Part shown: piece after piece, positions 1 to 64,000 of the stretch | Layout of the letters: each line of letters opens with the position of its first letter | Position numbering within the stretch: the first letter of the stretch is position 1 | Assembly: GCA_002104945.1 (NCBI GenBank) | Contig: MCFH01000042.1 | Span: 310,001 to 374,000 of the forward strand | Source of the DNA: Piromyces finnis finn | Lineage: Eukaryota; Fungi; Neocallimastigomycota | Length of the DNA stretch: 64,000 nt | Reading direction: 5' to 3' | Notes under the pieces: generated by a model | What the model was told of the DNA's origin: nothing | Database searches by the model: none | Seen by the model: only the letters and a program-made list of their open reading frames with translations | Position numbers and translations under genes: made by a program

Positions 1-3000
1 GTGTTGCTTTAGTTGTGGTAATTAGTACCAGCAAGCAACATCTATCTGTGGATGTGATGGCGATTGAACAACATATTTTGGTTTTTATAGATTAAAAAAA
101 ACCATGGTTGAAAATTAAAAAGAAACGTAGTACAATAAAAAAGCTGACGAATTAACATTAATACATTTTTAAGAATAAATTAATAATTGAACCAATAAAA
201 ATTTGAATATATACGTTGTGTAACACTAATCAATAGATTAAATAGATTAGAAAGTAAAGAAAGTTTGGTATAGATAATCAAATAAAGTAAAATTTTTTTT
301 AATTTATTTATATATTAAATAAATAAGAATTATAAAATTAATTTATTTATATATATATTGCAATCAATTTATTGTGTTTCATTGTTAATTATGATCGAGC
401 ATTTTAAAAAAGGAAATAAATAAATAAATAAATAATAAAATAAATAAATTAATGAATCAACAATATAAAATACTATTTAATAATAATAATAATACTAATT
501 ATTAGTATTATTTATGAATATTAGTATTAATTATAGTATTAAAAAATCCACTTTTTTTTTTTTAAAAAAAAAAACAATATTAATATTACCTTAATAGTTT
601 TTTTTTTTTTTTTTTTTTTATTATTTCATAATACTATGAAGGTGTAAGCATTAAAAACTTTTGAATTAATAACAAATAACATAAAAATATCTATCCTTTT
701 TGCTGATTTGTGTCATTCATCATTCACCAACAATCCAATAAAACCTTTACTTTCTCATTTTTTTTAGGGTAAATGAGAAAATATAGGTTTTAATGAAACA
801 TTTCTTCATGTGTGTATCATATAAACACGTGATAGAAACTATTGAGATATTGTCTTTATATTCCTCTTAACCATACCAATTTTTTTTTATTTAAAAACTT
901 TTATAAAAATGTATCGATAAATTGTATCTCTTATTAAAAAAAAAAAAAGGTATTTTATTGCCGAGGTCTTTGAAAAGGTCTTTTCTTTCTTTCATCATTC
1001 TTATTTTTTGAGTTTTTTATAAATTATATAAAAAAAACTTTAATAATTTATATATTCATAATATATAATAAATACAATGATAATATATAGATTTAATATT
1101 AAACTACTATATATAAAAAAGAAATATTCAATTACCACAATTACTTTCACACCACAACCCTACCACAAAATATGAGAAAAAAAGATACAATGATGATGCT
1201 TTTAGTTTTTACTCCTCCTTTTTATTTTATATAGAAGGAAATAATAATATCAAAGATATTATTACCTTTTTTTTTTTCCTAATAATAATTAGTCTCATTA
1301 CAAATTTATATTGATATTTTTTTTTCCTCCATGATAACATGAGTCATAATCGTGGTTGTATAATGTATACATTATTGTATTTAATGTATATATATGAAGA
1401 GTTTATGGTGAAAGTAAAATGAAATTTTTATTGTTATTATTGTTGTCATCATCGTTACTGTTGTTGCTGTTGTTGTTGTCCTTATCGTTGTTGTTTATTT
1501 CTTTTATTTCCATTTATGATATTTGGCATAGTAATTTTGATGTTGAAAAAAAGATGATTTAATGATGGTTTGTTACTTTAAAAATAAAATTTTTAATGTA
1601 ACCATAAAGAGCAATAGTAAAAAAAAAAGTTTTATTTTAGATGTAACTATATATTATAAATACATTATATTTCTATTAATTATTATAATTTTAAATATAT
1701 TATAATATAATAGAAACTTTTTAGAGTTTTTTAATGAAAAAAGAAACTTTTCTTTTTTACTGATAAACTCTTCTATTTTAATTTAATTTAGTCATATTAA
1801 AATGTAATGAATGAATAAACAATGTATAGATACACGTGATAAATACATGGAAATGAATGTTGCATTTTGTTGACCAATTTTTAATCCGACATAAAAAATA
1901 AAAAAATATATTGAAAAAAAAGTAATTTTTTTTTTTTTTTGTATATTTTGATTATCCTATATGGTTATATTTTTCATGAAAAATGATGATACTATTAGTA
2001 ATATGTTCCAATTTTAATAATAACTACTTATTCATTATAAAAGTATTTTTATAAATGCTACAAGTAATTTTGAATTTATTTTTTTTTTCCCATCAAATCC
2101 ATTTTAAATTTTATTAATAAATAAGGTTTAATTATAAATGAATTAAAAAAGATTTTTTAATTTAACCATTTTTATCTTTTTTTTTATTATTAAGATTTGT
2201 TTTGTTTTTTCGATTCTTTAGGTGTATTACTTTTACTAAATGTTTTTTGTTATAAAAAAAAATAATGATAATTCTTATTCATTAAATATAAAATATCAGG
2301 TTTAGAGAGAGTATCATTCTAATACCTGTAGATCTGTTGAAAAAAGTGCTGACCTTAAAATTCTTTATTCGAAAAAATAGTAAATACATCCATACCTTTG
2401 AAAATCAGGCCATTCAAAAATTTTGTTACATAATATTAAAAAAAAAAAAGTTAATTTAACCATAAATAGAAACATTTATGAAAGTAAAAAAAAAAAGTTT
2501 TAATTCTTCATTTTAAAATGATCATAAAGAAAAAAAAAAAAAAAAAAAAAAAGAGCTTTATTAATAATAATAATAATTGAAATAATTACTAAATGTTATC
2601 CACTGTAACAAATAATGACAAATGACATTAATAATGTGTAGAAATTATATAATGATAGGATATAAAATGTGGAATTCTATTGTATTTTTATTTTTTAATA
2701 AAATCTTTAACCCTTTTTATTCCATAAACTAACACCCATCCATGAATAAGCAGCCTTCTGTTGTTAAAAGGACTTGATTGTTTTTAAATTAAATGCTTTA
2801 TCTACAGGCAGTAAATAATCATTCATGCCTTTTGATATAAAAATAATGTTTTTAATTTTCTACAAGCTTAAAAAAGGCTAAATTAAAAATTAATACAGAA
2901 TTAAAAAAAAATTGAATTTTTAGGGTTTTATGTAGTGTATTTTAATTTTTATCCTTAAATTTATACTAAAAAAAAAAGTGTTCCTTAATAATATATTCCT

Positions 3001-3402
3001 AGCTGATCCTATAATGTTATGAGAGAAATTGAAGAATAAATATATAAAGTTGTAAAAAAAAAAAAAAAAAGATAAATATCTATATATATAATATACTATT
3101 TAAACAATACTTTATTAAAAAATAAAACTTTTTGTTTTTCCTTTATTTTTGATATAATGGACTTTTTCTTTTATTATAAAAAGTGTTAGAGATCTAGTTT
3201 TAAAATATTTAAATAATCATAAAAAAGTTGATATTTTTTTTATCTATATAATAACAATATAATATAATATAAATATATATAGATGTATTTGAAAATTTAA
3301 AAGTTTGTAACATTTTGTAACATGTTAGTACTATTATTAATAATTTATAAAAGAAATCTTTTATTATAAACACTTTATTTTATTATATATTCATTAGCAT
3401 TT

Positions 3403-3608
<206 letters not shown>

Positions 3609-3738
3609 TTTTTAAATTTTGGCAAAAAAAAAAGACATAGTTTATATGCAGATAGGTGCAGTATATCTATAAATGATTTTTGTCACCAGAAGCAAGTCGT
3701 GTCTTTTAATCCCTTGTCCCACACTCATTTTTATGTAT

Positions 3739-3826
3739 ATTAAAAAATAAAGTATATATGCATTTTGATGGTCCCACCACGCATAGTTCGAGTGCATTAA
3801 AAAATAAAGTATATATGCATTTTGAT
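3739..3826. repeat. 31-bp direct repeat pair flanking a 26-bp GC-rich spacer
   Basis: ATTAAAAAATAAAGTATATATGCATTTTGAT at 3739-3769 and 3796-3826; spacer GGTCCCACCACGCATAGTTCGAGTGC. Confidence 0.9.
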
Positions 3827-4940
3827 TAAATTATTTAATCCTATAACATATTTTAATTCAGTAATAATGTAATATTATAAATAAATAAAAAAAAAAAAAC
3901 TATTTATAATTTTATATATAAGCATATGAATGAAAAAAATATATAAAAACATAGTTTAATATTTTTAATGAAATATTATAATATATCCATATTCTTTTAT
4001 TTTTGAAATTAAATCATTATTATTGATAGATATGATGTCTTTTTTTTTTTTTTTTTTTTTTTAAATAATACTTCTAATAAGAAAGATTTTACTAGTTTTT
4101 TTTTTATTATAATTTTTTTTACCATATAAATTATTTCCTTCATTTTGACAACAACAACAACAACAATGAACGAAATTAGTATTATTTAGTCTTTATTTTA
4201 AGTATAATTCAGTCACCGGCCGGCCAGTTGGTGAATGAACCTAAATTATAGAAATAGGATTACTAAGATATATTTTATTGACCAATTTTTTTTCTATAGG
4301 TCATGATCGTATAATGATCGTATATTATTATACTCTATAAACTAAATTATTTCTTGTGGATGATAGAAAAAATTATAACATATATATTAAATTTTTAGGA
4401 TTACCAGCAATAATTGTTATAAAAATAAATAACCCTACAAACCGAAAATTTTGATTTTCTAATTTTATAGTATTAAAAATAATAAAGAAAAGGTAAAAAT
4501 ATATATATATATAAATTTTTACACAGGTAGTAATTATAAAGTTGAAGATAATAAAAAAAAAAAAAAAGAATTTTTTGTTTATTATTTATTGAGAAAAAAA
4601 AATCCTATTAGCAATAGGAATTAGGTTTTGAAAATAATTATCCCAAAAGAAAAATGTATCAAAATATAAATGAAAAAGTGATATAATGAAAAATCATATA
4701 CCCATTAGATGGTATGTAATGAAGAAATTAAACCTGTATCAAAGGATTTATATAGAGAAAAGTTGTTTATAGAAGAAATTTGATCCAGGAAGAATTTCAG
4801 GCAGAAAAAAGTCAGGTCAAATTCTAGCACTCTAGGATAACAATTTATTTTTGAAATATATAAAAACCCAAAATTCAATTTATAAAAATTTCATAAGTAA
4901 ATTTACATGTGGTTCTAATTTTTTATTTTTCTCAAAAATA

Positions 4941-5277
4941 ATAGTTGAAAAGCTAGTGTGGCAAAGCTACCATACATAGAATTATGATTGAACGCCTTAA
5001 AGTCAGAATCCATACTTAAACACGACGATTTTTAACCCTCATTATACTTAAGAGATTAAAAATGAAAATGAATTCGTCCTGTATCTCAGGAATCATAAAA
5101 GAGGATCTTGATTAGGCACGTGAATCCTATTCAATTTTTTAAATGATAACCTTCAAGCATTAATGAGGGATAAAACCTTTGAAAATGATTTAAATTTAGA
5201 ACAAAAGTATTGTAAGCAGTAGAGTTGCCTTATTGCTATGATCTTCTGAGATTAAGTCTTTTGTTTTTTGATTTGTA
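4941..5277 (+). pseudogene. Degenerate 3'-terminal fragment of 28S (LSU) rRNA
   Basis: GCAAAGCTACCATACATAGAATTATGATTGAACGCCTTAAAGTCAGAATCC and GTATTGTAAGCAGTAGAGTTGCCTTATTGCTATGATCTTCTGAGATTAAGTCTTTTG...ATTTGT match the conserved eukaryotic LSU 3' end (GCGAAGCTACCATC...GAACGCCTCTAAGTCAGAATCC; GTATTGTAAGCAGTAGAGTAGCCTTGTTGTTACGATCTGCTGAGATTAAGCC). Many G>A and C>T changes; no other rDNA nearby. Confidence 0.88.
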
Positions 5278-5412
5278 CAATTTACATTTTTTCCTTATAA
5301 GTTGATTTTCGTAAAGTTGATATATGAATTTGTCTTTGATAATATGTGTGGTTTTGATGTTGTATGGAGGGGTGATGGTCTATGAAGAAGCGATATTGTA
5401 TGGAGGAGTTAG

Positions 5413-5532
5413 TAAGATATTAAACTTTTAGAAAGTTAACTACAGGATAGTTTAAGATATTAAACTTTTAGAAAGTTAACTATAGGATAGTTAAGATATT
5501 AAACTTTTAGAAAGCTAACTATAGGATAGTTA
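5413..5532. repeat. ~40-bp tandem repeat x3 downstream of the 28S fragment (possible IGS/3'ETS sub-repeat)
   Basis: TAAGATATTAAACTTTTAGAAAG(T/C)TAACTA(C/T)AGGATAGTT repeated three times. Confidence 0.85.
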
Positions 5533-5893
5533 ATAATCATAAAGATAATAATGAATGGGAACTTTTTTTTTTTTTTTTTTTTTCATACTACCTTTTCTAT
5601 TTATTTATTTACTTAGATATCATAAAATATTTAATGATAGAATCCACCATAAATGAAAAAGACAAGAATGGTAATAATTTATAGTAAAGATAACAGAATT
5701 ACATAGTAATTTTCAAATTAATAATTTTTTTATTTTATAGAAAAAAAATTAATATTTTTGAAAAAAAAAAAAAAAAAAAGCAAGTATGATAGTCATTACA
5801 TTTAACTGATAAGAAATTTCAAGAAACCTTGAAATTAAGAAGTATTTCAAAGATCAAGGATTTATCTATTGATATCAAAAGTAATTATAGGAT

Positions 5894-6285
5894 TAGGGGA
5901 TATACCTTTTAAGCATTTTTTTTAATAAATTTGGACATTATGAAATTGTTAAACGTTTGATTGATGGTTATTATAACATTAGTTTTCAATAAAATAATTT
6001 TTTTAAAACTATTTTGTAGTGTGGGTTACTTTAAATATTACTACTTATTTAATTAAATAAAGAATGTGAATGAACATTAATAAGGAATACTTTAATTGGA
6101 AACTCAACCGTTTAATATACCCAGGTAAAAATAATGGTTATTTAGATATTGTTTAATTATTAATAGAAAATGGAATAGGTTTGGATGAAATCGATAGTGA
6201 TGGACCAATTACTATAAGGCATGCCTTGTCATATAAGATTCAATTTGATGTACGTCAATGCTTAATAAAGAATGAAAGTACCTAG
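5894..6285 (+). pseudogene. Ankyrin-repeat pseudogene fragment
   Basis: Broken frames give GDIPF...NKFGHYEIVKRLIDG and NNGYLDIV*LLIENGIGLDEIDSDG, resembling the ankyrin consensus (G.TPL...GH.EIVK.LL..GAD); in-frame stops and frameshifts. Confidence 0.6.
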
Positions 6286-6748
6286 ACCTAGACATAGAGA
6301 TAATAAAAATAATAATTGTTAATTGTTCATAACAAGAATGTTTTTTTTTCCCGCCAAGTTATAAAGTCGGTTAAACTCTATGCATAAAATAAAATAAAAC
6401 CATTTTATGGATAATATTAGTGTTTAAACAAGAATAATAAAAATATTGAAATGACGGCGGTTATTAATAAAGTTAAAATTCTTTCTACATAAAAACAAAC
6501 TTGTATCAATATATAGATCATATGATAATCATTTGTTATATGACATGATATGACATTTATTTATAAAAAAAAGATTTTAATTTTTTATTTATATTCCACA
6601 TAAAAACAAAATCAATACATAGATCATATGACAATCATTTGTTATATGCTATGATATATAAAAAAAAGATTTTTAATTTTTTATTTATAAAGGTTGCTCT
6701 AAAACAATTAAAAACAAACCTGATGAAATTTCAAGAAAAAAAAAAATC

Positions 6749-6779
<31 letters not shown>

Positions 6780-7347
6780 AATATACATATATAAAGATAA
6801 AAGAAAGTAATAAAACATCTTTTTCTTTTTTTCTCTCTCCATGGTAAAATACTTTTTTTTTTTTGATTGATACACATCATGTGATTCATACAATATTTAT
6901 GGATATTAGCTATAAATTTATGAATCAGTAACATTTAAAAATTTAATTATGAGAAAAGGGGATGATTTATTGCATTACTATTTTGAGTAGTTTTAGGTGT
7001 AAATTTTTATAATGTAAAAAAAAAGATATAGATAGAAAAACAAAGAGAAAGACAAACAAGTCATTGATACAACATGAAAATTATTTTTTTTCTCATAATA
7101 ATGGTGAATTGGGTGTGATAAAATTAATTTTTTTAAAAAAGAAATATCATTGAAACATGATTATTTAATATTGTCACTAATAGTGACATCTACAATAATA
7201 TTAAACCATATTAAATAATAATTTGGTGAATCAAATTTGTATAGTATTAATAACGCTGATGATACACTAAAAATAATAAATATAAAAAGTATTTTCTTTT
7301 TTTTTTTTTTTTTTTTTTTTTGAATATACACCTAATAAAGAAATAAT

Positions 7348-8442
7348 TTGAATATTTTATTCTTAATTGCTGCTGGTTCAGTATACGCTTCCTCATGTCA
7401 TAAAGATTATGAATGTTGTTCTCATTGTAATATTGTAATGACTGAAAGAAATGAAAATTGGGGAGTTGAAAATGGACAATTTTGTGTAATAGACAAAATA
7501 AAATGTGGTTATTGTAAATTTGAAAAGTATGGTTATCAATGTTGCTCTCATTGTAATACTCTTACTACAAATATAATAGGGGAATGGGGATATGAAAATA
7601 ATAAATTATGTGGTATTAAAGATGCATGTGAAAATGTGGATAATAATAATTTCTTTGATAATGAACTTTTTTATTGAACCAATTATCAAAAATGTGATTG
7701 AATCAAATATGTTAGAAATGAGTGAAGAATTAAAAGCTATGGATGAGAATATCTATAATATTCCTACTGCTCATTGGTTAAATTGGTATAAACTTTGTGG
7801 AGTTTCGTATATTTTGCATGGTGGAGAATCCATTGAAAAGGATTATGAAGATGAAATAAGTGAGGTTCTTGAGTCTGCTGATTCAAGGACTGTCACTTTC
7901 GTTCTAAATATATTAAGGTATAAATCATGTAAAGAATATATATATTTATATAATGATAATGCAAAGGAGAGAGGTCCTGAAAATGGTCTTAGAGTGAATG
8001 CTAATACCATTAAAAATTATCGTAAGGCTAAGGTAGCCATAGTGATTGATCCAGGTCTTATTGGTAACTATACTACAGATTTCGATTCTACTGAAAAATG
8101 TGAAAAAATTCATAAACTTCAAAAGGAATACCTTATTTCTGCTCTTAAACAATTTTCAAATCGTAGTAATATTAGTGTATACCTTGATGTTTCTGATAGT
8201 AAGTTATTAGGTTCAAAAGTTGATGAAGTAGCTGCATTTGTTAAAGAACTTTTGAAAGAGTCTAATGCTACTATTCATGGTTTCAGTACTATCAATCTGT
8301 TGAAAGTGAATACGCTTACCATGAAAAGCTTAATGCTGCTCTTGAAAAAATTGGAATTTATGGAAAGAAGTTCATTGTTGATACAAGTCGAAATGGTATT
8401 GATTTTACTAAAGAATATGATGATGACAAAATTTTGAAATGA
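7348..8442 (+). pseudogene. Disrupted double-dockerin (CBM10/NCDD) + GH6 cellobiohydrolase-like gene
   Basis: Signal-like N-terminus starting at TTG; two dockerins (CC...WGVENGQFC, CC...WGYENNKLCGI); GH6 landmarks NFFDNELF, IPTAHWL, TVTFVL, VYLD and, in a shifted frame, YQSVESEYAYHEKLNAALE...KFIVDTSRNG. Frameshift in a T6 run (~7667), a second near 8290, and a premature stop removing the C-terminal WCN...KTPGEADG region. Confidence 0.85.
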
Positions 8443-8934
8443 TAAAAATATAAAATGGAAATAAAATAAAATAAAATATTCATTCTCTATATAATTATTC
8501 CCTTAATTCTTAAAAATAAAAAGTATCTATAAGTTAATCTTTTTTTTTTTTTTTTTTTTTTTCGAAAATGCATACTCTATGTTTATGATATATAAATAGA
8601 CTAGAAAATAATAATTATTAAAAAAAAAAAAAAAGATTGACTTTTAATTATTTCTAAAAATGTTATAAAAATATATATATTATCCAAAATAAAGAGTTTT
8701 TTTTTTTTCACAATTTTTATTAAGAATATAGTTTTTTATATATACATTTTTTTTTAGAAAACAATTGAGATAGTAACAAGTTATTTTTTTTATTTTTATA
8801 AAAATGATAAATATTATTGGAATAATTAATACACTTTTCTGGTTTTTTTTTTTTTTTTTAAATAAGAAGAAGGAAAATAGATTAAACCTCATAACTTCTA
8901 TTTTAATATTTTCGATAGTAACATTTAATTTTTC

Positions 8935-8966
<32 letters not shown>

Positions 8967-9046
8967 ATGAATGGAAAGAATTTTTTTTTAAAGAAAAAGT
9001 AAATTTACATTTATAGATGTGTGTATTTGTGTAGATGCCTTTTTTT

Positions 9047-10097
9047 TTAATGGAATATGTTAGAGGCATGAAAAGATAATTTTAATAATTTAAATTTTAC
9101 TAATTTTATTATTAATCCATCCATATTACGTCCACAATCAACATCAAGTGGTTCAATTTGATATTCAATGGTAGCATTTACCCCATCAAATTTATCTTTA
9201 TAAATTCCTTTTTTATCCTTTAGTATAATACTAGGTAAAATTTCCATATAACCATCATAATTCTTTTCGGCAATATTATCAAGTCCTCGATAATCTGAAA
9301 AATTAATGTAAAGATAAGGGGTACGACTGACATCGTAAAGAAGCCATTCCTTTGCATCATAACGATCTGACCAAGGAATATAACCATACGTTCTTGGAAC
9401 CCATAAACCAACAGCATTTTCAGAAGATTTTTTAAAATTAAAATAGGCATGATTGTAATCTGGAACTTCTTCTAAATCTGAAGTGTTGAAATACATACTA
9501 TAAATAATAATTAAAAAGGGTGAGGTAAAAAAAAAATTGAGTATAGGATTAAAATTACAAAATACTATATATACAAAAAAAAATTATTATATATAATATA
9601 TATACATATATTTTTAAAATATTTACCAAGTTACCCATTGTTCATTTTGAAGTGATACTAAAAACTTTCCATAAATTCTTTGTATCATAATATCAAAAAA
9701 AAAACAAAAAAAAAAAAATATATATATATAAATAATTAATTTTAATATATATATATATTTTTGAGATTATTATTTATAATGAAAAGTAATTCATTTATAT
9801 ATATAATTTAATTTTTTTTTAGTAGAATAAATTTCGAAATTATCTTTTCTTTTTTTTTTTTTTTTTAAAAAATAATATTTATTTTTTATTATTAATTTAC
9901 CTGCAAAGGGTATGATCTTCTTTAGGATTTGTGATACGTTTTTTAAGTTCAGCTCTTGCGTAATGATGCCAACATTTAGAACTGGTTTGTTGAAGCCATA
10001 AATCTTTAGAATTAACTTGTTTAAAAATAGTATCCCAAATTTCATAGGGAACTTTTTCTATTTGATATGGTGTATTTTCAACTTCTAATTCAACCAT
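9047..10097 (-). CDS. F-box domain protein (about 3 exons: 10097-9901, ~9680-9626, 9497-9047)
   Basis: KVPYEIWDTIFKQVNSKDLWLQQTSSKCWHHYA fits the F-box pattern; GT-AG splicing keeps one frame (HTLCR-IYGKFLVSLQNEQWVT-CMYFNTS). The middle-exon acceptor is uncertain. Confidence 0.62.
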
Positions 10098-11185
10098 GAT
10101 AAATTTTTTTTTTTTTTTCTTTTTTGTATATTATATGAATAAAGTAAAAATTACTGGTCAGATTATTAATATGATTCTTTATTTGAAATTTAGTAAAGTG
10201 TAACAGATTGAATTTCAATTTACTTAATTATTATTATTATTTTTTAATTATTATTTTTTAATAAAAAAGAGATTAGTCAAGTAACAATAGATTGAATTTC
10301 AATTTAAAAAAAAAAAAAAAATGTTGATTTCTTTTTTTTTTTTTTAGATTAAAAATAGTTTTACTTTATTGAAATGAATGAAATAAAAAAAAAAAAAAAA
10401 TAGCAACTTTAATGTAGTTGTTAATATTGTTATTATATTTTTTTCTTATTTTAAAAACTATTTATATATACAAATATATTGTTGGGCTTTTTTACTTTTA
10501 TTGGTTGTTGTTGCTGTTGTTGTTACTGTTATTACTAATATATTTTTAAGGTGTAAAGAGTTTATGTATGATGATTAATATGTCAAGTTATATATATATA
10601 TATATATAAAATAAAAACGCAAAAAAAAAGAGTGAATATATTACAAAAAATAAAGAGTTTCAAATTGTTATTTTAATTATTATTTCTTTTTTCTTTTTCT
10701 TTTTATTTTATGAAAAAATAAAAAGTTTTTTTTTTTATTTGATTAGAAAAATTAGAAAAATCCCAAATTTTATTTTTTATTTTTTTTATTATTATTAAAA
10801 TTAATATATTTAATATTGTTTGTTTTTGGTTTACTTTTATTTATATGAAAAAATAAAATACTTTTTTTTTTTTAAAAAAAAAAGAGAGGAGTGACTCCTT
10901 CCTTTTTTCCCTTCCTTCCTCCCTTTCCTTTTTTTTTCCTTCTTCACCCTATCGAAATTTATAAAAAAAAAAAAAATAAAAAAATAAAAAATAAATAGTT
11001 TTAAAATTTAATTTTTTTAATTTATTTTTTATTTAGAAATTATAATTATTAAAGTTTTACTATATTAAAAATTTGATTTCATTTGAATTTTTATTGGATA
11101 AAAATTAATATTAAAATCTTTTTTAAACTTTAAAAATTATTGAAATAAAAAAAAACAGAATTTTTTTTAAAGAAAAGTTTAAAGT

Positions 11186-11266
11186 CATTTTAAAAGTATT
11201 ATATATAATGTACGTTCTATTTTTGACATTTTAAAAGTATTATATATAATGTACGTTCTATTTTTG
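11186..11266. repeat. 40-bp tandem duplication
   Basis: CATTTTAAAAGTATTATATATAATGTACGTTCTATTTTTG occurs twice with a 41-bp period. Confidence 0.9.
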
Positions 11267-11668
11267 TTATTATTATTATTATTATTATTTATTTTTTTTT
11301 TATTTTTTTTTATTTTTTTTTCATGCGTGTCAGTGTGTAAAACAATAATAACAACTATTATTAATATATGAATAAGACTAAAGTATAAACGACATTTTAT
11401 TTCGTTAAAAACTAAATTTTTTAATATATTTTTTTATTATTTTTTTAATGAATTCATTTATTTTAGAATAATGAGAAATAATAATTCATTTCATATCTAT
11501 AGGTCTATTGCTACTATTATAATTTTTATTTTTTAATTCTATTTAGTATTACTTTTTTATCATTTATCATTATTACATAGAGGATCAACTTTTTTTTTCA
11601 AATGAAAAAATAGATCATCATTTTATTATTTAAAATACACCTTTTTATTGTTTAAATTAAAAGCAAAG

Positions 11669-11699
<31 letters not shown>

Positions 11700-12478
11700 A
11701 TTAATATTATATATATATATAAACTTTTTATTTTTTAATCTATAAAATTAAAAATGTTAAAAAGGTCTTTTAAACCCGTTTTATAAAATAATATTTTATA
11801 TTGAATTTTTTTTAAGATATTTTTAAATCTTTTATTTTTGTATATATAAATTCTTTTTTTTTTTAATATGAAATGAAAATCTTTATATTTTATTATTATT
11901 ATTATTTTTAATCTTTTTTATTTCTTTTTCTTTTCTTTTTATATAGGGTTAAATTGATATTTTGTAAAAAAAAAAAAAAAAAAAAAAGTAGGATATAAAA
12001 GTTTATTTCAAATAAAAAACTTTTTTTTTTCAATAATTTTTTTTTTTTTATAAAAAGTTATTATCGGTGGTTTAAAAAATGTATTGATATTGTAATTGAG
12101 ACTAAAGGAAAATCATGTAAATTATTGATATAGATATAAATTTAGATATATTGATGTTAAAAAAATAAAATAGTCTTGAAAAATGTTCATAGGGTACTTA
12201 TTTTTATATTAATATATATATATATATCTGATTATGGATGAGAATTAATTAATCGTATTATTATTATTTTTATATTATAGGTGTGTTATTTCTTAAATTT
12301 TTAGAGTTTCATTTGCTTTATTGATATTTTCTGTAGGTTAAAATATTGATGGATATCCTTTTATCTATTTTCTTTTTCTTTTTTTTTTTCTTAAAAAAAT
12401 CATGCTTTAGAATTATAGAAATATTCTAATAAATTTCTCTGAACGTTTTTCTTCTTTTTATAATTGGCAAGATTCTTA

Positions 12479-14775
12479 TTAATTAGTAGAATTTTTTTCC
12501 ATAGTTGTAGGTGTAGCTGGTGTTGAAGTTGCTGGTGTTGAAGTTGATGGGGTGATTGGTGATACAGCTTCGGTAGCCTTAGCGGTCTTCTTTGAGGCCT
12601 TCTTTTTCTTACTTCCTTTTTTTGGTGTAACACTTTTAGCTGCTAATTTTGGACTTTGAGCAATAAATGGTTTTGGTATTCCAGGATTAACAAAAATAGG
12701 TTGGAATTGTTGTGGAAATTGTGGTACCATTACGGGCTGCATGACAGGTGTAGAAGATGCAACCATTACTGGTTGAACTAATGGACTAGCAATGATTTGT
12801 TGACCCATGACTGGCATTTGAATGGCAGTTGGTAGGGGATTAATTTGATTTATTAAAGGTGATGGATGAGGGGTTGGTAATAGAGAAGCATGCTTAGTGG
12901 TAAGTCTAGTTTTGGAGGATGACTTGGAAAGAGATGACTTTTTACTTGATTTATTTAATTTTGAAAGGGAGGAAGCAGAATTAGAACGCCCAATAGCATC
13001 TTGCTTATTCGGTATTTCTATTTTTTCTGGCTTATCTGTTTTACTTTTAGTTTGCTTGCTGTTATTATTATTATTACTATTATTACTGGTGGAATTGGAT
13101 GAAACGCTATTATTTTCACCAGTTTTACTATTAGTATTTTTATTGCTTGACATAATAGAAATCTTTGATCTAACCTTCTTTAACTTTGGTTTAACAATTT
13201 CTTTTTTCATATTTTGTTTCTTTTTATTCTGTCCATTTAACCATGATTCAACTTTAAAAATAAATATAAAGAATAAAAAAAAAAAGTAATTAGTAAGGAT
13301 ACTCAATTATTTTCTCTTTTTTAATTTTACATAGCAACTATTTTATACTTTTTTGAAATTCCTATTATAACTTTGTTAAAAATCAATAATTATAAACTAT
13401 TTTTTTCCCCCCTTACCTTTATTATCACCTCCACCTTCAAGAATATTTAATGGTATGTCATCATCATCGTCATCATCATCAACAACATTAATATCATCAG
13501 AATCAGAGTCTGAATCTGAATCATCAATGACAAACTTTTTTGGTTCTGGTTTTGGTTCAACTTTTTCAGTTTTTGGTTCAGTAACTTCATCATCACTGAC
13601 TTCTTCACCTCTTTCTTTCTTTTTTTGTTTAATGGTTTCAAGGTTTCTTTCACGTAATTCTTTTAAAATTTGAGCAGGACTTTTACCCTTGTTATCATTT
13701 TCGTTAAAGCGTGATTCTGAACGACTTCTTTCTTGGAATAAAGATGATTTCCAAGAAGGTTTTTCTGGGCGATCATCATAAAGATTTGTTGTAGAACCAT
13801 ATTTATCATTTCTGTTATCCTCGAATCTATTTCTTCTATCATCATCATAACTTGTATATTTATTGCTATTTGAGGAACTAGTCCATTTATAAGCAGTGGT
13901 GGAAGAAGATGATGGAGTATATTTACTAGAATATATGTTATCATTACTACTACTACTATATTTTGAATAAATATTATCTGAACTTCCATATTTTGTGGTA
14001 CTTCCATATCTATCATTAGTACTACTGTATTTACTACTATAAGCGTTACTGGTGGTACTGGAATATGGACTATTTTTTTCTTCATTTTTTAAATATTTAG
14101 TGTATAGTGAATAGGTATCTTTATCATTAGAAGTGTTATTATTTGTAGTGGAACTGTACTTTGAAGAATAATCATATTTATTGGTATTGGTTTCACTTTT
14201 GTCATTTCCTAATTTGTAAACTCTTTTATATGAAGGTTCGCTACTTTGATTTGATGAATATTTATTGGTATAGTTATCTTTTGAATAATTTAAAAAGAAT
14301 TGGTGTTAGAATATAATATTATAGATTTTAATAATTAATTTTTAAAAAAATTTAAAAAATTTAAAAAATTATTAAAAAGCTTATATTTTAGTTCTTAATT
14401 TTTTTTTCCCTTTCCTTTATTTAAATGCTTTTCTAAAAAAAATAAAAAAAAAAACTTACTAGTAGTTGATGAGTATTTAGAAGTATAGTCATTTCTATCA
14501 TTAGATTCAGTTTTGAAAAAGTCATAGTCATTGGTACTTTTAGTGGTAGTCTTTTTGTCATCAAAAGAATCAAATATATCATCGAATAAACTTTTACCAG
14601 TTGTAGAAGTTTTATTATCAGAAAATAAAGAAGTGGATGTTTTTGTTGATGTTGTTGTTGTAGTTTTTGGACTTTCTGATAAATAGGCCACTGGATCAAG
14701 ATCAGTATAAGCTGGCTTACTTTGCTTTTTTGAAGCAGAAACACTTGAACGTTTAGACTTGAAAAAGAATCCCAT
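12479..14775 (-). CDS. Hypothetical low-complexity (S/T/Y/K/P/Q-rich) protein, 3 exons (14775-14460, ~14278-13417, 13251-12479)
   Basis: Phase-consistent GT-AG junctions (STT-NNY; DNK-VESWL). The middle exon reads as an open frame not listed in the ORF track. No recognisable domain. Confidence 0.75.
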
Positions 14776-17629
14776 TTCTTTTTATTATTTCTTTTAATAT
14801 GATAAAATTATTTTTTGGCTTTTTTTTTTTTTTTGATAATTATGCAGGTATGATAAAAAATTAAATTTTCTTGATAATACTTTATTATAAATAATGTTTT
14901 TTTTTCAAAAAAAATTAAAAAATTACGCTTTTTTTTTTTAATTAGTTATTATGATAATTATGGTTATGATACTTTGATTATAATACTCAATGTTATTATT
15001 CTATTATTTAATTCTATTAATTTTATTTTATATTTTTCTCTCCTGAAATATGATATATATATAAATGTTAGTGTAGATTATGAAATATTATTTAAAGAGT
15101 TATGTAAACGTTAACACGATAAATAAATAGATTAATAGTTTTATGTTTTTTTTTTAATTATACAATTTTAAAAGAAAAATATTAACTTTGCTATATATAT
15201 TGTATAACAGTATAATAAATATTAAAATGGGTTGTTTTATATAACTTTTTTTTTTTATATTTTTCTTTTTTTGAATAGATAATATTAAATTTAATAGTAC
15301 AAATTATTACTGTTACTTTTTAAATATACTATTTGATATGTATATTACTTTTTTTTTAAAAAAAAAAAAAAACCAAAAGTTGTATTAATACTACTGAAAT
15401 TAATTTGGCTTTTTTTTTTTTTAAATATTCTTAATTGTTAATAAACATCCTTTATCTAAATAAATATAAATATATATACTTTTAATTTTATATTTATTTT
15501 TCTATATTAAAAGAAACAACTTTATAAGGGATTGTTGTTACGTTATAAATTGAATAAATGAAATGAAATTGGTTGATTTAAAGAAATTATAAAAATTAAA
15601 AAAAAAAAAAAAAAAATTCTTTTTAATATATTAAAACTGATTTATTATTAAATTTTATTATTAATTATTTTTATATAATTTTTATATTAATCAATTCATT
15701 ATAAAAAAAAAAAAAAACCCACAAAAACTAAATTAATAATAAACTAAACCAAACTAAACCAAACCAGCTAAAAGTTTGTTTTTTATTAAAACCTTTCAAA
15801 AAACCAAATTAATATAAATAAAGAGGAATGCCATATAATTGCCTTTTTATTATTATAAATAATAAAATTATAATAAATTTTATTTTATAATTATTGAAGA
15901 GTATTTATAGATTTATTATAAAAAGTTATTTATCAAATAATTTATTCATTCATTTACTTTATGATAATGTAATAAGCCTACATTATATTATTAGTTGGAG
16001 AAATGTACCGTAAATGTAATAATAAATTTTTTAATATTCATTCATAATAAATAAATGGATAAATAAATAGTAAATAAATAAATTTTATTCTTTCTTATTA
16101 TTTTTCACTATTAAAAATAATTTAATTTTTTAATATATTATGAATGAACCGATTTAATATATTTTCAGTATATTAAACCATATTGAGTTTATAACATTGT
16201 ATATAAAATACTATTCTCAAGTATATTAAATATATTAATAAATATAAAGAAATAATATATTATTATAGAAAACAATAAATTTCAATAAAATCCAATATAT
16301 ATTGTGATTAAAATTAAAAAATATAAATATAAATCTAATCAATTAGAAATTTTATTGTAAAATATATTGTATATGTTTCATAATATATTTTTCAATAAAA
16401 TAATTTACATTATAATATATACTAATAATAAATCTAATATAAATTTTAAATAATATAAAATAAACTCTATCAATAGTATTGTAGAATAATATATTATACC
16501 ATAGATTAAAATTTAGTACAAAATGCAAATAATAATAAATAAAGTTTTATAGAAGTAAATTAAAGAAATATAAAAATTATATTTTAGTATACTCTACTAC
16601 AAAAAAAACGATGTAGAGTAAAAAATCATCATTTACTTAATAGTATTTAGTAAATAGAGTTGACTTTATACTTGACTTTATGGTAAAGCTGAAAATATAC
16701 AAGCAATACTATTTATGTACCATTATTACTGCTTTTAATTTGAAAAAACCTTTTGTATTATCTTTAAAATTCTAAATCGAATATGTCTTAATCACCACCA
16801 AAAAAATTTTATCCAAAATGAAACAGATAAATAATAAAATTATTTCTAATATATTATAATAATATAATAATATATAAAGTGTAATATATATACCGATTAA
16901 ATTTATTTGTATTGAAAAACAAAAAACGTAGGAAACTGTTTTTATTATTATAATATAGTATAATATACAACTATATATTATACAATATAAACATAATATA
17001 TAATATTTATTAGAGTTATATACAATTGAAGTTTTAACCCTAATAAATACTAAAAATATTTGGCTTGATGAAATTTTGATTAGATTTTATATTGAATATA
17101 TATTACAATATACTCATTTATATTATTTATAATAATAAATACATTTTAAGTACAACAAAATAAAATTTAATTTATTTATATTAAAATAAAGTTTAAATTA
17201 AAAAAGTATCCACAACTTCAACTTAAAGAAAGATATTGTTAATTTATATATTTGATCATTTATTATAATACATTCGAAAATTAAATAGATGGCAGTGTGA
17301 ATTTTGTATTTTCATCCTTATCATATCAATGTTAAAGAAAAAAAATCCAAAATTTTGCAGTTGTGGTTTGTCTCTACTACTTTTAGGCTTATGAATGGTT
17401 ATGAAGAGAAAAAAAAAAGAGTGAAAGAGAAATAAATAATACTATAAATATATGAAGCTATATTGACTTAATAATTAATTAATTATTTTTTTTACCTATT
17501 ATTTACCATAATATATTAATAAGCATGATTTAGAAGCATTAAAGAAAGTTTTTTTTCTTTTTAATTAATTTATTAATTTTTAAACTTTATCATCTGTACG
17601 ACATTAAATAGAAAATGTTAAAATAAAAT

Positions 17630-17745
17630 TTTATTGGCAGATTTTCACCTCGTACAAAATTGGTATTAGCCAATAATATTAATGGAAATATTTAATTATA
17701 AAAAATAAAAAAAATTAAAATTTCTTTTTTAGTGCATCACGTGAC
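17630..17745. promoter_or_regulatory. Candidate promoter module: three CCAAT/ATTGG boxes plus TCACGTGAC E-box
   Basis: ATTGG at ~17634 and ~17659, CCAAT at 17670, TCACGTGAC at 17737-17745 in otherwise very AT-rich DNA. Target gene not identified. Confidence 0.35.
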
Positions 17746-18874
17746 AATATAAGGAAAATAGGAAAAAAAAACAGAAATTTATAAAAAAAATTCCTTTCTT
17801 TTATTATAATACTTTTACACTTTTTCTTTCTTGTAAAAGTTTGCATAGAAAGAAATGAAGAAAATGCATGAAGTATGAATAAAAAAAGAAGGAAGAAAAC
17901 GTTTAAAAAAGTTGAATAATTATGTTTAAATGATAAAATTCCTGAATAAAAATGTATTAAAAATATTTTTTTTCATTTAAAAATTGGGAATTAGTTTAAA
18001 TTTTCTTTTTTTTTTTTATATTAGAATTATTGTTGAAGACGTTTTTTAATACTTTTTTTCTTTCTTTCCTTACCTTATTAAATCATCTTTTTTTTTTTTT
18101 TTTTTCCCTCATTTTGTTAATTATTTAAAAATAATTAATTTTTCCTCGTTTTTTTTTACATTAAATTTTATGGCACTTTGAAAGTTGATTTTTAATTTTT
18201 AATTTATTTTTATATTAAAATTAACTCTATTAAAAATAAAATAATAAATATATTATAATAGATTTTTTTTATGGCTTCATTACAAAAAGTTTAGCAATGA
18301 TAATTGCACTCTTATTATAGTATAATATAAAGTACTAAAATATTAATATACATATGGATAATGAACGGATAGTGAATTATTTTCATTACTATGAAATGAT
18401 TGATTGAATACATTACTTTATTAAATTTAACTTTGCAAAAATAAACTTTAGACTTTTTTTTTATGTTTTATTATATTTCATTATTGTATAGCATGTTCAA
18501 AAAAAGAAATTATAATACATACTTTAAACGAAAAAGATATAGAATTAATAGAAATATATATATATAAATAAAATGAGTAAAATTTAATGTCATTAGTTTA
18601 AAAACTTTTTTTTTTTTTTTTATAATTATAATGAATTTTCAATGATTAAAACTATGTGGGTATAAATATATTTATTCATAGACATTATAATTTATTTATT
18701 TTTTTTTTTAAAATAAAAGCTTATTATATAAAGATAAAACGTCGTATTATTATTCTTGTCACTAATATTGTTACTTTTTTCTTTCGAATATACTCTTTTC
18801 TTCATCTTTCCCTTTTAACTTTTTATTATTCTCTCTTTTTTTTTTTTTTTTTTTTTTATATATCTATATATATT

Positions 18875-21705
18875 TTATTTTTTTGAACAAACTTTACGAT
18901 GTCTTAAAATATCTGCTGGTGTTCGAATAACAATGCTTTGTTGACAATTTGAACAAAAGTATTTCTTTTCTTCATCCGTAGAAGTGGTGGTTGTTGATGA
19001 TAGTGGTTGAGCAATTAAGGAAGATTTATGATCATCAGAATTGGAAGTCATTTTCACGTCATTATCATCTTCCATTTTTCTATTTTCATTTTCACCTAAT
19101 TTTTCTTTTTCTGTAGTAGTCGTGGTGGAAGCACCTTTATCAAATTTCTTTTTTGCTTTTTTACCAAGATTTTTAATATAGGCTAGATTCTCTTGATAAT
19201 ACGAGCATTGTTTTAAATGGGCTATAGCCTCTGAACGTTCTAAAACACCATCAAAATCATTACACCATCCACATTTCCAGTATTGTTTAAGATAAGGATC
19301 TGGAGGAGAATAAAATTTACGATTGGAATAGTTATGGACCGTGCTTTCTTTATTTCCAACCATTTTACGTTTAGATTTTTGAATCACTTGAACATTGAGA
19401 GGAAGAGAACCATAACGAAGATATGGTGTAATTTGAATACCTGGTAATGAGGAAGGTTGATTAGAACTACTGGTATTAATATCTTTTTCATTTTTTATGG
19501 TATCTTCTGGTAATGAAAATGGAAACATAGCAGAAATTTCATTACTTGTAGGTTTTGTTACTTTACAATCTACTTTCATATTCATAAATTCAATTAATAG
19601 TCCTATAAATAAAATTATATGAAAAAAAAAAAAAAAAATCTATATTAGTAATGCATTCACATATTCACTACTAAAAACTTAAATTATTAGAAATAAATAG
19701 ATGAATAATTATAGAATGATTTAAAAATAAATAAATAAATAAATATTATTATTTATTTATTTATTATCATCTATTATCCTATTAATATAAATATAAGTTT
19801 TTCTTTTTTTTTTTTTTTTAATTACTTGTTACATCATCCGCTTCAATATTAGAATGTTCATCATCCATTAAATGTTGATGACATTGAATTTTTTCCCAAT
19901 CTTTACGAATTTTTTTAATGCTCACTGGAAGAATACAATCACTTAGATCTTCTAAATCATCCTTTTTTTCTTTATTGTTTTGAAAAGATGGTTGATGTTC
20001 TTTTTTTAATAATAATTTCTAAGGATTGGAAAATATAATTAAATCATTATAAATAATGAATGAAAAAAAAAATTTTTTTAATATAATTTTTCGTTTTTTT
20101 TTTTTTTTTTTTAATTTAATAATTGTAAGAACTTCTATTCATTGATATTATATTATTATCACTCTATTAAATAGATAGATAGATAGATAGATAGACAGAT
20201 ATTGATGAAATGAATATTTACTTCAAGTGTTTGATTAATTGTAAGTTCCCAAGCTAAACGTAACCAATTTGAAAGAATTAAAGATTTTTCAGCTTCTTTC
20301 TGATCTGTAAAGGATAACAGAAGCCAATCATCAACAACAATTCGAGTCAAGTCTAAATTGGTATCAACTATTCACATGAAAAAAAAAAAAAAATAATAAT
20401 AATAATAATAAATAAATAAATAAAAAAAATAGAATTAATAATTATTTAGTTTAGTTGTATATTATGAATATAAAATTACTCATTGGATATTATTTATTAT
20501 TAGTTTTTAAGAAATTACTTTTTTTAGAGAATAAAAGACAAGCTTGTAATGCAGGTACTCGAACAACATTCACTAAATAAGGTTTTTGTGTCTCAAGAAG
20601 ACTTTGATAACATAATAATTCGGTAATAACCATTTCATTTCTCAAGGATTGAAGAGTAGTGGGCTTAGACTCAGTGTTATCATCATCTTCTCCATTTTCA
20701 TTTCTTTTAATGATCTCTTCACTTTTTGTATGAAGTAATTCTGGTTTAGAATAATAAATACTAGTAGGATGCATATATATAAACCTTTTTTTTTTTTTTT
20801 TAACAAAATTAAAAAAAAAAAATTAATATAAAAAATTTATTGAATAAAAATAAATAAATTTTTTCTTGCATAGTATTACGATTTATTTTTGGTATGGAAA
20901 ATTTGTTCATTATCTTTTCTCATTGGATTTGCACTATCTGATATGGCCTAAAATTAAAATGTTATAAGATAGAAGATATTGTGTTATTGTGTTATTACAT
21001 CATACATATGCAAAATAAAATTACCATTAATCATTATTTATATAGTTATTAATAATTATTTATTAATGTATTAATTTATATCATAATTTTAACTTTTAAA
21101 GTTTACCAAATTTGGATAGAGACCACAACACATAATTATTTTTAATAAATTAATATCGGAGGAGGAGAGATTAGAAATATCTGAATATTCTTGAAGAAGG
21201 TTTGCATCATGATTTAATTCAAATTCAATTTCATGAAGTGATAAAGTATTTGGTTCTTCTTCTAATAATTATTTATTTATTTTTTTAAAATGTTAGAAAA
21301 AGTGAAATATAATATATAATATATGATATATATAAATGATAAATTTTATAATGATTAATGATATATTTATATTTATATCTATATCTATTATTAATATATT
21401 TATTTATTTATTTTTTTTTATAAATCTATAAAAATTCTTTTTACCTTTTTCTTCATTATCCGAATCCTCTTCTAATTTAAGGATAACTCTTTTCTTTTGT
21501 GATTTTTGAATGCATTTTTGACGTCTTAAAAATTCTCGATACGCCTTCCTTTCTTTTCTTTCTTCGAAGGATAACTAAAATAAATAAAATAAAATATAAT
21601 AAATGAACAATATATAATAATTACATCAATAAAAATAATTAAATTACATAAAGAATTTTTTAGAACTTTTTAATTGTTATATAGTATTTGGATTATAATA
21701 TTAGA

Positions 21706-21797
<92 letters not shown>

Positions 21798-21798
21798 G

Positions 21799-21848
<50 letters not shown>

Positions 21849-24800
21849 GTTTATTATTATGTTTATTATTATTATTATTATGTTTATTATTATTATGTTT
21901 ATTATTATTATGTTTATTATTATTAATTACCTTGATATCATTTTGACGTTGATGATGATTTCGATGATGATGATGATAATTGGAATCATTTTTTGATCGA
22001 TGATGGTCATAATATTCTCTCATGTTATTCAAGGTAACACCTTGATGATTAAAGCGTTTATCTATTCCATCCATGGCATCCTCTTCTTCTTTTTCTTCTA
22101 AAATAGAAAGGCAATCCTCCAAAATATCTTGAAATTGACTTTTTAATTTAACCATTTCATAGAGACGTTGTTCCTCTACTCCATGTCTTCGACACCACAT
22201 TCTTGATGATTCTTTTCGTTTAGCTTTAATTTCTAACCATTGACTAAATAAATTTAGTATAGTGAAAGTATCACCTTCATCAGAATCAAACTTGTGTTTA
22301 TTCTTTTATTTAAAATAGGGAAATGAAAAAAAAAATATTATTAGATTTATATACTTGTTTAATTATCTACTATTATGAAAAAGTTTTTTTGAATAATGAA
22401 TGAAAAGATTTTTTTTTCTAAAAAAAAAAAATATTGGATAATAATAATACATTTAAAATATCTGTTTTAGATTCGTTCACTCTAACAAATGGAGATTGAA
22501 TACTTAATCCTGAGATAATAGTAAGTACTGGGTCAATTAATTCATTAGACTTTATATTAAAAAAAAAAAAAAGGATTAATAAATATAAATAACTTATTAG
22601 TAATACTTCAACTATTATCTATAAATTGAAAATATTTAAAAAATATTTAATATATATATATGATATATATATATTATTTACATAATAATAATAGTATTAA
22701 CATTTATTTAGAGAAAGAAAGATATAAAAATTTTCAATAACATACAAATCCCATAAACATTGCCATTATTAACATTTTACCAAGTGAAACATCAATTGGC
22801 ATATTCGATAACATTTTTCCTAATGGTGTTAATCGTTCATTATAATCCAAAGCATTAATGTTTTTAAGATGTTGAATAGAATGAATAATATTTTCAATTG
22901 GGGGTTTCTTTAAAATTAAAATTAAATTTTTAAATTAGAAAAAAAAAATGAAGAATTATATTTAGTTGATTGAACTAAGTATACTATATAATTTGTTATT
23001 TAATTATTTTAATTTAATAAAAGTGAATTTATTTTTTAACCTCAATAAAATCAAAATCTTTTGGATTTCCTAAATTAAAAGCACCTATCTTTTTTATTTA
23101 TTAATAGTATAAAATAAAATAAATTATAAAATCTTTGCATTAATTCTATATTTTTTTCTAATATATATTTTTAATTGAAAATAATAAACATTCTAGAAAA
23201 AAAAAAAAAACTTTTACTTGAAGAATAATGCTTTCTAAGGGAATTCTTTTTATTTCAGGAATAGCAAAATCATTTAAATTTTCAAATTCATTTTCAGAGT
23301 AAAATCTAAAACACTTTTTCAAGAAGTTAAAGGTAAAAAAAAAAAAAGTGGAAATTAATTTTAAGAGATGATAATTAAAGTTTATCTATTATATATATAT
23401 ACCTCTCCTGGACCAGTACGCCCTGCTCTACCCATTCTTTGCATAGCACTTGCCTTACTAATCCAATATTCTGATAGTTTCGAAACACCACATTCAATAT
23501 CATAACCCATTTCTTTTACCCTTCCAGAATCAATAATAAATCTTATACCATCAATGGTAACACTAGTCTCAGCAATGTTTGTAGATATAATACATTTCCT
23601 GACACCTTTTTTTCATAAAAGTATTATAAAATCGTTATTATGTAAATACCTATTTTTTTTTATTTAAATATATAATACATATAATAGGATATTTTATTTC
23701 TTTTTATTACCTTCTGGAGCAACAGCAAAAACTTTATCTTGTTCTTCTGCTGATAATGTTGAATGTAATTGTAAAATAATCCATTTCCTTTATGATCATT
23801 AATAATAAATGAAAATAAAAATTATCAAAAAAAAAAAAAATTAATCAATATTGATAATTGATATTATATTAAAAAAAAAAAAAAAATTAATCAATATTGA
23901 TAATTGATATTATATTAAAAAAAAAAAAAGAGCAATGAAATTTAATAAGATTAATTTTTAACTTATTTACTTGGTATAATTAGCATAAAGTTTTAATTCC
24001 TCTGCTAATTTTGTTATTTCATTAATACCGCTTTGAAAAATTAATAAATCACCTCTTTCATTGGATGGGATACTCTGATCAATTCTTTCCATGATTTTTA
24101 AATAAGGATCTTTAAAAAAGAAGTATTAAAAAAAAAAAAAACCATTATTATAATCCATTTATAGGAATATAAATGAAAAAAAAAAACAATTATAACTCAT
24201 TATTTTACCAGCATTTAATCGTATTGGTTTTGCAGGAATAGACTTTTTTTTTATGATATTGTATAAAGATTTTATAGGTATAAAATAAATGTAGAAAAAA
24301 AAAAAAAGTTAAATAAAAATTGCTTTGTTGGAAAATTATTTAAAACTTCTTACCATAATTTTATTATTTTCACGTAGTTCTTTTAATTTATCCCCAGAAA
24401 ATATACGGTCTTCTTCAGCAATTGGCATATATTCTACTTTTACAGGATAGACTTTACCCGGTACTTTAATGGTTGGAGCATTAAAATAATTTGAAAAAAG
24501 TTCAATATTGATAGTAGCACTCATCAAAATTAATCGAATATCTTCACGACGACGTATAACTTGTTTTAACATTTCTAATAGAAAATCACCTGTAACGTGT
24601 CGTTCATGAATTTCATCGATAATTATAACATCATAATTAGAGAGTAATGGATCACTATAATATATATATATATATTTAATTATATTTTATCATTAGAATA
24701 TAATTATAAAAAGATGTATAAATATTCATTTTTTCTCTTTTTTTTTTTTTTTACAATTTTTTAAAATATTTATATATTTTATATTTTTTAAAAATTTCCA

Positions 24801-26749
24801 CCTTGAAAATTGTCTAATTAAAACACCCTTGAATACCAAATATTATAATAAAAAAAAAAAGGTCAATAAATAAAAGTACATAAATTTAAATTGTACAAAT
24901 GATATTATATTATTAAATAAATAAAAATATTTACTTCTGTTAAAAAGAGTACTTTAGTTCTTGACGATTTAGTACTAGAATCAAATCTAACTTGATAAGC
25001 TATTTCTGATCCATATATATTGTGAGTTTCATAAGTAACACGTCTAATAATAAATTCAACATGAAATGCAAAAATATATATATATTGTATATCGTATATG
25101 CATTATATATTATATATAATAATATTTAAAAATGAAAAATTAACTATTTGAAACATCATTAAAATTAACAATTTTTAATACTATGTTCTTTATTATAATA
25201 ATGATGATAATAATTCTTACCTTGCTAAAGATGAGCAAGCAATTCTTCTTGGTTGTGTACAAGCAATTTTATTAAAACCTGATTCTAATAAATACTGAAC
25301 TACTTGAGTAGATTTACCACAGCCTGTGTCTCCAGCAATTAATATAACTTTATTTTTCTTTACTGCATCAATGATATCATCTTCATAAGCTTTAATAGGT
25401 AAGCTATCTCTCACTTTTTTTATTTTTTCCTTTACACTTTTTAATTTTTTCTCTTTAAAATCAGCAAATAAGGTTAATGCTATTTTTACGTTTTTATGTT
25501 CATCTCGTTCTCGTTCATCTCTTGAATTGAAACGTGGTAATTTATTTTCTGATTTTAACTTTTTTAATCTCAATTCATTATATTTTTTAAAAAAATCTGT
25601 TTTTTTTTTTTTTTTTTTTTTTTTTTTTCAATTCATTACAAAATACAAAATAATATATATTATTATATAGTGAAGAAGAAAGAGTGGGTGGGAGAAAAAA
25701 GTACATTTACATAGAGAGAATAATTTATTTTATTAATAATAATAGTAGTAATACTAATAATAATAATAATTTTAAGAAATAAATTTCTTTTTTTTAAAAA
25801 AAAAATACTATTTAATATAAATTTAAAAAATAAAAACCTTTAAAATCATAATATTCTTCTGTTCCAATAAGAATTTTGGAATGTCCTTTCTTACTAAAGA
25901 ATACCTCATCAACACTTCGACTCCATATATATTTATTTTCGTATTCCTTTTGATTATGACTGTCATTACTATGTAATCTTATTTCATAATTATCATGATG
26001 ATGGTGGTGATGACTATCACTTCCACACCTATTTCTACTTCTACTATGACTATTATAACTATGACTTCTAGGACTATGACTATTGTGGTCCTGACTTGAT
26101 TTTTGTTTTTTATTTGTATCTCTTTCATTCAATTCTTCAATATTTTCTTCTTTTCTTTTTCTAATTCTATCATTATTATCGTCATTATGTAATTCTTTTT
26201 TTGCAATTTGAATAATATCCTCCTTTCATATTTAGTAAAAAAAAAATTTTTTTTTAAAAAAAATGTTGAAGTTTTGATGAATTTTTAATGAAAAAAAAAA
26301 AAAAAAGTATTAATACCATTTATTTTATAGGAAATGAAAAACAATGAAAAACGAATAAATTATAAAGAATGTATGAATGTATTATAACCATTATTACAAT
26401 TTACAAAAAATTAATTAATTATTATTAGATAAATGAATAATCAATTTATATATTTGTAAAATTTATTTTCCATTAATCTATAGTTTTAATAGAATAACAA
26501 TATTAAAAAAAAGAAAGAAAGAAACAGAAAAGGATAGAAAAAGAAAAAAGAAAAAAAACACTAAAAATGAAAGATATTTTTTTTTATTATTAAAATAATA
26601 TTTACTTTATTTAATTTGTCAATATCTTCGGACTCATCTTTATATTTTATGGTTCCATCAATATTATAAGTCCATTCTTTTGAATCGTCATCTCTCTTAC
26701 GGTATCTTTTATCATAATATGGATTATAATTTAACGAATGATGCGACAT
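18875..26749 (-). CDS. DHX34: DEAH-box RNA helicase, DHX34/SMGL-2-like (many exons)
   Basis: [58 protein letters not shown]34-like segments [47 protein letters not shown], and a C-terminal C-x2-C...[10 protein letters not shown] zinc finger. Confidence 0.9.
21709..21925. repeat. Interrupted (ATT)n microsatellite inside a helicase intron
   Basis: Donor AAG|GTAATT at 21930 (minus) and acceptor TTTTAG near 21575 join ...RQNDIK to [12 protein letters not shown]... in phase 0. Confidence 0.85.
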
Positions 26750-27459
26750 TTTCTAATTATGGAATGACCAAAATTTCTTTAATAATAATTATTATTTTTA
26801 TTGGGAAATATATATATATATATAATAGCAAAATATGGAAAAGATTTTAATGAAATAAAATTTATATAAAGTTCAATTTTTTATATTATTCATTTAAATA
26901 TAAATTTTAATATACACATTAATACATTAATGAAATAAAAATAATAATAACAATTAATAATTATATTTATTATTATTATTTTATTGTTTTATCCATTTAA
27001 TCATTACTTTTCTTCTCAATTAAAAAGGACTATTTCATTAATAATGAAAAAAAAAAAAAAATGAAAAATGAAAAAGAATATGAAAATTTCAACCATTTTT
27101 TCATAAACTTTAAATTTTTATAAAATTTATTTAAATTACTTTTCATCCATTTAATTTCTAAAAAACGGTCAATCATTCTTTTTTTGTAATAAAAACTATG
27201 ATCAAAGTGACATATCAACTAATAAATATATAATTATTATTTTTTTTCAATAATGAAAAACAAGGTTACATTATCCTTTTTTTTTCTTATAATAAAATAG
27301 AAATAATACAATTAAAGTGCAACAAATTTTAAAAACTTTAAAAAACACTTTCTTTCATTATCCAAATAAAAATCATAGAATTTTTTAAACTTTAAATTAG
27401 TTTAGTTCTACAAAATAATAAAATAACTATATTAATGGCTATGACATAATAACAATAAC

Positions 27460-27490
<31 letters not shown>

Positions 27491-27885
27491 GTATATATAT
27501 ATGTATGTGTAATAATGCAACTATTTGTAAAAGAATTGTTTGTTTCTATGATGAATAACACTATTTTTGACAGTAATTTATATTTTAAAAGGAGAATGAA
27601 TAATAAAAAAAAAAATTGTTAAACAGAAATTTTGATTACTTTTTATATAGAATGCTAATTAGAATTTAATTATACAAAATATCTGAATACTTTAAAACCT
27701 ACCGTTTTTTCATAAAAGTATTAAAAATCAAGTTTACTAATATTTTGTACTATCAATAAATTTAAAATAACTACTGCAAAAACAACAACAATAATAATGT
27801 TAATAATAATAATAATAATTATAATAATAATTAATAATAAAAGATTTTATTATACTATAATGTATAATCATAATAAGATATATTT

Positions 27886-27945
<60 letters not shown>

Positions 27946-29730
27946 GAATATAATACTTTATTATTCTTCTAATTATTAATAAATATTATTTTTTAATTAA
28001 TTTATATTATATAATTTAATTATGCTAAATTTTGATGATTACTATTGTCATTTATTAATATATTTAATAATTATTTTTTTCTTATTTTTTATTATAAACT
28101 ATTTTATATAAAGTCTTTCTTTTTTTCTACTATTTTATTTTATTATACGCTCTTATTTTACTTTCATATTGAACTCTTTCTCATTACACATTAAAGTTAT
28201 TATTACTTTTATTACTAAAACTTTTTTTTTTTTTTAAATATTCCACATCAATAATTTTCCTTAAAAGGAATTCATCAAATTTATTAGAAATTAAACTTTT
28301 AAAGAATATTCTATAATTCCTACATTAAAATTCAACCAAAAAATTAAAAAGTAGACAAAATTAAAAGAAAAAAGTAAAAAAAAATATGAAATATGAAATA
28401 TTATAAGGACATAGGACATTATTATGTCTAATACAATTTCTACAATTCATATATAATAGGATACAAGGTTAAAAATAAAGGTTTATCTTTTTTATTTATA
28501 TGAATAGTTGAATTTTATAATTAGTTATTATTAAATTTAATATAAAACATAATTTAAAAAAAAAAAAGAGATGTTGAACAGTTTTTTATAATAAAAAAAT
28601 CTTATGGCTTCTTATGATTTTTATAAAAATTAATATTATTTGTAGTGTGTATCCTATTATGAAAATTAAATCAATTTAATAATAATAGATGTATTAATAC
28701 TTTTAAATAGGTTACAATACTTTTACTATAATAAGATATCTATTACTATTAAATTGATTTCATTTTCATAATAATTAAAATAAAACCTTCCGTTCAAATT
28801 AATTTTCTTATTTTTTAATATAGATTTATAAATTTATAAAAAATAATACTTTAAAATATTAAATAGTAAAACTTACAGAAACCGATTTTAATATAAATTA
28901 ATGGGTTATCATAAATACACAAATAATTATAAATTTGATAAATACATTAAATAAACAACTATTTTTGTAATCTTATGACCCTTTTTTTTTTTTACCTCTA
29001 TAAATGTAATATGAATTAATTTTTATAGTTAATACCTCATGATATTATATTAAATGATAAAGGTAATGTATATTAAAAGATACTGTAATTATACTATTGA
29101 TGGATTATTTATAGATTCAAACGTTAAGATGATCTTTTATAATAAATTCATAGGCATGACTGTAATACAAAAATTTTAAATTATTTTGCTTCAATGGCAA
29201 CATTTTCCTTTTAATTAATTATCCATCATATGATAAAGTTTTTATAGAATTAAATCGTTTAATTTTATTTATCTTGGAGATAAATATAAATTTTAATTAA
29301 AATTACCATAAAAGTTTATTTTTATTAAATTTTATTTCTTTAAGAAAAAAAAAAAAACTTTAAAAGATCACTCTATTACTACTTTAAAATAATTAATAAA
29401 TAATATAATTAGATATATTTTATTGGGCTATTATAAAAATAAATAATAATTTAACATCATAATGATTTAATTATATTTTTTTTTAAAAAATATTCAGTAA
29501 AGAAAGAAAGGGTTAATATATATTTTTTTATTATTTCGAGTATAGAGAAAATGAGAAAATATCAATTCTGTTGCTATATAATAAAATTTATAAAAGAAAA
29601 CTATAATTTGGAAATAGATTTATTATATATATTATTATTATATATTTTATTATATATTATAAGGATTATAAGGTATATATTTTAAAATTGTAAATGAAAG
29701 ATGATTCTAAATAACAGAATTAATTAAAAA

Positions 29731-29762
<32 letters not shown>

Positions 29763-31363
29763 TAATTATAGAATTAAATGGCTTTGATATATAAAACTAT
29801 ATTAACTTACCATTAAACCATTATTCCTCATAAATTAGAATTTTATTAATAGTTCAAATTATAATTTTCAAATAATATTTATATTTCTTACATGCGATAA
29901 ATTTTAATTTTATTTTTTTTTTCAATTTTAAATTTCATTAATATATTCTATAAATATAAAAATAGCATATGACAGATGACTTAATAAATTAATTCACCAT
30001 AGTCTACTTCCTACTATTTATTAAAACTTTGATTAAAATACTTAACTATTTATCATTGTCATTATTTTACTAAAAATAATTCTAAAATCTAAAGTGAATA
30101 TATTGTATATATGCAAAAAAAAAAAATAATAATAATAACCATAGTCCTAAAATCTAAAGTGAATATATTGTATATATGCAAAAAAAAAATAATAACCATA
30201 ATCATTAATATTTTTTTATACCAAATTATAGAGTTTAAAGAATGACTTTTTTTTTTTAATCATAAATTATTTAAAGGTTGTCTATTTTTTTTATCTATTA
30301 TTTAATTTTGTTTATTAAATTTAATGTGTTAAAATATGAATTGGTAATTCTAAGAAAAAAAGGAAGCTTTTTTTATATCAATCTTTATCCATTATATATA
30401 ATGTGAAATTTAATTTATAAAGTCTTTATATAATAATAAATAGGTTGGGATTTATCAAATTTCATTTAAAGTTTTTCTTTCTTTAAATAGTACTATTTAT
30501 ATATATGAGTGTATACAACTAGCGAAAATTAAATTTCCTTAAATTGTAAGTAGTAACTTTAATTTTTAGTTTTTTTAAATAAAGAAATTATGTATTTATA
30601 TATCTTATTTTAAGATAATAAATCTACTATCATAAATAATTTTTATTTCTTAAATGACTGAGGTTAGGGTAGTTGTATAGTTATAGGAATATTTTAAATA
30701 TTTCTGTCTTTTTAATCTTTTCTATTATCCTAAAATAACTTTATTCAACTCTTTCTTCTACCATAAATTGAGTATATGATGTATATTATCTTAATATTCT
30801 ATACTATAGAATAATTATTTTAAAATAGAGAAGCTTTTTAAAGTAAAAAATAAAAATTTAATATATTATTTAATCTACTTGTTCTATATATTAAATTTTA
30901 TTATTTGGAAACTTTAAAAGTTTATATTTTTTATAGTAACAATAAGGTTGAATTTAAATAAACTTTTTTTTGACAAAAGAAAGAAAATAAAATAAAAAAA
31001 AAGACCCATTCATTTATTTTTTTGTTCTTTTATCTATTCATAATAGGTTTATAAATCTATACTGTTTATAGTTTCCAATTTCACTTATAGAGTAAAGTAT
31101 AATAGAATATTGTATGAGCAAAACTAGGATATATAATAAAAATGAATTAAATTATAAAAACTTTAAACTATATATAAAAGAAATAAAAAGATCATTAATA
31201 CTAATTATTCTGTACCATTCTTTCCTATAGAATTAGTAATTAATAAAGAATAATAGAAATTAAAAGTAATAAAATAGAATAGTTATTATACTCAATATTA
31301 ATAATAAATATAATAATAATAAAAGGTTTTATAATATTGTAATGAATAATATAAGATATCCAT

Positions 31364-31760
<397 letters not shown>

Positions 31761-32009
31761 TATTAATAATAAAGAATAATAATAATAATGTTAAATATAA
31801 ATAGTAATACTACAATAGTATTAATAGGATTATAAGCTGCATATTAGGAATTAAATTTAATATATTCCTATTATTATTTATCAATAGAAAATCCTATTAA
31901 TTATTCATTAATTATTCATTAATTATTATTTCTTCTATTCCTATAATTATTTCCATTCTTTATTATTTTAATTTCTCTTTAATCTCTTACTTTCTGCCTT
32001 ATTGATTAT

Positions 32010-32112
32010 GCCCTTCCTTCCTTTCCTTCTGCCTCTCTTTTAAAACTTATGCCTTACCTTCTGCCTCTCTTTTAAAACTTATGCCTTACCTTCTGCCCTC
32101 TCTTTTAAAACT
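32010..32112. repeat. ~32-bp tandem repeat (CCTTCTGCCTCTCTTTTAAAACTTATGCCTTA) x~3, possible TE remnant
   Basis: Three near-identical units, purine-rich on the minus strand. TE origin is inference only. Confidence 0.7.
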
Positions 32113-33412
32113 AAAAGTAATACTATTAATAATATATTAAAATGAAATAAAATATAATATTATATTAAATACAATATATATTATTAATATATTTTCTATT
32201 AAAATAAATATATTTTAATTTATTTACATTACTATCAATAATAATTATTCTTTCAAAAGTATATATAAAATAATATATTACTAATATCAAAATATATAAA
32301 CAATTATAATAAATAGGCCTACTAACAATATATTATTAATATATACTTTAATAGAGTATATACTATTATAAAACTGTCTTTTAGAATAACAACTCTAAAT
32401 ATTAATAATATAATATAATATATGTATATTATTATATTTAATTTATTTCCATTTAAATAGTGTTAAATAAATAACCAATTTTTAATCTAAAATATATTAA
32501 ATATATTATTAATATTTAATATTTATTTAATTTCTATTGAAAGATTTATTTATTAATATATTATGATTCTATTGTGAATATATAATGATTTTTATATTAA
32601 CTCTATTAATAAATACAAACCTTATTATTTATAATTAATAAAAATAATTATTTAATATTTTTATAATTTTATAAAATAAAAAAATATCCTTTTTTTTTTT
32701 TTTATAAAGGAAAAGACCTTTTTTTCAAATATTTTTAATTTCATCATAATCTAATAGCAACCTCTTGAATAATAAAGCAATAAACTTTTAATAAATAAAA
32801 AAAAAAAAGAACAGAGAAAGAGACAAGTAAACAGAAAAGAAAAATAGTTTTAAAAACGTAAATATTATAAAAAAAAAAGAACTAAGTATAACGTTAAAGT
32901 AATAACATAAAATATAACATCAAATGATATGCAATAAAAATAAATGATGATATAAAAAACTATAAAAAAAAGACATAGAAATTAAATATTATCTCGTGTA
33001 TTAAAAAAAAAAAAAGGACAAGAATAATATAAAAGTTAAAAGAGTTAAACTAACAATTTATATTAGTAGTGATAATAGTAAAATAATACAATAAATTACC
33101 ATTCAACCATTTAACATCTTACTAAAATAGATAATAATAAAAACTAGATAAAAAAATAAATAATATAGGCTAAAAATATATATATTAAAGAAGAAAAAAA
33201 AAAATTAAAAATATAAATATTAAAAAAGTAACAAATATAAAAAAATATAATAATAATAATAATATATACTTTTAACCTATAATACAAAAATATATATATT
33301 AATCATAATTATAATTAATTTATTATAATAAAAATCAAATTAAAATAGATTTTTATAAATATTTTAATAATATTTTTAAATACCTTCATTAATAAATAAA
33401 AAAAATATTTTA

Positions 33413-34731
33413 ATGCTTCAGAATATGCAATTTCAACCAACGAACCCCCAATCAGAAAATAAGGTTCCTTCACAAATAACAATGTTTTTATCAGCTCAAC
33501 AGAACCAACAACAAGCAGTTCCAACTGTGGCTGCTTCTCATAACCATTTAACTAATCCTGGTAATAACCAATTTATTCAAAACCAGCAACAATCTGTTTT
33601 AATTAACCCAACCACATATCATCTTCAACACTCTATACCAAAACCATTCAATATACCACAACCAAAAACTGCTTCAATTCCTTCACAAAACTTTTTCAAT
33701 ACTGGGTAAGTAAAAACTGTATAAATATTAAAAATTTATATTATTCTTGGTATATATGACTAAATAAATATATTAATATTATATAGCTCTTTTAATAGCT
33801 CACTTTATCCTACACCTTCTTCTAATATCTCTCACATAAAACCAGAAATGGATGATACTTTCGCTAACATGCAAACAGATATGGACTTTAATATAAATGA
33901 CACTTTAAATATGATGTCACCAAATCCAGCTTCACCATTAGAAATATCACCACCAGATTTTGATGGCCTTGATGAACTTAACAAAAGAAATTCAAATTCA
34001 ATGGCTAATTCTCCATATGGTACTTCTCCATTAGTCATATCTCAACCAGTAAATATTGTAGGTAGTAATCATTACCACAATATTGGAGAAGAAACAGTCT
34101 TTGAAACTATTCCTCAAATAAATTCCTTCACTGGTACAACACCTGCTATTAATGTTAAGAGTAGTGTACCAACTCATTTAACCCAAGGATTAAATAATGG
34201 ATTGTATAGTATGTCTATGCCAGTTAATGGTACTAATGCTAATTCTTTCTTTAATCAACCAAATTCTTATGGAAGTTACACCGGTGATATTACATTAAAG
34301 AGTGGAAGCTTGGATTTCTTGGAAGAACTTGATGGTAACTCTAAACAGTAAGTTATTCTGTTTTTTTTAATAGTATTTTACTATAATAAGTAAATATTAA
34401 TTCTTTTTTTTTTTTTTTTTTTTTTTTGAATGTTAATAAAAATAGGTTAGAAATATTAAATGAAAAACGTAGAAGAAGAAGAGAGTCTCATAATGCTGTC
34501 GAAAGACGTAGACGTGATAATATTAACGAGAAAATTCATGAATTATCTACTTTAATTCCAGAACATATATTGAATCCAAATAATGGTGAAGGGCCTGTTG
34601 GTAAACCAAACAAAGGTATAATTTTAAGAAAGAGTGTTGAATACATCAAACATTTACAAGCTTTAGTTGAAAAGCAAGAAGCTAAAAACAAAGAACTCGA
34701 AGAGGAATTAGAAAAACTTAAGCAAAAGTAA
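33413..34731 (+). CDS. bHLH-ZIP transcription factor, MiT/TFE/Rtg3-like (exons 33413-33705, 33787-34347, 34446-34731)
   Basis: EKRRRRRESHNAVERRRRDNINEKIHELSTLIP...PNKGIILRKSVEYIKHLQ followed by a leucine-zipper-like tail; both introns are GTAAGT...TAG and phase-consistent. Confidence 0.9.
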
Positions 34732-35809
34732 CTCTAAAGAATTACCACAAAAAAAACCCTCAAAAAATACAAATCATTTATTTTATTTTTTTTTTTTTAT
34801 AAAAAAAAGAATGAAATAAATGATTTTATAAATTTTGTTTATTTTGTTTATTCGTTTTTATTATATATATTGTTTATTATGTTAAATTTAATATTTTACA
34901 GCATATAACTATACAATTCCTCTTTTAGTATTTTTGATTTATTCAATAAATCATGCTGTATTTTTTCGCTTTTCGCTTTTCATTATTTGTATTAATATAT
35001 TCGTCAATATATTAACATTTTATCAGTTTTTAAGTTTTTGAAATATTAATTCGTCAAAAAAGTGTTATTGTTCAACATCGATTTACTTGCAATAATAATA
35101 CAGAATATTTAATTATTTTAACATCATTTTTTCAACAACAGCAACAACTAAAACCAAACAACAAAAATGATAATGTTAACTAATTTTTTTAATTTTGAAA
35201 ATTATCATTTCAAAATATAAATACATGATTTTTTATACAAGAATCAAAAGATATATCTTATTCTTTATTATTTAATTACGTTCAATTGTTATCTCAATTT
35301 TTCATTTTACGATTATAATCTTTTTATATATAATCTATACAGAATATATATATATTATTCAATTTAAAAAAAACTATTTTTTTTTTTTTACATTTTTCAT
35401 TATTTTGTTTTATTTCTATTTTTAATACTATTTTATTAAATATAAGTCAAAAAAAAAAAAAAACGTTAAACATTATTAGCAGTAAAATAACAACAACGAA
35501 AAAGTTTTGAAAAAAACTTTTTTTTTTTTAAAAAAAAATGTAGAGTTACTATTTCATATTATATTATTAATATAAATATATATAATAAATATGTATAATT
35601 TATAATATATCTTTTAATATAAAAGAAATATCATGTATTAAACATTAAAATATTTAATATAAAACAATAAAAAAAATTAATAAAAATAATAACAATATAT
35701 AATTAAGTGGTTGCCAAATATTTTTTTTTAAAAAAAAAGGAAAGAAAAAGAAATTCCTTCATCATTGTATTACTATATAAAATATATATATTTTATATTT
35801 TAAAAAAAT

Positions 35810-35933
35810 AATGGATTTTGTAAGGATTTAGCCAGAATTTCTGGCTAGAAGAAATTTGACATCTGGTAAAATTTTAACTAGGAAAAAATCCAAAAAGCCA
35901 GAATTTCTAGGCAAAAAATCTACGAGAATACTC
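35810..35933. mobile_element. Possible solo terminal repeat of a DNA transposon
   Basis: Palindrome TAGCCAGAA-T-TTCTGGCTA (35829-35847), second AGCCAGAATTTCT copy (35896-35908), and a minus-strand end GAGTATTCTCGTAG resembling Mutator-type G-starting termini. Confidence 0.3.
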
Positions 35934-36079
35934 AATATATATATATAAATAGAAATATTAGTAGTAGTAGAAATAATAATATTAGCAATAGTGATGATAA
36001 TAATTCTAATTTAGATAGTAATTTAGTTAATGATAGTAATAGTTCTAATAATCCGGTGAATATTAATGTGTATGATTAT

Positions 36080-36427
36080 TCTAGTGTGTGCAGTAAAATA
36101 TTTAAATTCCTTCTTGGGAGAAGAAGTTTTAACAATATCAATTACAATTCAAGGGAATGGAAAGAACTTTGCAAGTGTCAGATTCAATCTGGCACTAGCG
36201 AAGGAACACCATTCCTGACGGTAACCGCGGAACTTCTAACCAAAATCATGCCTTTTGCTATTGGCCAGCAATGGTCAATGTTCAAAAGGTTTGAAGCAAC
36301 ATCCAAGAGCGTCAATGCTGAAGAAACAGTAAGACAGGCCAGGAGGGCCAGCGCAACCAATGGAGATCATAATTTTGTCCCATGATAAAATTTTTGATCT
36401 TTGGCTCGATGTCCCATTGGAAGTCAA
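36080..36427 (+). mobile_element. Remnant of a non-LTR retroelement 3' end (LINE-like or SINE-related)
   Basis: GC-richer island; 36307-36350 is 39/44 identical to the SINE-like element tail (44040-44083, opposite strand); both end in GGAAGT(C/T)AAA; NSREWKELCK resembles the R..W+.L motif at RTE-type ORF2 C-termini. Confidence 0.5.
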
Positions 36428-36942
36428 ATACAATTATTATACCTTAGTAATAATAGTGGCTTTCTTACTTTACTTAAAATTACTAGAATACATTATACCC
36501 AATTTTTATTCATTTGTGTTTATTTAAACCTTTTTTTTTTATTTTTATTTCTATTTTTAATTTTTTTTTATTACATGTATTATAATTTTAATTAAATTAA
36601 TAATAAAGTTTAAAATATTTGATGCCGTTAAAAAAAAAAAAAAATAGAAATAAATTTTTAAATATTGCATTACAAAAAAAAAAAAAAAAGACAAATTAAT
36701 AGTACCAAGTAGAACTAATACTGATAACAATTTTATATTTTTGTTTCAATTTTGATTTTGGTTTATTACTTTTATATAATGTATGTATAATTTCTTAAAA
36801 TTTATTTAAATGTTTAAATATTCTTTACAAATGAAATTAGTAATTAATAATATTAACTATGTAATCTTTATCATTTTTTTATTGTAAATTTAAAATTATA
36901 GATAGTTTAAAATTATAATTATTAGTTTTTTTTCTTTTGTTA

Positions 36943-37013
<71 letters not shown>

Positions 37014-37158
37014 GATGTTATATTTACATAAAATAAAATAAAATAAAAGAAAAGAATTATTCTTTTTAAATTTAAATGAAAATGTATTTATCTTATAATA
37101 TTTTTTTTATCTTTTAAAAGATAGGTTTGCCTTATAGCTATCTTCTATATAATAAATT

Positions 37159-39852
37159 CTATTTTACAGATGTTGTGTAATGACAACTTACTACTTTATT
37201 TTTAATTTTTGATGAGTCAAATGTTTTTGTTTGAAAAGTATCTGAACCTTGATTTTCTATTTCGGAATTTGAAGTTACAATTGATGAATTCATTACAAAT
37301 TTAAAAGAGTTACTATTATTATTTTTGAAAAAATCATGAGATAATCTATCAATATCACTCATTTTTCCAAATCTACTAAATATTTTATATTTTATAGTTC
37401 TTATATAAAACATGAAGAAATGACTTGAAATAATGTAGATGATAGTGACATAGATTTGAATCAAATAAAAAACTTCAAATCTTGAAGTTTCAAAAAAATT
37501 AATAATCAATAAAACTATTAAAGAAGGGAAACTTGCTGACATCATTATGGATAAATCTCTAATTTCATGGTATGAATCATTAATGTTCCACTCCAAAAAT
37601 ATTAATATAATAATATAAAGGTATATTAAGGAATGGAAAATGATTTTTATGATTATTAGTAAAAGTGAAAATGTATTTTTATGTTGACAGGAATAGTGAT
37701 TATTTTCATTATCATAAATGTGTTCGGCCAGTAAATAGGGTGAAGCAAGATATAATAAATTATAGAGTATTTCTGCAAAAAAAATTGAAAACATAAATAG
37801 TAATCTATGTTTTTTCACCCATTTCGTAAAAGTATTCCCAATTGGATAATTAGTGATCAGTTTTTGTAAGAATGGAACGTAAACCAAGGCATATCCATTT
37901 GAAAATAAAATAATTTTGAGATTACACTTTAATAATGATAATTCTCCCATGCTTAAAGCTGTTGATGCTATTATCAATAGGAAACCAACAATATGAAGAA
38001 TCCATGACTCTATACTTAAAAATCTGAAATATCTTTTTAATAATGGAATGAAAAGTAATATTGTTGAAAATATTACTAAAAAGAAGGTTATTATTAAACT
38101 AATAAAAGCAACTAGTCCATAGTCTGAATGCATTGTGAAATAATGAATTCTTGTCAGATTGTCAATACTATTTAAAATGTCTTTTACAGGTCGTTTATTA
38201 AAAAAAAATTCATAAACATAATTGACTACTTTGGAAGAGTAACTATCATAATCATCAACTAATGAACTTGGTCTTGGAATACTTTGAATTTTTTTTGCTA
38301 ATTCACAATCTAATATTGAACAGATTTCTTCATCAACGTACAAACTTTTCATAGCCGTATAACAATTGAATATTTTTACAAAAAAGTTTTTTTGAACATA
38401 GGCTGAGGCAAAATATTTTACTACTTCTATGGAAGCTTCTAAATTTTTTTCAGGAATAAATTTAGCTATACCAATGTTATAACCGGTAAGACAGGATCCA
38501 TGAATTCCTTTTATTTCTCCAGGCATTTCAGACATAGTATAACCAGGTAACCCGATAATATCAAAATATGATGAAAATACTGAATTTCCTGATATCATGT
38601 ACATAATTGCATAGTTTTCATCCATTGTAAATAAATCGGCTAATCCAAAAAAAAAAAAAGGTTTTTATTATATAAAGTTGAATAAAAAGGAGTATATATA
38701 TTTTCATATTAATATATAAATATACTTATATTTATAATATGTATATTTTTTTAAAAAAATATGATTTATTATTTTTACTTGATGATGTTTCATTTTTTAT
38801 TTTATCCAATTTATTCATTGCGTCAAGTGCTATTTTACTGTTAAATTCAGGTATTGGTGAATCTTTTGTTTCTCTAAAAGAGTATAAATATTCATAAAGT
38901 GAACACATTGTTATATCATTTTCTATTATTTTATTATTTATTTTATTAAATAAATAAAAATAATTATTAACATCAACATATTAAAAAAAAAAGAAAAAAA
39001 AGATGTATTATTTTTGAAATATTTACTTGGAAATAAATTACTAAATCCAATAAGATCATTATTATTAGTTGCTCGTTCTCCTTCTAAAACAATTTTTGTT
39101 GTTTCTACTAATTCATCCCATGTTTCTGGTATTGTCCTATTATATTTATTCAATAGGTTTATATTTGAATATAAAAGTTTGTATTTCACATAAACTGGCT
39201 ATATTTTTTTTTATTATTTTATTATTATTTATTAATTTATTTATTAATTATAAATAATTATTATTAATTAGTATTAATTTTTTTATTATCTATAATTCCA
39301 TACTAATCCAACACACTGATCCTTGTAGTAGCCTGAGTTTATTGTTTCATCTGACGAATATGAATCAATAATTTCTTTTGGTAAATATTTTTTTAAATCA
39401 ATAAAGTAAGGAGCATAACGTCTTGTAAATAATGGATCATAGATAAATACATCATATTTATGTGACTTTTTATTGAGAAGTGTATCTATGGTTGACGAAT
39501 AAAAATCTTTTCCAATAGTTGAATTTTGTTCTGTAAATAAATTTAATTTTAATTTAATATCCAAGTTATTTTCTTTAACATATCTATTGTTGAAATCATT
39601 GATTATCAACTGATATAATTCAGAGTATGAAAAAAAAGATTGTACCACGATATTAATGGTAATTGCCTTTGTTAAGGCTATAGTATATTATATTAATTAT
39701 TTAAAAAATATATATAGATAAATATTTATTTTAATACTATTACTTTTTTTTTTTCAAATTATATTCTATCATTCTTTTTTATTATTTTAATTATAAATAT
39801 AATGACTATTACCAATAAAACAAAGCAATAGAAAGATAATATTATAATACAT
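37159..39852 (-). CDS. Solute-binding protein (periplasmic binding fold II, sugar SBP-like) fused to class C-like 7TM GPCR, copy 1 (5 exons)
   Basis: Signal exon MYYNIIFLLLCFI; SBP motifs KYDVFIYD, LYSNINLLNKY...IPETWDEL, GYNIGI; seven hydrophobic helices with the TM3 Cys and ECL2 Cys (YSC). Confidence 0.85.
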
Positions 39853-40478
39853 TATAATATTATAAATAATAATAAAAGTAACAATAATAATAATAATAAT
39901 AATTTATAAATATACAGGAAAAATAAAATAAAAAAAAAAATAAAAATTAAAATTTTTAAATTATTTAAAAAAGTAGGGGAAAAAATACTTTTTAATAATT
40001 ATAATGTTTATTATTATGATATAGGATATAATAATAATAATAATAATAATAATTAAAATTATTTAAAATCATATAAATAGGCCTTTTCAAAATCTTATCA
40101 CTAAAGTTAAAAAAATTGAAAAGTTTTTTAATTTGTATATTTGTCTTATTAAAAAAGAATATACTTTATTAATAAAAATAATCTTTTAAATATATAAAGA
40201 TAATTTTTTTTTGTCTATATAATTAAATGTTTAATAATAATAATATTATTTATTATTTTTAATGTTTTTTTTTTTATTTTTATGTTGAAAAGTGTACTAT
40301 ACTATATATGATGGTTTTACGATAATATATAAATATATAATATTACATAATAATTACAAAGAGAATTAATGCTTTATTGAGAAAAAAAAAAAAAAAAGAT
40401 TATAAAATAATATTTTTATTAAAGTATATATATTCAATTATTTCTTGTACTTTTTATTTATAATGAAAGAATATTGAT

Positions 40479-40550
40479 GATTTAGTAAAGGTTCTTATTT
40501 TTGGAGGGGGTAGATTTCGAACCCTCTAAAAATGGGATCTTTATTAAATC
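40479..40550. repeat. ~70-nt imperfect inverted repeat / hairpin
   Basis: GATTTAGTAAAG..TTTTTGGAGGG / CCCTCTAAAAA..CTTTATTAAATC; most mismatches are G-U compatible on the plus strand. Confidence 0.65.
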
Positions 40551-40738
40551 TATTTAGATTTTTCTATTATTTAATAGTTGTAAAAAATTTTTTTTTAGTT
40601 TCCTTTTTTTAAAAAAATTAAAATAAGGCATTCATTATAATATTTTTATAATGATTAAAGAAAATTGAAAATATATTTTTTTTTCTTCCTCTATATTTTT
40701 TTTTTATGTTTTATAATAATATGATTTTGATATATATA

Positions 40739-43448
40739 TTATAAATCTAATTGTTTGTTTTCAGTTATTTTTGAAATTCTATTACTATTGGAGACTTTAT
40801 AATGATAACTTATTAATGCATTAGATATATCAGATGCTCTTCTATGCGTTTGACTTTGAGATTGAAAACTACCTCTCGTTTCTCTACTTCCTTTACTTTC
40901 TTTACTTAGACTAGAAGAGTCAAAATTATTAAATATTCGATTCTTTTTTATATATTCTATTTCATTAAAATCCTCATCTTTATTCTTACACAATACAATT
41001 ATTACTCTCTTAATATAGATTAATAGGTAGTTTGTAACAGAAAAAAGGATAACATTTATTGTAAAAATTATATTGTATAAAAGATAACTCTTTATTTCGA
41101 TTGAAGCGAATACATTAAATACAATAATCGATATAATATCTACTGCAATCAATGCGGTTATAAATCTTCTTTCATTACGTAACGTTTCCACATTCCAATC
41201 TACAAATAATAAAATTGAAATAGTAATGATGGATCCCATTATACAAAATATGGATAGAAAATTAAAAATTGCACCAAAGGATTCATAATTTACACATTTT
41301 TGGAAATTTTCCCCATTATATGTAAATATTTCAATATGATAGGGTGAAAATAATAGTGTAAAATTAAGTGAAAATTCAATAAAAACGACTATTCCCGTAA
41401 AAATATATTTATTATTTTTAAACCAATTTGATATTTTATTTTCTTCAGGAAAATTAATAATTAATATATAGACAACAGGGATTAAACTCATAGCATGTCC
41501 AAAATAAATTATTGGTATTCTAATTTTACATTTAAATTCTGATCCATCTCCATAAAGTGTATAAACAGAGCACATCATAATAATAGATCCTAATAAAGAT
41601 AGTGTCCAAAACCAATTCGATAGTATTTCAAATTGAGGTTTAAATTTATCATGAAATATAAATACATGGGATACACTCATTATAACGACAATTATTGAAA
41701 TTATAACAAAAAATATTGGACCTAATATTGAATCTCCTCCTATGACCGAAAAATGATAATATTTTGTTAGGTCCTCTATTTTTTTAATAACATCAGATAA
41801 ATCGGCATCGTTATATACATACTCATAAATATATTTCTTAAAATTAATTATGTATAATGGAATATTATCTATTTTAAGTTCAAAATCCAAAACAGGCAAA
41901 GGTTGTGCGTTTTTATATATATTACAATTTATTAATGAACAAGCTTCTTCATCATCGTATAAACTATTGATGGCTGAATAAATATTTTTTGAAATAACAA
42001 ACTTTTTTTGAGTATCTTTTGATGTAATAAATTTTAAAGCTTCAATAGCCGCTTTTTGGTTTTCTGCACTTGAATAACGATTTATTGCTATATTATATCC
42101 ACCAGCAACTGAACCTGAAATACCCGCTTTTTCTCCGGGAATGTTAGAAGTTGTATAATCAGGATTATGTTCATAATACCAAAATTTTAAAAATAATGCT
42201 TTTCCTGATATAATTCTTTCTCTTGTATCATCATCTTCCATTAGAAATTGCGAATCTAGAAGATAAAAAAAAACCAATACATGTATTTTTTTTTAAACTA
42301 TTAATTATTTTTCTAAAAGTGAATAGAAAAATAAAAAAAAATTTTTTTTTATTAAAAAATTCCTCAAACCTGAGCCAATTTCATTTTTTAAAATTTTAAT
42401 CATTTTTATGGCATTTTGTGCTGAATCACTTTCTATGCCTGGATATAAATCAGCATTTGATTTTCTAAATGAAGTAATTAATTCATAAATTGATAATATT
42501 CCATAATCACCCTCTTTTTATATAATATATCATTATTATACAATGAAATCATTTAATGATATGAAAATTATCAAATTAAATTAATATTAAATATTTACCA
42601 CTAAACAATCCATTATATGATATTATATCTGTATTATTTAGCTTTTTTTCTTCTTCCATTATATATTTACTCGTTTTTATTAATTCATCCCATGTTTTAG
42701 GAACTTTTTCTCCATATTTATCCAATAGTTTTTTATTTGAATATAAAACGCTTAATTCAATTGTGAAAGGCTAATATATATATATATAAATGAATTAATA
42801 AAAAAAAATTACAAAAGTTATAAAATATTTACAATATATAATTAAAAGTATTTTAAAAATACATTATATGTATTTTTCTGTATATTATATTTTAAAAATA
42901 ATTCCAAGTAAAAAAAAAAAAAAGGTAATATTTACTAGTCCTATCACTTTTTTATTCCATGTACATGTTTTTGATATAATATTTTTATCAAACATATTAA
43001 TATGTTCTTCCGATATTAAACCATTTAAAGGTACAAAATGTTCTCCATACACTTCAGAAAAGGATGCATAATAAAAAATTAAATCATATTTTGTTGATTG
43101 TCTTGCAAGTAACGTACCCACAATCGATGCATAATCGTCAATACTTGAAGTTGAATTTTCTGGTGCTAGAATTGTTAATTCTATTTGAATATCTAAGTTT
43201 TGTTTTTTTGAATATTTATTAAATTCATCCACAATTGGTGTAAGTAAATTTAATCTCTCACTATATGCATAGGATATTGCTTTTATTTTAACTGAATTTA
43301 TACCACCTGTAATGTAAAAAAAACTAGTTAATATATTTAAATATAAGATGTATAATGAAAAAAAAATAATAATAAAAAAAAAAAGTTAATAGTTACAGAT
43401 ACAGTTAAATATAATGAATATGAATATGTAAATAAAATACAAATTCAT
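40739..43448 (-). CDS. SBP-fold II + class C-like 7TM GPCR, copy 2 (5 exons)
   Basis: Signal exon MNLYFIYIFIFIIFNCI; STKYDLIFY, LYSNKKLLDKY...VPKTWDEL, GGYNIAIN; seven TM helices; same exon layout as the neighbouring paralogue. Confidence 0.86.
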
Positions 43449-43816
43449 TTTATTTGACTTATTTTCTTGAATATTGTGTAATTTTATTATTATAATTTAT
43501 TATATAATATTAAACATATATGTAATTAAGTATTGATATGTTAAATCCTACGATATATATTAAAAAAGATAGAGGAAAAATTTTATTGAATAACATATGT
43601 ATATATTAATATTTATACTTTTTTTTTTAATTCTCCATAAATAATCTTAAAAAATTTATTAAATATTAAAATATTCTATAAATACATTTTTTTAATAAAA
43701 TTTATAATTTCAAAGATAAAAAAAAAAGTTTATATTTTAATTTTTTATTTTTTTATATTTAAATTGGTTATTATTTTTTAATAAATTTTTAATTATTTTT
43801 ACATATTATATAATAT

Positions 43817-44483
<667 letters not shown>

Positions 44484-44582
44484 TATATAATATTATATAG
44501 GCATAAATATTATAAACATTTTTTTCTTACTTATACCTAATAATGTGTTTATTTTTCTCGAAATATTTTAATTAAATATTAA

Positions 44583-46888
44583 TCATATATTTTGAGAAAA
44601 ATTGTAACGATAATTAGAAGTTACATTTAAATCAACATTTTCAATTTCATTTAATGATTCATTTGAATCTTTTATATTCTTTGGTTTCTTTGAAGTAAGT
44701 CTTCTAGTAACTGTAGATGCACCACGTTTTACTGAAGTTGCTCTTCTAGAAAGACCTCTTTTGATATTTTCATATTTTTTAGGATTTTTCTTTATTAATA
44801 GGAAAATACCAGCAGCACCAACAACAGAACCAGTCAAAGCGAAACCAGTAACAACTGTTCCAGTATTACTTGAATCTACTATGCTATCAACTTCATTTGA
44901 TTCTTCATCAACACCTTTAGTATTATTAACAGGTGATACATTTGGTTGTTTATTATCATCCTCTTTAGTATTAGTTGTTTGAATATTATTAATTTCTTGA
45001 TTACTAGTATTAATTATATTTTCACTTTGATTTAATCCATTATTTTCATTTTGAATTTCATCTTTGGGTTCTTTTTCAATTTCTATTGATGAAGTAGTTG
45101 GTTTAATATTAATCTTTGAATCTTCCTTAACAGCATTTTGCTTTACTTTAGCTTCGTTTAATGATTCGCTTGATTCATTTTTATGAACTTTAGCTTCATT
45201 TTTGTCTTGTATTTCATGATCTTTATAATCATATTTGTCTTGATTATAATTTATTGAATTATCCTTACCTTCGTGTTTGTCTGATTTAGTAATACTAGAT
45301 GATTTATTAATAACTAATGGTTCTTCAGTTGAACTTACTTTATTTGTTGGTTGAGTTTCTTCTGCTCTAATAGTAGTTGTAGCAATGATATCGATATTAA
45401 CAGGTTGAACAGTTGTGGTTTTAATTATTTTAGTAGAAGATTCAATAGAAGTTGTTGTAGTTGGCTTAATGACTACAGTAGTAGTAGTTGTTGTAGTTGG
45501 CTTAATGACTACAGTAGTAGTAGTTGTTATAGTTGGCTTATTGACTACAGTAGTTGTTGTTGTGGTTGGCTTAATGACTACAGTAGTAGTTGTTGTTGTA
45601 GTTGGCTTATTGACTACAGTAGTTGTTGTTGTGGTTGGCTTAATGACTACAGTAGTAGTAGTTGTTATAGTTGGCTTATTGACTACAGTAGTAGTAGTTG
45701 TTATAGTTGGCTTATTGACTATAGTAGTAGTTGTAGTATGTTTTTTAGTAGTAGTAGTAGTAGTAATTGGTTTAGGTGTAGTCTTTACAACTGTAGTGGT
45801 ACTAACCTTGACTGCATTTTGTTGTGAAGCTACTGCATTTGATGATGAACTAATAAATGCTATTAAATAAAATATTAAATATTATATATTATATATTAAT
45901 TAAATATTTTCTTACACAAAATTATATATATACCGATTTTTTGCTATTAATATTTGATTAAAAAAAAACTTACGTTGACTAAAATCTGAACCACATCTTT
46001 CTTTTCCATTAAAAATGGAACCGGCTTGTACTAAAGACTGAGTTTCCTTAATAATCATACTAATACCTAATCCATTAATATTCTTACATATCTTTGAATA
46101 ATCATGATTTAAAAAGTTTTGGTAGGAAATACCAAAAACAGCCTTTCCTTTATTAAGGAAATTTTTATATAAATGGCATTCAGGATTTTTAAGTGTTGCA
46201 CAGCTTTCATTAATTGCAAAATCAAAATAATCAGAAACATCATCAATCATAAAAAGTGCATTCTTTAAACCAATAGAAATTCCCATATCATGAGCAGTTT
46301 GACCTAACCACTTTGCAAACTTTATTGTATCTTCTTTAGTAAGTGGATTAGACCAACTTTTAACTTCATCTTGTTGCCAACCATCTAAATTATCAACTTC
46401 AAGAGCATCACACTTCTTAGTAATTGCTTCTTGCATTCTATTTTTAATGAGAGGTTTAAGACCTTCCTTACGAATATCAAGCCAATTTTCTCCAGCCCAT
46501 TCTTCATACTCATTACGAACTAAATTACTAATCTCATAAAATTTACTTTTATCTGAACGAAAATCTTCAAGAGTACCACCTGAGAAATAACAAATGACCT
46601 TTTTATTAGCATTATGAATATTTGTAATGATTGAACTTTCAGTTTTATAATCGATATCAACTATTTCAGCTGGTTCTTTAGAACTTTAAAAAAATGGTAT
46701 TACAATATAAATTTTTTTCTTTAAATAATAATTTTTTATATTTCAATAATATTTTATTATACTTACAGATCAACTTTTCCTTCAAGAACATAATTCCATG
46801 TTGCACCTTGAGGTGGCATCCATCTTGCTTCAGCATTTTTTAATAATAATAAAGAAACAATAATGCTACTAGATAGTAAGTACTTCAT
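44583..46888 (-). CDS. GH114 (endo-alpha-1,4-polygalactosaminidase-like) with Thr-rich stalk and C-terminal TM anchor (exons 46888-46767, 46683-45974, 45859-44583)
   Basis: Signal peptide; VDID, VICYFSGGTLEDFR, ENWLDIR, KCDALEVDNLDG, AH..GISIGLKN, FAINESC; (V/I)(N/I)KPT-Tn repeats; TM GTVVTGFALTGSVVGAAGIFLLI followed by a basic tail. Confidence 0.88.
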
Positions 46889-47232
46889 TTTTTGTTAAAA
46901 TAAATTTTACGTTTTTTTTTTAATTTTTTAACAATTTTTTTTACTTTTAAAATTTATATTTAATTTGTAATTTTATTCTCTGTTGTGTTTATATGAAATG
47001 TGTCTAATTTTTAATTATTTTGTATAATATTTCAAAGTGAATTGTTTTTATTTACTGTTATATATATTATTTATTATTTTCCATAAAAATTCTTATATAT
47101 ATTTACAACTAGTTTTATATATACAAATAAAAACTTAATATTGAATTTGATTCTTTTATAAAAAAACAACTACAATAATAATAATAATAATAATAATTAA
47201 TTAAATATAAAAGAATAACAAATAAAAATGAA

Positions 47233-47280
<48 letters not shown>

Positions 47281-48094
47281 GATGATGATGATGATGAATG
47301 AAATATTTTAAAAGGAAAAAAAAAAAGGTTATTAAAGGCTCTTCTAAGTTAAAAAAAAAGCTTTAATTAAATTTATTATAATTAATTAAAACTACCCAAT
47401 AAAATGATCATAATAATTATAATCAAATAAAAAAACATAAGAAAAAAAGGTTATTTGTAATATTATTAATATTATTAATATTAGTATATATAATAATAAT
47501 AATAAAATAATAAATTAATAATATATTTTTTTAATTATTCATAATAAAAGTATAATACCAAACTTTTATAATTATTTTTATTAATGATTAGTTATAATGG
47601 TTGAAATAAAATGTCAATTAACAAAGTTTTCAATTTTTCACGAAATCAAATGAACAGTTAAATATAAATTTTAATTTTTTAAATTTTATATAAATTAAAG
47701 TTAAATTTGTTTACATTTTAATAATATTTTAATTTATCTCAAACTAGCCAATAATATTTTTCTTTATTAATTATATTTTAATAATTTAATAAATTAAATT
47801 TAATAAATTTGATTAAAAAACTATATTTAATATGTTTCATTTTACATAATTTTTAAAATTCATTTTCTTTATAAACTCTTCTTTTGAAAAGAGAGTAATT
47901 TTAATGTGCTTTTTTATATATAAAGATATTTATATTTCTATTATTCTAATGTACTTTTTATAAAAATATTTTTACTTTTTTTACAAGAATTATTAATATA
48001 ATATTAACCTCTAATACCATAAACTATTCATTAATAATTATCAATTATAATGTTATTAATAATTTCAGTAAAATTAATATAGACATCATCATCA

Positions 48095-48296
<202 letters not shown>

Positions 48297-48764
48297 ATTT
48301 TAAATTGACCATATTTCGCAATAAAAAAATAAATAAATTTTATTTTTTTTATTTTAAAATTAAATATCAACTATAAAGTATTTTATAAATGTTGACAAAG
48401 GTACTAACTAAAATAATTTATCTAATATCTAATAAAATTAACAATAAAATAGTTACTAATGTAATAAATAATTATTTATTAACTAAATAGTTATGTTTTT
48501 AATTTTTTTTTTATTTTTTTTATTTTTTGTATAGATTTAAATAAATTATTTGTTATATATATTACAATATATCGTTTTTATATAGAATATTTTTAAAAAA
48601 AATATTTTTAAAAGAATATTTTACAAAAACAATTTTCATAAAATAAAAACAAATATTTATCTATATATTATTTTGAAATATTTTAAAAAAAATATTAAAT
48701 ATATTACATTAAAAATTTAAAAAATAAATTTAATTTATATTAGTAAATTTTTAGTAGTGAATTT

Positions 48765-50054
48765 TTAGTAGTGTCTGTGATTCTTCTTCTTATCTTTCTT
48801 CATTTGTTTAAGAAGATTCTTTGCTTCTTCAAGATATTCTTTGGCTTCTTCAAGTTCTTCTTCTTCAGCTTCAATGTCACTGCTATTGTTGCTATCATCA
48901 ACAGCAACAGCACTTTCATCATCATCTTCACCTTCAACTTCAACATCACTATCATTCTTACATTGTTCAAGATCCTTGTTTTCTTCTAAATCACAATCTG
49001 GTTCATCACCGTCATTTTCATCATCGTCGTTTTCATCACCGTTATTATCATTTTCATTATCATTTTCATTGTTACCTTTTTTACATTCAGAAAGATCAGC
49101 ATTTTCTGGAAGAGAACAGTAGCATTCTTGAACATCACTGTTTTCTGGCTTTGAACAATCTAAAGTATCATCAGTCTTACATTCTGGTAATTCACTGTTT
49201 TCTGGTTTGGAACAATCAACCTTACATTGTTCATTGTCCTTGTTTTCTGGTTTGGAACAGTCAACCTTACATTGTTCATTGTCCTTGTTTTCTGGTCTGG
49301 AACAATCAACCTTACATTGTTCATTGTCCTTGTTTTCTGGTTTGGAACAGTCAACCTTACATTGTTCATTGTCCTTGTTTTCTGGTTTGGAACAGTCAAC
49401 CTTACATTGTTCATTGTCCTTGTTTTCTGGTTTGGAACAGTCTGGAGCTGGAACTGGAGTTTCTTCTTCAGTCTTACATTCTGGTAATTCACTGTTTTCT
49501 GGTTTGGAACAGTCTGGAGCTGGAACTGGGGCTGGAACTGGAGTTTCTTCTTCAGTCTTACATTCTGGTAATTCACTGTTTTCTGGCTTGGAACAGTCAA
49601 TCTTACATTGTTCATTATCCTTGTTTTCTGGTTTGGAACAGTCAACCTTACATTGTTCATTGTCCTTGTTTTCTGGTTTGGAACAGTCAACCTTACATTG
49701 TTCATTGTCCTTGTTTTCTGGTTTGGAACAGTCAACCTTACATTGTGGTAAATATTTGAATTCTGGTTTAGAACAGTCAATTATTGGAATGATTGGTGTT
49801 GGTACAATTTGAGTTGGCTTTGGAGCAACTGTGGTAGTTGGAATAGATGGAGTAGGAATAGATGGTATAGAAGGAACGGATGGTGTATTCCATCCCCAAT
49901 TCCACCAATTCCAACCTGAATTATTATTATTGTTGTTGTTGTTGTTGTTGTTTCCCCATCCCCAGGAATCCCAACCCCAGCAAGGTAAACCAAAGACTTG
50001 AGATTGAGAAAGTAAGACACTAACTAAAACGGCTGAATATAATTTGTTGTACAT
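48765..50054 (-). CDS. Secreted Cys-repeat protein, short copy (429 aa; 8 DCSKPENKDNEQCK units plus ELPEC/PVPAP variants)
   Basis: Intronless ORF; signal peptide; Trp/Asn-rich N-terminus; C-x10-C repeats; acidic region; helical basic C-terminus. Confidence 0.9.
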   Translation of the reverse strand: MYNKLYSAVLVSVLLSQSQVFGLPCWGWDSWGWGNNNNNNNNNNNSGWNWWNWGWNTPSVPSIPSIPTPSIPTTTVAPKPTQIVPTPIIPIIDCSKPEFKYLPQCKVDCSKPENKDNEQCKVDCSKPENKDNEQCKVDCSKPENKDNEQCKIDCSKPENSELPECKTEEETPVPAPVPAPDCSKPENSELPECKTEEETPVPAPDCSKPENKDNEQCKVDCSKPENKDNEQCKVDCSKPENKDNEQCKVDCSRPENKDNEQCKVDCSKPENKDNEQCKVDCSKPENSELPECKTDDTLDCSKPENSDVQECYCSLPENADLSECKKGNNENDNENDNNGDENDDDENDGDEPDCDLEENKDLEQCKNDSDVEVEGEDDDESAVAVDDSNNSSDIEAEEEELEEAKEYLEEAKNLLKQMKKDKKKNHRHY

Positions 50055-50792
50055 TTTCCCTTTTTAATCCAGTAAACCTTAAACTTTAAGACTAATTGAA
50101 AAGATTTTTTTAATATAAATTAAAATAAATATTTTATATTTTATATTTACAGGCAGGTTTTTTTAAAAACTTTGATTTTTAAAATTTTTATATAGATAAA
50201 TATTATAAATATTTAAATTTTTTAATAATTGATAATTTTCAAAAAATTTTTACAGAAAAATATTATAGAAATATATTTGATTGAAAAAATGCTAAATATA
50301 TATTTCGATAATATTTATAAATGTTTTATAAATGTTTTTTTTTAATAGTTGTAAATACAATAATACTATTTTAGTATGTTATAATTTAATAATTATTTAA
50401 AATAAAATGAAAATAAAAAAATTTATTTTTTTTTAAAATAATAAACTTTTGATGTTATTTAAATTTTATATATATTACAATAATATAAATAAGAAAATTG
50501 TTTTTGTAAGTTAATGAAGATAAAATTCAGTCTTTTTCGACAATATTTATACTATTTTGAAATATATTAACATTTTTAAATAAGTAGTATTTTATTATCA
50601 CAACATCATCTATTTTATTATAGTTATTTTTATATATTTAATTTTTAAATTTAATCTTTATTAACTAAAAATAATATAATTTATTAATGTTGTAAACAAA
50701 TATATAAAAAATAATTTCTGTTTTTTATAAACTATTTTTAAATTGATTTATTTATTTTAATAATATATACACATTCTATTTTTGATAGTTAA

Positions 50793-50936
50793 AATAATTT
50801 TTTATAATTATATTATATATTTATACAAAAATAATTTTTTATAATTATATTATATATTTATACAATAATAATATTTTTTATAATTATATATTTATACAGT
50901 AATAATATTTTTTATAATTATATATTTATACAGTAA
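50793..50936. repeat. ~35-bp AT-rich tandem repeat x4 in the palindrome spacer
   Basis: ATAAT(A)TTTTTTATAATTATA(TTA)TATTTATACA repeated four times. Confidence 0.75.
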
Positions 50937-52177
50937 TATTCAAATTAATTTGATGTATTGTTTTTTATTAAATATTATTGTTTTTTATTAAATACAAAAT
51001 CAATTTTTTTTTTTTTTTAGATTGCCGTTTATATTATAAATCTATATGAATATGTTTTTATTTCTTTAAAATGTAATACAAACAATTCATAGAAAAAAAA
51101 TAAAATATTTAAAATTTAAATACTGTTAAGTTTATTTTTATAAAATTTTATATAAAAATTAAAACTTTACATAATCATTATTTGGTATATAAAAATACGG
51201 TTAAATTAATGTAATCATTATACATATTATATAGATAAAAGAAAAAAGACGGTAATTTTTATATATACAAATTTACTTTTAAAAGATATATTTTTAAGTT
51301 GTATTTTTGATTTAAATAAAAGTTTATATGTATATTTTTAAATGTTTATTTCTATTAGCTTTATATTTTTCTTATATTTTTTTATTTTTGATATTAAATA
51401 TATATTTATATTTTTTATTTAATTGTAAATACTTCATATATCACATTAAAGCAAATTAATTATAAAATAATTTTGTATATTATTGAATATTAATCCATTT
51501 ATTAAAGATATTTATATTTTTTAATTTTATTTTTCAATTAACCAAAAGAAATATTTACAAATTATTAATTTTTTCAAATTAGTATTTACAAATTTTAATC
51601 TATATCAATATATTTTAATTTACTAAGCGTTAGAAGTTTAAATAGATTTTTTTTTAATTTCAAAATAGTATAAATATTGTCGAAAAAGACTGAATTTTAT
51701 CTTCATTAACTTACAAAAACAATTTTCTTATTTATATTATTGTAATATATATAAAATTTAAATAACACTTTAAATCAATTTATCAAAAGCTTTTTTTAAA
51801 AAAAATAAATTTTTTTATTTTCATTTTATTTTAAATAATTATCAAATTGATAACATACTGAAATAGTATTATTGTATTTACAACTATTAAAAAAAAACAT
51901 TTATAAAACATTTATAAATATTATCGAAATATATATTTAGCATTTTTTCAATCAAATATATTTCTATAATATTTTTCTGTAAAAATTTTTTGAAAATTAT
52001 CAATTATTAAAAAATTTAAATATTTATAATATTTATCTATATAAAAATTTTAAAAATCAAAGTTTTTAAAAAAGCCTGCCTGTAAATATAAAATATAAAA
52101 TATTTATTTTAATTTATATTAAAAAAATCTTTTCAATTAGTCTTAAAGTTTAAGGTTTACTGGATTAAAAAGGGAAA

Positions 52178-54076
52178 ATGTACAACAAATTATATTCAGC
52201 CGTTTTAGTTAGTGTCTTACTTTCTCAATCTCAAGTCTTTGGTTTACCTTGCTGGGGTTGGGATTCCTGGGGATGGGGAAACAACAACAACAACAACAAC
52301 AATAATAATAATTCAGGTTGGAATTGGTGGAATTGGGGATGGAATACACCATCCGTTCCTTCTATACCATCTATTCCTACTCCATCTATTCCAACTACCA
52401 CAGTTGCTCCAAAGCCAACTCAAATTGTACCAACACCAATCATTCCAATAATTGACTGTTCTAAACCAGAATTCAAATATTTACCACAATGTAAGGTTGA
52501 CTGTTCCAAACCAGAAAACAAGGACAATGAACAATGTAAGGTTGACTGTTCCAAACCAGAAAACAAGGACAATGAACAATGTAAGGTTGATTGTTCCAAA
52601 CCAGAAAACAAGGACAATGAACAATGTAAGGTTGACTGTTCCAAACCAGAAAACAAGGACAATGAACAATGTAAGGTTGATTGTTCCAAACCAGAAAACA
52701 AGGACAATGAACAATGTAAGGTTGATTGTTCCAAACCAGAAAACAAGGACAATGAACAATGTAAGGTTGACTGTTCCAAACCAGAAAACAAGGACAATGA
52801 ACAATGCAAGATTGACTGTTCCAAACCAGAAAACAAGGACAATGAACAATGTAAGGTTGACTGTTCCAAACCAGAAAACAAGGACAATGAACAATGTAAG
52901 GTTGACTGTTCCAAACCAGAAAACAAGGACAATGAACAATGCAAGATTGACTGTTCCAAACCAGAAAACAAGGACAATGAACAATGTAAGGTTGACTGTT
53001 CCAAACCAGAAAACAAGGACAATGAACAATGTAAGGTTGACTGTTCCAAACCAGAAAACAAGGACAATGAACAATGTAAGGTTGACTGTTCCAAACCAGA
53101 AAACAAGGACAATGAACAATGTAAGGTTGACTGTTCCAAACCAGAAAACAAGGACAATGAACAATGTAAGGTTGATTGTTCCAAACCAGAAAACAAGGAC
53201 AATGAACAATGTAAGGTTGATTGTTCCAAACCAGAAAACAAGGACAATGAACAATGCAAGATTGACTGTTCCAAACCAGAAAACAAGGACAATGAACAAT
53301 GTAAGGTTGACTGTTCCAAACCAGAAAACAAGGACAATGAACAATGTAAGGTTGACTGTTCCAAACCAGAAAACAAGGACAATGAACAATGTAAGGTTGA
53401 CTGTTCCAAACCAGAAAACAAGGACAATGAACAATGTAAGGTTGACTGTTCCAAACCAGAAAACAAGGACAATGAACAATGTAAGGTTGATTGTTCCAAA
53501 CCAGAAAACAAGGACAATGAACAATGTAAGGTTGATTGTTCCAAACCAGAAAACAGTGAATTACCAGAATGTAAGACTGAAGAAGAAACACCAGTTCCAG
53601 CTCCAGCTCCAGCTCCAGCTCCAGACTGTTCCAAACCAGAAAACGGTGAATTACCAGAATGTAAGACTGATGATACTTTAGATTGTTCAAAGCCAGAAAA
53701 CAGTGATGTTCAAGAATGCTACTGTTCTCTTCCAGAAAATGCTGATCTTTCTGAATGTAAAAAAGGTAACAATGAAAATGATAATGAAAATGATAATAAC
53801 GGTGATGAAAACGACGATGATGAAAATGACGGTGATGAACCAGATTGTGATTTAGAAGAAAACAAGGATCTTGAACAATGTAAGAATGATAGTGATGTTG
53901 AAGTTGAAGGTGAAGATGATGATGAAAGTGTTGTTGCTGTTGATGATAGCAACAATAGCAGTGACATTGAAGCTGAAGAAGAAGAACTTGAAGAAGCCAA
54001 AGAATATCTTGAAGAAGCAAAGAATCTTCTTAAACAAATGAAGAAAGATAAGAAGAAGAATCACAGACACTACTAA
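52178..54076 (+). CDS. Secreted Cys-repeat protein, long copy (632 aa; 23 tandem 45-bp DCSKPENKDNEQCK units)
   Basis: N-terminus identical and C-terminus nearly identical to the 48765-50054 protein; 45-bp units run 52499-53533 (1035 bp = 23 x 45). Confidence 0.92.
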   Translation: MYNKLYSAVLVSVLLSQSQVFGLPCWGWDSWGWGNNNNNNNNNNNSGWNWWNWGWNTPSVPSIPSIPTPSIPTTTVAPKPTQIVPTPIIPIIDCSKPEFKYLPQCKVDCSKPENKDNEQCKVDCSKPENKDNEQCKVDCSKPENKDNEQCKVDCSKPENKDNEQCKVDCSKPENKDNEQCKVDCSKPENKDNEQCKVDCSKPENKDNEQCKIDCSKPENKDNEQCKVDCSKPENKDNEQCKVDCSKPENKDNEQCKIDCSKPENKDNEQCKVDCSKPENKDNEQCKVDCSKPENKDNEQCKVDCSKPENKDNEQCKVDCSKPENKDNEQCKVDCSKPENKDNEQCKVDCSKPENKDNEQCKIDCSKPENKDNEQCKVDCSKPENKDNEQCKVDCSKPENKDNEQCKVDCSKPENKDNEQCKVDCSKPENKDNEQCKVDCSKPENKDNEQCKVDCSKPENSELPECKTEEETPVPAPAPAPAPDCSKPENGELPECKTDDTLDCSKPENSDVQECYCSLPENADLSECKKGNNENDNENDNNGDENDDDENDGDEPDCDLEENKDLEQCKNDSDVEVEGEDDDESVVAVDDSNNSSDIEAEEEELEEAKEYLEEAKNLLKQMKKDKKKNHRHY

Positions 54077-54370
54077 AAATTCACTACTAAAAATTTACTA
54101 ATATAAATTAAATTTATTTTTTAAATTTTTAATGTAATATATTTAATATTTTTTTTTTAAAATATTTCAAAATAATATATAGATAAATATTTGTTTTTAT
54201 TTTATGAAAATTGTTTTTGTAAAATATTCTTTTAAAAATATTTTTTTTAAAAATATTCTATATAAAAACGATATATTGTAATATATATAACAAATAATTT
54301 ATTTAAATCTATACAAAAAATAAAAAAAATAAAAAAAAAATTAAAAACATATATTAAAAACTTAGAAATT

Positions 54371-54737
54371 TATTTTATTTTATTTTATTTTATTTTATTT
54401 TATTTTATTTTATTTTATTTTATTTTATTTTATTTTATTTTATTTTATTTTATTTTATTTTATTTTATTTTATTTTATTTTATTTTATTTTATTTTATTT
54501 TATTTATTTTATTTTATTTTATTTTATTTTATTTTATTTTATTTTATTTTATTTTATTTTATTTTATTTTATTTTATTTATTTTATTTTATTTTATTTTA
54601 TTTTATTTTATTTTATTTTATTTTATTTTATTTTATTTTATTTTATTTTATTTTATTTTATTTTATTTTATTTTATTTTATTTTATTTTATTTTATTTTA
54701 TTTTATTTTATTTTATTTTATTTTATTTTATTTTATA
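54371..54737. repeat. (TTTTA)n microsatellite next to the outer end of the right arm
   Basis: ~365 bp pentanucleotide run starting ~20 bp after the inverted-repeat boundary. Confidence 0.95.
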
Positions 54738-56176
54738 TTTATAATCTCGAAAAAATATAATTTTTATTTTCTTTTTCTTTTCTTTTTTTTTTTTTTAAGA
54801 TGAATTTTCAATATTCAACACTTTTATTTTTCTTTTCGTTTTCTTGTAACACATGTATTGGTTATATAAAAGTAGTTTTTATTTAAATGGGTTTTCGATA
54901 TTCCATTTTTTTATTTTTTTATTTTCTTTTTATTGTAACTTACTTATTAGCTATAAAAAAAAAGAGTTTTCACTCTCTTAATAATGAATTTACTTTTCTT
55001 TTTTCTAATTTATTAATAAATTGTTTTTTGTGGGATGACAAAAAACTATTTTTATGGAGGTTGAATTCTATTAATACAAAATTATAAAAAAAAAAGTTTT
55101 AAATAAAAAAGGATTTTTATTTATTCCTATATTTTTTTATATATTATATCAAAACTTTTTTTTTTATTTTTGATGGTTACTTGTAAAATAATAATATCTT
55201 TAAACATCAATATAATAAATAGTATATTTATAAATAAATCAACCTATTTCACTTTCTTTTTTTTTTTTTTTTTTTATTTTATGACATCTTAAATAATTTT
55301 TTTTTTTTTTATTATTTTATTTTATTTTTTTAATATGCATATATATATACATTGGCTATATTCAAAAGTATAAAATAACACTACGATGTAATAAATCGTA
55401 GTATACATGAAAAAATTTATAATAAATGTATTTATTTAAATAGGATATGTATCATTATATAAAATATAAAATGAAATAGTGATAAAAAGAATTTATAGTT
55501 TTAAATAATATATATTGTTATGATTATAATTAAACAAATAAAAAAAAAAAAAAGAATAATAATTAAAAATGATATATCTAGATATGGATAGTTGTATATA
55601 AATAAATTATTATTATTATTATTATCATTAAAAGAATATTTTTTAATAATAATAATTATAATAATTATAATAATTATAATTTAATAATATCTAAGTAAAG
55701 TTTTTTTTTTAAAAAAAAAAAAAAAAGTAAAGTATTTTTACATTTAATTTTATCTAAAGTATAGAGTATGTATTCTAATAATTTTGATTTAATATTTATA
55801 ATTAAAAATCTTTGATAATATTAATGATGATTTTTTAGTAATTTTAAAGTTTATAATCAAATCATTGAAAATTGTAAAACCTTTCTTTTTCCTCTTTTTT
55901 CATTATTCTTTTTAACCAGCAATAAATGTCTTTTTTTTTAAAAAAAAAAAAAAATCGCTTAAACCATTTAAAACCAATTTAGGCATTTCATTGATTTAAT
56001 ATTCGTGATACTGACATATTTCATTTCTTTATTTTACAAAGATTACCAATGATATTATTATTAATATTCTTATTCTATAAAATTGATTTTAAATTATTGG
56101 TAAAGTAATTGAATTTATATATATATATATATTTCCTAAAAAAAAAAAATTCATAAAAATAATTTTTTTTTTTTCA

Positions 56177-58821
56177 TTATTGGTATCCCATTATTGACAA
56201 TTCCTTATCTTGATCTGGATTTTCATTAAATTTAGGTTGTATTTGTTGTTGTGGATCATGTGTTTGATTATAATTATCAATTAGAATACAGTTATTTATT
56301 AATTGGGACATAATTTGTTCATTATCCATACTATTTGATATAGATGATGTTAAGGATGATATACGTTTTGGTCTTTTGGCTAAAGCTCGTTTATGGTCAT
56401 TCTGTTCAAAAGAGGTGTTATTTAAATTATGATGTGTTGATGATGAATTTGCCAAAGCATTTTCATTGTAATGTGTATTACTCTTTCCATTGTCTGTACC
56501 AGAAGAAGAATAAAGTGGAGGTTTTTCCAATGAAATAGGGTTTAGTTTTTTTCTGAAACTTTCCTCTGTATCATCCAAAAATTTAATGGCTGATAGACTT
56601 GAATCACGAGGAGGATGTGGATAGGAATTACTTTTACGACAAGAATTTCTATGATTTTTATTTACATTTGGGGAAGGAAGATGAGGATCTTTGGAGTGAC
56701 CTAATTCACCTAATATAGGAGTCCATTCTGTCTCTTTTGAATTTGCTACTGTTGGTATTGTAGGATTACCACCGCTTGAAGAACCAACACCAACACAAAT
56801 TAAAGAAGAATCTCTAGGCTTAACATCTGATTTAGTTAATATTGATTTTAATTCACTAGACGAGCTATAATTGACATTTCCATAGATATTCTTGGCATTA
56901 TACTTATTAACATGAGCAGGTGATTCGTCTATGATGAATGAAGAATTTTTCAGAGAAGGTTCTATTAAGAAATCACTAATATCAATGGATTCCTTTGGAA
57001 TATTTATTGAATGACCTGATACCTGAGGAATATTATAGTCATCATCAAGCGGTTTCGAAGTCATTGAAGTATCACTTGTAAATGGATGAAACAAGGATAT
57101 GTCTTCAATTGGTGGAAGAATATAAGAGCTTTTAATGTCATTATTATTACTACTATTTAAGAATGAAACGTTTGGTGGTCCATTTTGGAAAGAACTATTG
57201 TAATTGTTGGTAGTATCCATAGAAGAGAAATTAATATCAGTATCAACAACAATGGAATTTTCATTATAACCATTATTATAATTATTATTATTATTATTAT
57301 TATATTTTGGTATATTACGAGTGACTTTTTGACGATTATTAATATTTTTAATAATTTTTAGTAATAGATCAGATTTTCTTCGGTAGTACATTAAGAAGGT
57401 TATCACAATAAAAAAGACAAAAATTAATACAACAATGATAATGAATATAATCAAAAGTGTTTTATAATCTCTTTTATTTTTTTCACTCGAATTTATGGTA
57501 TTATCAATTTTAGTATTTGTATTTTTAGAAGTGCTAGAAGCATTGGAAATTGTAGATGTTATCTTTGGGATAGTCTTATTCATATTATTATTATCATTAT
57601 TATTATTATTACTATTATTGTTGTTATTGTTGTTACCGTTATTTTCCACAAGAGTTGTCCTTGCGATTGTTGTAGTATCTAATGCTTCGTTATTTTGATT
57701 ATTATCAAGAATTGTATCATTTGTTAAGGTAGTATTATTATTATTAACATCCATATCCATATTATCACTATCTTTTGTGGCTATAGTATTAGTATCACTA
57801 TTATTGTTATTATCATTATTTATTTCAATATTGTTGTTGTTGTTGTTGTTGCTAATATCCCCTAGATCATCATTTATAGTATCACTATTAATTATTTTAT
57901 CATTTTTTTTAGTATTGTTATTTGTTTTAGTTTTGGTAGCTTTTGTTTCAGGAGAATCTTCAGTTTGAACTTTTATTATTAGTATTATTATTTTTAATAA
58001 TAATGATAAAATAGTTGTCATGTAATCGTAATAATGATCATAATAATAGTAATGTAGTAATTGTTGTTATTAAGAATAATAGAAAATATTAATATACACA
58101 TTTTTACATAAAAATAAAAATCATTAATATTTAGTATAACTTTTTGAATAAAAGTAATCCTTATTCTAGTCATTACTCTAATTTTTAATAGTACCTGTAA
58201 ACATTTTCTTATCAGTAACAAGTGCCTGTAAGCATGAATCCGAACAAGTATAATAATTTGAATTATTTCTATTCCCTTTCACTTTAATAAATTTTACTTT
58301 AGCCTTACTTTTTTCATTCATTTTAAAATAATTGAAAAAAATAGGAGTGTCTACATTTTCGATGGTATAACAAATATTGGTGGTACAAGCTACATTAATT
58401 TTTATAATAAAATTAAAAATAATATCTATATTACTATACAATTGGCACTATGATTCATTAAATACAAAATTATAAAAGTTTAAATATTTCTTTTTTTATA
58501 TTTGTTATGATAATATATTATAATGTTTAAGAAAAACTTTATATTATTCTCTTTTTCAACTATTGTTTTTTCTCTTGATATATATATATATATATATATA
58601 TACTAAAATTATTAAAAATATATACCTTTTGGGCATTCATAAACACTATTTGTAGATGGATTATTAATTTCCATACAACCCCATTGAGCATTACACCATT
58701 GACACTGTTTATTTGCTCTACAACTTTTCTTTGTATCCAATGAAAAGCAATCTGTTTGTTTTGCACATTGTACCAATACAATGTGTATTAATGTTAAAAA
58801 TATATAAATGAACTTTTTCAT
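56177..58821 (-). CDS. Type I membrane protein: signal peptide, PSI-like Cys-rich domain, Asn/Thr stalk, TM, long Ser/Asn-rich tail (exons 58821-58626, 58389-58195, 57969-56177)
   Basis: C...SC...CQWC...C pattern; phase-consistent junctions CPK-ACT and FT-VQTED; TM LLIIFIIIVVLIFVFFIVITFLMYY followed by RRK. Confidence 0.78.
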
Positions 58822-61247
58822 ATTTCTTTTTTATATATAAAAAAAAGGATTTTTTTAATAGTAATGTTGTTCTAAAGTTGTTGCTCTCTAATAATTTATA
58901 TATTATTTATATATATATATATATATATCAATTAAATTAAGAAAAAAGACTTTATAAGTGTGCTATTCTTTAATAAAATATTTTTTATTTTATTTTATTT
59001 ATTCATTACCTTTGAGTTATTATAATAATAGCGATAAAAATTATTTTTTTTTAATATAACATTTAAAATATATATTCTAGAGAAAATAATATAAATGCTA
59101 TCAACTCTATAAACTTTTTATACTTTATATTTACAGTTTTTTATAGAATAATAAAACCAATTTTATATCTACAGTTTTTTATAGAGTAATAAAACCAATT
59201 TTACATTTACAAGTATAACCTAATTTCGTTTATATTATTTTACCACAAATTGAAATTCAGTACATTCAAAATTTCAAATTTATAGGATAAAAAGGAAAAA
59301 GGTAGAAAAAATAAAACAATAAAATAAAAAATGTAGTTATAATATATATTTCATAGGTGAATAGAAAGAGAAAAGTGTTTTTTTCTATATATATAATAAT
59401 ATAATAATAATAAAAATTGATAATTTGATAATTTTTCTTTTTCTTTATAATAAAGAAAGTATCAATTATTTGTTCTATTTTAGTTTCAATATTTTAGTTT
59501 TTAATAATAAAAAGTCTTTTCTTCTTTACTTTTACACGCTTTTCACCTTCGTTACTTTTACTATTTATCCTTGTTTCCTTATTTCTTTTAAAACAAATAA
59601 TAAAAAGAAAAAGAAGAAAAAAAAAATTTTTTTTTTGATGTTTTAAAGGAACTTCCAAAAAAGGTTAATTGGCCAATAATAAAGAATTTAAATTAAATTT
59701 TTAAATCAATTAAATTGTGGAATTTAAAAAATTTAAATTAATTATTATTAATATTATATATTATATAATATAAACTAATATATTATTCAATATATTAAAG
59801 CGGATAATCTAAAAAAAAATCATCCATCGTACACAATATTATAAAAAGTGAAAAGTAATAGAATTAAAAGTCACACCTAGTATATTGAATAAAACTATTT
59901 CTTATAAGAAGAAATAAAACTGCCTATTCTTTCCCAAGGTATAATCTACAAAATATCTAAAATAAAAAATATCAAATTTTAAATCTTTAAAAGTTCTTTT
60001 TTTTTTTAAAAAAAATCATCAAAAAATGCATCATCCAACCATGAAAATTTAATATAAAAAAAGAAATCTTTACCATATATTAAACATATAAATTATTGGT
60101 TAATATAAAATTAATCTATTTTTTAAAGAATACAAAATTCAATAAATTAGATTGTATTGTAATATATGTATTTTAAAAATAATATATTAATTGGAAATTT
60201 TAATTAAATCTAAAAGTTTTAAAGATTTCTTTACACTTTCATAATAAAAAAAAACAAAAGTAAAAAGAACATTTTGTATGCAATTTCAAAAAAGATGGTG
60301 CATCATAAAGAAGGAAAAAGACATACCCTTACATTGAAAACATCATAAATTCAACTTAAAGAACCTGTAAAAAAGTAGAATGCTTTCAAAGGTTTCTTTT
60401 ATATACAATGATATACAATGATATACCAAGGAATAAAGAATACCTTCATAATGTACTGAAATGTATTAAAATGTATTATAATGTAATACGATTTTTTTAA
60501 TGATGTGTCATAAATAAAAAAAAATTTATCAATAATTAAAAAAAAAAAAAAGAGGACTTGCAAAGAATATCAACATGAATACATGAATACAAATGCATGG
60601 TTATTTTTGGTATTGTTGTGTCTATTAGTGGTGGTGATGGTGGTGATGGTAATTTCAAGAGTTTTTTTTTTTTTTATCATTTTATTATTTTCATCTATCT
60701 TATTTGATTCTACTTTTGATAAATGGTTTGATGCCTTTTTTTTTTTTAGCATCTTTTTGTTTATTTTTTTTTAATTTATCAAATTTTATCAAAATTTTTA
60801 CTATTTTCGATTTATAATAAATTTGATAAAAAAAAATATTATTCCTAATAAATTAATAAAAAAAAAAAGTGCACTAAAGATAAAATAAATATAAAATGGC
60901 CTTTTACCAATTTACCTTTTTTTTAATTACATTCTTAAATTGGACATGGGTGTGTATAGGTAATAACAACAAAAACCATTGAATATAAAGAAAAAATGGG
61001 TGAGAATAATAATAATGTTATGTGTATCTTATCTATTATATATGCTTTTAAATTCAAATAAATTATAGTTTATTGGATATAAAACATATGGTGGGTATAT
61101 TGAATTCATAACAATAATACAGTATAACAATAAAAAAAAATGGTTTTGTTATCCGTGAAATTTGTACAGGTTTAAAAAAAATAATATTAATTAAAATAAA
61201 TGAAAATTCTATTCATTTTTTTTTTTTTTTAAAAAAACGTTTAAATT

Positions 61248-62207
61248 TTAACCCCATTCTGCACAATTAGAAAAGTCATATCCTTCAGGTGGAGGAAGTG
61301 CCATGGAAGGAGGAAATTCTTTAACATATTTTTTCAAATGTTTATACTTTTCTTCATATTGCTTTTTAAGTTCTCTTGATTTATCTACAATTTGATAATT
61401 ATTTATCATATTTGTTTCAATAACCAATTTATGAATTAAATAGTCATAGTTAGCATCTATATAATTAATACTCTCTAAGGTATAGAATAGAGGTGGAAAT
61501 GGAGAATAATATTAAAAATGGGATATAAACACAAATATAATAATATTACTATTATTAGATATGGTCTAATGATCTTTCTTTTTTTATATCACTATAATAA
61601 TAGTTTTTAAAAAAAAAATAATAATAATAATAATACCTTGACGTGTTTGAAAATAAGGAACATGAGAAAATTTACAATTTAAACCATAACTACAAAATCC
61701 ATTTTTAAAAAAATTCTGACAAATTGGATTTCCTAACTTTTCAATTAAAATATCTCTTGGTTCTGAAAAATGAAAATTATTATTTAAGGTTGTAATTAAT
61801 AATAATGATTTAATTTTAAAAAAAAAAATACTATTCATAATAAATAGTTTCATCCTTTTTAAATGCAATTTTTTTAAAAGAAAAAATAAAAATTGGGGGG
61901 TTTATACCTTTTCCATTAACATAACTATTATTAATTATTTAATAAAAAAAAAAAAAAAAGGCTACTCAATTTACCTTTAAAAGAATTGTAATGATTTTTT
62001 ACATTTAATATATGTTGTTGACTATTTAAATGATTTTTTCTCTTTTCAGGCGTATCAACAAAACTGCGATCACAATAATCACAATAATCTTTATTTAAAA
62101 AAAAAAATTAGAGACTTTTACTTTTTTAAAAAATTCTATTTATAAAAATTAAACATTTATAAATTGTTGAATATATATATATAATATTATTTACAATTTT
62201 TCCCCAT
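61248..62207 (-). CDS. ZMAT5: U11/U12 snRNP 20 kDa protein (matrin-type + CCCH zinc fingers), exons 62207-62195, 62088-61975, 61762-61637, 61474-61248
   Basis: Spliced product [30 protein letters not shown]...CQNFFKNGFCSYGLNCKFSH...FPPSMALPPPEGY...EWG* parallels ZMAT5 ([14 protein letters not shown]...[20 protein letters not shown]...LPPSLRAPPPGGW...QWG). Confidence 0.9.
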
Positions 62208-62474
62208 GCTTTATTGAATGTTTATAGATTTGTTCTACTCTTTTGGCATATGAGATAAACAAGGAAATTTTGTAATAGTAATTAGCTTCTCGTCCTTTCC
62301 CTAAAAAAAAATAAGGAATAAAAGAGAATGAATGAAGCACGTGGAATCATTGTATTATTTACATAATAAATTTGAAATTGTCATGTGAATTTTAAATTAA
62401 CATGATAAATTTATGTAAATTCTAAATATAATTATTATTTTTATAAATTCCTCAAAATACCTTGTAAATGTTTA

Positions 62475-62660
<186 letters not shown>

Positions 62661-63818
62661 AATAATATTTATTTATTTATTCATTTGTTTATTCATTCAT
62701 TAATCCATTTATTGATAACTACTCTACAGTATATTATCCTTTAATAAAATATAATTCAAGTTATTGTATTATCATTAAAGAATTCAACCATTATCATTAT
62801 CTTTTTCTTTCATTTCATTCCTATTAAAAAATTTATTTATTCCTTTTGATATTTAACTAAAAATTCTAATGTATCAATAGTTCTATATTTTATTGGTATC
62901 ATCGTAATCACACTAATAAACTAGGATCGTTATTCCTAGAAAAAAGACGAAAATAGCAATACAATTAAAAAATAAACTAGTCATAATTATCTATAATTAT
63001 CGTATATTCAATATATCATTTCTTATTAGTATCCTCATAAATAAAAAAAAACATAGTTATATAATGTAATAATATTATTAACATCTTATAAAAATAGCTT
63101 GTTTTTGTATTTTATATAACAAAGTCATGACATTTTTTCAAAAAAGAAAAAAAAAACCTTTTAATTCTTTTAATTATTATTGAAAAGCTGTTTTCCTTCT
63201 TTCAAAAAAACTAGTTTAAAAAAATAAAATTTAAAAATAATTTAAAAATTCATTTGTGTAACCTTGAAAATTTAATTTATTTTAAATTAAATTTTTAATT
63301 ATCAACTTTTTTTAATTAAATAGAAATTCAATATTTAAAAAATATTTTTAAATGCAACTAGCTAGTCATACACACTTTTTTAATAATGCATTAAAAGGAA
63401 ATGACCTTTTTTATTTTACTTTTTTTTTATTTATTTGGCATGCGAAATATCTTTCGTATATAAAAAAAATGTTTTTTTAAAAATTATTAATTATTTAAAT
63501 TTAAAAAAAAAAATCAAAAAATTCATATTGCATGAAAAAAAAAAAAATGGACCGTTTATCCAATAAAAAGTGCATAAAAATGAAATTAAATGGCGTTTCT
63601 ATCAACATATCAACAGTCATTTTACATTGAATTAAAAACAAAAATTGTATTTATTGTATTTGTTATACACTTTATTACAGTCCTAGTAAAATTAGTACCA
63701 AGATAGTATCAAGATATTATAACATAACAAAAAAAAGTAACTATAGGATGTTATTACTCGTTATATGATATACCATTGAAATTCTACATGGAATATTATA
63801 ATATATACCATAAGGTAG

Positions 63819-63952
63819 AAGATAGACCATAATTTACTATAGGATATCATAGGATATCAAAAGAGATACCATAAAATATATTATAGAATATATCATAGAA
63901 TATTTAAAGATAGACCATAATTTACTATAGGATATCATAGGATATCAAAAGA
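63819..63952. repeat. 46-bp direct repeat pair (88-bp period)
   Basis: AAGATAGACCATAATTTACTATAGGATATCATAGGATATCAAAAGA at 63819-63864 and 63907-63952. Confidence 0.88.
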
Positions 63953-64000
63953 TTAATCATAAGATAACCTAGTATATATACACCTAATATTATAACAAAA

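Follow-up and report, generated by a model that had tools for sequence, protein, structure and literature searches.

Intragenic tandem repeats are well described in yeast cell-surface genes such as FLO1/FLO11 and HPF1 (PMC7263189, PMC3537727). Duplicates of yeast cell-surface genes recombine ectopically, which gives rise to chimaeric alleles (PMC3512402). On a different scale, palindromes such as P6 of the human Y chromosome and those of the primate X chromosome retain arm identities above 99%, undergo gene conversion and show rare inversions (PMC3723533, PMC8327919). Here we describe a gene pair of the anaerobic gut fungus Piromyces finnis that resembles both kinds of system. It was identified in a 64-kb stretch of genomic DNA, referred to as the window.

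As in FLO1/FLO11 and HPF1, the pair carries a homogeneous, in-frame coding minisatellite within the gene of a putative secreted protein, the copy number of which would shift by recombination or slippage, and the two paralogues, like the yeast duplicates, differ chiefly in repeat number. However, the repeat is an acidic C-x10-C unit unrelated to the Ser/Thr-rich repeats of yeast, neither a GPI nor a wall-anchor signal was seen, and the length difference is known between the paralogues of one genome alone, which are inverted neighbours instead of subtelomeric copies. With the P6 and primate X palindromes the locus shares inverted arms, a unique spacer, genes within the arms, a geometry that permits inversion of the spacer, and an arm identity of ~99.5% outside the arrays with patchy differences that are compatible with conversion. 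In contrast to those palindromes, it is fungal, thousand-fold smaller (arms of 2-2.7 kb versus 10 kb to Mb) and limited to one gene per arm, and its coding minisatellite makes the arms unequal.

Structure of the inverted gene pair

Two divergent genes, designated L and R, face each other with their 5' ends at an ATG-to-ATG distance of 2,123 nt. The features are as follows.

48492-50563, minus strand: left arm (2,072 nt), comprising gene L with its 3' flank and 509 nt of DNA upstream
48765-50054, minus strand: gene L, intact ORF of 429 amino acids
50564-51656, no strand: unique spacer of 1,093 nt, 10% GC
51657-54351, plus strand: right arm (2,695 nt) of the duplication
52178-54076, plus strand: gene R, intact ORF of 632 amino acids with the same architecture as gene L
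54369-54742, no strand: (TTTAT)75 microsatellite, beginning 18 nt past the outer end of the right arm

These dimensions agree with the sequence-only reading that preceded this analysis, in which inverted arms of ~2.1 and 2.7 kb around a 1.09-kb spacer had been proposed. An inverted-repeat search returned arm matches of 890 and 752 nt with 96% and 88% complementarity, and identity between the arms outside the arrays was ~99.5% when counted as substitutions; the likeness of the arms is therefore far above chance. The assembly (56,455,805 bp in 232 contigs, 20% GC) was searched with the spacer, which proved to be single-copy apart from its counterpart on a second contig, C96, considered below. 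Two inverted arms of high identity around a spacer that is unique in the genome make the locus a palindromic segmental duplication. Within the spacer, no ORF of at least 60 amino acids, no tRNA and no Rfam match was detected; the region between the two genes (50055-52177) likewise held no ORF of at least 60 amino acids, and a tRNA search of the whole window was negative. The microsatellite next to the right arm may mark a breakpoint of the duplication. The pair is flanked by a GH114 gene (45912-46436) on one side and by a gene of 614 amino acids (56177-58021) on the other.

Confirmation of the locus by a second contig

Fold-back chimeras and miscounted minisatellites occur in long-read assemblies, and the pair might accordingly be an artefact, either of a chimeric palindromic long read or of a collapsed or expanded array. 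The window is contiguous on both sides of the locus, with tens of kb of unique flank on each side, and the arms are unequal in length and separated by 1,093 bp of unique DNA, all of which speaks against an artefact. Moreover, contig C96 (19,663 bp), which was assembled independently and spans window positions 38056-58419, contained both gene copies with the same spacer orientation and array sizes, and differed from the window almost solely by 1-nt indels of the kind that unpolished long reads leave. C96 originates from different molecules, because it has the empty site of a SINE that is present in the window, and it repeats the structure unit for unit. The locus is thus real and not a mis-assembly, and we give the artefact hardly any credence. 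Between the molecules of the culture no difference in array length or orientation was observed (n = 2 assembled molecules).

The SINE site itself (43807-44495) lies 4 kb from the locus and is polymorphic in the sequenced culture, being filled in the window and empty in C96. It constitutes direct evidence of current retroposition, which may matter more than the duplication.

Organization of the repeat arrays

The two genes carry arrays of the same basic unit that differ in length and order.

49122-49778, minus strand: L array followed by one degenerate unit; basic unit of 45 nt
52454-53719, plus strand: R array followed by one degenerate unit
52904-53533, plus strand: pair of neighbouring seven-unit blocks, 315 nt each, that differ at 1 nt

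Each unit encodes 15 residues with one C-x10-C cysteine pair, and the tandem repeat was recovered with a period of 45, 23.8 copies and 98% matches. A (CCAGCT)n hexamer keeps the frame as well. In-frame units with such high DNA identity to one another constitute a coding minisatellite. The L array consists of one FKYLPQ, three KDNEQ, two ELPEC-PVPAP, five KDNEQ and one ELPEC-TDDTL unit, and the R array of one FKYLPQ, 23 KDNEQ, one ELPEC-PVPAPAPAPAP and one GELPEC-TDDTL unit. This order bears out the earlier description of 3+5 KDNEQ units split by two ELPEC-PVPAP units in one gene and of 23 units followed by one in the other. The DNA variants of the R array KDNEQ units run AABABBCAACAAAAABDAAAAAB, and each array possesses private unit variants.

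Within the R array, units 10-16 differ from units 17-23 at 1/315 nt, which marks a 7-unit block duplication, probably produced by unequal exchange or slippage offset by seven units inside this array. Copy number differs between the paralogues by multi-unit events, as seen in the 8 versus 23 KDNEQ units and in the block duplication. Both the private unit variants and the internal duplication of the R array point to events within each array. The proposal that unequal recombination had reshuffled the arrays while the flanks stayed alike is supported by these multi-unit changes.

Assessment of a switching function

The sequence-only reading went further and suggested that the pair could be a contingency-type generator of surface-protein variants. 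Under such a model, frequent recombination between the inverted arms and arrays would flip the spacer and re-partition the units. The arrays are indeed inverted and made of near-identical 45-bp units, so that crossing-over would flip the interval and transfer units between the genes; the arrays differ strongly whereas the flanks do not, and the chimaeric alleles of duplicated yeast cell-surface genes (PMC3512402) provide a precedent for ectopic recombination. However, the window and C96, two independently assembled molecules (n = 2), were identical in orientation and array sizes, and the private unit variants and the R block duplication suggest intra-array events. Since the units of 45 nt and 6 nt keep the frame, they cannot switch a gene on and off, and both ORFs are intact. 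A flip of the spacer would not swap promoters either, because each arm contains 509 nt of its own upstream DNA. A change in array length thus alters neither the frame nor the promoter spacing, as it would at a phase-variable locus, and the promoters within the arms, together with a spacer devoid of a recombinase or other ORF of at least 60 amino acids (none being present in 50055-52177), set the locus apart from an invertible switch or shufflon.

With bacterial contingency loci, fim/hin switches and shufflons the pair shares just the general idea that repeats, inverted or not, could yield surface-protein variants. Unlike them, it is a eukaryotic locus. It has neither a frame-shifting repeat nor a recombinase, no promoter or alternative exons are bracketed by short inverted repeats, and the two assembled molecules showed no heterogeneity. 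Taken together, a contingency function is very unlikely. Similarly, we consider it highly improbable that out-of-register crossover between the arrays inverts the promoter-spacer-promoter interval and moves units from one gene to the other, which would make the pair a two-gene, zero-sum device for length variation. If true, this would represent a eukaryotic analogue of the shufflon that operates on general homologous recombination, here in an anaerobic fungus and on a protein of its surface or matrix.

Features of the encoded protein

In the gene L protein, a putative signal peptide is followed by a Trp/Asn-rich segment, a Pro/Thr linker and the C-x10-C units, after which come an acidic region and an amphipathic helix at the C-terminus. 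Its N-terminus is hydrophobic and signal-like, and the pI is about 4.3. Strict C-x10-C pairs numbered 15 in the product of gene L and 29 in that of gene R, plus one lone cysteine, Cys25. AlphaFold2 gave a mean pLDDT of 43 for the gene L protein, with the C-terminal helix (residues 397-427) reaching about 85. The ESM Atlas holds the same protein letter for letter, with a model pLDDT of 0.47 and no usable neighbours. The best Pfam match (E = 0.024) fell short of the cutoff and assigned no family, searches of NCBIfam and PDB returned no match, and neither protein exhibited a transmembrane segment, a GPI-like end or a wall-anchor motif. The protein is predicted to be secreted, acidic and largely non-globular, and judging from the architecture of one paralogue, described below, an extracellular role at the fungal wall or surface, as a stalk or matrix protein, is the most likely. 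Three sequencing runs, guessed to be RNA, contained about a third of the sampled words, and the two copies may be co-expressed.

Distribution of the unit and relatives of the pair

The C-x10-C unit is common to several secreted proteins of P. finnis, one of them adhesin-like, and to unrelated metagenome proteins. In one paralogue (C200), 11 units and a poly-Thr stretch were found together with Chitin_bind_1 and pAdhesive_15 (E = 3.7e-48) domains. Since the units are placed between the chitin-binding module and the adhesin-like domain, they probably serve as an extracellular stalk, and would do so in a wall- or adhesin-type protein in this paralogue. The C-x10-C unit ('DCSKPEN...C') represents an unclassified extracellular module, which may matter more than the duplication itself.

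Three further paralogues (C160) lie in alternating orientation (-,+,-) and share 41-50% identity, indicating that local inverted duplication recurs in the family and that the older pairs have diverged. Of the relatives found, only one (GCA_016946835.1) came with genomic context; its gene is single-copy, has 3 units, and lacks an inverted partner in the 10 kb to either side. A HMMER search of 1.84 billion representatives retrieved just fragments and module-sharing proteins, and a word search with the whole protein just two distant repeat-sharing matches. No match was obtained when the search was restricted to residues 1-110 or made with only the N-terminal piece, nor by an exact-sequence look-up or a metagenome locus scan; an orthologous palindrome in a relative was not found by the HMMER search, the N-terminal searches or the locus scan.

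Patchy divergence between the arms

Non-repeat coding DNA differed between genes L and R at 1/685 positions. The 274 nt of N-terminal coding DNA were 100% identical, and the 411 nt of C-terminal coding DNA contained a single difference (48910/53931, Ala/Val), to which a Ser/Gly difference in the last ELPEC unit is added. The near identity of these parts, down to the two amino acid differences, had been recognized in the sequence-only reading. In the 273 nt of shared downstream DNA one 2-nt indel was found, whereas the 509 nt of shared upstream DNA, for which a few SNPs and an indel had been reported, contained 7 substitutions and four indels of 2, 2, 7 and 1 nt. All of the upstream differences fall within one patch.

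50158-50451, minus strand: upstream patch of concentrated arm divergence, with 7 substitutions and 4 indels; its mirror is 51771-52074

The arms carry distinct variants of the patch at 50434-50451 and 51768-51790. Outside this patch the arms are nearly identical: its 294 nt contain 7 substitutions, whereas the remaining 1,173 aligned nt contain 1 (Fisher p = 8e-5), corresponding to a divergence of 2.4% plus indels compared with ~0.1% elsewhere, the non-coding 3' flank included. When events were counted in non-coding DNA only, the patchiness was reduced to p = 0.03. Four of the 7 substitutions and 11 nt of indels lie within 18 nt, and may represent one complex mutation.

The earlier suggestion that arm-to-arm conversion keeps the flanks alike is met half-way by these data. 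Given the patchy divergence (p about 1e-4), such conversion is plausible, if unproven; the patchiness is equally well explained by a simple recent duplication that acquired a single local cluster of mutations. In a stronger form, the pair would be an old palindrome homogenised by recurrent arm-to-arm conversion, as in the mammalian sex chromosomes, with selection preserving two isoforms, short and long, and homogenisation sparing just the arrays and a single upstream patch. The contrast between the patch and the rest of the arms is what such a history would leave, and arm identity above 99%, conversion and rare inversions are well documented in palindromes of this kind (PMC3723533, PMC8327919). 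Nevertheless, cross-species conservation proves concerted evolution in P6 and the primate X palindromes, whereas here the likeness is that of the arms alone. The patch may be one complex mutation, its significance falls to p = 0.03 on non-coding events, and the single relative with genomic context has one copy. Older inverted paralogues in the same family have diverged down to 41-50% identity, and the family thus does not show lasting homogenisation. An old palindrome is consequently an unlikely, although conceivable, origin of the pair.

Probable origin and significance of the pair

The locus is probably an ordinary, recent palindromic segmental duplication, followed by independent length drift of the in-frame 45-bp coding minisatellites. 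One gene would have been copied in a segment of ~2 kb that took along 509 nt of promoter region and 273 nt of 3' flank, forming a head-to-head pair around the unique spacer of 1.09 kb. Each array would then have changed length on its own, by replication slippage or unequal sister-chromatid exchange, as expected of an in-frame 45-bp minisatellite with 98% identity between units. The outcome would be two isoforms, one with 8 KDNEQ units (46 kDa) and one with 23 (69 kDa), under near-identical promoters. Occasional arm-to-arm gene conversion may help to keep the non-repeat parts alike, and no dedicated switching machinery would be involved. Both the age of the duplication and the mutational mechanisms are inferred here from the sequence pattern.

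Such an origin would bring together two known processes, inverted segmental duplication and length drift of a coding minisatellite, in an early-diverging fungus. The value of the finding lies mainly in annotation, as the pair comprises two genuine genes and no artefact. We know of no genetic tools for the anaerobic gut fungi, and the locus may be of use in this group as a marker for strain typing and for the rate of mitotic recombination.

Structure and authenticity of the palindrome

Two genes in divergent orientation, L and R, occupied the left and right arms of an inverted duplication:
48765-50054, minus strand: gene L, ORF of 429 aa
52178-54076, plus strand: gene R, ORF of 632 aa

Arm limits were set by a BLAST comparison of one arm with the other in reverse complement. 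The homology extended between outer limits 48492 and 54351 and inner limits 50563 and 51657, giving arms of 2,072 and 2,695 nt around a 1,093-nt spacer that was single-copy in an own-genome search. Differences between the arms were counted by piecewise global alignment. The first 274 coding nt of L and R were identical, and the last 411 contained one difference (Ala/Val, 48910/53931). The shared upstream 509 nt differed by 7 substitutions and by four indels of 2, 2, 7 and 1 nt, and the shared downstream 273 nt by one 2-nt indel. The arm sizes, spacer and near-identical flanks described in the sequence-only reading were thus all upheld. The window has a GC content of 20%, and large microsatellites flanked the palindrome on both sides, (ATT)65 at 48097-48294 and (TTTAT)75 at 54369-54742. 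The latter begins 18 nt past the outer end of the right arm and, speculatively, may mark a duplication breakpoint. An 84-aa poly-Ile ‘ORF’ at 48116-48370 was rejected as a gene, being the (ATT)65 microsatellite read in frame.

The own-genome search covered an assembly of 56,455,805 bases (232 contigs) and located two copies of the locus, one in the window's own contig (C170) and one in C96, which is 19,663 bp long and aligned to window 38056-58419 in two blocks. Within the locus, C96 differed from the window by single-base indels only, mostly in homopolymers and microsatellites, the pattern characteristic of long reads that have not been polished. Gene L was identical in both, gene R of C96 carried seven 1-nt deletions, and unit number, spacer and spacer orientation were unchanged. 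C96 lacked the 664-bp SINE of window 43820-44483 and had in its place the precise empty site, where the 12-bp target duplication is present only once, indicating that it was not built from the same reads as C170; the same palindrome structure is therefore backed by two sets of molecules. A fold-back read artefact, which would yield equal arms and no unique spacer, was rejected since the arms are unequal and the spacer unique. The locus is real.

Repeat arrays and history of the duplication

The array composition was obtained by splitting the L and R proteins at each 15-residue (45-nt) unit. The L array runs FKYLPQ, 3 KDNEQ, 2 ELPEC-PVPAP, 5 KDNEQ and ELPEC-TDDTL, and the R array FKYLPQ, 23 KDNEQ, ELPEC-PVPAPAPAPAP and GELPEC-TDDTL, confirming the compositions given in the sequence-only reading (3+5 KDNEQ units split by two ELPEC-PVPAP units versus 23 then one). 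The degenerate units and the tail that follow were the same in both proteins. Tandem Repeats Finder reported a 45-nt period, 23.8 copies and 98% matches for the R array. The DNA variants of its KDNEQ units occurred in the order AABABBCAACAAAAABDAAAAAB, and units 10-16 differed from units 17-23 at 1/315 nt, indicating that a seven-unit block was duplicated within R. Variants B, C and D were confined to R and two others to L; most array change thus took place inside each array, after the split. These observations bear out the proposal that the arrays were reshuffled while the flanks stayed alike.

Point differences among units (~0.5% of array DNA) were similar to those between the arms outside the arrays (0.55%, 8/1,467 nt), a similarity for which one recent duplication with subsequent fast change of array length would be a sufficient explanation. 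The differences were nevertheless patchy, with 7 substitutions in 50158-50451 and 1 in the other 1,173 nt (Fisher p = 8e-5), a pattern such as gene-conversion tracts would leave and one that argues against a purely passive history. When only mutational events in non-coding DNA were counted, p rose to 0.03, and four substitutions plus 11 nt of indels in the upstream patch fell inside 18 nt, a cluster that may represent a single complex mutation. Arm-to-arm gene conversion, invoked earlier to explain the similar flanks, is possible. Three short paralogues clustered on another contig (L017:2750-6975; G000:C160:54749-58974) are oriented -,+,- and share 41-50% identity as proteins and ~70-77% as DNA fragments, indicating that local inverted duplication is habitual in this family and that older pairs were not kept uniform. 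Searches with the N-terminal part of the protein and a metagenome locus scan retrieved no related palindrome.

Protein architecture and relatives

L and R begin with a hydrophobic, signal-like N-terminus and a lone unpaired Cys at residue 25. A stretch rich in Trp and Asn and then a Pro/Thr linker lead into a series of strict C-x10-C pairs, 15 in L and 29 in R, after which come an acidic region and a C-terminal amphipathic helix. The mature proteins have a pI of ~4.3 and masses of ~46 (L) and ~69 kDa (R). AlphaFold2 without an alignment gave L a mean pLDDT of 43, with only helix 397-427 confident (~85); L is present letter for letter in the ESM Atlas (pLDDT 0.47). Searches of Pfam, NCBIfam and PDB with the protein returned no significant match.

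Elsewhere in the genome, a 563-aa paralogue on contig C146 (L015:2494-4185) shared the N-terminus of L and R and had 17 longer units. A 719-aa paralogue on contig C200 (L016:2627-4786) contained 11 DCSKPENKDLPECAP units. A Chitin_bind_1 module with an acidic region flanks these units at one end, and poly-Thr with a pAdhesive_15 domain (E = 3.7e-48) at the other. By analogy with this protein, the C-x10-C unit is probably an extracellular spacer or stalk element.

No full-length relative emerged from an exhaustive HMMER search. It recovered N-terminal fragments P0004 (73% identity), P0005 and P0026, the C-terminal fragment P0008, and unrelated proteins having only the DC[ST]xPEN...C module in common, some of them bacterial and lipoprotein-like or membrane-anchored. 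The unit (DC[ST]xPEN...PEC; window 49122-49778 and 52454-53719) is found again in several secreted proteins of P. finnis and in bacterial lipoprotein-like or membrane-anchored proteins from metagenomes (module proteins P0001, P0002, P0009, P0016 and P0021). The unit itself had no Pfam, NCBIfam or PDB counterpart and appears to be a stalk module of extracellular proteins that has yet to be described.

P0008 (GCA_016946835.1), the one relative with genomic context, is encoded by a single-copy gene carrying three units, and the 10 kb on either side contained no inverted partner. The N-terminal part of this homologue (L019:11190-11826; JACVTC010000018.1) is divided between two frames and interrupted by stops, reflecting either a pseudogene or indel errors of long reads; an ORF of a Gypsy-type retrotransposon was present 3 kb upstream. 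The homologue P0026 (~60% identity at the N-terminus) occurred in 24 or more contigs from many different samples (L021-L026, JGI/ENA metagenomes), always called as three successive ORFs that differ in frame, which points either to short introns or to a widespread copy with a disrupted frame in a gut fungus that is sampled often.

Genomic surroundings and transcription

Domain matches identified these neighbours in the window:
7592-8437: GH6 fragment
37159-38625 and 40739-42277, same strand, adjoining: 7tm_3 (class-C GPCR) ORFs, probably a tandem pair
45912-46436: GH114 fragment

The GH6, GH114 and two class-C GPCR-like neighbours fit an anaerobic gut fungus. The tRNA-headed SINE at window 43807-44495 is a filled site with both target copies and a poly(A) of ~130 nt, and the empty site (G000:C96:5728-5745) holds one copy of the 12-bp target TATATAATATTA. 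Apart from the SINE, C96 and the window contig represent the same haplotype; the insertion is thus polymorphic within the culture that was sequenced, direct evidence that retroposition took place very recently. This difference probably explains why C96 remained a contig of its own in the assembly.

One probable DNA sequencing run contained 71% of the sampled words. Three runs from three studies of the same organism, presumed to be RNA, contained 32-34%, which hints weakly at transcription of the locus.

Assessment of a proposed switching function

A contingency locus requires a repeat that breaks the frame or promoter, and an invertible switch depends on a recombinase together with inverted repeats that flank a promoter or alternative exons. 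The repeat units here are 45 and 6 nt long, and both ORFs are open. The spacer contained no ORF of at least 60 aa, no tRNA and no Rfam match. Each gene has 509 nt of its own upstream DNA inside its arm, so spacer inversion would leave both promoters unchanged. Comparison of the two assembled contigs, C96 and C170, revealed no heterogeneity in arrays or orientation. On these grounds the contingency-type system suggested by the sequence-only reading was not sustained, and a dedicated variation system is very unlikely.

Crossover in the arms or arrays could still create chimaeric genes and move units between L and R. Ectopic recombination has these effects among yeast FLO genes (PMC3512402), and rare inversions are known from Y-chromosome palindromes (PMC3723533). 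The locus is an inverted duplication, apparently young, of a gene encoding a probably secreted C-x10-C repeat protein, and its two coding minisatellites have drifted apart in length, to 8 and 23 units. It belongs with two known kinds of system: palindromic segmental duplications of small size, and variation of repeats within genes for secreted proteins of fungi.
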